Part shown: positions 1 to 11,055 of the stretch, in pieces
Position numbering within the stretch: position 1 is the stretch's first letter
Layout: every line of letters starts with the position of its first letter
Virus genome (UHGV): UHGV-0100061
Direction: 5' to 3' (one strand)
DNA: 11,055 bases
Origin: a virus
The notes under the pieces: generated by a model
Database searches by the model: none
Told to the model about the DNA's origin: nothing
What the model saw: only the letters and a program-made list of their open reading frames with translations
Program-made: the position numbers and the translations under genes

Positions 1-133
1 GTTCATCTATCGAATCGCCACACTCACAAGAATGAGTGGCAGATATAGCCTGGTGGTTCAGACGACGCATTTTTATTGCTGTATTGCGCTGTAATTCTTC
101 GATTTCTGATGCTGAATCAATGATGTCTGCCAT
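1..133 (-). CDS. DksA/TraR-family-like small protein, N-terminal 44 codons (ORF runs off the window start)
   Basis: Manual minus-strand translation from ATG at 133..131 gives MADIIDSASEIEELQRNTAIKMRRLNHQAISATHSCECGDSIDE. The CxCG-x2-I-x-E stretch resembles the first zinc-finger knuckle of TraR/DksA proteins. In-frame TAA lies 3 codons upstream of the ATG. SD is weak and too close (GGAAG adjacent to ATG). Family assignment is from memory. Confidence 0.4.
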   Translation of the reverse strand, partial: MADIIDSASEIEELQRNTAIKMRRLNHQAISATHSCECGDSIDE

Positions 134-182
134 CTTCCATTAATCTCTGAATTGTTGGTTAATACGCTTGAGGGTGAATGCG

Positions 183-209
183 AATAATAAAAAAGGAGCC
201 TGTAGCTCC
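183..209 (-). terminator. Rho-independent terminator downstream of the DGQHR gene
   Basis: Plus strand 195..209 is ggagc-ctgta-gctcc (5-bp GC-rich stem, 5-nt loop), preceded on the plus strand by an A-rich run (184..194). On the minus strand this reads hairpin followed by TTTTTTATTATT. Confidence 0.5.
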
Positions 210-286
210 ATGAAGATTTTGTTTTTCATGCTCACCGTTCCTTAAAGACGCCGTACAGCATGCTGATATGAGACAATGTTGATTCA

Positions 287-1351
287 TTAAGTTGATTCCA
301 GACTTCCTTTGGTAAAAGCTTGTATCAGTCTGTTTGCTGCTGCTTTCTGCGCTGCCACATTGGCAATAACAGATAGTTTTTCCTGGCTGGCTTTCGTGCA
401 GATCCCCGCCCAGTTATCCATCAGAAAAAAATCCTCTCTTTCTGCAGAGCTGGTAGTTGCACATAGTTTTTCGATCATAGAAGTTATTTCTGCGATGGAA
501 TGATTAACCATCATCTGTTGAACCGCAAAACCGAAAGCGTTAATCATTACTCCATGGAACTGAATATAATCGCGCTTGTACGTAGCGTGGTGTACACCAT
601 GTCGGATTGAGTCAATCTGAGTTAGTGTAATCCATGCCTCCCAGACAGATTCTATATATCCCATTTCAAGTTGTTGATTGCCGTTCCTGGCGAACTTTGA
701 CGTTGCATCAGTGAGTGCCTTGAAACTCACCCACATATTACTTTTTAATGGCACTACGTTGTGTTCAAAATCGGTTATATCGGCAAATACAGTATGTTGG
801 GTCAGGAAGGATATCATTCCCTGAGCAATATCATCCCGGCCGTTATACGCCATATTGATGGTCGCTGATGGCTTAGAAACGTTGTTATTTATGTCCGAAA
901 AGAACTGCTGCCGGGTTTTTAGCGGCAGATTCATTGTAAGCATCATGGGAACCATGAGCGTTGATGGGGAACTTCGGCAAAATATCTCAATGCCAGCTGC
1001 ACGATGTTGACCATCAAAAAGTTTTATTTCGGCGTCGAGGGGAATTCTGGCTATACCAACATTTGTGTTGCCAAACGGTACAAATTCTATATTCGAATCA
1101 CAGTTACCTACGAGAGGGGGAATGATAAAAGGCTCATTTCTTGAGTCTGCGTTAGTGAGATAATTTAAAAATTTTCGTACTCGATTTGGATTAATTTCTC
1201 GCTGAGAGCGTTCCAGTGTATGGCCGTAATTATCTGAAGCGAGGAAACGAGCCAGCGATCTTCCTGGTATGGTAAGGAAGAGTGTAACAGTACCACCCTG
1301 TACACCTTGCGATGCCGGAAATTCGAATGAATGATTACCAACCTGACTCAT
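287..1351 (-). CDS. DGQHR-domain protein, DndB-like (ParB/sulfiredoxin-like superfamily); stand-alone cargo gene
   Basis: 354-aa ORF. N-terminal FEFPASQGVQGGTVTLFLTIPGRSLARFL and downstream LERSQREINPNRV...KLFDGQHRAAGI match the hallmark DndB/DGQHR signature (FPA..G.QGG...Y, QR, DGQHR). Strong SD (AGGAGG, plus 1356..1361 complement) 4 nt before ATG at 1351..1349. Start overlaps the upstream ORF stop as ATGA. Confidence 0.85.
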   Translation of the reverse strand: MSQVGNHSFEFPASQGVQGGTVTLFLTIPGRSLARFLASDNYGHTLERSQREINPNRVRKFLNYLTNADSRNEPFIIPPLVGNCDSNIEFVPFGNTNVGIARIPLDAEIKLFDGQHRAAGIEIFCRSSPSTLMVPMMLTMNLPLKTRQQFFSDINNNVSKPSATINMAYNGRDDIAQGMISFLTQHTVFADITDFEHNVVPLKSNMWVSFKALTDATSKFARNGNQQLEMGYIESVWEAWITLTQIDSIRHGVHHATYKRDYIQFHGVMINAFGFAVQQMMVNHSIAEITSMIEKLCATTSSAEREDFFLMDNWAGICTKASQEKLSVIANVAAQKAAANRLIQAFTKGSLEST

Positions 1352-1506
1352 ATATCCTCCTGTTTATTATTTATCTTCTCAGCCAGCCCCTGTGCTTTCA
1401 GTGGATTTCTGATAACAGAAAGACCGGGAAATACCCAGCCTCGCTTTGTAATGGAGTAGACGAAAGTGATCGCGCCTACCCGGATATTATCGTGAGGATG
1501 CGTCAT
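1348..1506 (-). CDS. Small orf60a-like protein (52 aa), translationally coupled between exo and the DGQHR gene
   Basis: Manual translation: [55 protein letters not shown] 1506..1504 overlaps the exo stop (ATGA); stop 1350..1348 overlaps the DGQHR start (ATGA). N-terminal part resembles lambda orf60a as recalled. Absent from the supplied ORF track (below its length cutoff). Confidence 0.5.
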
Positions 1507-2183
1507 CGCCATTGCTCCCCAAATACAAAACCAATTTCAGCCAGTGCCTCGTCCATTTTTTCGATGAACTCCGGCACCATCTCGTCAAAACTCGCCATGT
1601 ACTTTTCATCCCGCTCAACCACGACATAATGCAGTCCTTCACGCTTCATACGCGGGTCATAGTTGGCAAAGTACCAGGCATCTTTTCGTGTCACCCACAT
1701 GCTGTACTGCACCTGGGCCATGTAAGCCGACTTTATGGCCTCGAAACCACCGAGCCGGAACTTCATGAAATCCCGGGAGGTAAACGGGCATTTCAGCTCA
1801 AGGCCATTGCCGTCACTGCATAAACCATCGGGAGAGCAGGCGGTGCGCATACTTTCGTCGCGATAGATGATCGGGGATTCGGTAACATTCACGCCGGAAG
1901 TGAATTCAAACAGAGTTCTGGCGTCGTTCTCGTACTGTTTTCCCCAGGCCAGCGCCTTAGCATTAACTTCCGGAGCCACACCGGTGCAAACCTCAGCCAG
2001 CAGGGTGTGGAAGTAGGACATTTTCATGTCAGGCCACTTCTTTCCTGAGCGGGGCTTTGCTATCACGTTGTGAACTTCTGAAGCGGTGATGACGCCGAGC
2101 CGTAATTTGTGCCATGTATCATCCCCCTGTTCGACAGCTCTCACGTCGATCCCGGTACGCTGCACGATAATGTCCGGTGTCAT
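1503..2183 (-). CDS. exo: Lambda-type exonuclease (Red alpha)
   Basis: 226-aa [25 protein letters not shown]...GFVFGEQWR, recognised as lambda Exo over its full length. Start overlaps the bet stop (ATGA at 2180..2183). Confidence 0.95.
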
Positions 2184-2965
2184 GCTGCCACCTTCTGCTC
2201 AGTGGCTTTCTGTTTCAGGAATCCAAGAGCTTTCACTGCTTCGGCCTGTGTCAGTTCTGACGATGCGCGAATGTCGCGGCGAAATATCTGGGAACAGAGC
2301 GGCAATAAGTCGTCATCCCATGTTTTATCCAGGGCGATCAGCAGAGTGTTAATCTCTTGCATGGTTTCATCGTTAACCGGAGTGATGTCGCGTTCTGGCT
2401 GACGTTCTGCAGTGTATGCGGTATTTTCGACAATGCGCTCGGCTTCATCCTTGTCATAGATACCAGCAAATCCGAAGGCGAGACGGGCACACTGAATCAT
2501 GGCTTTATGCCGTAACATCCGTTTGGGATGCGACTGCCACGGCCCCGTGATTTCTCTGCCTTCGCGGGTTTTGAATGGTTCGCGGCGGCATTCATCCATC
2601 CACTCGGTAACGCAGATCGGATGATTGCGGTCCTTGCGGTAAATCCGGCATGTGCAGGATTCATTGTCCTGCTCAAAGTCCATACCATCAAACTGCTGGT
2701 TTTCATTGATGATGCGGGACCAGCCATCAACGCCCACCACCGGAACGATGCCGTTCTGCTTGTCAGGGAAGGCGTAAATTTCTTTCGTCCACGGATTAAG
2801 GCCGTACTGGTTGGCGACGATCAACAATGCGATGAACTGCGCATCGCTGGCATCACCTTTAAATGCCGTCTGGCGAAGAGTGGTGATCAGTTCCTGTGGG
2901 TCGACAGAATCCATGCCGACACGTTCAGCCAGCTTCCCTGCCAGCGTTGCGAGTGCTGTACTCAT
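2180..2965 (-). CDS. bet: Lambda-type single-strand annealing protein Bet (Red beta)
   Basis: 261-aa [23 protein letters not shown]...KATEQKVAA, recognised as lambda Bet. Sits directly upstream of exo in the same operon. Confidence 0.95.
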
Positions 2966-2970
2966 CCGTT

Positions 2971-3387
2971 TTATACCTCTGAATCAATATCAACCTGGTG
3001 GCGGGCAATAGTTTCAACCATGTACCGGATGTGTTCTGCCATGCGCTCCTGAAACTCAACATCGTCATCAAACGCACGGGTAATGGCTTTTTTGCTGGCC
3101 CCGTGGCGTTGCAAATGATCGATGCATAGCGATTCAAACAGGTGCTGGGGCAGGCCTTTTTCCATGTCGTCTGCCAGTTCTGCCTCTTTCTCTTCACGGG
3201 CGATCTGCTGGTAGTGACGCGCCCAGCTCTGAGCCTCAAGACGATCCTGAATGTAATAAGCGTTCATGGCTGAACTCCTGAAATAGCTGTGAAAATATCG
3301 TCCGCGAAATGCCGGGCTGATTAGGAAAACAGGGAAGGGGGGTAGTGAATGCTTTTGCTTGATCTCAGTTTCAGTATTAATATCCAT
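2971..3387 (-). CDS. gam: Gam, RecBCD inhibitor (long form; short form likely starts at 3267)
   Basis: 138-aa ORF with the lambda Gam sequence. Internal ATG at 3267..3265 ([13 protein letters not shown]...) has a strong SD (CAGGAG) about 7 nt upstream, whereas the 3387 start has none. Confidence 0.9.
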
Positions 3388-3485
3388 TTTTTATAAGCGT
3401 CGACGGCCTCACGAAACATCTTTTCATCGCCAATAAAAGTGGCGATAGTGAATTTAGTCTGGATAGCCATAAGTGTTTGATCCAT
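3321..3485 (-). CDS. kil: Kil host-killing (FtsZ-inhibiting) protein
   Basis: [43 protein letters not shown]... with AGGAG SD 9 nt upstream. Overlaps the cIII 3' end and the long gam 5' end as in lambda. Exact start (3485 vs the internal Met at 3470) is uncertain. Confidence 0.7.
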
Positions 3486-3618
3486 TTTTTGGGACTCCTG
3501 GCTGATTAAGTATGTCGATAAGGCGTTTCCATCCGTCACGTAATTTACGGGTGATTCGTTCAAGTAAAGATTCGGAAGGGCAGCCAGCAACAGGCCACCC
3601 TGCAATGGCATATTGCAT
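3454..3618 (-). CDS. cIII: cIII, inhibitor of FtsH-mediated cII degradation
   Basis: Manual translation from ATG 3618..3616: [54 protein letters not shown] (54 aa), stop at 3456..3454. SD AAGGAG upstream. In a different frame from the 96-aa track ORF 3321..3611. Confidence 0.85.
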   Translation of the reverse strand: MQYAIAGWPVAGCPSESLLERITRKLRDGWKRLIDILNQPGVPKNGSNTYGYPD

Positions 3619-3640
3619 GGTGTGCTCCTTATTTATACAT

Positions 3641-3666
3641 AACGAAAAACGCCTCGAGTGAAGCGT
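3641..3666 (-). terminator. Hairpin plus T-run between ea10 and cIII (tL-like attenuator)
   Basis: Minus-strand RNA CGCUUC-ACUC-GAGGCG (6-bp stem with one G-U pair) followed by UUUUUCGUU (plus 3645..3649 is aaaaa). Confidence 0.4.
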
Positions 3667-3690
3667 TATTGGTATGCGGTAACGCCGCGC

Positions 3691-4059
3691 TCAGGCGGCT
3701 TTGATAGTCATATCATCTGGATCAAATATTCCTGATGTATCGATATCGGTAATTCTTATTCCTTCGCTACCATCCATTGGAGGCCATCCTTCCTGACCAT
3801 TTCCATCATTCCAGTCGAACTCACACACAACACCATATGCATTTAAGTCGCTTGAAATTGCTATAAGCAGAGCATGTTGCGCCAGCATGATTAATACAGC
3901 ATTTAATACAGAGCCGTGTTTATTGAGTCGGTATTCAGAGTCTGACCAGAAATTATTAATCTGGTGAAGTTTTTCCTCTGTCATTACGTCATGATCGATT
4001 TCAATTTCTATTGATGCTTTCCAGTCGTAATCAATGATGTATTTTTTGATGTTTGACAT
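3691..4059 (-). CDS. ea10: Ea10 (lambda early-left protein, ssb-like)
   Basis: 122-aa ORF MSNIKKYIIDYDWKASIEIEIDHDV...DPDDMTIKAA, recognised as lambda Ea10. Position downstream of cIII in the pL operon matches lambda. Confidence 0.8.
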   Translation of the reverse strand: MSNIKKYIIDYDWKASIEIEIDHDVMTEEKLHQINNFWSDSEYRLNKHGSVLNAVLIMLAQHALLIAISSDLNAYGVVCEFDWNDGNGQEGWPPMDGSEGIRITDIDTSGIFDPDDMTIKAA

Positions 4060-4077
4060 CTATTCATATCCTCATAG

Positions 4078-4105
4078 ATAAAAAATCGCCCTCACATTGG
4101 AGGGC
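4078..4105 (-). terminator. Rho-independent terminator upstream of ea10 (tL2-like)
   Basis: Plus 4088..4105 gccctc-acattg-gagggc (6-bp GC stem), preceded on the plus strand by gataaaaaat. Minus strand reads stem-loop followed by GATTTTTTATC. Confidence 0.55.
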
Positions 4106-4167
4106 AAAGAAGATTTCCAATAATCAGAACAAGTCGGCTCCTGTTTAGTTACGAGCGACATTGCTCA

Positions 4168-4195
4168 GTGTATTCACTCGTTGGAATGAATACAC
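4168..4195. repeat. Perfect 9-bp inverted repeat gtgtattca-N10-tgaatacac
   Basis: Seen directly: arms 4168..4176 and 4187..4195, 10-bp spacer. Lies in the non-coding gap between ea10 and sieB. Candidate protein-binding site or RNA hairpin. Confidence 0.4.
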
Positions 4196-4319
4196 AGTGC
4201 AGTGTTTATTAGTATGCCTGTCTTTTAACCACATCAGGCTCGGTGGTTCTCGTGTACCCCTACAGCGAGAAATCGGATAAACTCTATTCACCCCTACAGA
4301 GAGCAAAAGAGAAACGCCG

Positions 4320-4901
4320 ATGAACAACTCATGGTGGCAGGAACTAATGCATTTTTTCCTGCAAGGAATGACACTTAAACAGTTGATTCATATGCTAATC
4401 ATCCTAATCATATTGATTATTGTTATGCCTGTAAGCGTAAAAGAATGGATAAACCTGCATAATCCAGAAATCCTTCCTCATTACTGGATGTATTACATCC
4501 TGTTGTTTTGCGTTAGCTATGTGCTTAACGGCGTTGTTAATTCCGCTTATCACGCTGTGACTGAAAGAATTGAGATATTCGCTGCTCAGAAGCGCAAATC
4601 TAAAGAAGAGAAATACGTGCAAGATTTGTTTGATTCGTTAACTCTTGGAGAAAGAGCGTATTTGGCATTCGCTGTAGCCGCTAATAACCAGCTAAAGACA
4701 GAAAAGGGAAGCCCTGAAGCAATCTCATTGCTCGAAAAAGGGCTTCTTATTCGGGTACCTTCTGCTACTGGATATCCTGAAATCGACCGTTTTGTTATCC
4801 CGGAACGCTATAGAAATGAGTGCTACATTAGGTTTGCTGGGAAGAAAGACAGTCTTATGGATGAACTTATCGCTCAGGATAAGCATGGCAAAAACAAGTA
4901 A
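4320..4901 (+). CDS. sieB: SieB superinfection exclusion protein
   Basis: 193-aa ORF MNNSWWQELMHFFLQGMTLKQLIHMLIILIILIIVMPVSVKEWINLH..., recognised as lambda SieB, with an N-terminal transmembrane segment. Plus strand, converging on N as in lambda. Confidence 0.9.
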   Translation: MNNSWWQELMHFFLQGMTLKQLIHMLIILIILIIVMPVSVKEWINLHNPEILPHYWMYYILLFCVSYVLNGVVNSAYHAVTERIEIFAAQKRKSKEEKYVQDLFDSLTLGERAYLAFAVAANNQLKTEKGSPEAISLLEKGLLIRVPSATGYPEIDRFVIPERYRNECYIRFAGKKDSLMDELIAQDKHGKNK

Positions 4902-4917
4902 TTAGCAAATTAATTTA

Positions 4918-5190
4918 TCATCTCGCCGTCAGTTGTTTTGATTTCCGGTAGCCTGCCGCGTAAATGGCTACGTTTGGCAGGCAAATACTTCCACTGCATT
5001 CATCTGCCTTCTTGCAGCGAAGGCTTCCGAGTGATGCTGCTTTGTCTGCTCTGACGCAACCAGAGAGCTTTAGCGCAATTTTTCGCGCCAGTCGCTGTTC
5101 TTGCATTGCCTGCTCACGTTGAGCCTGTCTGCGTGCTCTGCGGCGATTTCTGGCGTTATCGTCAGCCAGATATGTAATGACTACTGCCAT
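4918..5190 (-). CDS. N: N-like transcription antitermination protein (arginine-rich motif)
   Basis: 90-aa ORF with N-terminal arginine-rich motif DNARNRRRARRQAQREQ and C-terminal AIYAAGYRKSKQLTAR resembling P22 gp24/N family. GGAGG SD 5 nt upstream of ATG 5190..5188. First gene downstream of pL/nutL. Confidence 0.8.
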   Translation of the reverse strand: MAVVITYLADDNARNRRRARRQAQREQAMQEQRLARKIALKLSGCVRADKAASLGSLRCKKADECSGSICLPNVAIYAAGYRKSKQLTAR

Positions 5191-5297
5191 GTTGACCTCC
5201 GATGATTGACTTTGGCGGTGACGCGCCGGGTGCTTATCTTCCGGTTGCCGTCGTGCAGCTGCACTTCACGTCACCCCAAAGCCAACTACTCTTTGGT

Positions 5298-5338
5298 TCC
5301 CGCATTTCGGCGGGACAATCCCATCAATGTTAAAGAGC
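5298..5338 (-). promoter_or_regulatory. nutL (boxA plus boxB)
   Basis: Minus strand reads GCTCTTTAACA (boxA; plus 5328..5338), a 12-nt spacer, then TCCCGCCGAAATGCGGGA (boxB hairpin; plus 5298..5315). The same boxA core and an identical boxB occur at nutR. Confidence 0.7.
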
Positions 5339-5384
5339 CTGCCAATCTGTTCCGTTTGGCTACCAGCGTCCTGCCGATGACTTA

Positions 5385-5460
5385 AATTTAAGATTTCTTT
5401 AACTATTGGTCAAGAGCGTTTTTGAAGAAAACTTAAATTTTGTTGCGAAGCTTAAGTTTT
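5385..5460 (-). promoter_or_regulatory. pL promoter and OL operator cluster
   Basis: Minus strand: -35 TTGACC (plus 5408..5413), 17-bp spacer, -10 TAAATT (plus 5385..5390). An operator-like 18-mer at plus 5386..5403 (atttaagatttctttaac) closely matches the OR1-like site atttaagtgttctttaat. Further TTAAG-containing half-sites at 5430..5460. Confidence 0.5.
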
Positions 5461-5481
5461 GCTTTGATTTTTAAAGGAAAG

Positions 5482-5504
5482 AAAAAAAGGGGCGAATGCC
5501 CCTT
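5482..5504 (-). terminator. Rho-independent terminator at the 3' end of c2
   Basis: Plus 5487..5504 aaggggc-gaat-gcccctt (7-bp stem), preceded on the plus strand by gaaaaaaa. Minus strand reads hairpin then TTTTTTTC. Overlaps the c2 stop codon (5503..5505). Confidence 0.5.
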
Positions 5505-6153
5505 ATGGAAGGTTTGCTATTTTTGCATCGACAACTACACCGATGATTTTGCAGTTCCCGTTGATCTCAATCATCGGATATTGTGGGTTAAGTGGTTTTA
5601 GAAACCTTCTGCCAGCATCAATAACTAACTTCTTGAAAGTTGCCTCGTTTTCTCCTTCGAGCTTTGCCACTACCAGCTTCCCATTACGAGGTTCTACTTC
5701 AGGATCGACTAGTATTATCATCCCTTCCGGGATGCTAAGACCGGCTGGAGCCGTCATCGAATCACCCTTTACGTCCAGCCAAAACGAATCTTCTGAACAA
5801 TCTACGGTTGTATCGTACCAGTTATCTATTGCACGCTTATGATATGGCTCTACAGCTTCCATCCAACATCCTGCGCTTACCCAACTAATTAGAGGATACG
5901 AACCTCTTGGATCATGCCTGCTGTGATAGGCAATGTTTGAAAGACTATCTTCTCCTTTCAACAAGTAATCAGGGGAGCACTGTAAAGCCTTGGCTAAAGC
6001 CAATAGGTTTTCGCCATTGGGCTCAGTTTCAGAACGCTCCCATTGGGAAATAGCAACATTAGACACGCCAACCATCTTGCCAAGGGCAGCCTGCCTAATC
6101 TTAAGTTCTTTTCTGCGAGCGCGAATACGCTCACCCATCAGTTGTGTATTCAT
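5503..6153 (-). CDS. c2: P22-type c2 prophage repressor (lambda cI-like, LexA-type autocleavage)
   Basis: 216-aa ORF MNTQLMGERIRARRKELKIRQAALGKMVGVSNVAISQWERSE... with HTH N-domain, Ala-Gly cleavage site (VSAGCW) and S24 peptidase Ser/Lys (GDSM ... KL). Recognised as P22 C2. No SD before the ATG (leaderless-like, as for lambda cI from PRM). Confidence 0.95.
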   Translation of the reverse strand: MNTQLMGERIRARRKELKIRQAALGKMVGVSNVAISQWERSETEPNGENLLALAKALQCSPDYLLKGEDSLSNIAYHSRHDPRGSYPLISWVSAGCWMEAVEPYHKRAIDNWYDTTVDCSEDSFWLDVKGDSMTAPAGLSIPEGMIILVDPEVEPRNGKLVVAKLEGENEATFKKLVIDAGRRFLKPLNPQYPMIEINGNCKIIGVVVDAKIANLP

Positions 6154-6219
6154 AGTTAAGACATCTTAAATAAACTTGACTTAAGATTCCTTTGATAGAT
6201 AATTTAAGTGTTCTTTAAT
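6154..6219. promoter_or_regulatory. OR operator cluster with PR (rightward) and PRM (leftward)
   Basis: Three approximately 18-bp imperfect palindromes built on TTAAG half-sites: 6154..6171 agttaagacatcttaaat, roughly 6180..6197, and 6202..6219 atttaagtgttctttaat. PR -35 TTGACT 6176..6181, 16-bp spacer, -10 GATAAT 6198..6203. cro SD GGAG at 6223..6226. Confidence 0.65.
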
Positions 6220-6233
6220 TTCGGAGCGAGTCT

Positions 6234-6419
6234 ATGTACAAGAAAGATGTTATCGACCACTTCGGAACCCAGCGTGCGGTAGCTAAAGCGTTAGGCATTA
6301 GCGATGCAGCAGTCTCTCAGTGGAAGGAAGTCATCCCAGAGAAAGACGCCTATCGACTGGAAGTCGTTACTGCTGGCGCCCTGAAGTATCAAGAAAGTGC
6401 TTATCGCAAAGCGGCATAA
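6234..6419 (+). CDS. cro: P22-type Cro repressor
   Basis: 61-aa ORF MYKKDVIDHFGTQRAVAKALGISDAAVSQWKEVIPEKDAYRLEVVTAGALKYQESAYRKAA, an HTH protein recognised as P22 Cro. Divergent from c2 across the OR cluster. Confidence 0.9.
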   Translation: MYKKDVIDHFGTQRAVAKALGISDAAVSQWKEVIPEKDAYRLEVVTAGALKYQESAYRKAA

Positions 6420-6425
6420 GCAAAT

Positions 6426-6469
6426 TGCTCTTTAACAGTCATGGTCCTTATTCCCGCCGAAATGCGGGA
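6426..6469 (+). promoter_or_regulatory. nutR (boxA plus boxB)
   Basis: TGCTCTTTAACA (6426..6437) followed after 14 nt by TCCCGCCGAAATGCGGGA (6452..6469), identical to the nutL boxB. Lies just downstream of the cro stop. Confidence 0.7.
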
Positions 6470-6527
6470 ATACAACGCGCATCAGTTGGTGCGTATAACT
6501 TCTTATTTGTTAAGGAAATACTTACAT

Positions 6528-6806
6528 ATGCAACTTACAAGTACTCGCAAGAAAGCGAATGCAATCACAAGCAACATCCTGAATCGAATTGCTGTACGTG
6601 GTCAGCGAAAGGTTGCTGATGCATTAGGGATTAATGAATCGCAAATTTCGCGATGGAAAGACAGCTTTATCCCAAAGATGGCCATGCTTCTGGCTGTGCT
6701 GGAGTGGGGTGTTGAAGACGAGGAATTAGCAAAGCTAGCAAAGAAAGTAGCCATGGTGCTGACAAAAGAAAAGCCTCAAGACTGCTGCAACAGTTTTGAG
6801 GCCTGA
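6528..6806 (+). CDS. c1: c1 (cII-like) transcriptional activator for lysogeny establishment
   Basis: 92-aa protein from ATG 6528 (MQLTSTRKKANAITSNILNRIAVRGQRKVADALGINESQISRW...) with SD AAGGAAA at 6512..6518, recognised as P22 C1/lambda cII family. The track ORF 6441..6806 is an upstream extension in the same frame without an SD. Confidence 0.85.
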   Translation: MQLTSTRKKANAITSNILNRIAVRGQRKVADALGINESQISRWKDSFIPKMAMLLAVLEWGVEDEELAKLAKKVAMVLTKEKPQDCCNSFEA

Positions 6807-6831
6807 TGTAGAAAGACTGGATCAATCCACA
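6762..6831 (-). ncRNA. oop: oop-like antisense RNA overlapping the c1 3' end
   Basis: Minus-strand terminator: plus 6773..6802 gcctcaa-[gactgctgcaacagtt]-ttgaggc, followed on the minus strand by TTTTCTTTTGTC. Candidate promoter on the minus strand: -35 TTGAGT (plus 6861..6866), 17-bp spacer, -10 CATAAT (plus 6838..6843). Predicted transcript about 70 nt, as for lambda OOP. Confidence 0.45.
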
Positions 6832-6840
6832 GGAGTCATT

Positions 6841-7740
6841 ATGACAAATACAGCAAAAATACTCAACTTCGGCAGAGGTAACTTTACCGGACAGGAGCGT
6901 AATGTGGCAGATCTCGATGATGGTTACGCCAGACTATCAAATATGCTGCTTGAGGCTTATTCAGGCGCAGATCTGACCAAGCGACAGTTTAAAGTGCTGC
7001 TTGCCATTCTGCGTAAAACCTATGGGTGGAATAAACCAATGGACAGAATCACCGATTCTCAACTTAGCGAGATTACAAAGTTACCTGTCAAACGGTGCAA
7101 TGAAGCCAAGTTAGAACTCGTCAGAATGAATATTATCAAGCAGCAAGGCGGCATGTTTGGACCAAATAAAAACATCTCAGAATGGTGTATCCCTCAAAAC
7201 GAGGGAAAATCCCCTAAAACGAGGGATAAAACATCCCTCAAATTGGGGGATTGCTATCCCTCAAAACAGGGGGACACAAAAGACACTATTACAAAAGAAA
7301 AAAGAAAAGATTATTCGTCCGAGAATTCTGGCGAATCCTCTGACCAGCCAGAAAACGATCTTTCTGTGGTTAAACCGGATGCTGCAATTCAGAGCGGCAG
7401 TAAGTGGGGAACAGCAGAAGACCTGACCGCCGCAGAGTGGATGTTTGACATGGTGAAGACCATCGCGCCATCAGCCAGAAAACCGAATTTTGCTGGGTGG
7501 GCTAACGATATCCGCCTGATGCGTGAACGTGACGGACGTAACCACCGCGACATGTGTGTGCTGTTCCGCTGGGCATGCCAGGACAACTTCTGGTCCGGTA
7601 ACGTGCTGAGCCCGGCCAAACTCCGCGATAAGTGGACCCAACTCGAAATCAACCGTAACAAGCAACAGGCAGGCGTGACAGCCAGCAAACCAAAACTCGA
7701 CCTGACAAACACAGACTGGATTTACGGGGTGGATCTATGA
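6841..7740 (+). CDS. O: Lambda-type replication initiator O
   Basis: 299-aa protein from ATG 6841 (MTNTAKILNFGRGNFTGQERNVADLDDGYARLSNMLLEAY...) with AGGAG SD at 6831..6835, recognised as lambda O. Contains the ori iterons internally. Stop overlaps the P start (ATGA). Confidence 0.95.
   Translation: MTNTAKILNFGRGNFTGQERNVADLDDGYARLSNMLLEAYSGADLTKRQFKVLLAILRKTYGWNKPMDRITDSQLSEITKLPVKRCNEAKLELVRMNIIKQQGGMFGPNKNISEWCIPQNEGKSPKTRDKTSLKLGDCYPSKQGDTKDTITKEKRKDYSSENSGESSDQPENDLSVVKPDAAIQSGSKWGTAEDLTAAEWMFDMVKTIAPSARKPNFAGWANDIRLMRERDGRNHRDMCVLFRWACQDNFWSGNVLSPAKLRDKWTQLEINRNKQQAGVTASKPKLDLTNTDWIYGVDL
7190..7274. repeat. ori-lambda iterons (four O-binding repeats) inside O
   Basis: Four approximately 17-bp imperfect palindromes: 7190..7206 tccctcaaaacgaggga, 7210..7226 tcccctaaaacgaggga, 7234..7250 tccctcaaattggggga, 7257..7274 tccctcaaaacaggggga. 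Followed by an A-rich stretch 7275..7310 (DNA-unwinding element). Confidence 0.8.
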
Positions 7741-8438
7741 AAAACATCGCCGCACAGATGGTTAACTTTGACCGTGAGCAGATGCGTAGGATCGCCAACA
7801 ACATGCTGGAACAGTACGACGAAAAGCCGCAGGTACAGCAGGTAGCGCAGATCATCAACGGTGTGTTCAGCCAGTTACTGGCAACTTTCCCGGCGAGTCT
7901 GGCTAACCGTGACCAGAACGAACTGAACGAAATCCGCCGCCAGTGGGTTCTGGCTTTCCGGGAAAACGGGATCACCACAATGGAACAGGTTAACGCAGGA
8001 ATGCGCGTAGCCCGTCGGCAGAATCGACCATTTCTGCCATCACCCGGGCAGTTTGTTGCATGGTGCCGGGAAGAAGCATCCGTTATCGCCGGACTGCCAA
8101 ACGTCAGCGAGCTGGTTGATATGGTTTACGAGTATTGCCGGAAGCGAGGCCTGTATCCGGATGCGGAGTCTTATCCGTGGAAATCAAACGCGCACTACTG
8201 GCTGGTTACCAACCTGTATCAGAACATGCGGGCCAATGCGCTTACTGATGCGGAATTACGCCGTAAGGCCGCAGATGAGCTTGTCCATATGACTGCGAGA
8301 ATTAACCGTGGTGAGGCGATCCCTGAACCAGTAAAACAACTTCCTGTCATGGGCGGTAGACCTCTAAATCGTGCACAGGCTCTGGCGAAGATCGCAGAAA
8401 TCAAAGCTAAGTTCGGACTGAAAGGAGCAAGTGTATGA
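7737..8438 (+). CDS. P: Lambda-type replication protein P (DnaB helicase loader)
   Basis: 233-aa ORF MKNIAAQMVNFDREQMRRIANNMLEQYDEKPQVQQVAQ..., recognised as lambda P. ATGA overlaps with O (start) and ren (stop). Confidence 0.95.
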   Translation: MKNIAAQMVNFDREQMRRIANNMLEQYDEKPQVQQVAQIINGVFSQLLATFPASLANRDQNELNEIRRQWVLAFRENGITTMEQVNAGMRVARRQNRPFLPSPGQFVAWCREEASVIAGLPNVSELVDMVYEYCRKRGLYPDAESYPWKSNAHYWLVTNLYQNMRANALTDAELRRKAADELVHMTARINRGEAIPEPVKQLPVMGGRPLNRAQALAKIAEIKAKFGLKGASV

Positions 8439-8725
8439 CGGGCAAAGAGGCAATTATTCATTACCTGAGGACGCATAATAGCTTCTGTGCGCCGGACGTT
8501 GCCGCGCTAACAGGCGCAACAGTAACCAGCATAAATCAGGCCGCGGCTAAAATGGCACGGGCAGGTCTTCTGGTTATCGAAGGTAAGGTCTGGCGAACGG
8601 TGTATTACCGGTTTGCTACCAGGGAAGAACGGGAAGGAAAGATGAGCACGAACTTGGTTTTTAAGGAGTGTCGCCAGAGTGCCGCGATGAAACGGGTATT
8701 GGCGGTATATGGAGTTAAAAGATGA
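8435..8725 (+). CDS. ren: Ren (Rex exclusion resistance protein)
   Basis: 96-aa ORF MTGKEAIIHYLRTHNSFCAPDVAALTGATVTSINQAAAKMARAGLLVIEGK..., recognised as lambda Ren. Confidence 0.85.
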   Translation: MTGKEAIIHYLRTHNSFCAPDVAALTGATVTSINQAAAKMARAGLLVIEGKVWRTVYYRFATREEREGKMSTNLVFKECRQSAAMKRVLAVYGVKR

Positions 8726-8750
8726 CCATCTACATTACTGAGCTAATAAC

Positions 8751-8783
8751 AGGCCTGCTGGTAATCGCAGGCCTTTTTATTTG
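8751..8783 (+). terminator. Rho-independent terminator between ren and ninB (tR2-like)
   Basis: 8751..8774 aggcctgc-tggtaatc-gcaggcct (8-bp stem) followed by tttttattt. Confidence 0.6.
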
Positions 8784-8798
8784 GGGGAGAGGGAAGTC

Positions 8799-9239
8799 AT
8801 GAAAAAACTAACCTTTGAAATTCGATCTCCAGCACATCAGCAAAACGCTATTCACGCAGTACAGCAAATCCTTCCAGACCCAACCAAACCAATCGTAGTA
8901 ACCATTCAGGAACGCAACCGCAGCTTAGACCAAAACAGGAAGCTATGGGCCTGCTTAGGTGACGTCTCTCGTCAGGTTGAATGGCATGGTCGCTGGCTGG
9001 ATGCAGAAAGCTGGAAGTGTGTGTTTACCGCAGCATTAAAGCAGCAGGATGTTGTTCCTAACCTTGCCGGGAATGGCTTTGTGGTAATAGGCCAGTCAAC
9101 CAGCAGGATGCGTGTAAGCGAATTTGCGGAGCTATTAGAGCTTATACAGGCATTCGGTACAGAGCGTGGCGTTAAGTGGTCAGACGAAGCGCGACTGGCT
9201 CTGGAGTGGAAAGCGCGATGGGGAGACAGGGCTGCATGA
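8799..9239 (+). CDS. ninB: NinB (Orf-family recombination mediator)
   Basis: 146-aa protein from ATG 8799 (MKKLTFEIRSPAHQQNAIHAVQQILPDPTKPIVVTIQERNRSLDQNRKLW...), recognised as lambda NinB. The track ORF start at 8781 is a non-ATG upstream extension. Confidence 0.9.
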   Translation: MKKLTFEIRSPAHQQNAIHAVQQILPDPTKPIVVTIQERNRSLDQNRKLWACLGDVSRQVEWHGRWLDAESWKCVFTAALKQQDVVPNLAGNGFVVIGQSTSRMRVSEFAELLELIQAFGTERGVKWSDEARLALEWKARWGDRAA

Positions 9240-10108
9240 TAAATGTCGTTAGTTTCTCCGGTGGCAGGACGTCAGCATATTTGCTCTGGCTAATGGAGCA
9301 AAAGCGACGGGCAGGTGAAGACGTGCATTACGTTTTCATGGATACAGGTTGTGAACATCCAATGACATATCGGTTTGTCAGGGAAGTTGTGAAGTTCTGG
9401 GATATACCGCTCACCGTATTGCAGGTTGATATCAACCCAGAGCTTGGGCAGCCAAATGGTTATACGGTATGGGAACCAAAGGATATTCAGACGCGACTGC
9501 CTGTTCTGAAGCCATTTATCGATATGGTAAAGAAATATGGCACTCCATACGTCGGCGGCGCGTTCTGCACTGACAGATTAAAACTCGTTCCCTTCACCAA
9601 ATACTGTGATGACCATTTCGGGCGAGGGAATTACACCACGTGGATTGGCATCAGAGCTGATGAACCGAAGCGGCTAAAGCCAAAGCCTGGAATCAGATAT
9701 CTTGCTGAACTGTCAGACTTTGAGAAGGAAGATATCCTCGCATGGTGGAAGCAACAACCATTCGATTTGCAAATACCGGAACATCTCGGTAACTGCATAT
9801 TCTGCATTAAAAAATCAACGCAAAAAATCGGACTTGCCTGCAAAGATGAGGAGGGATTGCAGCGTGTTTTTAATGAGGTCATCACGGGATCGCATGTGCG
9901 TGACGGACATCGGGAAACGCCAAAGGAGATTATGTACCGAGGAAGAATGTCGCTGGACGGTATCGCGAAAATGTATTCAGAAAATGATTATCAAGCCCTG
10001 TATCAGGACATGGTACGAGCTAAAAGATTCGATACCGGCTCTTGTTCTGAGTCATGCGAAATATTTGGAGGGCAGCTTGATTTCGACTTCGGGAGGGAGG
10101 CTGCATGA
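9236..10108 (+). CDS. ninC: NinC (PAPS-reductase-like nin-region protein)
   Basis: 290-aa protein from ATG 9236 ([42 protein letters not shown]...), with an SGG phosphoadenosine-phosphosulfate-reductase-like motif. ATGA overlap with the ninB stop. Recognised as lambda NinC. Confidence 0.9.
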
Positions 10109-10278
10109 TGCGATGTTATCGGTGCGGTGAATGCAAAGAAGATAACCGCTTCCGACCAAACCAACCTTACTGGAATAGATGGTGTCTCCGGTGTGAAAGA
10201 ACACCAACAGGGGTGTTACCACTACCGCAGGAAAAGGAGGACGTGTGGCGAGACAGCGACGAAGTATCACCGACATAA
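10105..10278 (+). CDS. ninD: NinD (small Cys-rich, zinc-ribbon-like protein)
   Basis: Manual translation, 57 aa: [57 protein letters not shown], with CxxC ... CxxC. ATGA overlap with the ninC stop. Absent from the supplied ORF track. Confidence 0.7.
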
Positions 10279-10421
10279 TCTGTGAAAACTGCAAATACCT
10301 TCCAACGAAACGCTCCAGAAATAAACGCAAGCCAATCCCAAAAGAATCTGACGTAAAAACCTTCAATTACACAGCTCACCTGTGGGATATCCGGTGGCTA
10401 AGACATCGTGCGAGGAAATGA
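10245..10421 (+). CDS. ninE: NinE (GTG start, overlapping the ninD 3' end by 34 nt)
   Basis: Manual translation, 58 aa: (M)[66 protein letters not shown] at 10234..10240. No in-frame ATG is available, so GTG at 10245 is used. Recognised as NinE family. Confidence 0.6.
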
Positions 10422-10423
10422 CA

Positions 10424-10765
10424 ATGGATTATTCACAGTTAAGTGATTTTGAAATTAACAGAATGGTAGGAGACATAATTTTTAAAGGCCTTTGGGCATG
10501 TAAACCGGAAACGTCAGGGAATAACACCAACAAATGGTATTACGGAAATGCTGATACAACTTTTGAGCCATTAAACCCTTTACCTGACTACTGCAATGAT
10601 CCGAGCGCTTCATGGCCGATTATTGAGAAATACAGGATTTCTATCTTAGACCAGTTAACTGAATGGTGTGTGGATGCAAAAGGCGTAAGCCCAATATTTG
10701 ATACCAGACCTCTCCGCGCCGCCATGATTGTCTTTCTCCTGATGCAGGAGGCCAATAATGCTTAG
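10424..10765 (+). CDS. Hypothetical nin-region protein (113 aa), function unknown
   Basis: [90 protein letters not shown]... Start 10424 has SD GAGGA 7 nt upstream; the alternative in-frame ATG at 10418 overlaps the ninE stop. The track start at 10382 is an extension. Confidence 0.7.
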
Positions 10766-10952
10766 CCCATCTCAATCCCTTCAATACCTGAAAGGAAGCA
10801 TAGAGCGGGCTTCAATGTGCACAGAGTGGATTCTATCTAGGTTTAGCGCATACAGAAGATTGCCGGTAAAGGGCATGCCAAGCAAGTCGATGCTGCATAT
10901 GCAAAAGAATGCGCGCTGGAAGGTATGGCGAGAACACAGGTTATCTGGCTGA
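10758..10952 (+). CDS. ninF: NinF-like protein, probably chimeric (N-terminal about 20 aa NinF-like, remainder unrelated)
   Basis: 64-aa [24 protein letters not shown]..., with strong SD AGGAGG at 10744..10749. N-terminus matches lambda NinF as recalled, but the Cys cluster of NinF is missing after about residue 21. Confidence 0.5.
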
Positions 10953-10975
10953 AAGAGGGGGTTATTAAGGCGTGA
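10847..10975 (+). pseudogene. ybcO-like 3' remnant (DUF1364-type nuclease C-terminus) lacking a start
   Basis: Frame-2 translation after two in-frame TAG codons (10838, 10844): [42 protein letters not shown]. Its stop overlaps the rusA GTG start as GTGA. No plausible start codon or SD for a full gene; the C-terminal about 30 aa resemble E. coli YbcO as recalled. Confidence 0.35.
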
Positions 10976-11055
10976 ATACCTACAGCATCACATTACCCTG
11001 GCCTCCGAGCAATAATCGCTATTACCGCCATAATCGCGGGCGCACGCACGTCAGC
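10972..11055 (+). CDS. rusA: RusA Holliday-junction resolvase, N-terminal 28 codons (runs off the window end)
   Basis: GTG start at 10972 followed by NTYSITLPWPPSNNRYYRHNRGRTHVS, recognised as the RusA N-terminus. SD GAGGGGG about 11 nt upstream. Confidence 0.8.
   Translation, partial: MNTYSITLPWPPSNNRYYRHNRGRTHVS

Follow-up and report, generated by a model that had tools for sequence, protein, structure and literature searches.

A predicted terminator of the lambda pL operon lies within a conserved small open reading frame and borders a variable gene slot that holds a DGQHR-domain gene

The pL operon of bacteriophage lambda reportedly contains a characterized Rho-independent terminator, tL3, and lambdoid phages are said to carry morons within their otherwise conserved gene order. 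In Escherichia coli, the leader ORF of the pyrBI leader/attenuator crosses an intrinsic terminator. The system closest to the one described here is a second terminator, t2, predicted between orf61 and orf73 of lambda and of phage Phi24B by Bloch et al. 2014 (PLoS One, PMC4195576, Table 4). In that paper t2 is a software prediction, and t1 corresponds to tL3 inside orf60a. The same study reported, by qRT-PCR in lambda, lower levels of orf73, ea22 and ea8.5 RNA than of orf60a, orf63 and orf61 RNA; in Phi24B, which has an identical t2 sequence, orf73 RNA was high and the lambda-like step-down was absent (PMC4195576). Orf73 has also been reported to be highly expressed after pL induction. Our search of the exo-xis literature, PMC4195576 included, found no mapped transcript 3′ end at t2; two other papers on this region name terminators in figure legends only. 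As for translation, a review (PMC8614690) lists, from ribosome profiling of lambda, a 31-aa product, "orf2313", and a 7-aa product, "orf2311", in the conserved region.

We analyzed an 11,055-nt stretch of the virus genome UHGV-0100061 (hereafter, the window), which spans a lambdoid prophage's early region (Table 1). The pL-like promoter has a cI-type S24 repressor on its right, and the rightward operon opens with a P22-type cro. As a preliminary description of this DNA had proposed, the pL operon appears to be N-antiterminated, since the N gene, a pL-like promoter and a nutL-like boxA and boxB are all present. The homolog of tL3 has one G-C pair weakened to G.U relative to lambda (energies −16.6 here, −17.6 in lambda); the same terminator is annotated in phage O276 (NC_049951). 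The window edge cuts the gene that follows the hairpin studied here; a full-length copy of this TraR-like gene, in locus L005, is matched by the Pfam family zf-dskA_traR.

Table 1. Coordinates of the features in and around the pL operon of the window
Feature	Coordinates	Strand	Basis or remark
TraR/DksA-like gene, 5′ part (lambda orf73 homolog)	1..133	−	cut by window edge
7-codon ORF MEDGRHH	117..140	−	overlaps small-ORF stop (TAATG) and orf73 start
Small ORF, product MSMKNKIFMELQAPFLLFAFTLKRINQQFRD	140..235	−	31 codons from GTG 235; 29 from ATG 229, AAGGAA ahead
U-rich tail UUUUUUAUUAUU (U6AUUAUU)	183..194	−	codons (CC)U-UUU-UUA-UUA-UU(C), Pro-Phe-Leu-Leu-Phe, of small ORF
Stem-loop GGAGCU-ACA-GGCUCC	195..209	−	sequence, fold; same as predicted t2 of lambda/Phi24B
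orf61 remnant, last 11 codons of full-length orf61 + stop (ISMLYGVFKER*)	232..267	−	lambda homology begins here
Replaced segment, 1081 bp, no lambda homology	268..1348	−	blastn; GC 0.43, GC3 0.39
DGQHR-domain (DndB-like) gene, 354 aa	287..1351	−	PF14072 3.8e-46; TIGR03187 1.5e-55
orf60a-like DUF1317 gene	1348..1512	−	stop overlaps DGQHR start (ATGA)
Lambda tL3 homolog	1410..1442 (about 1442-1420)	−	inside orf60a, upstream of DGQHR
exo	1503-2183	−	minus-strand order after N: ea10-like DUF2528 gene, cIII, kil, gam, bet, exo
sieB	4320-4901	+	between DUF2528 gene and N
N antiterminator gene	4918-5190	−	PF25694
nutL-like site		−	boxA-like GCTCTTTAAC, then boxB-like hairpin
pL-like promoter	5413-5385	−	

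The hairpin and T-run that the preliminary description had placed at 183-209 of the minus strand are present at exactly those coordinates, with terminator anatomy and in the right orientation. Read 5′ to 3′, minus strand 209-183 consists of GGAGCU ACA GGCUCC followed by UUUUUUAUUAUU, in which the arms 209-204 and 200-195 pair across a loop of three nucleotides (203-201). The six pairs comprise five Watson-Crick pairs, four of them G-C, and a closing U.G pair. A G+C-rich stem-loop is therefore joined directly to a U-run on the strand transcribed from pL. On the plus strand the T-run does not adjoin the stem, so the element would work in one direction only. With short flanks, the hairpin has a local energy of −8.6 kcal/mol, compared to −10.2 kcal/mol for its lambda counterpart, which is one pair longer; the stem is preceded by U here and by G in lambda, and one G.U-closed extension is lost. 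The distances first given, about 80 bp past the DGQHR stop and ahead of the TraR-like ORF, also held: 77 nt separate the DGQHR stop codon (289-287), measured from its last base, from the start of the hairpin, and a further 49 nt lie between the end of the U-rich tail and the TraR-like ATG (133-131). A 151-nt stretch around the hairpin folded no more stably than its shuffles (z = −0.17) and contained no larger structure; this context being structurally ordinary, the local hairpin alone counts. Rfam at gathering thresholds matched no family at the hairpin, its sole match in the window being Lambda_thermo at 3573-3631.

The hairpin and U-run are no chance match. A lenient terminator scan of the window was only weakly enriched, with 18 sites against 11.1 ± 3.7 in shuffled sequences. 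Under a strict definition (at least six pairs, at least four G-C pairs and at least six T in eight positions), by which the site at 195 qualifies, the window contains 6 sites compared to 0.34 ± 0.53 in 100 dinucleotide shuffles. These sites lie at 195, 1431, 3651, 4095 and 5487 on the minus strand and at 8772 on the plus strand, and all six are oriented in the direction of their operon.

Comparison with lambda by blastn revealed that window positions 1-267 correspond to lambda 30481-30747 (93% identity) and positions 1349-1600 to lambda 31194-31445 (95% identity). The hairpin sits 58 nt within the first of these blocks, and together with its T6 it is 100% identical to lambda 30663-30690, the stem-loop itself being lambda 30675-30689. 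It matches the published entry for t2, GGAGCT ACA GGCTCC TTTTTTATTATT, in stem, loop and U-run (PMC4195576, Table 4), and occupies the same strand and the same position before orf73; the setting differs in that the upstream gene is DGQHR here and orf61 in lambda and Phi24B. Judged by its sequence, the hairpin is thus the already described, predicted t2, an ordinary feature of the lambda backbone. The same paper places a BPROM-predicted promoter, p1, over the hairpin; its −35 element is TCATCA there and TCTTCA in the window, and p1 was not recovered by our minus-strand sigma-70 scan of the window.

Between the two blocks of lambda homology lies the DGQHR gene, which lambda lacks in the same blastn comparison. 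The protein belongs to the DGQHR family above the curated cut-offs, scoring 158 bits against PF14072 (cut-off 29.1) and 188.8 bits against TIGR03187 (cut-off 58.85). Assignment to DndB proper, the DNA phosphorothioation regulator, was rejected: the TIGR03233 equivalog model gave 106.9 bits against a cut-off of 328, and the neighboring genes are orf60a and orf73 rather than dnd genes. The GC3 of the gene, 0.39, is unlike that of exo (0.62) and bet (0.59), a foreign composition that indicates acquisition. The preliminary description had also set a cassette boundary beside the hairpin, and indeed lambda homology ends at 267 and resumes at 1349. The replaced segment is approximately the DGQHR ORF only and stands for lambda 30748-31193, which holds orf61, orf63 and the 3′ end of orf60a. 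Specifically, the DGQHR ATG coincides exactly in position with that of lambda orf63 and overlaps the orf60a stop by ATGA (1351-1348), too tightly for a promoter to fit between.

A promoter serving the DGQHR gene had been proposed within 1352-1520, but that interval is orf60a coding sequence together with tL3, and a sigma-70 scan of 1340-1700 yielded no convincing candidate. The scan returned two 8-of-12 matches with extreme spacers (15 or 19 nt), and lambda shares the −10 element of one of the two. DGQHR homologs (62 to 65% identity), in the early operons of Salmonella phage SPN1S and Klebsiella phage ST101-KPC2phi6.3, overlap the next gene and so have no terminator behind them. Taken by its sequence context, the DGQHR gene is a swap for orf63 and orf61 without a promoter or terminator of its own. 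Similar to a moron, it is an extra gene of foreign composition that stands in an otherwise conserved operon and is followed by a terminator-like site. Composition unlike that of its neighbors is the moron trait that it has; in contrast to morons, it lacks its own promoter, the terminator belongs to the backbone rather than having been co-acquired, and two genes were replaced at a start codon where a moron would be inserted between genes adjacent in relatives.

The hairpin itself is found whatever gene stands upstream, which excludes its restriction to DGQHR loci. Among 80 IMG/VR viral loci retrieved for the nearest relatives of orf73, the exact 21-nt motif GGAGCTACAGGCTCCTTTTTT was present in all 80, preceded by orf60a-orf63-orf61 in 66 and by DGQHR in 6; in 8 of the 80 there was no orf63 match between orf60a and orf61. 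These loci are nearly identical in sequence, with an invariant hairpin, and so say nothing about covariation. Among 5426 complete E. coli genomes, a 107-nt segment around the hairpin occurs in 3036 and the DGQHR arrangement in 283. Its location in lambda-homologous DNA and its occurrence without DGQHR mean that the hairpin did not arrive together with the DGQHR gene.

Across different phages, at least 15 unrelated gene families stand at this point of the operon, directly upstream of a small ORF described below. They include C5 and Dam DNA methylases, an HNH/NUMOD4 endonuclease, a PAPS-reductase-domain protein, NinX, DUF551, DGQHR and orf63/orf61, and most of these genes overlap the start of the small ORF by 4 nt. 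By this comparison, the DGQHR gene is an occupant of a variable cargo slot with conserved DNA on both sides, and the clean boundaries of the slot would result from homologous recombination in the conserved flanks.

An intrinsic terminator is expected after, and not inside, a translated gene, and here 209-183 falls within a conserved ORF of 29 to 31 codons. The site is no empty intergenic gap; the preliminary description overlooked the 31-codon minus-strand ORF (235-140) that crosses it. Lambda carries the same small ORF, with the product MNMKSKIIRELQAPFLLFAFTLKRINQQFRD. The hairpin begins 17 nt past the ATG of the ORF, and the stop codon lies about 45 nt beyond the U-run. The TGA of the orf61 remnant overlaps the GTG of the small ORF; with respect to DGQHR, the small ORF is uncoupled in the window, a 51-nt gap separating the two. 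By its length and position, the small ORF is probably the lambda "orf2313" named in PMC8614690, an ORF that is reported to be translated after induction, and MEDGRHH may be "orf2311" of the same review. The same peptide is encoded directly before the TraR-like gene in Citrobacter, Pseudocitrobacter and many IMG/VR contigs. In distant lineages it takes the form MK..ITR[E/S]L.[A/R]PFLLLAFTFNRINRQFREH, and in two of the sequence types defined below, D and E, it forms the C-terminus of a longer Orf61-like protein. The position of the hairpin inside a conserved micro-ORF next to a TraR-like gene has not been described in the literature searched.

For a wider comparison, we scanned genomes. The hits were mostly lambda DNA in assemblies of unrelated taxa, with only loci L122-L130 being informative, and distant relatives were gathered by a second query with the Citrobacter-type and Pseudocitrobacter-type proteins. 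Of the 55 unique sequences obtained, from four lineages, 51 have a hairpin (−5 to −12 kcal/mol) and a U-run at the same codons; because the lineages are related, such counts are not counts of independent events. Several stem sequences are represented. Lambda and the window share GGAGCU-aca-GGCUCC, encoding ELQAP over the stem; type B has GGAGCU-uaa-GGCUCC (ELKAP), type C has GGUCGC-uauc-GCGGCC with the register shifted by one column (SLSRP), and type D has GGGAC-ucggu-GUCCC (GLGVP). The residues over the stem thus vary (ELQA, SLSR, GLGV), and the peptide downstream is conserved. Between the lambda type and the Citrobacter type or type D, two stem pairs are changed on both sides (one from A-U to G-C, the other from G-C to A-U). 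The score for covariation was 0.277 compared to 0.148 ± 0.036 in shuffles and exceeded all 500 of them, a measure that reflects few independent events and is inflated by kinship. As type C pairs one column off, the types have no single consensus structure and a formal count of covarying pairs is weak. Three loci of type E (L123, L130 and L217) keep the peptide and have neither hairpin nor U-run.

Codon choice adds to this picture. In the U-run of types A to C, Phe is without exception encoded by UUU and the first Leu by UUA, which makes up 10% of Leu codons in the genes of the window; Leu is encoded by the rare UUA or UUG throughout the run, and the other codons vary synonymously. When the peptide was recoded with random synonymous codons, a motif equalling the observed one arose in 0.3 to 3.6% of trials under strict criteria, across three stem types, and 4 to 25% of recodings were still terminator-like under lenient criteria, indicating that the peptide itself predisposes to the motif. 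Locus L150, in which the ORF is frameshifted, has kept the hairpin. The element is above chance expectation against shuffles, and its structure is kept in 51 of 55 relatives through changed stems that include the two pairs altered on both sides. Together, the varied stems, the changed pairs, the fixed U-run codons and the rarity of the motif among recodings favor selection on the RNA element itself, beyond coding constraint.

The reading that we consider probable is that the hairpin is a Rho-independent terminator of the conserved backbone, that it borders the variable cargo slot and that N-modified polymerase reads through it. The DGQHR ORF would have been exchanged for orf63 and orf61 by recombination between a flank formed by orf60a and tL3 and a flank formed by the small ORF, the hairpin and orf73. 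The slot would then be bracketed by two pre-existing terminators, and the DGQHR gene would use the translation start of orf63 and rely on transcription from pL. Polymerase without N modification, whether it had escaped tL1-tL3 or had started inside the slot, would be halted by the hairpin and its U-run without reaching orf73, ea22, xis and int. N-modified polymerase from pL/nutL would pass, and this readthrough agrees with the strong expression of Orf73 reported after pL induction. Similar to tL3, which N overrides, the hairpin is a terminator-like element of the backbone in the same operon and on the same strand. The two differ in that tL3 precedes the slot, inside orf60a, whereas the hairpin, with its shorter stem, follows it. 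Given that the hairpin starts so close behind the ATG of an ORF that is usually coupled to the gene upstream, a ribosome following closely would be expected to lower termination. We infer that termination takes place here in vivo and that both N and ribosomes modulate it.

Several observations count against a terminator. The stem is short (6 pairs) and weaker here than in lambda. The hairpin lies inside a reportedly translated ORF, and translation should hinder its formation. The reportedly strong expression of Orf73 after pL induction and the high orf73 RNA of Phi24B point the same way, as do the type E loci that are without the hairpin and the 4 to 25% of lenient recodings that remain terminator-like.

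A different and rather unlikely reading makes the small ORF and its embedded terminator a translation-gated attenuator that regulates the TraR-like gene in the manner of pyrBI. A coupled ribosome close behind the polymerase would mask the 5′ arm of the stem, so that transcription would continue into orf73; where translation lagged, the hairpin would form and the polymerase would stop. The comparison with pyrBI is apt in that here, too, a small ORF spans a hairpin and U-run just before the next gene. The placement of the hairpin relative to the start and stop of the ORF suits this reading, as does the conservation of the small ORF with its Shine-Dalgarno sequence and start in several lineages, with the 4-nt upstream overlap in most loci. 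The small ORF, hairpin and TraR-like gene stay together as a module while the gene upstream varies across its 15 or more families, and a 31-aa ORF of the region is reported as translated in lambda (PMC8614690). Set against this, the stem is preceded by 20 A-rich nt with no U-rich pause tract of the pyrBI type, no nucleotide-sensing logic is evident in the window, and N antitermination should override the terminator during normal lytic expression. In types D and E, moreover, the peptide is the end of a longer protein, type E has no hairpin, and the small ORF is not coupled to DGQHR in the window.

A broader form of the gating idea, which we regard as similarly doubtful, is that a three-piece module (micro-ORF, embedded terminator and TraR-like gene) marks the constant downstream edge of a hypervariable slot, whose genes of the DNA-modification and anti-defense type are the C5 and Dam methylases, the HNH endonuclease, the PAPS-reductase-domain protein and DGQHR, and that ribosomes coupled to the cargo gate the polymerase. 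As far as comparison of the loci reaches, the evidence shows the module itself and selection on its predicted RNA structure.

It is improbable that the hairpin and T-run are a coding by-product, namely the codons of a conserved peptide, E-L-x-A-P-F-L-L-F, with no role in transcription. The motif does lie wholly within the conserved ORF, its T-run encodes Pro-Phe-Leu-Leu, lenient recoding restores something like a terminator in 4 to 25% of cases, and the type E peptide occurs without the motif. However, pairing is kept through three stem sequences although the residues encoded there vary; UUA or UUG for Leu and UUU for Phe are fixed in the U-run in the face of synonymous variation elsewhere; strict recoding seldom recreates the motif for any stem type; and the hairpin of L150 has outlasted the reading frame.

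We think it very improbable that the hairpin acts in RNA processing or stability, protecting a 3′ end or being cut by a nuclease so that cargo RNA and orf73-ea22 RNA would have differing half-lives. Conservation of the structure across lineages would fit such a role, and the step-down of lambda RNA across the site (PMC4195576) is compatible with termination and with decay alike. The conserved U-run after the stem, by contrast, is a hallmark of termination that a stability hairpin would not need, and 6 bp is short for an RNase III site.

Least credible is the proposal of the preliminary description, a self-contained moron of promoter, DGQHR gene and terminator acquired as a unit, for despite the atypical composition of the DGQHR gene, its absence from lambda and the terminator-like site behind it, this reading is refuted by the homology boundaries: the hairpin is identical in the lambda flank and far more widespread than DGQHR, the non-homologous segment is just an ORF that starts within an orf60a overlap with no promoter found, and homologs in other phages have no terminator.

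As a gene with no promoter or terminator of its own within lambda's exo-xis region, the DGQHR gene would be expected to be expressed with the early pL transcript and not as a lysogen-expressed moron, and this corrected setting changes which of its functions should be tested. Our analyses add modestly to what has been described for t2: the predicted terminator appears to be under RNA-level selection across distant lambdoid lineages, and it lies inside a conserved micro-ORF beside the TraR-like gene, where a slot in which DNA-modification genes gather comes to an end. These findings bear on research into the exo-xis region. If gating were true, expression of a factor that reprograms host RNA polymerase would be tied to translation of a slot for genes of the DNA-modification or anti-defense type.

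Lambda orf61 contains the run GAAATC-A7-GCCAGAC, and the same A7 is present in 13 lambda-identical contigs. In 76 natural relatives the site instead reads A6, and the Orf61 protein of these relatives is longer, with 107 aa when counted from the first ATG or 71 aa according to the PGAP annotation. The long form ends in ...GMLNGVFKER*, and its TGA stop codon overlaps the GTG start codon of the small ORF. From this sequence comparison, the orf61 of reference lambda looks like the product of a frameshift truncation. At the other end of the small ORF, its stop codon contains the start of a 7-codon ORF (TAATG) encoding MEDGRHH, which itself overlaps the start codon of the TraR-like gene. This ORF has a conserved lambda counterpart that reads MKDGRHH, and it may correspond to the 7-aa "orf2311" from ribosome profiling, as far as the citation of that ORF in PMC8614690 indicates. 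In one IMG/VR phage (L150, about 1448-1500) the U-run is T7 vs T6, which shifts the small ORF out of frame and leaves the hairpin intact.

Matches to orf73 with 94-96% identity were also found in contigs of many species-representative assemblies from unrelated taxa (L086-L121, L126-L128 and L131-L132), including Shewanella, Bradyrhizobium, Paenibacillus, Streptomyces, Prevotella and others. Some of these contigs are ~48.4 kb in size. They look like spike-in or contaminating phage lambda DNA rather than real prophages.

Elsewhere in the window, the stem of the tL3 homologue carries a G-C to G.U change relative to lambda, with a folding energy of -16.6 kcal/mol vs -17.6 kcal/mol. Four additional strong terminator-like sites, each co-oriented with its own operon, probably correspond to the tL2 cluster of lambda, the post-cI terminator and a terminator after the ren-like gene. 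The exo-xis region of the window is lambda-like, yet the nutL of the window is not of the lambda type, as judged from the boxA-like and boxB-like elements located 5' of the 90-aa N protein. The sole Rfam family matched in the window was Lambda_thermo, the cIII thermoregulator (88.5 bits).

Positions of features in the window and in comparison sequences
Feature	Position	Strand	Sequence or remark
7-codon ORF	117-140	-	MEDGRHH
orf61 region	232-267; locus L001 3340-3525 and 3213-3395 (lambda 30712-31024)		A7/A6 comparison
tL3 homologue	1410-1442	-	
Lambda_thermo	3573-3631	-	
Terminator-like sites	3651, 4095, 5487	-	
Terminator-like site	8772	+	
pL-like promoter	within 5297-5413	-	TTGACC-17-TAAATT
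boxA-like element	within 5297-5413	-	GCTCTTTAAC
boxB-like hairpin	within 5297-5413	-	UCCCGC-cgaaau-GCGGGA

The DGQHR gene occupies a hypervariable slot directly upstream of the small ORF (comparison loci L122, L130, L149, L150, L197, L217, L278 and others). In other phages the slot is taken by genes for C5 DNA methylases, a Dam methylase, an HNH/NUMOD4 endonuclease, a PAPS-reductase-domain protein, NinX or DUF551, or by unknown genes. The majority of these share 4 nt with the start of the small ORF. Salmonella phage SPN1S (L003 2573-4158) has a DGQHR homologue of 65% identity, flanked on one side by a DUF1317 (orf60a-like) gene and on the other by a DNA methyltransferase gene that overlaps the stop codon of the homologue. 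This arrangement hints that DGQHR acts together with DNA modification.

What the first reader, a model, noticed from the sequence alone, without database searches (positions are those of the whole stretch)
287..1351. Stand-alone DGQHR-domain (DndB-like) protein as cargo in the variable slot downstream of exo
The 354-aa protein carries the DndB/DGQHR signature (FEFPASQGVQGGTVTLF..., QREINPNRV, FDGQHRAAGI). No dndCDE, dndA or ssp-type partner genes are present in the window. It replaces the lambda orf63/orf61/ea22 block between an orf60a-like ORF and a TraR-like ORF, a slot that commonly holds accessory and defence or counter-defence genes in lambdoid prophages. The gene has its own strong SD, is coupled by ATGA to the upstream ORF and is followed by its own intrinsic terminator. 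A DndB-like DNA-binding or nucleotide-binding protein expressed from pL could act as a single-gene anti-phage or anti-restriction factor, or a sensor of modified DNA; that function is inference.
Basis: partly seen in the sequence, partly recalled or inferred. Interest (0 to 1): 0.8.

Follow-up and report, generated by a model that had tools for sequence, protein, structure and literature searches.

The report
Solo DndB-like gene in lambdoid prophage
A lambda-like prophage carries, in place of two small conserved lambda genes next to its recombination genes, a well-conserved 354-residue protein of the DndB/DGQHR (ParB-like nucleotide-switch) family with no Dnd partners; the gene is real and already annotated in about 5% of complete E. 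coli genomes, but what it does is still unknown.

Summary
Window 287-1351 (minus strand) encodes a 354-aa protein that passes the DGQHR-domain and Pfam DndB models. It carries the QR, DGQHR and FxxxN motifs and has a predicted ParB/sulfiredoxin-fold N-domain. It fails the DndB equivalog model (107 vs 328 bits), and no dnd, ssp or dpd genes are nearby.

Three details need correcting:
- The 1081-bp cassette replaces only lambda orf61+orf63. ea22 lies outside the window.
- The hairpin terminator sits in the lambda-homologous flank and is identical in lambda, so it is not the gene's own.
- The slot is not a hotspot. orf61-orf63 fills it at 4477 places in E. coli genomes, the DGQHR allele at 286.

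The gene has no promoter of its own and is translationally coupled (ATGA) into the pL operon, so I expect early lytic expression rather than expression in the lysogen. It is under purifying selection.

Relatives sit in the same early-left position in many enterobacterial and Vibrio phages. In 53 of 130 contexts a DNA methyltransferase from one of five families lies 1-3 genes downstream, against 1 of 367 upstream. The same methyltransferase usually occurs without the DGQHR gene, so the link is suggestive, not proven.

Best guess: an early NTP-gated DNA-binding accessory of DNA-modification or anti-restriction functions. RefSeq and PHROGs already list the family, with unknown function. Interest is moderate.

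The parts
287..1351 (-). DGQHR-domain (DndB-like) protein gene, 354 aa
   Evidence: ORF. TIGR03187 188.8 bits and TIGR03233 only 106.9 of 328. PF14072 158.2 bits. PHROG 7901 'unknown function' 716 bits. RefSeq names it 'DGQHR domain-containing protein', WP_021557045.1, 100% identical. Purifying selection: 17 synonymous-only against 4 amino-acid-changing polymorphic codons, and dN/dS 0.07 against the 73% relative.
884..1330 (-). N-terminal ParB/sulfiredoxin-fold (putative NTP-binding) domain, about residues 8-156
1001..1015 (-). DGQHR pentapeptide (residues 113-117)
   Evidence: Translation. Invariant in 36 homologues. It is the signature of TIGR03187/PF14072 (PMC4619093).
1199..1204 (-). QR pair (Q50 R51) of the DGQHR domain
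   Evidence: Translation. Invariant. Motif described in PMC4619093.
887..901 (-). FxxxN motif (F151-N155, FSDIN), start of the invariant FFSDINNNxSKP stretch
   Evidence: Translation. Invariant. The adjacent loop 157-166 has pLDDT below 50.
287..750 (-). C-terminal all-helical region (about residues 201-354). Residues up to about 286 still lie within the Pfam DndB model. The last 70 or so are specific to the subfamily.
   Evidence: Secondary structure. The Pfam match covers residues 11-286 and profile positions 1-284 of 338. No convincing structural neighbour and no nuclease motif or Pfam hit.
1348..1351 (-). ATGA start/stop overlap with the upstream ORF (translational coupling)
   Evidence: Sequence ...caggaggatatATGAgtcagg.
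1356..1361 (-). Shine-Dalgarno AGGAGG, 4 nt before the ATG
   Evidence: Sequence.
1348..1512 (-). DUF1317 / lambda orf60a-like ORF (54 aa), overlapping exo at its 5' end
   Evidence: PF07026 103.8 bits. The lambda RefSeq record annotates orf60a as DUF1317 (row H124). A DUF1317 gene is the immediate upstream neighbour in 43 of 86 DGQHR loci.
268..1348 (.). Non-lambda cassette (1081 bp, GC about 42% against 52-54% in exo-bet) that replaces lambda 30748-31193 (orf61+orf63)
   Evidence: blastn breakpoints. Composition.
183..209 (-). Terminator-like hairpin GGAGCUACAGGCUCC plus U6AUUAUU, 78 nt after the stop codon. It belongs to the conserved lambda flank.
   Evidence: Scan. Fold. Identical in lambda.
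1..133 (-). 5' part (44 codons) of the TraR/DksA-like zinc-finger gene, running off the window
   Evidence: Translation. RefSeq annotation of identical neighbours.
1503..3387 (-). exo-bet-gam recombination module directly upstream in the same pL transcription unit
   Evidence: ORFs. RefSeq annotation of the near-identical prophage.

Best explanation
The gene encodes a functional member of a phage-specific subfamily of DGQHR/DndB-like proteins. It has an N-terminal ParB/sulfiredoxin-fold nucleotide-binding domain and a DndB-type helical domain, and no catalytic effector domain.

It entered the lambda exo-xis region as a precise one-gene, low-GC cassette that displaced orf61 and orf63. It has no promoter of its own and is translationally coupled to the orf60a homologue. 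It should therefore be made from the N-antiterminated pL transcript early after infection or induction, together with Exo, Bet and Gam, and not in the repressed lysogen.

The most likely mechanism is an NTP-gated DNA-binding switch or clamp acting on DNA early in lytic growth. It would serve as an accessory or regulator of DNA-modification-based self-protection (anti-restriction). Two relatives behave this way. DndB tunes phosphorothioation, and DpdB's ATPase is required for DpdA to modify DNA without forming a stable complex with it. In many related phages the gene lies directly upstream of an orphan DNA methyltransferase. In this prophage lineage it is a solo copy, so any such partner would have to act in trans (a host methylase or one encoded elsewhere in the prophage), or the protein works alone.

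Shown here: gene identity, motifs, fold, cassette borders, operon position, purifying selection and the family-wide neighbourhood statistics.

Inferred: timing of expression, NTPase and DNA-binding activity, and the link to DNA modification or anti-restriction.
For: Identity:
- TIGR03187 188.8 bits and PF14072 158.2 bits.
- QR, DGQHR and FxxxN motifs present and invariant in 36 homologues.

Functional gene: 17 synonymous-only against 4 amino-acid-changing polymorphic codons among 17 E. coli alleles; dN/dS 0.07 against the 73% relative.

Operon position:
- All genes from cI/N through gam-bet-exo-DUF1317 to this gene are on the minus strand.
- ATGA overlap and AGGAGG.
- Promoter-like sites are not above the shuffled expectation (4 found, 3.9 expected), and none lies upstream of the gene on its strand.
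- Relatives in Salmonella SPN1S, Klebsiella, Serratia, Tatumella and Vibrio phages occupy the same early-left position, between the recombination genes and xis/int on the same strand.

Link to DNA modification:
- In 130 distinct contexts a DNA methyltransferase is at +1 in 21/129, +2 in 30/122 and +3 in 3/104. That is 53/130 contexts and 12/29 lineages at 90% identity, including relatives only 31-36% identical to the window protein. Upstream (-1 to -3) the count is 1/367.
- Five Pfam methyltransferase families are involved: MT-A70, Dam PF05869, D12, C5 and N6_N4. Many have 4-nt overlaps with the DGQHR gene.
- A DGQHR / HTH-Zn-ribbon gene pair is followed by a methyltransferase in 26 of 27 contexts.
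- The wide-flank solo contexts I inspected carry a methylase elsewhere in the phage: Serratia MT-A70, Tatumella Dam, Klebsiella Dam, and an N6-adenine methyltransferase in the E. coli 027_SK3 nin region.

Family biochemistry from papers:
- DndB is an ATP-modulated regulator of the dnd operon (PMC4507180; cited in PMC10164549).
- A DndB-like protein binds ATP and GTP, and ParB-CTPase folds fused to DNA methyltransferases are enriched in prophages (PMC12704722).
- DpdB's ATPase is required for DpdA-mediated DNA modification, and no stable complex forms between them (PMC10164549).
Against: - No experiment exists for any member of this phage subfamily. PHROG 7901 is 'unknown function', and literature searches found nothing.
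- The methyltransferase link may be positional rather than functional. The same MT-A70 clade (88-100% identity) has no DGQHR gene within 4 kb upstream in 76 of 79 loci. The methylase clearly works without it, and the DGQHR cassette looks like an optional insertion next to a resident methylase.
- About half of the contexts, and all 25 contexts of the window's own lineage, have no methyltransferase nearby.
- The window itself holds no methyltransferase in 11 kb. Its ninB-ninE slot holds NinC instead.
- Partners from five unrelated methyltransferase families make a specific protein-protein partnership unlikely.
- NTP binding, NTP hydrolysis and DNA binding were not tested here.
- Many E. coli copies sit in decayed prophage remnants that have lost the pL/immunity region. 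Expression there, if any, must be driven differently.
Confidence: 0.35

Rival explanations
1. It is a developmental or transcriptional regulator of the exo-xis region. Like DndB, which is a DNA-binding repressor, it would bind specific phage or host promoter DNA in an NTP-modulated way and shift the lysis-lysogeny or induction outcome. This would functionally replace the orf61/orf63 genes it displaced.
For: It occupies exactly the place of orf61 and orf63. Papers report that those genes influence lysogenisation and induction (PMC6213356, PMC5575149, PMC3824215). DndB binds the dnd promoter region (PMC4507180). The protein has no enzymatic effector domain. It sits next to HTH-repeat proteins in many relatives.
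Against: There is no recognisable HTH or other specific DNA-binding domain in the protein. It shares no homology with orf61 or orf63. No repeated operator-like sites were examined or found. The family occurs in phages with very different regulatory circuits.
Confidence: 0.2
2. It is a counter-defence decoy. A stand-alone DGQHR/ParB-like NTPase domain would poison or titrate host immune proteins built on the homologous fold (DndB-regulated Dnd modification, or the DUF262-type nucleases SspE, DndI, GmrSD and BrxU). It could do so by forming dead heterodimers or by occupying their DNA or PT sites. This would be useful to phages whose methylated DNA attracts modification-dependent nucleases.
Against: This is purely analogical. 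No interaction data exist. The hosts of this lineage were not shown to carry Dnd, Ssp or DUF262 systems. The protein is large and carries a conserved C-terminal domain, which is unlike typical small decoys.
Confidence: 0.12
3. It is a prophage-encoded anti-phage defence or superinfection-exclusion gene, a single-gene sensor of foreign or modified DNA.
For: It matches a PADLOC model (DndB). It is low-GC cargo in a prophage. It is retained intact in decayed prophage remnants that have lost replication and immunity genes, which would fit selection by the host. DUF262 relatives are nucleases in defence systems.
Against: The PADLOC hit is to the regulator or modification component, not to an effector. 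There is no nuclease or toxic domain. There is no promoter of its own, and the gene is coupled into the repressed pL operon. The window's known exclusion gene sieB, by contrast, is on the opposite strand. Homologues also occur in 83-kb Vibrio phages next to DNA ligase and RdgC genes, where no integrase was seen in the 15 kb inspected.
Confidence: 0.1
4. It is an accessory factor of phage recombination, replication or repair, a ParB-like DNA-end or nick-binding NTPase working with Exo/Bet or RecE/RecT.
For: It is always next to recombination genes: Exo-Bet here, RecE/RecT in SPN1S and L007, RdgC in Tatumella and Vibrio phages, and Rv2179c-like 3'-5' exonucleases in Serratia and Tatumella. One relative is fused to MutS domain I (P0231).
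Against: Most lambdoid phages do without it. The orf61-orf63 allele is about 16 times more common. Module order in early-left operons is conserved regardless of function, so adjacency is weak evidence.
Confidence: 0.1

Closest known systems
DndB (regulator of the dndBCDE phosphorothioation operon; TIGR03233 / PF14072)
   Same: Same Pfam family and DGQHR domain, with the QR, DGQHR and FxxxN motifs. Similar length (354 aa against a 355-position model). The alignment covers residues 8-302. The ParB/Srx fold is also shared.
   Different: It scores 106.9 bits against the 328-bit equivalog cutoff. There are no dndA/C/D/E or dndFGH genes nearby. It is phage-borne and lies in an early lytic operon. 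The last 70 or so residues fall outside the model.
DpdB (ParB-like ATPase of the Dpd 7-deazaguanine DNA-modification system)
   Same: Both are stand-alone ParB-fold NTPases with a helical C-domain and no nuclease. DpdB assists a DNA-modifying enzyme encoded next to it without forming a stable complex (PMC10164549). Its top structural neighbours (PadC, pNOB8 ParB, sulfiredoxin, Atu1540, SspE) are the same as those found here.
   Different: DpdB carries DGQQR (DUF262-like), not DGQHR. Its partner is a TGT-like transglycosylase, and none is present here. It is chromosomal and part of a restriction-modification island.
ParB-CTPase-fold / DNA-methyltransferase fusion proteins of prophages and plasmids
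   Same: A ParB-superfamily nucleotide-binding domain is joined with a DNA methyltransferase on mobile elements (PMC12704722). The DGQHR-then-methyltransferase gene pairs in SPN1S-like, Klebsiella and Vibrio phages look like a split version of this.
   Different: Those fusions use the canonical ParBc domain (PF02195), which does not hit this protein at E<=1. In this window there is no methyltransferase at all, and the adjacency elsewhere may be positional.
DUF262-type enzymes (GmrSD, SspE, DndI, BrxU)
   Different: Those enzymes have a C-terminal HNH/DUF1524 nuclease that carries out restriction. This protein has none.
Lambda exo-xis region genes orf61 and orf63
   Same: Same genomic slot and same transcription unit, and dispensable early genes.
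   Different: No sequence similarity. They are 61-63-aa proteins, not a 354-aa ParB-fold protein.

Membership tests
DGQHR domain family (TIGR03187 / Pfam PF14072 DndB) | Profile-HMM score above the curated cutoff | tested here: met
   TIGR03187 188.8 bits against 58.85, full-length match 1-276 of 276. PF14072 158.2 bits against 29.1.
DGQHR domain family (TIGR03187 / Pfam PF14072 DndB) | Nearly invariant DGQHR pentapeptide plus the QR pair and FxxxN motif (PMC4619093) | tested here: met
   DGQHR at residues 113-117, QR at 50-51, FSDIN at 151-155. All are invariant in 36 homologues.
DGQHR domain family (TIGR03187 / Pfam PF14072 DndB) | ParB/sulfiredoxin fold of the N-terminal domain | tested here: met
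DndB proper (TIGR03233 equivalog, component of Dnd phosphorothioation systems) | Score at or above the equivalog cutoff | tested here: not met
   106.9 bits against a cutoff of 328.
DndB proper (TIGR03233 equivalog, component of Dnd phosphorothioation systems) | Encoded with dndCDE (and dndA/iscS, often dndFGH) | tested here: not met
   No such genes in the 11-kb window or in 25-28-kb regions around identical copies. NinC is a PP-loop protein with only weak SspD/DndC-like similarity, and it assorts independently of this gene.
DndB proper (TIGR03233 equivalog, component of Dnd phosphorothioation systems) | ATP-modulated binding to the dnd promoter; repression of phosphorothioation | not testable with these tools
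   Needs biochemistry and genetics.
DpdB (Dpd system ATPase) | DGQQR motif and adjacency to a DpdA (TGT-like) gene | tested here: not met
   The motif is DGQHR. No TGT-like gene is in the window or in the annotated neighbourhoods.
DUF262 / GmrSD-SspE-DndI type nucleases | C-terminal HNH/DUF1524 nuclease domain fused to the ParB-like NTPase | tested here: not met
Canonical partition ParB (ParABS) | ParBc domain (PF02195) with HTH, and a neighbouring parA | tested here: not met
   No PF02195 hit at E<=1. The PHROG ParB-like family matches only at E 0.011. No parA gene is in the window.
Known anti-phage defence systems (PADLOC-DB 2.0) | Match to an effector or a complete system | tested here: not met
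   The only hit is the DndB model, 126 bits. The other Dnd components are absent.
Phage DGQHR-methyltransferase gene pair (pattern seen here, not a described family) | DNA methyltransferase within three genes downstream on the same strand | tested here: not met
   In the window lineage the downstream genes are TraR-like, DUF4222, xis and int. None of its 25 contexts has a methyltransferase. The pattern holds in 53/130 contexts family-wide.

The most novel reading that the evidence does not exclude
Phage DGQHR proteins could form an uncharacterised class of early anti-defence factors. They would be NTP-gated ParB-like DNA clamps acting in one of two ways. They might license or spread the action of whatever orphan DNA-modifying enzyme is available, including host enzymes acting in trans for solo copies such as this one. 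Or they might neutralise host immune proteins built on the same fold (Dnd/Ssp regulators, DUF262 type IV nucleases). Either would be a new mechanistic role for the ParB-CTPase fold in the phage-host conflict.
Probability: 0.15. Interest if true: 0.7.

Novelty: new variant of a known kind. Interest (0 to 1): 0.4.

Why it matters
The ParB/Srx nucleotide-switch fold is being recognised well beyond chromosome segregation, and DndB-type members are known only as parts of bacterial DNA-modification systems.

This gene belongs to a conserved subfamily under purifying selection. The subfamily is carried without Dnd partners in the early operons of many temperate phages of Enterobacterales, and this gene is in about 5% of complete E. 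coli genomes. No function has been assigned to any member.

If it modulates DNA modification or blocks host immunity, it would add a new type of early phage counter-defence. It would also give a tractable lambda-based model. If it only regulates phage development, it still shows that the 'conserved' exo-xis genes orf61/orf63 can be swapped for an unrelated protein.

As it stands, the finding is a correctly identified and already annotated gene of unknown function. It is not a new system.

Tried and rejected
1. NinC as a hidden Dnd/Ssp-like partner. NinC (9176-10108) is a PAPS-reductase/PP-loop protein with a weak SspD hit (51.9 bits) and marginal DndC hits. Lambda itself has NinC. The closest DGQHR-bearing prophage has an N6-adenine methyltransferase in that slot, and NinC-bearing relatives lack the DGQHR gene. 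Rejected.

2. DUF1317/orf60a as an obligate partner. It is the immediate upstream gene in only 43 of 86 loci. A 55-aa protein or other genes replace it elsewhere. Lambda has orf60a without the DGQHR gene. Rejected as obligate.

3. An obligate DGQHR-methyltransferase module. The downstream enrichment is strong. The reciprocal control failed, however: 76 of 79 loci with the same MT-A70 clade lack the DGQHR gene. Kept only as a suggestive association.

4. Sequence search of the PDB found nothing relevant; the best hit was E 0.6 to a monooxygenase. Foldseek against the PDB gave no hit at E<=0.001. No DndB-type structure is available for comparison.

5. Megablast of the gene against 50,697 phage records gave no match. 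The lineage is seen only in prophages and IMG/VR contigs.

6. Literature searches for DGQHR, DndB-like plus phage, DndB plus prophage plus anti-defense, and PF14072 found no study of a phage solo DGQHR protein. The Iyer et al. 2013 paper (PMC3763556) was not held.

7. The 42-aa ORF at 159-287, which overlaps the stop as TAATG, runs through the conserved terminator and is not annotated in RefSeq. I treated it as a chance ORF.

8. The internal terminator-like site at 1420-1442 and the promoter-like sites are at chance level.
Full report
**What is in the sequence.** The window is the early region of a lambdoid prophage. On the minus strand it reads cI (5503-6153), N (4918-5190), a DUF2528 gene, cIII, kil, gam (2971-3387), bet (2180-2965), exo (1503-2183), a 54-aa DUF1317/orf60a homologue (1348-1512), the gene in question (287-1351), and the start of a TraR/DksA-like gene (133-1). 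On the plus strand it carries sieB, cro, cII, O, P, ren, NinB, NinC, NinD, NinE and NinX. RefSeq annotation of a 98.8%-identical prophage agrees.

Its ATG overlaps the stop of the DUF1317 ORF as ATGA, and AGGAGG lies 4 nt upstream. Promoter-like sites in 1-1700 are no more frequent than in shuffled sequence (4 found, 3.9 expected), and none lies upstream of the gene on its strand.

**Identity of the protein.**
- It passes the NCBIfam DGQHR-domain model (TIGR03187, 188.8 bits, cutoff 58.85, end-to-end) and Pfam DndB (PF14072, 158.2 bits, cutoff 29.1).
- It matches the PADLOC DndB model at 126 bits.
- It fails the DndB equivalog model TIGR03233 (106.9 bits against 328).
- The three signatures of the DGQHR domain described in PMC4619093 are present and invariant across 36 homologues: the QR pair (Q50 R51), DGQHR (113-117) and FxxxN (FSDIN, 151-155).
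- The C-terminal half is helical and has no informative neighbour and no nuclease signature.
- No DndB-type structure has been solved.
- PHROGs lists the family (phrog_7901, 716 bits) as 'unknown function'. RefSeq calls it 'DGQHR domain-containing protein'.

**Corrections to the observation.** blastn against lambda places window 1-267 on lambda 30481-30747 and window 1349-1800 on lambda 31194-31645.
- The 1081-bp cassette has GC about 42%, against 52-54% in exo-bet. It replaces lambda 30748-31193, which is orf61 and orf63 only. ea22 would lie beyond the left end of the window.
- The hairpin-plus-T-tract at 183-209 lies in the lambda-homologous flank and is identical in lambda. It is not a terminator belonging to the cassette.
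- The slot is not a visibly variable hotspot. In the phage collection, records that match both flanks have the lambda-type spacing almost without exception.
- The orf61-orf63 block is found at 4477 places in 3274 of 5426 complete E. coli genomes. The DGQHR allele is found at 286 places in 284 genomes, all at 99% identity or more.
- The gene has no megablast match among 50,697 phage records.
- Many of the E. coli copies lie in decayed prophage remnants (at the icd and argU/DLP12 sites). These have lost bet, the immunity region or the late genes but keep this ORF intact.

**Is it a working gene?** Among 17 alleles of the E. coli lineage, 17 polymorphic codons are synonymous-only and 4 change the amino acid. 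Against the 73%-identical relative, dN/dS is 0.07. Against more distant relatives, synonymous sites are saturated while dN is 0.25-0.33. This is clear purifying selection.

**The wider family.** The word-indexed protein search found 247 relatives at E<=1e-5. The 120 listed are 53-73% identical, apart from the 99%-identical E. coli cluster. Those that carry a source name come from E. coli, Salmonella, Klebsiella, Citrobacter, Enterobacter, Serratia, Cronobacter, Hafnia, Erwinia and Tatumella. An exhaustive search of 1.84 billion cluster representatives found 586 clusters at E<=0.001.

In every neighbourhood with enough flank to judge (SPN1S-like Salmonella phages, Klebsiella phages, Serratia and Tatumella prophages, Vibrio phage p42), the gene sits on the cI-to-int strand. 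It lies between the recombination genes (Exo-Bet, RecE-RecT, RdgC or a 3'-5' exonuclease) and xis/int. I therefore infer expression from the early-left operon during infection or induction. Remote relatives (about 32% identity) are also present in 83-kb Vibrio phages, next to DNA ligase and RdgC genes.

**Partners.** I extracted 130 distinct gene contexts from 160 loci. The immediate neighbours vary.
- Upstream, the gene is preceded by DUF1317 in 43 of 86 loci, by a 55-aa protein, or by other genes. A 4-nt overlap is usual.
- Downstream, one pattern stands out. A DNA methyltransferase lies at +1 in 21/129, +2 in 30/122 and +3 in 3/104 contexts.
- That is 53/130 contexts and 12 of 29 lineages at 90% identity, including lineages only 31-36% identical to the window protein. 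At positions -1 to -3 the count is 1/367.
- Five unrelated Pfam methyltransferase families are involved: MT-A70, Dam PF05869, D12, C5 and N6_N4.
- An uncharacterised HTH-repeat/zinc-ribbon protein (154 or 179 aa) follows the DGQHR gene in 27 contexts, and a methyltransferase follows it in 26 of those. In IMG/VR the 154-aa form was found only in this arrangement: 19 of 20 loci, the last next to a DGQHR remnant.

The reciprocal control weakens a functional reading. Of 79 loci that carry the same MT-A70 clade (88-100% identity), 76 have no DGQHR gene within 4 kb upstream. There the methylase directly follows exo and a 144-aa gene. The methylase is therefore a common resident of this position, and the DGQHR cassette is an optional insertion next to it.

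The window's own lineage has no methyltransferase downstream in any of its 25 contexts. The closest complete prophage carries an N6-adenine methyltransferase in the ninB-ninE slot, where the window has NinC.

**How it most likely works.** Three things are shown here:
- a ParB/Srx-fold DGQHR protein without an effector domain;
- translational coupling into the early-left operon;
- a conserved sequence, with frequent but not obligatory placement upstream of orphan DNA methylases.

Papers establish the following about relatives:
- DndB binds DNA and tunes phosphorothioation, and its activity is modulated by ATP (PMC4507180; Xia 2019 as cited in PMC10164549).
- A DndB-like protein binds ATP and GTP, and ParB-CTPase folds fused to DNA methyltransferases are enriched in prophages (PMC12704722).
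- DpdB's ATPase is required for DpdA to modify DNA, although the two do not form a stable complex (PMC10164549).

From these I infer, at about 35% confidence, an NTP-gated DNA-binding switch made early in lytic growth. It would assist or regulate DNA-modification-based self-protection. In this solo lineage it would act either in trans or on its own.

The rivals, all untested:
- an exo-xis developmental or transcriptional regulator (about 20%);
- a decoy against Dnd, Ssp or DUF262 immunity (about 12%);
- a lysogen-protecting defence gene (about 10%), disfavoured by the lack of a promoter and of an effector domain;
- a recombination accessory (about 10%).

**Comparison with known families.** It is a member of the DGQHR/DndB Pfam family; all defining features were tested and met. 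It is not DndB proper (equivalog score and dnd context both not met), not DpdB, not a DUF262 nuclease and not a partition ParB. It works in a context not described for the family, a solo gene in a phage early operon. I found no paper on such proteins.

**Verdict.** The finding is real and correctly named. Three of its contextual claims need correction, and its functional proposal remains speculation. Databases already annotate the gene. I rate it a new variant of a known kind, with interest 0.4.

Noticed in passing
window 9176-10108 (+): The NinC-like protein is a PAPS-reductase/PP-loop protein with a weak PADLOC SspD hit (51.9 bits) and marginal DndC hits, so it belongs to the same superfamily as the sulfur-inserting enzymes of the Dnd and Ssp systems. 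In the closest relative prophage (E. coli 027_SK3) the same ninB-ninE slot holds an N6-adenine DNA methyltransferase instead. NinC assorts independently of the DGQHR gene.
   Followed up: partly
L047:7065-7529 and L050:7046-7585 (also L046, L053-L076 and others): An uncharacterised protein with repeated HTH-like units comes in two forms. The 154-aa form has a C-terminal CxxC...CCxxCC zinc-ribbon-like tail. The 179-aa form hits HTH_23 and Sigma70_r4. It follows the DGQHR gene in 27 contexts and is followed by a DNA methyltransferase in 26 of them, the family of which is swapped (MT-A70, Dam or N6_N4). The 154-aa form was found in IMG/VR only in this arrangement. It has no Pfam or PADLOC family.
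   Followed up: partly
L168 (NZ_LR134239.1) and L169 (NZ_CP029108.1), around locus positions 12000-21400: Many E. coli copies of the gene lie in a decayed icd-site prophage remnant: int, xis, DUF4222, TraR, DGQHR, DUF1317, exo, then a truncated bet or replication genes and IS elements. A McrBC-like AAA ATPase plus McrC pair lies beside it. The DGQHR ORF stays intact while the neighbouring phage genes are broken.
   Followed up: partly
window 159-287 (-): A 42-aa ORF starts with an ATG that overlaps the DGQHR stop codon (TAATG) and reads through the conserved terminator hairpin. RefSeq does not annotate it. It is probably a chance ORF.
   Followed up: partly
window 183-209 (-); lambda 30663-30689: The hairpin GGAGCUACAGGCUCC followed by U6AUUAUU is base-for-base identical between this prophage and lambda. 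It lies between orf61 (here the DGQHR gene) and the TraR-like gene. It looks like a conserved intrinsic terminator or RNA element of the pL operon's exo-xis region. I did not identify it with a named lambda terminator.
   Followed up: partly
protein P0231 (591 aa): In this relative a full DndB domain (354.7 bits) is fused to MutS domain I, the mismatch-binding domain. This hints that some family members read DNA lesions or mismatches.
   Followed up: no
L003 (Klebsiella phage ST101-KPC2phi6.3) 5088-7077: Two ParB-superfamily proteins lie almost in tandem. A 261-aa protein annotated as 'Spo0J superfamily' sits two genes upstream of the DGQHR gene, and a DUF550 (dATP/dGTP pyrophosphohydrolase) protein follows it.
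   Followed up: no
L176 (IMGVR_UViG_2751185931_000005) 3777-3989: Only the last 71 or so codons of a DGQHR gene remain, upstream of an intact 154-aa HTH/Zn-ribbon gene. This is a natural deletion of the DGQHR gene within the three-gene arrangement.
   Followed up: no
proteins P0187, P0195, P0203, P0227 (513-541 aa): A group of relatives carries an unannotated N-terminal extension of about 150-170 residues before a full-length DndB domain. Another group (450-540 aa, including Vibrio phage p42) carries a C-terminal extension of 100-190 residues. Neither extension has a Pfam match.
   Followed up: no
L005 (Pseudoalteromonas phage KB12-38) 1-7553: A 31%-identical DndB-like gene lies in a cluster with two PAPS-reductase genes, a C5 DNA methylase and a DNA-ligase-like gene. 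This may be a phage-borne DNA-modification cluster, unlike the solo E. coli gene.
   Followed up: no

Follow-up and report, generated by a model that had tools for sequence, protein, structure and literature searches.

An orf60a-family gene abutting a DGQHR cassette in the exchangeable orf63 slot of lambdoid prophages

In the virus genome UHGV-0100061, a short open reading frame links the exonuclease gene of a Red operon to a gene for a DGQHR-domain protein, overlapping each of them by a few bases. Is this frame a gene in its own right, and does it hold the point at which foreign DNA entered the operon? The 11,055-nucleotide stretch analyzed here, which we refer to as the window, comes from a lambdoid prophage and is its early-left (pL) operon, with the order gam-bet-exo-orf60a-slot-orf73, and all the features discussed below lie on its minus strand. 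The literature on the exo-xis region treats orf60a-orf63-orf61-orf73 as a conserved block.

The reading frame between exo and the DGQHR gene

The exo gene (1503-2183; lambda exonuclease, 226 aa; YqaJ domain, E 4.7e-30), whose nucleotide identity to lambda and related phages is ~97%, ends in ...GAG CAA TGG CGA TGA, and the ATG of the following frame (1506-1504) is embedded in the ATGA thus formed at 1503-1506. At its other end, the TGA of this frame (1350-1348) overlaps the ATG of the DGQHR gene (1351-1349). These limits bear out an earlier note on this DNA, which had described a frame of 52 codons at 1348-1506 with ATGA at both ends. The note had also called the frame unlisted, which holds at the default threshold of 60 aa; at a lower threshold, however, a version of 54 aa is reported (1348-1512), starting from an in-frame ATG two codons upstream. 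ATG-1506 is the better of the two starts, because a GGGGAG Shine-Dalgarno sequence lies 7 nt away from it, as opposed to 1 nt from ATG-1512, and because PGAP agrees. The PGAP/RefSeq annotation has identical limits (WP_039720322.1, 159 nt), with 4-nt overlaps on both sides.

The encoded protein scores 103.8 bits with the Pfam family DUF1317 (PF07026), whose cut-off is 22.3 bits (E 4.2e-30), over positions 1-49 of the 60 in the profile, and matches PHROG 1998 with an E-value of 2.4e-30. As only 12 sites vary among the 80 IMG/VR loci, rendering dN/dS of orf60a uninformative in that set, pN/pS was obtained with diverged homologues, and ranges from 0.16 to 0.24 in the orf60a frame and from 1.1 to 2.4 in the other two frames. 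According to an AF2 model of the 52-aa protein (pLDDT 87), Orf60a would be a small protein of three beta-strands followed by a helix (residues 35-51). DNA binding by Orf60a has been proposed in the literature, from modelling only, and the lambda ORFs in the exo-xis region have been confirmed as expressed genes by ribosome profiling, according to a review (PMC8614690). The frame at 1348-1506 is a genuine orf60a (DUF1317) gene, which is known and already annotated by RefSeq.

The orf60a gene of lambda (NP_040615.1; 31169-31351 in lambda coordinates, with exo at 31348-32028) is likewise placed right after exo, with the same ATGA overlap and an internal hairpin, t1, and the two proteins share 45 of their first 48 residues, the differences being V19I, R40G and E44K. 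Beyond this core they part ways: the lambda protein has 60 aa with the tail RGAVCTKHLLLS, and its gene overlaps orf63 by 28 nt, whereas the protein from the window has 52 aa with the tail QEDI, and its gene ends on the next start codon with a 4-nt overlap. The earlier note was right to see a likeness to orf60a but confined it to about 40 residues; the homology in fact runs through residue 48 (..AEKINNK), AEKINNK being normal in the common Stx-phage-type orf60a, where lambda has AEEINNK. The last four residues alone differ (QEDI versus R(G/E)AVCTKHLLLS). Although the window version thus lacks the lambda-type length of 60 aa and the CTKHLLLS tail, the DUF1317 family has 10 or more different C-terminal tails after ..INNK(R/Q), so that the tail is in practice no defining feature of it.

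The left junction and the cassettes of the orf63 slot

The left junction (1348-1361) consists of AGGAGG (1361-1356), a 4-nt spacer and the ATGA (1351-1348), and the same bases encode Q-E-D-I-stop of orf60a. When 31 DGQHR alleles are compared with 51 orf63 alleles, fixed differences set in at orf60a nt +145 (1361 in the window), a base that belongs to the ribosome-binding site and precedes the orf63 start-codon position by 10 nt; the DGQHR ATG occupies exactly the position of the orf63 ATG in an alignment with lambda and PhiR47_2, in lambda coordinates. Relative to lambda-type phages, the breakpoint accordingly lies inside the frame, as had been claimed, and specifically in its 3' end. The companion claim, that cargo was inserted here, gives way to one of replacement: ~1,094 nt (268-1361) stand in place of ~458 nt, comprising orf63 together with orf61 up to its last 7-11 codons, which remain, and the 80 IMG/VR loci display two states only, of 618 nt or 1,254 nt.

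The DGQHR gene itself (287-1351; 354 aa, with the DGQHR motif at 1001-1015) ends in TAA (289-287) and is followed by a non-coding tail of 19 nt specific to this cassette (268-286). The right junction, together with a remnant of the orf61 3' end (..ISMLYGVFKER-stop), occupies 232-267, where similarity is patchy at 267-255 and solid from 254 downward. Beyond it lie a conserved small ORF (140-229; 30 aa from the ATG at 229) and the start of orf73 (2-133). The latter gene, of the TraR/DksA zinc-finger type, continues past the edge of the window; the 44 residues available match TIGR02419 with an E-value of 1.2e-4, and the gene is annotated as TraR/DksA in matching genomes.

In lambda, orf63 begins 28 nt short of the orf60a end, in a different frame. 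In the window, a single-gene cassette made up of a strong Shine-Dalgarno sequence, the DGQHR gene and its 19-nt tail has replaced orf63 and nearly all of orf61. DGQHR proteins begin with Met-Ser (ATGAGy), and hence the TGA that ends the orf60a frame comes from the cassette itself, giving rise to the 52-aa form with its QEDI tail and leaving the folded core (residues 1-48) untouched. The Ile19 codon (ATT versus GTT for Val19, at 1452) is strongly linked to the DGQHR allele, being present in 27 of the 31 DGQHR alleles and in 2 of the 51 orf63 alleles. Given this linked polymorphism and the SPN1S gene pair described below, 1361 is simply the first visible difference and the exact crossover could be elsewhere; the pattern suggests that the imported tract may reach farther upstream, having begun within a donor DUF1317 gene of nearly the same sequence.

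Over 5,426 complete E. coli genomes, the slot contains orf63 and orf61 in 2,871, the DGQHR gene in ~283, a gene for the phage N6-adenine methyltransferase Dam in 244 and a gene for a 250-aa protein in 95. Searched for alone, the DGQHR gene is found in 284 genomes, always at 99% identity or more, and it adjoins a DUF1317 gene in every case among the matches listed. Comparison of the junction sequences places the start of the Dam, 250-aa and orf63 cassettes at the same position as that of the DGQHR cassette. The Dam and 250-aa cassettes share its left boundary, with a start codon 9-10 nt after the ..AATAAAC of orf60a, and have the same downstream orf73 block; however, they encode different proteins, give orf60a the short tails GLYD or ESV, and keep orf61, which the DGQHR cassette removes. 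Homology for such swaps would be offered by the conserved orf60a on one side and the block of orf61 3' end, t2 and orf73 on the other. The orf63 slot is a recurrent exchange point, a case of ordinary phage mosaicism: in ~620 complete E. coli genomes the position of orf63 has proven exchangeable for DGQHR, Dam or the 250-aa gene, with orf60a gaining a cassette-specific tail. The question raised by the frame is thereby mostly closed, for it is a known, annotated gene with typical lambdoid mosaicism at a gene boundary.

The 250-aa slot-mate belongs to PHROG 887, which is labelled queuine tRNA-ribosyltransferase. It has no match in Pfam, NCBIfam, PDB or PADLOC, and the best 120 of its 6,182 homologues are unnamed, hypothetical or uncharacterized; the DpdA-like label is only a lead.

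The DUF1317-DGQHR architecture, with the same lengths, recurs in the Salmonella phage SPN1S (Uetakevirus), an epsilon15-like podovirus of a different phage lineage. Here SPN1S_0034 encodes a 52-aa DUF1317 protein (63% identical), and its TGA overlaps the ATG of SPN1S_0033, a DGQHR gene with 65% amino-acid identity to that of the window. Unlike in the window, the upstream gene is a transcriptional activator and not exo, and a gene for an MT-A70-type DNA methyltransferase follows the DGQHR gene with a 4-nt overlap. That so diverged a pair has the same ATGA argues that the 52-aa form is a conserved arrangement and not an accidental truncation. Diverged DUF1317 genes of 49-53 aa are also found directly upstream of Dam, one with an ATGA overlap and another ending 2 nt before it.

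Expression of the cassette and the status of the 52-aa form

Within orf60a lies a predicted intrinsic terminator, t1 (1410-1442), with a 9-bp stem (1442-1420) and a T-rich tail, which has a folding energy of -16.6 kcal/mol (z -2.9), is a terminator-like site in our scan, and is presumably the classical lambda tL3. A second one, t2, is contained in the conserved small ORF (stem 209-195 plus a T run). The t1 element has also been predicted in lambda and phi24B, and t2 is predicted in the same source (PMC4195576, Table 4). A crude consensus scan of the coding strand upstream of the DGQHR gene found no sigma-70-like promoter. Together with the placement between t1 and t2, this points to transcription of the cassette from pL under N antitermination; judging from the sequence, it would be read only when N carries transcription past t1, that is, after induction or infection and along with the Red genes.

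The bet/exo overlap is an ATGA as well (2180-2183), so that bet/exo, exo/orf60a and orf60a/DGQHR make up three successive 4-nt overlaps. All 34 DGQHR-bearing loci examined share the ATGA of 1348-1351 unchanged; elsewhere the corresponding overlap is ATGA in SPN1S and in the loci L085 and L099, and GTGA in L087, and in Klebsiella and Serratia prophages DGQHR genes overlap the stop codons of unrelated upstream genes. That translation of the DGQHR gene is coupled to the Red operon is plausible on the strength of this arrangement. The overlaps and the lack of a detected promoter for the DGQHR gene alone fit such coupling, while its Shine-Dalgarno sequence, AGGAGG (-10.3 kcal/mol), the strongest in the gene chain, and the location of t1 between exo and the DGQHR gene complicate it. 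With so strong an AGGAGG, translation of the DGQHR gene need not depend on orf60a; it would start via re-initiation at the ATGA, via direct loading on AGGAGG, or both.

Could the 52-aa protein be a damaged remnant, left behind when a recent foreign insertion of the DGQHR gene accidentally truncated orf60a, with the ATGA being fortuitous? The near-identity of the DGQHR allele in all 284 carrier E. coli genomes does point to one recent event, GC content falls from ~53% in the Red genes to ~42% in the cassette, and no phage-collection record has the cassette at this site. Nevertheless, we regard such an origin as unlikely: 458 nt were replaced rather than split by an insertion, the junction sits exactly on the ribosome-binding site and ATG of orf63 as it does for Dam and the 250-aa gene, 52 aa suffice for a complete predicted fold, and comparable short forms recur in the diverged SPN1S pair and directly upstream of Dam. 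Very improbable, in our judgment, is the view that the frame is no functional protein gene, the segment being kept for the t1 hairpin, for spacing and for ribosome-binding signals, with the frame incidental or a leader. Midway along the ORF there is indeed a stable hairpin, which four enterobacterial sequences retain, the nucleotides that span it are very highly conserved even in diverged homologues, and the ORF is always directly upstream of the variable gene. Yet the pN/pS ratios indicate constraint in the orf60a frame alone, the fold is confidently predicted, and the SPN1S protein aligns without gaps despite three of the nine hairpin pairs being broken, with no T run following them. Moreover, deletion phenotypes and ribosome profiling have been reported for lambda and phi24B (PMC6213356, PMC8614690). 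Among five sequences, covariation in t1 amounts to one compensatory pair, and does not support a conserved RNA structure outside the enterobacterial lambdoids.

The DGQHR protein and its possible role

The product of the cassette matches the DGQHR profile TIGR03187 with 188.8 bits against a cut-off of 58.85 and contains the literal motif; across 40 homologues D113, G114, Q115 and R117 never vary, and at least 90% have H116. The N-terminal domain of the protein is predicted to adopt the ParB fold, the C-terminal part is helical, and the protein is a relative of DndB, not a true DndB. It matches the Pfam DndB family (E 3.8e-46) and the PADLOC DndB model (E 4.3e-37), but scores 106.9 bits against the cut-off of 328 of the DndB equivalog model TIGR03233. 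Its gene is flanked by orf60a and orf73, and dndA, dndC, dndD and dndE were found neither beside it here nor in any of the homologue contexts examined; its neighbors in other phages are genes for methyltransferases, exonucleases or ParB-like proteins.

Repression of the dnd operon by DndB has been described as ATP-dependent, and another DndB-like protein has been shown to bind ATP/GTP (PMC12704722). A true DndB, by means of which the phage would repress or hijack the dnd system of its host, would agree with the former and with the family matches and the motif, but is quite unlikely given the score below the equivalog cut-off, the lack of dnd neighbors and the company the gene keeps elsewhere, and it was rejected on the first two of these grounds. 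It is also improbable that the gene is a prophage anti-phage defence gene expressed in the lysogen for the protection of the host, even though this accessory gene occupies a variable prophage slot and is present in 5% of complete E. coli genomes, and ParB-fold NTPase domains occur in the defence proteins SspE and GmrSD (PMC10164549, PMC4619093). No nuclease or other effector domain was detected in the protein, and PADLOC returned no match to any defence-system model except the generic DndB one. Further, the gene lies in the repressed pL operon downstream of t1 with no promoter of its own detected, and the other occupants of its slot include a methylase gene and the pro-lytic orf63.

We consider it highly probable that the window contains a genuine orf60a in its 52-aa form and, in the orf63 slot, a DGQHR cassette with predicted pL- and N-dependent expression, encoding a putative ParB-fold switch. 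The protein would be an NTP-dependent DNA-binding switch like DndB, DpdB and the N-terminal domain of SspE, which is the weakest step in this proposal. DNA binding is controlled by NTP in DndB (TIGR03233) of the dnd phosphorothioation system and DpdB of the Dpd 7-deazaguanine system, whereas the window protein is far below the DndB equivalog cut-off and stands alone in a phage early operon without dnd or dpd partners. It would probably serve phage DNA modification, anti-restriction or regulation, and not phosphorothioation itself. As the window has no methylase, DpdA or dndCDE partner gene, a role in DNA modification is a guess; the slot-mates, along with the methylase neighbors that it has in other phages, point towards DNA modification or counter-defence. 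Common E. coli prophages carry an orphan DndB/DpdB-like protein of predicted ParB fold in an early operon, where it is likely to be expressed. Literature searches on DndB in lambdoid prophages, on the exo-xis region with methyltransferases, and on DpdA with lambdoid phages found nothing relevant.

A broader reading, which we put forward as doubtful, is that the DUF1317 and DGQHR genes form a conserved two-gene unit of a small DNA-binding protein and a ParB-fold NTP switch, in a slot dedicated to modification or counter-restriction cassettes for which orf60a would be the common regulator or leader. Were it true, Dam, the possible TGT/DpdA-like gene and the DGQHR gene would be expressed with the Red genes right after induction. 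In SPN1S and in the locus L084, the two genes are extended by one for an MT-A70 methyltransferase.

The DUF1317 gene between exo and the DGQHR gene

The early-left operon of a lambdoid prophage lies on the minus strand of the window. In it, cIII (3454-3618), gam (2971-3387), bet (2180-2965) and exo (1503-2183) are followed by the 52-codon orf60a ORF (1348-1506; ATG 1506-1504, TGA 1350-1348) and a gene for a 354-aa DGQHR-domain protein (287-1351; ATG 1351-1349, stop codon 289-287). The minus-strand sequence bears out the observation of the earlier note that a short ORF bridges exo and the DGQHR gene by two ATGA overlaps, even if its interpretation was only partly right: exo ends in GAG CAA TGG CGA TGA with the orf60a ATG inside that ATGA, and the orf60a TGA overlaps the DGQHR ATG. 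Given that bet and exo overlap likewise (2180-2183), three consecutive genes are each joined to the next by an ATGA. The ORF was also said to be missing from the six-frame track; it does fall below the default 60-aa threshold, but the ORF listing holds it as 1348-1512, starting from an in-frame ATG two codons upstream. A GGGGAG Shine-Dalgarno sequence lies 7 nt from ATG-1506 and just 1 nt from ATG-1512, and the PGAP annotation of an identical E. coli locus gives the 159-nt version (DUF1317 family protein WP_039720322.1).

The ORF is a real gene of the known DUF1317 family. It is ordinary and already annotated, and sits where lambdoid modules typically meet. Its product matches the Pfam DUF1317 model (103.8 bits, E 4.2e-30) and PHROG 1998. 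The copies in 80 viral contigs resemble it too closely to be informative about selection, so we compared it with diverged homologues from other prophages (L095 and L097); pN/pS was 0.16-0.24 in the annotated frame versus 1.1-2.4 in the other two (against L095 and L097). A confident AlphaFold model from the family alignment (pLDDT 87) has three strands and a helix (residues 35-51), in agreement with the published lambda Orf60a fold (PMC8614690); the same review states that the lambda exo-xis ORFs are expressed genes, as confirmed by ribosome profiling. In both lambda and phi24B, deleting orf60a tips the phage towards lysogeny (PMC6213356).

Codon 40 (1387-1389, minus) encodes Gly in the window allele, shared by only 2 of 80 viral loci, and Arg in nearly all family members (..KAQRLAE..). 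Many DUF1317 proteins have unrelated N-termini ahead of a GAITF motif (cluster representatives P0161-P0201; L091:3414-3659), which makes the region around codon 10, at the 5' end, another frequent breakpoint. In L091, an E. coli prophage remnant, exo is deleted and the DUF1317 gene abuts nin-region genes. Further accessory genes of the window prophage lie between cIII and N: a DUF2528 gene (3691-4059, minus; PHROG 646, function unknown) and one for a protein (4320-4901, plus) matching PHROG 1301 ('superinfection exclusion; inhibits SieB').

Junctions and expression of the DGQHR cassette

Alignment with lambda and phage PhiR47_2, together with 80 IMG/VR loci carrying orf60a, revealed only two states of the orf60a-to-orf73 interval. 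A conserved anchor within the 3' end of orf61 lies 618 nt from the start of orf60a in the orf63+orf61 state, which has a 60-aa orf60a, and 1,254 nt from it in the DGQHR state, which has a 52-aa one. The left junction reads AATAAAC G GGAGG CGG T ATG CAC in the orf63 allele and AATAAAC A GGAGG ATA T ATG AGT in the DGQHR allele; hence, the DGQHR start codon occupies the exact position of that of orf63 (lambda 31196). The orf60a tail Q-E-D-I-stop is encoded by the Shine-Dalgarno sequence, spacer and ATGA of the cassette. When 31 DGQHR alleles were scanned site by site against 51 orf63 alleles, the first fixed difference appeared at orf60a nt +145 (window 1361), with none upstream of it. A strongly linked SNP at +54 (window 1452; Ile19 versus Val19), found in 27/31 DGQHR and 2/51 orf63 alleles, fits a crossover in the E. 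coli lineage that may have fallen anywhere within a near-identical donor DUF1317 gene. Thus, the lambda homology, which the earlier note confined to the N-terminal 40 or so residues, is present but reaches residue 48, and the C-terminus AEKINNK, taken to be different, is standard for the common Stx-phage-type orf60a allele.

On the right, cassette-specific sequence runs past the DGQHR stop to ~268; the 3' end of orf61 is matched in patches over 267-255 and solidly from 254 down (ACGGCGTCTTTAAGGAACGGTGA). By these limits ~1,094 nt (268-1361) stand in for ~458 nt, with loss of orf63 and of orf61 except for its last 7-11 codons; a conserved 30-aa ORF (140-229), a hairpin with a T run (209-195) and the TraR/DksA-like orf73 (start at 133) are retained. 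Relative to lambda-type phages, the proposed breakpoint inside the ORF holds, at its 3' end, but the cargo is a replacement and not an insertion.

A consensus scan detected no sigma-70-like promoter upstream of the DGQHR gene on its coding strand. In the same scan, two terminator-like hairpins on the minus strand bracket the cassette, one inside orf60a (1410-1442; stem 1442-1420 plus T-rich tail; -16.6 kcal/mol, z -2.9) and the other inside the small ORF before orf73 (185-209; hairpin 209-195). Both correspond to elements that have been predicted for lambda and phi24B under the names t1 and t2 (PMC4195576, Table 4), so the cassette lies exactly between t1 and t2. This placement suggests that it would be transcribed from pL, requiring N-mediated read-through of t1, and be expressed alongside the Red genes on induction or infection and off in the repressed lysogen. 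The t1 element is probably the classical tL3. The DGQHR Shine-Dalgarno sequence, AGGAGG, is the strongest in the chain (-10.3 kcal/mol; -7.1 to -7.7 for bet, exo and orf60a). Termination-reinitiation at the DGQHR ATGA is plausible from the sequence, though translation of the gene need not depend on it.

The orf63 position as an exchange point

The 96 representatives of DUF1317 clusters share a core ending in (E/K)INNK(R/Q), followed by at least 10 different tails, three of which we traced to their next gene. The tail GLYD leads into a phage N6-adenine methyltransferase (Pfam Dam, E 2e-56; TIGR01712 above cut-off) overlapping orf60a by 8 nt, ESV into a 250-aa protein by an ATGA (4 nt), and GGLYAQSISR into orf63 by 23 nt. 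The first cassette codon lies 9-10 nt past ..AATAAAC in every tail case compared. A 71-aa orf61 survives behind the Dam and 250-aa cassettes and is lost only with the DGQHR one. A survey of 5,426 complete E. coli genomes, with at least 80% of the orf60a-to-orf73 interval matched, gives 2,871 with orf63+orf61, 283 (~5%) with DGQHR, 244 with Dam and 95 with the 250-aa gene. The DGQHR gene alone as query matched 284 genomes, all at 99% identity or more, and adjoins a DUF1317 gene in all matches listed; this allele was absent from all records of the phage collection searched. The orf63-orf61 site is a recurrent exchange point, and it is mildly new that the orf63 position, described as "conserved", serves as an exchangeable slot and that orf60a takes a cassette-specific tail.

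The Dam gene directly follows DUF1317 in many prophages (L088:3655-4212, L095:3159-3713, L097:3153-3704); in diverged DUF1317-Dam prophages (Yokenella, metagenomic contigs) the gene upstream is not always exo. The 250-aa gene of the remnant L091 (3656-4408) follows orf60a with an ATGA overlap. Its protein falls in PHROG 887 (E 5.5e-99), whose label is queuine tRNA-ribosyltransferase; Pfam, NCBIfam, PDB and PADLOC gave no hit to back this label, and the best 120 of its 6,182 homologues carry either no name or one such as hypothetical or uncharacterised. One possibility is a DpdA-like DNA transglycosylase, a notable find, if so, beside a DpdB-like slot-mate.

The DGQHR protein and its pairing with short DUF1317 genes

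The DGQHR protein passes the DGQHR-domain model (188.8 bits, cut-off 58.85) and falls in PHROG 7901, which has no assigned function. A true DndB was considered and rejected: the equivalog model scores 106.9 bits against a cut-off of 328, and there are no dnd neighbours; PADLOC returned nothing beyond its generic DndB model. The family is widespread in Enterobacterales prophages (52-73% identity), and in an alignment of 40 homologues D113, G114, Q115 and R117 do not vary and at least 90% keep H116. We would read the protein, an orphan in the window, as a ParB-fold switch that binds DNA under NTP control. Its slot-mates (Dam and the PHROG 887 protein with its queuine tRNA-ribosyltransferase label) and the methylase neighbours in Salmonella phage SPN1S and locus L084 hint at a role tied to DNA modification or counter-restriction. 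About 8 kb from this DndB-like gene, the same prophage encodes a NinC-like protein (9236-10108, plus) with a PAPS-reductase domain (Pfam E 8.5e-9), whose fold family includes DndC. The lambda nin region likewise carries a NinC gene of this family, so the presence of the two together is probably without significance.

Searching phage genomes at the protein level recovered SPN1S and its relatives (Uetakevirus). As in the window, the SPN1S DUF1317 gene has exactly 52 codons (63% identical, no gaps) and its TGA overlaps the ATG (GCA GCA TGA GCA AGG) of a DGQHR gene 65% identical to that of the window; an MT-A70-type DNA methyltransferase gene follows, again with a 4-nt overlap. The RefSeq start of the SPN1S DGQHR gene (locus L098, taken from NC_016761; locus positions 3501-4568), at 3573, appears 72 nt (24 codons) too far downstream; sequence homology and the overlap of its ATGA with the stop codon of DUF1317 point to 3501. 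By sequence comparison, the 52-aa DUF1317-ATGA-DGQHR pairing is conserved in a distant phage lineage, which is likewise mildly new. Diverged DUF1317 genes of 49-53 aa also lie immediately upstream of Dam genes; thus, the general design is a short DUF1317 that abuts the gene after it, of which the 60-aa lambda orf60a overlapping orf63 is one variant, and the notion that an insertion cut orf60a short does not hold.

L084 carries the closest non-E. coli DGQHR homologue (73%), followed by an MT-A70 gene and then an orf63-family gene. Prophages of Klebsiella and Serratia have the DGQHR gene behind an unrelated gene, for an HTH_ParB protein, a 44-aa membrane peptide or an Rv2179c-like exonuclease, whose stop codon it still overlaps (ATGA or GTGA). 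DGQHR proteins start Met-Ser-Lys/Gln-Val-Gly, and the ATGAGy of their genes supplies a TGA, which permits overlap with any preceding frame. Genes with a dATP/dGTP pyrophosphohydrolase domain (PF04447/DUF550) occur close to DGQHR genes in two prophages, one of E. coli and one of Klebsiella, and in a phage of Klebsiella (L003:8074-8730, L085:5325-6347, L099:4070-4978).

Follow-up and report, generated by a model that had tools for sequence, protein, structure and literature searches.

The antisense RNA sas of phage P22, with its translational switch between sieB and esc, was reportedly described by Ranade and Poteete in 1993. This RNA switches translation from SieB to Esc, blocking the former and permitting the latter, and translation of Esc under sas protects the phage from its own exclusion system (PMC12197685, PMC13397905). 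A 127-nt sequence of sas is given in a small-RNA-seq paper of 2026 (PMC13397905, Table 2); there is also a 105-nt form. In phage lambda, the small RNA LPR1, renamed PreS, sits between ea10 and ral (Silverman et al., bioRxiv 10.1101/2024.10.31.621285). According to that preprint, PreS is about 88 nt long with a processed form of about 68 nt, is bound by Hfq, is found in the lytic cycle only, and has its 3' end at the terminator tL2a; it activates dnaN and represses alaS, its seed lying in an unpaired region, and by raising host DnaN it aids phage replication (bioRxiv 10.1101/2024.10.31.621285).

We analyzed a stretch of 11,055 nucleotides (UHGV virus genome UHGV-0100061, hereafter the window) and, within it, the 260-bp gap at positions 4060-4319. 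The original prediction for this gap described an inverted repeat and a direct repeat upstream of sieB, considered either as control sites of the sieB promoter or as a small RNA. We consider it probable (roughly 0.7), on comparative grounds, that the gap consists of two phage small-RNA modules read leftward and a rightward sieB promoter, the repeats being parts of the RNA modules. The identities of the modules, PreS with tL2a and sas with the sieB promoter (PsieB), are well supported as orthologues of described elements. The elements are already known; the roles of the repeats and of a candidate pseudoknot are what we infer here.

Results

The window represents the early-left region of a lambdoid prophage. 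On the left, the gap is bounded by ea10 (DUF2528; 3691..4059, minus strand; Pfam DUF2528, 8e-47; phrog_646), labeled ssb/Ea10 in the record of the Stx1 phage VT1-Sakai, and on the right by sieB (4320..4901, plus strand; Pfam SieB, 1e-25; phrog_1301, 6e-124), beyond which lies an N-like antiterminator (4918-5190, minus strand). VT1-Sakai and several "Lambda_ev" phages share at least 99% identity with the gap. The record of VT1-Sakai, which is near-identical, has pL, nutL and N reading leftward, with pL and nutL to the right of N; therefore, lytic transcription traverses the gap from right to left. An Rfam scan of the whole window with E up to 1 returned no family in 4060-4319, and the sole significant match was Lambda_thermo, the lambda cIII thermoregulator element, at the cIII start (3573-3631, minus strand; 88.5 bits, E = 5e-21).

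The gap had been described as non-coding and devoid of ral, and the alignments agree. No ral ORF was found between ea10 and sieB; about 336 bp containing ral and orf28 are missing compared to lambda and phage ev017, and the ORFs of the gap have no Pfam match. The alignment, the junction variants and their prevalence place a filler, AGTA, at 4211-4214 (no strand). The ral-less junction, TTATT(A/C)GTATGCCTGTC, is also present in VT1-Sakai, HK446, HK620 and over 30 viral contigs, and a junction-spanning 121-mer was found in 931 of 5,426 complete E. coli genomes (at least 80% coverage); this recurrence rules out an assembly artefact. Among the E. coli matches listed, the PGAP annotation has nothing under the 121-mer.

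Both repeats are present where they had been placed. The perfect 9-bp inverted repeat is GTGTATTCA (4168-4176) and TGAATACAC (4187-4195), and the 10-bp direct repeat ACCCCTACAG occupies 4256-4265 and 4290-4299; at a spacing of 34, the latter extends to 15 matches of 17 (4256-4272 versus 4290-4306). In 2000 dinucleotide shuffles of the 260 bp, a perfect inverted repeat of at least 9 bp with a loop of 3-12 had P = 0.008, and a direct repeat of at least 10 had P = 0.011-0.016. Both repeats are thus confirmed as real and non-random, each being rarer than chance.

The left part of the gap (4060-4210) aligns collinearly with the intergenic region between ral and ea10 in lambda (33905-34055) and contains an 88-nt homologue of PreS (LPR1) at 4079..4166 on the minus strand. 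Its ends were placed by the cloning and in-vitro-transcription primers that Table S5 of the preprint lists (5' end 4166, 3' end 4079; bioRxiv 10.1101/2024.10.31.621285); it should be noted that the 5' end is that of the cloning primers and of a northern band of about 88 nt in lambda, rather than a mapped 5' end. Identity to lambda LPR1 is 87/88 (98.9%), compared to the threshold of at least 92% that the preprint's authors apply, and the sequence lies on the pL strand, directly upstream of ea10, and ends at tL2a. The single difference is in the terminator loop, at 4097, and the fold is identical in both phages. Together with 4167, the base just 5' of the PreS +1, this is one of the few positions of 4060-4210 at which the prophage differs from lambda; VT1-Sakai shares both variants (T versus lambda C at 4097, A versus C at 4167). 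The seed region (4115..4131, minus strand), located by primers P838, P888, P970 and P971 and by the lambda seed deletion and M1/M2 sites, is identical to that of lambda, including the bases mutated in M1 and M2.

The terminator that had been described as tL2-like, at 4078-4105, is tL2a, by homology to the annotation of HK620, in which the homologous hairpin is named tL2A, and to the PreS preprint; a terminator scan also reports it. Its stem-loop (4086..4107, minus strand; stem read 4107-4086, then TTTTTTATCT) has 8 bp with five GC pairs and a loop of 6, followed by TTTTTT (U-tract 4079-4085), as in intrinsic terminators. By homology, the tL2a hairpin and its U-tract are the 3' end of PreS and its presumed Hfq-binding module. 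As in lambda, PreS lies immediately upstream of ea10 on the pL strand, and the seed, the 5' stem, the terminator hairpin and the U-tail are identical. In contrast to lambda, where ral lies upstream, a sas-type module is fused here about 20 nt upstream of a hairpin that flanks PreS, and the window differs at loop base 4097 and at 4167 just 5' of +1.

This flanking hairpin is formed by the inverted repeat. In the minus-strand RNA it has 12 continuous pairs and the loop CAAC (4168..4195), ends 2 nt 5' of the PreS +1, and folds with -15.4 kcal/mol (z = -5.0). The wobble U4186.G4177 pairs on the minus strand and would be a C.A mismatch on the opposite strand, and wobble pairs of the hairpin occur on the minus strand only. 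In relatives, the flanking hairpin was found in 204 of 205 PreS loci, as two unrelated stem sequences, with a window-type stem in 196, an unrelated stem in seven and one copy, in HK022, cut by IS903. The insertion in HK022 (locus L101, 501-640) lies in the middle of the 3' (plus-strand) arm and constitutes a natural mutant. The unrelated, mEp043-type stem, ATAGCAGA/TCTGCTAT, stands at the same position, keeps the apical ACTCG and folds with -13 kcal/mol (z = -3.4); therefore, it is the hairpin structure that is conserved. Homology between phages breaks 4-5 nt past the hairpin, into at least five different continuations, and in mEp043 it breaks exactly at the 5' end of PreS and resumes in the hairpin loop only. 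From these breakpoints and the stem replacement, we infer that the PreS module is bounded on its 5' side by the inverted repeat. The hairpin also occurs without a nearby sieB (HK97, mEp043), where it accompanies PreS although sieB or ral is replaced, so that the inverted repeat belongs with PreS and the proposal that it controls sieB fails.

In a sigma-70 scan of the minus strand near 4167-4210 and 4325-4400, no promoter of its own was found for PreS or sas; the sole minus-strand match (4435-4407) scores no better than chance and is wrongly placed. Since there is no promoter-like site in or upstream of the hairpin, and lambda PreS is reported as lytic-only, PreS appears to be cut from the pL transcript. 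Most likely, the hairpin positions the endonucleolytic cut that frees PreS and/or forms a cap at the 3' end of the fragment upstream. An RNase III site was considered and rejected: about two turns (about 20 bp) of double-stranded RNA are needed, and only 12 bp are conserved. Extended arms of 22 nt are lost where the flank diverges after CACAGTGC, and in mEp043, and a long duplex for RNase III is unsupported because these arms are not conserved in other phages. In the available portions of the PreS preprint, no discussion of the flanking hairpin was found (bioRxiv 10.1101/2024.10.31.621285).

The right part of the gap corresponds to P22. On the minus strand, 4214..4324 is a homologue of the P22 sas region, complementary to the start codon, the 5' UTR and the promoter of sieB. 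From 4324, it is identical to P22 sas at 107 of 110 positions (global alignment with PMC13397905, Table 2), and 4215-4324 is about 97% identical to the region upstream of sieB in P22; the region is thus both homologous to sas and complementary to the sieB initiation region. The homology stops right after a candidate pseudoknot, at the ral-deletion junction. Further similarities include the same promoter and start-site sequence, a sieB gene whose SieB protein is 85% identical to that of P22, and a conserved internal in-frame start of Esc (Met25, 4392-4394). The differences are that the ral-deletion junction here takes the place of the last ~17 nt of the 127-nt P22 species, and that this is a Stx1-type lambdoid phage of an E. 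coli host. Comparison with both equivalents thus gave a divided result, the left half of the gap matching lambda PreS and the right half the P22 sas/sieB upstream region; judging from the alignments, the PreS/tL2a and sas/PsieB modules have become neighbors because the ral cassette was lost or is absent. The suggestion of a small RNA was therefore correct, by homology, and incomplete: there are two RNAs, homologues of PreS/LPR1 and of sas, both on the leftward (pL) strand.

In the P22 record (NC_002371), the sieB promoter is annotated at 29690-29720, the start of sieB RNA at 29727 and the esc start at 29830; the promoter maps to 4253-4283 and the RNA start to 4290 of the window. The -10 hexamer, as placed by this annotation, is TAAACT (4278..4283, plus strand), and the homologous -10 in other cassettes of this kind is TAAAAT, TAATAT, TAATCT or TATAAT, the hexamer being functionally conserved. 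A scan for consensus sigma-70 promoters does not report PsieB, the -35 is poor (TACCCC), and the -10 and the start are taken from P22. The remark that sieB has no obvious Shine-Dalgarno (SD) sequence was fair, as there is just the purine-rich AAAGAGAAA 6-14 nt upstream of the ATG. The mapped "sieB RNA start site" of P22, 29727, is the A of tcACCCCTACAG, i.e., the first A of the second ACCCCTACAG at 4290, so copy 2 of the direct repeat (4290..4299, plus strand) is, by homology, the 5' end of sieB mRNA. From the alignments of sas and PsieB, it follows that both copies lie inside the sas homologue (as CUGUAGGGGU) and in the promoter and 5' UTR of sieB.

Copy 1 (4256-4265), at about -35, is the loop and one arm of a minus-strand hairpin, hairpin B (TTCTCG-TGTA-CCCC-TACA-G-CGAGAA; 4247..4271), which overlaps the -35 region of PsieB. 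Hairpin B folds with -9.9 kcal/mol (z = -2.5), and its stem covaries across families of cassettes. The whole sas-like segment folds no better than its shuffles (z = -0.6); the entire region was therefore rejected as a stable fold, and only sub-hairpins beat the shuffles. On the plus strand between the SieB and Esc starts (4337-4362), there is an adjacent inverted repeat, GCAGGAACTAATG/CATTTTTTCCTGC, with 13-nt arms that are 85% complementary and have no spacer; it could form a structure in the mRNA that bears on the SieB/Esc switch. A terminator-like hairpin on the sense strand inside sieB (4486-4510, plus strand) consists of GGATGTATTACATCC and then TGTTGTTTTG, and in the HK620 gene equivalent to sieB, tL1 is annotated within the 5' part, on the strand opposite.

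We compared this arrangement across about 100 unique cassettes obtained by a pattern scan of viral contigs; the cassette is present in E. coli, Salmonella, Klebsiella, Hafnia, Enterobacter and Edwardsiella phages. A protein-based search for distant sieB loci returned only relatives with at least 91% identity. The block TGCCTGyC-TTTT-nnCCAC-nTCAGGC-nn-GGTGG is common to E. coli, Salmonella, Klebsiella and Hafnia phages, upstream of unrelated rightward genes. Two cassettes lie outside the pL operon, in HK225 beside the holin gene (L227) and in the P2-like Salmonella phage SEN4 (L228), and both front a small gene that points against its neighbors.

The element shared by the ~100 unique cassettes lies in the window at 4216..4248 on the minus strand, at the 3' end of the sas homologue and just before the junction. 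It contains two interleaved complementarities, AACCAC/GUGGUU (S1, 4248-4243 with 4232-4227) and GCCUG/CAGGC (S2, 4239-4235 with 4220-4216), with AAAAGA as L3. A second sequence type (type II; S9-5, Edwardsiella Edno5, Enterobacter ENT1, HK225 and the P2-like SEN4) keeps both helices by compensatory changes, GCCGGG/CCCGGC together with CCACG/CGUGG, CCGCG/CGCG or CCAUG/CAUGG. In an alignment registered by hand with N padding, 80.9% of cells pair, compared to 24-40% in slid controls, although the search pattern fixed most type-I bases. In four pairs, both partners are changed, and the covariation score is higher than in any shuffle; the five type-II sequences may go back to one evolutionary event. 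The loop lengths (L1, 1-3 nt; L3, 6-8 nt and A-rich) permit an H-type pseudoknot on the minus strand only. We therefore regard the universal element, on moderate evidence, as a candidate H-type pseudoknot in the leftward RNA. RNAalifold on a MAFFT alignment of 40 cassettes recovered the GCCUG/CAGGC helix alone; the other stems were missed because hairpin B is misaligned across families, and stems were analyzed per sequence. H-type pseudoknots with an A-rich third loop include the preQ1-I riboswitch and structures that protect 3' ends. As modeled, the universal element would resemble such pseudoknots, with two helices (5-6 bp) that interleave, a short L1 (1-3 nt) and an L3 (6-8 nt) rich in A; it matches no curated Rfam family (E up to 1).

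Downstream of the universal element, two arrangements occur. In single-hairpin cassettes, the block runs directly into an extended -10 (TGgTATnCT) and then a hairpin, whose 5' arm is the -10 and whose 3' arm is the SD of the gene. Four Watson-Crick combinations are seen between the variable base of the -10 (TAT[N]CT) and the SD arm: TATCCTT/AAGGA, TATGCTGG/CCAGCA, TATTCTTGG/CCAAGAA and TATACTGG/CCAGTA. Because the rightward mRNA cannot include the -10, this covariation points to a leftward transcript. In loci such as L105, L112, L095 and L110, all of this arrangement, the extended -10 is complementary to the SD of the gene itself, and a read-through or antisense RNA of such loci would, judging by the pairing, contain a hairpin hiding the SD or the anti-SD. 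Two-copy cassettes, that of the window among them, retain the hairpin and have a separate -10 downstream of it, and the loop motif recurs at the transcription start.

A direct repeat of at least 8 nt with a spacing of 32-35 is present in 43 of 94 unique cassettes. These 43 comprise at least five motif classes, (A/T)CCCCTACAG, TCCCCAACAAC, TTCCACAGTCAA, CCCCAATGCAA and CCCCCACAA, with TTCCACAGACAA, TCCACAGTCAA and CCCCAACAG as further variants. Over the ~100 related cassettes with unrelated downstream genes, both copies change together (CCCCTACAG, CCCCAACAAC, TTCCACAGTCAA and others): the match between copies averages 10.5 nt within a cassette, compared to 5.6 nt between families. Some cassettes (L151, L167) have no copy 2. 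The motif class tracks neither the downstream gene nor the immunity type, which speaks for a constraint inside the locus and against a protein operator. For hairpin B and the mRNA 5' end, the predicted duplex has -23.3 kcal/mol, compared to -10.4 +/- 2.7 for shuffled hairpins; it should be noted that sas is already perfectly and contiguously complementary to the mRNA 5' UTR, and a second contact through the loop is not strictly needed. The minus strand folds more stably in 68 of 81 cassettes, which is weak evidence because the test is confounded by G-richness. Of 51 unique cassettes, 31 have their longest flanking ORF on the opposite strand on both sides (left 40/51, right 39/51), a count that is only suggestive.

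Discussion

All RNA ends in this prophage are transferred by homology, and the following scheme should be read accordingly. The gap would be a compact non-coding control region with both strands transcribed. After induction, the pL transcript would pass, in order, through N, the antisense of sieB, the gap and ea10. Within the gap it would meet the sas-type module first (from 4324 to 4214), which would offer a single-stranded stretch against the sieB start and SD, then hairpin B, and then the 3' pseudoknot. About 20 nt past this module would follow the 12-bp hairpin, and after it PreS, 88 nt long and ending at tL2a. The hairpin would mark or position the endonucleolytic cut that releases PreS and would give the upstream fragment a capped 3' end. 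By homology, sieB mRNA would be made in the lysogen from the weak sieB promoter, with TAAACT as -10 and the start at 4290.

Copy 2 would be the 5' end of this mRNA and copy 1 the loop and one arm of hairpin B. With copy 1 in the loop and copy 2 at the mRNA 5' end, the loop of the antisense hairpin B (CUGUAGGGGU) is complementary to the mRNA 5' end and may nucleate sense-antisense pairing in the manner of RNA-OUT and RNA-IN of IS10; the need for the loop to match the mRNA 5' end would explain the concerted change of both copies. In IS10, the loop of the antisense stem-loop RNA-OUT is complementary to the extreme 5' end of RNA-IN, and its stem covers the ribosome-binding site. Hairpin B of single-hairpin cassettes has a similar geometry, which is an analogy rather than membership: there is no sequence relationship and, unlike IS10, two-copy cassettes match the loop to the mRNA 5' end by a repeated motif rather than by complementarity in cis.

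The regulatory reading of the original prediction stands for the direct repeats, insofar as they lie in the sieB promoter region, and for the involvement of a small RNA, but not for the inverted repeat as a control site of sieB. If the repeats acted as DNA operators, they would be bound by a protein, of the phage or of the host, that regulates the sieB promoter. The copies are at about -35 and +1 of the promoter, 34 bp apart, and copy 1 is within the palindrome TGTA-CCCC-TACA, as one might expect of operators. However, one and the same motif class is found in front of unrelated genes and in phages that differ in immunity and N type (lambda, P22, HK620, VT1-Sakai), and different classes occur within one host species; this distribution argues against a dedicated phage regulator as well as against a single host factor. 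The inverted repeat, in turn, is ~95-120 bp upstream of the promoter, in the PreS module, and is found without sieB in HK97 and mEp043. We therefore regard protein operators as unlikely; in particular, the classes of the direct repeat shift in concert, independently of the gene and the immunity type that such sites would serve. Somewhat less improbable, but still doubtful, is a relic of tandem duplication of the start and 5'-UTR segment with promoter function only, the inverted repeat being a stabilizing 3' stem of the upstream mRNA. Single-hairpin cassettes resemble the unduplicated state, with the extended -10 TGgTATnCT after the universal element and the 3' arm as SD; in the window, the similarity of units 1 and 2 extends past the motif (GAGAAA..CGG..ATAAAC versus GAGAAA..CCG..ATGAAC), and copy 2 is missing from some cassettes. 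Repeated duplication of the start-site segment is a live alternative for the origin of the direct repeats, and repeated independent duplications could mimic concerted change. Such a history needs at least five independent duplications of the same geometry, or concerted change in repeats of 10 nt, a length too short for gene conversion; moreover, the divergence of copy 1 in L146 is compensated inside hairpin B (CTATA/TATAG), which shows selection on structure.

A small minus-strand protein would be encoded by the ORF 4148-4327 (60 aa from TTG, or 29 aa from an internal ATG at 4234). Residues 24-60 match phrog_31828, a family whose function is not known (E = 4e-12), and a hypothetical protein is annotated here in some records. 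PHROG families include gene-caller artefacts, and the ORF has a TTG start, no SD and no Pfam match. Its two halves are separate non-coding segments of lambda, which lie downstream of the ral stop and upstream of orf28, respectively, and it overlaps both the hairpin that flanks PreS and the pseudoknot. We consider a protein very improbable; because the ORF crosses the ral-deletion junction, it is probably an annotation or gene-caller artefact.

The two small-RNA modules with a rightward sieB promoter are thus our preferred reading of the gap. More tentatively, the right half may be an instance of a widespread, portable "lysogeny-only" cassette with a sas-like antisense shut-off, a generalization that we would put forward as possible rather than likely. 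In such a cassette, a gene expressed from the prophage (sieB, hkaP and many unrelated small genes) would be placed antisense within a lytic operon. The module in the lytic transcript would consist of an H-type pseudoknot and a hairpin with a loop matching the 5' end of the mRNA of the gene, so that lytic transcription would automatically produce a stable sas-like antisense RNA and turn the gene off. Concerted direct repeats would then be the signature of recognition between the loop and the mRNA 5' end.

Conclusions

A stretch that is blank to gene callers, and one in a Shiga-toxin-type prophage, yet contains homologues of two phage regulatory RNA regions. The PreS homologue is expected, by its similarity to lambda, to boost phage replication after induction, and the sas homologue is expected to protect the induced phage from its own abortive-infection protein, SieB. 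The comparative data suggest a concrete role for each of the repeats, and also that maturation of PreS depends on a conserved flanking hairpin. Antisense control in the style of P22 may be general for many prophage accessory and defence genes, rather than a curiosity of P22.

Follow-up and report, generated by a model that had tools for sequence, protein, structure and literature searches.

Within the nin region of phage P22 (record X78401.1) the genes follow each other in the order ninD, ninE, ninX, ninF and ninG, and the same succession ninD-ninE-ninX-ninF is found in phage L. In phage lambda, by contrast, ninE runs straight into ninF and there is no ninX. The gene ninX has been described as the divergent member of otherwise near-identical nin regions (PMC8022706; PMC4159516), and the nin genes are described as nonessential (PMC8022706). 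This description, together with the existence of lambda without ninX, shows the gene to be dispensable.

The stretch of DNA analysed here (the window, 11,055 nt of the virus genome UHGV-0100061) is a lambdoid early region that carries exo, bet and gam, and further on N, an S24-type repressor gene, cro, cII, O, P and ren. The genes cro, cII, O, P and ren were named by their position and by the annotation of matching phage records, ren having no Pfam match. After ren come a tR2-like terminator, ninB, a PAPS-reductase-like gene in the position of ninC, ninD (10105-10278; Pfam NinD 1.8e-41), ninE (10245-10421, plus strand; Pfam NinE 3.3e-45), the open reading frame (ORF) that is the subject of this work, then a 64-aa ORF and finally the beginning of rusA (GTG at 10973).

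The ORF of interest occupies positions 10424-10765 of the plus strand, opens with ATG at 10424, closes with the TAG stop at 10763-10765 and encodes 113 amino acids. An earlier reading of the same DNA, made from the sequence only, had concluded that its product could not be assigned to any family. The product, however, matches Pfam PF10765 (Phage_P22_NinX, DUF2591) with 60.8 bits (E 1.9e-16), far above the gathering cutoff of 22.6, and the match is full length, protein residues 2-108 being aligned on positions 1-114 of the 114-position profile. It also matches PHROG 444 (E 8e-44), is 61% identical end to end to the P22 NinX encoded in X78401.1 (BLASTP, E 7e-44) and shares 96.5% amino-acid identity with the NinX proteins of Salmonella phages L and ST104. 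PF10765 was matched by all 100 of 100 diverse relatives of the protein, while NCBIfam held no model matching it. The protein is a stand-alone single domain whose length falls within the range of about 100-140 aa typical of the family, and it carries all the family motifs with two substitutions, A62 for the usual D and R95 for the usual N. Judged by these comparisons, the ORF is the ninX gene of the NinX/DUF2591 family, in the allele of phages L and ST104.

This allele is by no means rare. At a nucleotide identity of at least 90% it was found in 127 phage records, annotated there as 'Phage NinX' or 'DUF2591 family protein', and it is present in 607 of 5426 complete E. coli genomes (~11%, about one in nine; at least 80% of the gene length covered), where its RefSeq annotation reads 'phage protein NinX family protein'. 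The gene is thus already known: it was first named, long ago, in P22, is common in prophages and is ordinary in this locus.

A longer reading of ninX from GTG at 10382 is possible, but the NinX relatives align without gaps from Met-Asp-Tyr and so, by alignment, the true start is the ATG at 10424. The Shine-Dalgarno sequence GAGGA (10412-10416, plus strand) lies within the 3' end of ninE, 8 nt ahead of this ATG, and only 2 nt separate the start codon from the ninE stop codon TGA (10419-10421). The sequence-only reading had taken the ORF for a real gene with a good Shine-Dalgarno sequence, and this is borne out. The ORF has 928 homologues at E≤1e-3, and a profile search of 1.84 billion representatives gave 1892 clusters (50% identity) at the same threshold. 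These numbers, and the fact that the motifs are kept while synonymous sites vary, place the reality of the gene far beyond chance.

The neighbourhood of the gene also follows a described pattern. Among 80 related viral contigs NinE is encoded directly upstream of NinX in 77, and on the evidence of gene order the window has ninX in the canonical ninE-ninX-ninF place of a P22-type nin region. The megablast similarity of the window to lambda imm21 stops at 10418. The pairwise alignment sets ~373 nt of the window (10419-10791, plus strand), a ninX cassette that includes the P22-type 5' end of ninF and is present in P22 and L too, against ~33 nt in lambda. The earlier claims that lambda has no gene at this position and that the ORF is a small accessory gene of the nin region therefore agree with the alignment. 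The suggestion that the gene is an unusual insertion does not, since the arrangement is standard in P22 and L. The NinX proteins of P22, L, ST64T and ST104 agree with that of the window in family, length, place after ninE and conserved motifs. Two differences should be mentioned. In comparison with P22 NinX, the N-terminal variable segment of the window protein (residues 16-55) represents a different allele, and, unlike in P22 and L, the downstream ninF is not intact but truncated and fused to a remnant of ybcO.

The gene that follows ninX had been read as ninF. It is a 64-aa chimeric ORF (10758-10952, plus strand), the start of which overlaps the 3' end of ninX by 8 nt, and only its first ~62 nt (20-22 codons, with 16 of 22 amino acids identical) match ninF of P22 and L, whereas the final 87 nt ahead of rusA correspond to the 3' end of the phage 82 gene ybcO/orf96. 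The ORF has no Pfam match. From these matches it looks like the scar of a deletion or recombination event that joined ninF to ybcO, and the name ninF can be kept for its first codons only. Phage records match the intervening sequence (about 10822-10885) over its full length only where the chimeric arrangement is present; it is also matched by an unannotated region in two Stx1 phage records. The same ninF-ybcO scar is present in many related phages, for example PhiR11_1 and ev243, and is annotated there as hypothetical or as ninF.

The distribution of conservation along NinX was studied in alignments of 131 cluster representatives, of 100 representatives and of 11 annotated phage lineages, the latter including Jerseyvirus, Kagunavirus, Jedunavirus, Certrevirus, Phapecoctavirus and Vibrio phages, and all of them gave the same picture of three conserved blocks separated by two hypervariable segments. 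Block 1 (residues 3-16, Y..SDFEIN..V; 10430-10471, plus strand) corresponds to the N-terminal helix, which has a capping box of the form S-x-x-E. Its residues Y3, S7, D8, E10, I11, N12 and V15 are at least 90% conserved among the 131 representatives and invariant or nearly so in the 11 lineages. Block 2 (residues 55-72, D-Y-C-N-x-P-x-D/A-A/S-W-P-I-I..x-I; 10586-10639, plus strand) includes a helix (residues 60-69) and Cys57, which is conserved in 100% of both the 131 representatives and the 11 lineages, the residues N58, P60, W64, P65, I66, I67 and I72 being conserved at 88-98%. Block 3 (residues 95-107; 10706-10744, plus strand) starts with N/R95 and forms the C-terminal helix; none of the 100 representatives deviates at A100 or L105, and its hydrophobic run is the most conserved part of the protein. 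The motif PLRAAMI(V/C)FL of this block is identical in all 11 phage lineages while the synonymous (third) codon positions vary, and therefore selection acts on the protein. Because the synonymous positions vary between lineages in this way, we also rejected the idea that the block is conserved as a DNA or RNA element.

Hypervariable segment 1 (residues 17-54; 10472-10585, plus strand) shows a column conservation of mostly 0.05-0.4 with many gaps. Segment 2 (residues 75-94; 10646-10705, plus strand) consists of beta strands and loops around Trp81 (10664-10666), which is itself well conserved (0.91), the remaining positions having values of 0.1-0.4, with big indels between alleles. The Trp, Cys and Asp residues that had looked conserved in the single sequence were thus picked correctly in part: one 11-letter motif is a true family motif, whereas KGLWACKPE lies in hypervariable segment 1 and has a conservation of 0.18 or less. 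Among the best 150 of the 1892 clusters nearly all proteins are ~100-140 aa long and match end to end, and no extra domains were found in them. The protein is acidic, with a pI of 4.4 and a net charge of -6 in the window, a median pI of 4.7 in the family and 92% of the members below 6.

The divergence of ninX is much greater than that of its neighbour. An identity of at least 90% is reached by NinE in 407 of 438 phage records, in contrast to 65 of 601 for NinX, and at loci in which NinX identity falls to 70-80% that of NinE is still at least 93%. Within the gene the divergence is distributed in a mosaic way: the window and P22 proteins share ~91% identity over residues 56-113 but are unrelated in the stretch 16-55, and other alleles combine the N-terminal half of the window protein with different C-terminal halves or a different C-terminal variable segment. 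Intragenic mosaicism of ninX was recorded for the window (10424-10765) and for locus L086 (1674-2009). As far as can be judged from the alleles compared, the two variable segments recombine independently and the conserved blocks appear to serve as the recombination joints. Four database calls (P0003, P0028, P0030 and P0091) present NinX fused to NinE, to DUF1364 or to Phage_stabilise, or as a fragment in a Q-like protein. Each of these clusters has only one or two members, and the fusions are probably artefacts of frameshift, deletion or gene calling rather than real domain fusions.

The AlphaFold2 model of NinX, built with a 36-sequence alignment, has a pLDDT of 86 and a pTM of 0.80. It contains helices at residues 8-19, 60-69 and 96-112, strands at 73-77, 80-84 and 91-93, and a low-confidence hairpin region; the lowest pLDDT values of the model (61-71) fall in hypervariable segment 1. 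According to this model NinX is predicted to be a soluble alpha/beta/alpha sandwich. The only strong structural matches to it in the PDB are 1R7L, a phage protein of Bacillus cereus ATCC 14579, and 4PUP, an uncharacterised protein of Burkholderia cenocepacia, both of them unannotated products of structural genomics. Foldseek agrees on 1R7L (TM 0.65), and the BFVD fold search returned only uncharacterised viral proteins. The three-dimensional similarity to 1R7L is accompanied by a sequence identity of 14-16% and that to 4PUP by an identity of 13%, and neither structure was detected when the NinX family profiles were searched against the PDB sequences. 1R7L is presumably the founder of the Pfam family PF18066, 'Phage ABA sandwich domain'. 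At E≤1 PF18066 is not matched by the window protein, and only 2 of 100 NinX relatives match it, marginally (best E 0.099). As judged from the predicted model, the kinship of NinX to PF18066/1R7L and to 4PUP is one of fold and not of sequence. A relationship to thioredoxins was also considered and rejected: a weak single-sequence PDB match to thioredoxin-f (E 0.04) was lost with family profiles, which brought up nothing else, and there is no CxxC; the match was put down to chance. The combination that would mark the thioredoxin superfamily, a CxxC or CxxS following the conserved Trp within a thioredoxin fold, was not found in NinX.

The expression of ninX may be understood by analogy with lambda and P22. 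A tR2-like intrinsic terminator is located between ren and ninB (8751-8784, plus strand); its strong hairpin has an 8-bp GC-rich stem with 6 GC pairs, followed by the T-run TTTTATTT, and its position corresponds to that of tR2 annotated in P22 and also to tR2 of lambda. Upstream of ninX no promoter-like site above chance was found. Given the terminator, the lack of an own promoter above chance and the tight spacing and overlaps with the neighbours, ninX would belong to an early transcript that begins at pR and, through N antitermination, reads past the tR2-like terminator. Its translation would be coupled to that of ninE and of the following ORF, as the organisation of lambdoid operons suggests.

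The function of NinX had been called uncharacterised in the sequence-only reading, which held that a clear match to a characterised housekeeping family of phage proteins would speak against its view of the gene. No such family was matched, PHROG 444 carries the label 'unknown function', and in the literature searched for NinX, DUF2591, PF10765, the ABA sandwich and anti-defence functions of the nin region only mentions in genome annotations, and neither a function nor any experiment on NinX, were found. The PADLOC-DB profiles gave no defence-system match to NinX at E≤0.01. The gene occurs in temperate and in virulent phages, inside clusters of replication and nucleotide-metabolism genes, where its neighbours encode helicase, primase, DNA polymerase and dUTPase (Jerseyvirus, Kagunavirus, Jedunavirus, Certrevirus and Vibrio phages); across the distant phages no recurrent named neighbour is evident from the annotations.

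The account of the locus as a whole, with its identity as ninX, early expression and the form of the protein, appears to us highly probable. As to the mechanism, we tentatively suggest that NinX may be a dispensable early accessory protein that acts by binding a host or phage protein and not by catalysis. The early operon, the dispensability of the gene, the small soluble acidic single domain whose fold is not enzyme-like, the alternation of a conserved core with variable segments and the replication-cluster context point to such a role. Phages encode small acidic inhibitors, among them lambda Gam, the dGTPase inhibitor Gp1.2 of T7, Ugi and Ocr. NinX has no homology to any of these; the resemblance is one of general type, and it is on this basis that the mechanism is proposed. 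NinX would act stoichiometrically on a protein partner. The likeliest candidates would be a factor of DNA replication, recombination or nucleotide metabolism, from host or phage, and a component of host defence. The scaffold or a conserved contact would come from the invariant helices, and recognition would be tuned or escaped by means of the variable segments. Some features of the protein fit this scheme less easily. One would not usually expect an invariant cysteine such as Cys57 in a protein that only binds, and it could point to chemistry or to metal or redox sensing. The hypervariable segments may be simply unconstrained loops and not arms-race surfaces. The conserved polar residues may be structural only, since they largely fit helix N-caps (S7-x-x-E10, N58-x-x-x-D62 and N95-P96).

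A different explanation also centres on Cys57. In it NinX would be a small enzyme, or else a sensor of redox state or metal, that works through this residue, with D55, N58 and R98 nearby; in early infection it would act on a small molecule or on a substrate derived from a nucleotide. The complete conservation of Cys57, the conservation of D55, N58, D62 and R98 at 82-98% and the location of homologues near dUTPase and DNA-metabolism genes in several phages are all in keeping with such an activity. NinX nevertheless has no similarity to any enzyme family, and we regard a catalytic or sensory role as clearly unlikely. The alpha-beta-beta-beta-alpha arrangement of the domain may bring to mind a surface resembling that of a double-stranded RNA-binding domain, with which NinX would bind nucleic acid as an accessory of recombination or replication, alongside NinB/Orf, RusA or the replisome. 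The acidic charge of the protein argues against this, and a basic binding surface combined with a strong match to the dsRBD fold was not found, so that this role is very unlikely.

The hydrophobic C-terminus allows one more explanation, in which NinX is anchored by it in the membrane and serves as a superinfection-exclusion protein; a membrane segment had been hinted at when the stretch AAMIVFLLM was noticed in the single sequence. The stretch is indeed hydrophobic, and genes of the nin region or its neighbourhood sometimes encode exclusion functions, a sieB gene being present in the window at 4320-4901. The hydrophobic run, however, is too short, as it comprises only ~11 residues (97-107) with R98 inside it and Q108 and E109 directly after, and the best 19-aa Kyte-Doolittle mean of the protein is 1.19, which is below what a membrane span needs. 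In the model the same residues belong to the helix 96-112, which is packed in the globular domain at a pLDDT of ~95, and the C-terminus is accordingly predicted to be a packed helix and not a membrane span. NinX has no signal peptide, and the gene is also found in virulent phages, for which exclusion of the prophage type makes little sense. With these points against it, membrane-anchored exclusion by NinX is hardly credible. The probability that the binding role and these three alternatives leave over belongs to something else.

In a wider reading NinX/DUF2591 may be a large family of proteins, so far unrecognised as such, by which phages counter host defence or take over the host, although we consider this rather unlikely. 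Under such a scheme the invariant helical core, with Cys57 and the C-terminal block, would engage a conserved bacterial target, and an arms race with host immunity would account for the two independently recombining hypervariable segments. The family would then comprise ~1900 clusters at the 50% identity level, from phages of gamma- and beta-proteobacteria, both temperate and virulent, and the window would carry one ordinary allele of it. For the window itself the finding has little weight, the gene being a routine and nameable part of P22-like nin regions. The family is nevertheless a fair and tractable experimental target, as it is very widespread, under strong purifying selection in three short blocks and hypervariable elsewhere, and a partner or activity of NinX, once found, would annotate thousands of phage genes. 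This opportunity belongs to the NinX family in general and is not a discovery of the window.

Several other genes of the window deserve a brief mention. Just beyond exo, in the early left operon, there is a gene for a DndB-family protein of 354 aa (287-1351, minus strand; Pfam DndB 3.8e-46, PADLOC DndB 4e-37), with no further dnd genes near it within the window, and it may act on its own as an accessory gene connected with DNA modification or defence. The early left region also encodes, between gam and N (4918-5190), a DUF2528 protein (3691-4059, minus strand; 8.4e-47) and the superinfection-exclusion protein SieB (4320-4901, plus strand; Pfam 1.1e-25). The ninC position is occupied by a gene for a 310-aa PAPS-reductase-domain protein (9176-10108, plus strand), the true start of which may lie further downstream, since the listed GTG overlaps ninB by 64 nt. 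In most related loci another gene replaces it, PhiR11_1 having a DNA N6-adenine methyltransferase gene there. For the regions 10105-10421 and 10758-10825 of the window it may be noted that NinD has two CxxC cysteine pairs and that NinF of P22 and L contains a cysteine-rich segment. NinE is very basic and has one CxxC, and the acidic NinX is flanked by these proteins.

Follow-up and report, generated by a model that had tools for sequence, protein, structure and literature searches.

The DNA between ninX and rusA in this phage genome is very probably a mosaic joint without function, located in the ninR region of a lambdoid (pro)phage. With much the same confidence, it can be said to couple a left module of the lambda/P22 type (ninB...ninE-ninX-ninF) to a right module of the type found in DLP12 and phage 82 (ybcO-rusA-ylcG-Q-porin). 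The result is mainly one of housekeeping, since it bears on a NinF label that is wrong and on a PGAP call that is right.

The window, that is, the whole stretch of 11,055 nucleotides analysed (virus genome UHGV-0100061), is the early-right section of a lambdoid (pro)phage. It carries, in this order, the cIII thermoregulator RNA, the immunity region, O, P, ren, ninB, ninC, ninD, ninE, ninX, the scar and the first 28 codons of rusA. The nearest phage records are lambda imm21 hybrids, together with the 'Lambda_ev' and 'ev' phages of the infant gut.

Anatomy of the scar

The scar (10758-10975, about 220 bases) is made of a piece of ninF, a filler and the tail of ybcO, ahead of rusA. It is preceded by a P22-type ninX (10418-10765, plus strand; Pfam PF10765, E=1.9e-16), which is annotated as NinX in related records. 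The P22-style start of this gene, ATG 10418, overlaps the ninE stop as ATGA (10418-10421); the start given by PGAP in a homologue corresponds to 10424. The ninF-derived segment, codons 1-21 (10758-10820, plus strand), was delimited by alignment and by the blastn match to P22, which stops at 10820. Then come 65 bp of non-coding filler (10821-10885), matching neither ninF nor ybcO, and the 3' remnant of ybcO (10886-10975, plus strand), which comprises codons ~67-96 and the stop of this DUF1364, His-Me finger nuclease gene and is 98% identical in nucleotide sequence to DLP12.

The closest relative thus switches abruptly, being of P22 type up to 10820 and of DLP12/82 type from 10886, with a filler in between that is found in Stx1 phages only. 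An abrupt change of relative accompanied by gene fragments is what defines a mosaic joint in lambdoid phages, and both are present at 10758-10975. According to the initial annotation, a recombination scar joins the 5' end of ninF to a 3' remnant of ybcO that has lost its start, and leaves the start of rusA intact; all three elements are found in place. Alignment to ninF and to ybcO-rusA puts the breakpoints at 10820 on the P22 side and at 10886 on the DLP12 side. A search of the scar for Rfam families, terminators, promoters, repeats and stable RNA or DNA folds gave nothing beyond chance.

The ybcO remnant

The peptide read in the ybcO frame matches residues 67-96 of phage-82 YbcO (PDB 3G27) with E=2.6e-13. 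The DNA of 10886-11055 agrees with ybcO-rusA of the cryptic prophage DLP12 at 98% identity (E~1e-82) and with phage 82 at 92%. The YbcO-like C-terminus noted initially in a second frame is therefore real and far beyond chance. Because the first 11 nt of the DLP12-type homology are rich in mismatches, the joint between the filler and ybcO' must lie somewhere within 10886-10897.

The treble-clef zinc site and the catalytic His mark DUF1364 as a His-Me nuclease (PMC4999995, PMC5714182). What is left here amounts to the last 29-30 of 96 codons, to which Pfam PF07102 aligns at profile positions 62-92 of 92, scoring 18.2 bits against a cut-off of 29.9. The complete domain, of about 92 residues with zinc-binding Cys and the catalytic His on a beta-hairpin, is not present, and in DLP12 YbcO every Cys and His motif comes before residue 60. 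Judged from its sequence, the YbcO nuclease gene is destroyed: the C-terminal 30 residues remain, and the zinc-binding and catalytic part is gone.

The tail does not constitute an open reading frame with a start either. As had been noted initially, the ybcO frame contains two TAG codons (10838-10840 and 10844-10846, plus strand), has no usable start or Shine-Dalgarno sequence and ends in a GTGA overlap with rusA (10972-10975). Downstream of the TAG codons the single in-frame ATG, GTG or TTG is ATG 10925, giving 16 codons, and the GGAAGG one base upstream of this ATG is too close for a normal Shine-Dalgarno interaction.

The GTGA overlap and the rusA ribosome-binding site are shared with the ybcO(orf96)-rusA-ylcG-Q module of DLP12 and phage 82 (NC_000913, X92588), and the downstream order ylcG-quuD-porin of that module is also found in loci related to the window. 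Unlike DLP12 and phage 82, the window has lost most of ybcO and has ninX-ninF'-filler upstream, not ninE. Going by the papers that cite it (PMC1636454, PMC4118853), the ybcO(orf96)-rusA module of DLP12 and phage 82 was described by Mahdi et al. in 1996. In Enterobacter phage BHUENT3, to judge from its sequence, ybcO appears to have been truncated independently from its 5' side, up to about codon 50, and there too the tail is kept beside rusA.

Origin of the two joints

To the left of the filler the closest parallel is the ninX-ninF junction of P22 (NC_002371), which has the same ninX 3' end, Shine-Dalgarno sequence, overlapping ATG and ninF codons 1-21; identity over window 10611-10820 is 93%. 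In P22, ninF runs on into its Cys cluster and is followed by ninG, whereas homology with the window ends after codon 21.

The filler leads to a different group of phages. Stx1-converting phages, among them AU6Stx1 (NC_049921) and SH2026Stx1, match window 10792-10892 (ninF codons ~12-21 and the entire filler) with 87% identity and have the ninF'-filler joint in common with the window. The Stx1-type block is also present in 250 complete E. coli genomes. Unlike the window, the Stx1 phages have a dead ninF start of lambda type (GTG to GTA; codon 4 CAA to TAA) directly after ninE, and what comes after their block is not ybcO'-rusA but AT-rich DNA that carries a gene on the minus strand. Since the ninF'-filler joint exists there with no ybcO or rusA after it, it must be older than, and separable from, the filler-ybcO' joint, and two separable joints imply that at least two events made the scar. 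The initial annotation had pictured a single joining of ninF to ybcO. Its recombination scar stands, but the single joining does not, given the 65 bp of filler between the two parts.

Comparison of this block with its AU6Stx1 version reveals 13 differences, distributed 5/4/4 over the three codon phases, most of which alter the amino acid in the frame of the open reading frame that crosses the scar (see below). The lack of codon periodicity and the prevalence of amino-acid-changing differences indicate that the ninF'-filler block has drifted as non-coding DNA.

This leads to the following proposal. In an older illegitimate event, ninF would have been cut after codon 21 and fused to a piece of DNA now reduced to about 65-70 bp. 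In a second, likewise illegitimate event the filler would have been fused to ybcO at about codon 67, with deletion of the zinc-binding and catalytic part. Selection would have kept rusA and the last ~20 nt of ybcO, which include the rusA ribosome-binding site. The number and order of events are what we infer from the joints, the donor of the filler not having been found. A blastn search against phages returned only 27 scar-bearing records and 4 Stx1-phage records, E. coli genomes contain the filler in the window and Stx1 contexts only, and when a degenerate 37-mer was run against bacteria, with each species represented by one genome, a single E. coli contig was hit.

Two candidate sources of the filler were tried and rejected. 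A diverged ninF 3' half gives a weak MAFFT alignment, and its local scores equal those of dinucleotide shuffles (p~0.5) with both the window and the AU6Stx1 copies. A longer DUF1364 allele does not account for the filler either, as the YbcO proteins of Klebsiella and Enterobacter phages align from about residue 65 only and are devoid of the 'IAGKGHAKQ' insert.

An alternative, though unlikely, model assumes that the scar arose by internal deletions in one ancestor of the order ninX-ninF-(other genes)-ybcO-rusA, instead of by recombination between two phages, and that the filler is a remnant of the deleted interval. The region is demonstrably prone to deletions with 2-5 nt microhomology, and the filler matches nothing in either proposed parent, as this model would have it. 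However, ninF and ybcO have not been seen together in the nin region of any one phage. In the intact ybcO-rusA modules examined, ybcO comes directly after ninE (four cases) or after a small hypothetical gene (one case, mEp237), and in the Stx1 phages the ninF'-filler block occurs with no ybcO-rusA following.

The preferred origin by at least two illegitimate events has ample precedent. The mosaic 'novel joints' of lambdoid phages and the decay of defective prophages are the subject of the work of Hendrix, Juhala, Casjens and colleagues. Like the scar, such joints show abrupt switches of relationship in or between small nin genes, dispensable genes being lost and a recombination gene kept. The present joint is the same in kind, and it lies inside two genes and has left a three-part remnant. 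Shuffling of ninR genes has also been noted elsewhere (PMC4118853).

Selection across the scar

Polymorphism was scored in 66 ungapped copies (36 haplotypes) out of 83 IMG/VR matches. The first 28 codons of rusA show 13 synonymous and 3 replacement changes and are under purifying selection. In ninX there are 13 synonymous and 9 replacement changes together with 2 nonsense variants. The ninF' part of the chimeric open reading frame has 0 synonymous and 6 replacement changes, and in the ybcO' part neither frame is favoured. In all probability, protein-level constraint is absent from the scar.

No variable site occurs in 10821-10868 among the 36 haplotypes, against 7-19% variable sites in the flanks; 10869-10893 is fixed by the search pattern itself and is thus uninformative on variation. 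Several of the flank variants are simply P22-type residues, and the invariance of 10821-10868 is accordingly attributed to a lack of diverged alleles with which this stretch could recombine. Constraint on 10821-10868 may also contribute. One could then regard the filler (10821-10885) as a functional non-coding element, such as a protein-binding site or a nuclease target, which would explain both its invariance and the fact that seven independent deletions end exactly at TA 10867-10868 (see below). Short palindromes adjoin this TA, GGCATGCC at 10872-10879 and TGCATATGCA at 10894-10903. Such a function is nevertheless quite improbable, since the filler has diverged by ~11% from that of the Stx1 phages, similarly to the ninF' part, and has no Rfam match, repeat or stable structure. 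Furthermore, 0 of 36 Stx-type copies carry a deletion at the equivalent TA, and the variation of the flanks can be imported from diverged alleles of ninF, ybcO and rusA, for which the filler has no counterpart.

Translation of rusA

The 5' end of rusA, with a GTG start (10972-11055, plus strand), continues past the end of the window and is annotated as rusA in related records. The 28 codons present are 98% identical to those of DLP12, and near-identical loci hold a 120-aa gene of PF05866, the family of RusA Holliday-junction resolvases. Its Shine-Dalgarno sequence, GAGGGGG (10955-10961, plus strand), lies 10 nt upstream of the GTG and is annotated as the rus ribosome_binding_site in phage 82 (X92588). 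It begins 2 nt after the stop codon of the chimeric 64-aa open reading frame, and its core (10955-10960) is invariant among the 36 haplotypes.

The initial annotation held that rusA keeps its coupling context. The letters of the GTGA overlap between the ybcO stop and the rusA start (10972-10975) are indeed preserved, but this overlap cannot act because the closed ybcO frame cannot be translated into it. Any upstream translation that reaches rusA would be that of the chimeric 64-aa frame, which stops 19 nt before the GTG. The element that is functionally retained is, on the sequence, rusA's own ribosome-binding site within the last 20 nt of ybcO, and it is probably because the tail holds this site that it survives. 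Around the rusA start, the predicted RNA structure is weaker than in shuffled controls (z=+1.3), and there appears to be no need for upstream ribosomes to unmask the start.

It would follow that read-through from the early rightward operon supplies the rusA transcript, on which translation starts with the gene's own GAGGGGG-N10-GTG. The 64-aa frame, having inherited a good Shine-Dalgarno sequence and ATG, is probably translated into a junk peptide, itself functionless. As this frame ends so near the rusA GTG, ribosome traffic may incidentally continue across the scar. In K-12, rusA is silent unless an IS provides a promoter (PMC1636454, PMC4118853). Read-through transcription would take the place of such a promoter where the phage is inducible.

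The tail, the 64-aa frame or both might instead be kept for true translational coupling of rusA, beyond housing its ribosome-binding site. Kroger and Hobom reportedly observed in 1982 that the lambda ninR genes are interlinked, and stop/start overlaps chain the ninR genes here as well (ATGA at ninE-ninX, 10418-10421; ninX and the 64-aa frame; GTGA at rusA). Moreover, the 64-aa frame stops immediately before the rusA Shine-Dalgarno sequence, and three in-frame deletion fusions (at P codon 33, P codon 47 and cro codon 61) keep its frame and its stop, although they were found by a protein search that is able to detect in-frame fusions only. True coupling would nonetheless seem distinctly improbable: rusA has its own annotated ribosome-binding site with nothing obvious to unmask around the start, the GTGA overlap is unusable, and deletions joining non-coding or opposite-strand DNA to 10869 also persist. 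A tail retained for the ribosome-binding site that it contains is thus the preferred interpretation.

The chimeric 64-aa open reading frame

This frame (10758-10952, plus strand; ATG 10758, TGA 10950-10952) begins with ninF codons 1-21, runs through the filler and ends with ~22 codons in the ybcO tail, which it reads out of frame. Its ATG, which overlaps the end of ninX (stop at 10763-10765), is preceded at a distance of 6 nt by AGGAGG (10746-10751, plus strand). The same context exists in P22, and the AGGAGG is, by this likeness, inherited from the ninX-ninF junction. In its position after ninX/ninE, its overlapping start and its upstream Shine-Dalgarno sequence, the frame looks like a ninF gene, with the arrangement seen in P22.

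The resemblance does not extend to the protein. PHROG 672 (NinF family) matches residues 1-22 only, with E=0.003, while P22 NinF is matched over residues 1-57 (E=2.7e-37), so that full-length homology to the ~58-aa NinF protein is missing. The ninF-derived segment stops at the first Cys of the Cys cluster (codon 21), no later Cys of the cluster is left, and the Cys-rich core C-x2-C ... C-x3-CC is absent. Pfam PF05810, which models this cluster, finds no match in the 64-aa frame (P22 NinF, 2e-13, residues 20-44), and a broader Pfam and NCBIfam search is equally negative. Among 5.8 billion proteins there are no distant homologues, only near-identical E. coli copies and frameshifted, extended or fused variants. 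The initial annotation was right in restricting the similarity to the N-terminus, devoid of the Cys cluster. The segment is of P22 type, however, and not of lambda type as it had assumed; lambda NinF has only the core ESVERA in common with it. Neither of the two outcomes that would have spoken against a scar was obtained, as the frame is not a conserved full-length family member and the YbcO similarity is significant.

The frame is open in all 66 ungapped copies. This carries little weight since the copies are ~99% identical and the chance probability of an open 43-codon read-through is ~13%. NinF is, by its sequence, destroyed in the scar, and the 64-aa frame is most likely a by-product and not a NinF protein, even if some function as a small protein may exist. 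That it is a genuine functional NinF-family variant, as the RefSeq phage labels have it, is extremely improbable and largely refuted: its strong Shine-Dalgarno sequence, P22-like overlap with the ninX stop, openness in every ungapped copy and 'protein ninF' label (NC_049949 and NCBI protein records) stand against the failure of the Pfam NinF model, a PHROG match limited to 22 of 58 residues, a C-terminus made of out-of-frame ybcO, homologues that are all near-identical E. coli copies, several of them frameshifted, extended or fused, the excess of replacement changes in ninF' and an Stx1-phage copy without start codon and with a nonsense codon.

Distribution and annotation

With a 674-nt query and a coverage of >=80%, the scar is detected in 566 complete E. 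coli genomes. It occurs as well in 27 phage records, among them those of the isolated phages ev207, ev099, mEp332 and PhiR11_1, and is thus not an artefact. The window-type filler is present in 589 of 5,426 complete E. coli genomes (~11%). From its presence in isolated phages, the scar appears to be compatible with phage viability.

PGAP already annotates a 'DUF1364 domain-containing protein; incomplete; missing N-terminus' at exactly 10886-10975, and this pseudogene call is correct. By contrast with this right call, the name 'protein ninF' that RefSeq phage records and many NCBI proteins give to the 64-aa frame is a misnomer, the NinF domain being absent from its sequence. The literature on ybcO and rusA and that on ninF, ninX and mosaicism yielded no description of the present joint. 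The scar is an ordinary, widespread and already annotated pseudogene, of a sort usual for mosaic lambdoid phages. It shows by example that isolated, sequenced phages can lose ninF and ybcO and suggests that a joint inside genes is tolerated if the ribosome-binding site of the downstream gene survives.

Recurrent deletions ending in the filler

Junction sequences reveal that the TA dinucleotide at 10867-10868, within the filler, is a recurrent, nucleotide-precise deletion endpoint. This TA, just left of AAGGGCATGCC, is the exact right end of at least seven independent deletions in prophages. The fusion reading frames of defective prophages came from a protein search, after which the DNA was read; three of the seven events were found via such an in-frame protein match. 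The left partners are codon 33 of lambda P (L012), codon 47 of P (L016), codon 61 of a 434-type cro (L014), ea22 (L023, L025), a second point in ea22 (L111), a point downstream of exo (window 1478; L035) and the ral-sieB spacer (window 4256; L088). The right flanks are on different haplotypes. No such deletions were detected in 36 loci with the Stx-type copy.

No IS, repeat, structure or known site that would account for the precision of the endpoint was found. Several causes were considered by inspection and found no support. In the case of an IS-mediated adjacent deletion, no IS is left at the junctions; for a secondary site of lambda Int, there is but a weak core-like match 8-14 nt away. 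With a Type I-E CRISPR target, the AAG PAM and the protospacer would stay, hence no escape. Ter sites, Chi sites and cruciforms are absent, and the RusA ^CC or RuvC consensus fits only some junctions.

A tentative and, on balance, doubtful explanation is that TA 10867-10868 marks a site-specific DNA break or a replication-arrest point in lambdoid prophages. Possible agents are a phage His-Me nuclease, for instance YbcO attacking alleles that lack ybcO; RusA, through cleavage 5' of CC at stalled forks; and a protein that binds tightly. Were one particular nuclease or roadblock responsible, this would provide a mechanistic handle on the reduction of prophages to domesticated remnants that keep rusA-Q. 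The hot spot hints at a non-random step in prophage decay and is the one part of the scar that might merit follow-up.

A further deletion, L019, has its left end at the same TA and extends into ylcG, and the point reached in ylcG, TTA/CCGAATAC, is common to three deletions (L019, L021 and L248). Unbiased pattern scans detected further endpoints, single or loosely clustered, at ~10679-10712 and at 10844. Microhomology of 1-5 nt, in most cases (G/T)TA, is present at every deletion junction, and the lost side often starts with C.

Recurrent deletion endpoints

The dinucleotide TA at window 10867-10868, which lies within the filler of the scar immediately before AAGGGCATGCC, is a nucleotide-precise hot spot of prophage deletions. 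Seven independent left partners are joined exactly at this point, with junctions found in loci L012, L014, L016, L023, L025, L035, L088 and L111 of related genomes. These partners are codons 33 and 47 of the replication gene P, codon 61 of a 434-type cro, two points in ea22, a position downstream of exo (window 1478) and one in the ral-sieB interval (window 4256). The junctions display 1-4 nt of microhomology, mostly (G/T)TA. In one case (L019), the same TA serves as the left endpoint of a deletion.

A second recurrent endpoint lies inside ylcG, the gene that follows rusA in related loci (TTA|CCGAATACTG, positions 2539-2540 of locus L001). This single position is joined to three different left partners in L019, L021 and L248, namely window 10868, window ~10943 and unrelated sequence. 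Among the 156 loci collected after the IMG/VR scan, one is non-canonical.

Further deletion right-ends form a loose cluster at the 3' end of ninX (window ~10679-10712), falling at 10687, ~10690, 10695, 10698, 10700 and 10712, and one additional right-end is located at 10844. The loci that display these ends are L030, L095, L034, L063, L110, L125 and L124. The site at P codon 33 (window 7835-7838) has been used twice as a left partner, once with 10695 and once with 10867.

A repeat expansion and probable insertions within the scar

In different genomes, an identical foreign sequence (TGTCACGAACGGTGCAATAGTG...) breaks the scar at two positions close to each other: at about 3613 of locus L020, equivalent to window 10870, and near window 10900 in the gene for NCBI protein P0008. 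The L020 contig ends ~110 nt past the entry point. The foreign sequence is probably an insertion sequence. In the IMG/VR locus L076, the 5' part of the ninF remnant (equivalent to window ~10775-10795) carries two extra tandem copies of the 9-bp unit CCCTTCAAT. This expansion adds 18 nt while keeping the frame, and looks like the product of replication slippage.

Neighbouring genes and public annotation

A 5'-truncated ybcO is also found in the unannotated record of Enterobacter phage BHUENT3 (L011, ~450-696), and likewise in ENT1 (H88). Homology in BHUENT3 begins at about codon 50 (ATIACSSCHDE...), after a stop and a stretch of unrelated DNA, and the ybcO tail and rusA are kept. Apparently, this truncation is an independent event.

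Upstream of the scar, a mosaic boundary is evident at window ~10254, at the start of ninE (10245), where the sequence switches in 64 of the 83 IMG/VR loci and in most of the metagenome loci. Upstream of ninE, the switching loci carry a Dam-type N6-adenine methyltransferase, whereas the window has ninC-ninD. Some haplotypes of ninX bear nonsense changes at window 10536 and 10544 (W to stop, G to stop), and its polymorphisms comprise 13 synonymous versus 9 replacement changes. In a fraction of the population, ninX may be undergoing decay.

In public records the chimeric 64-residue ORF goes by the name 'protein NinF', as do variants of it that are truncated or fused (NC_049949 gp59; NC_049953; NCBI proteins P0001, P0003, P0006 and P0008-P0010), and none of these contains a NinF domain. 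It appears that this misannotation propagates through similarity of the first 21 residues.

Finally, the minus-strand match to the lambda cIII thermoregulator element at window 3573-3631 (Rfam RF01804, 88.5 bits) is the regulatory RNA expected for the cIII gene.
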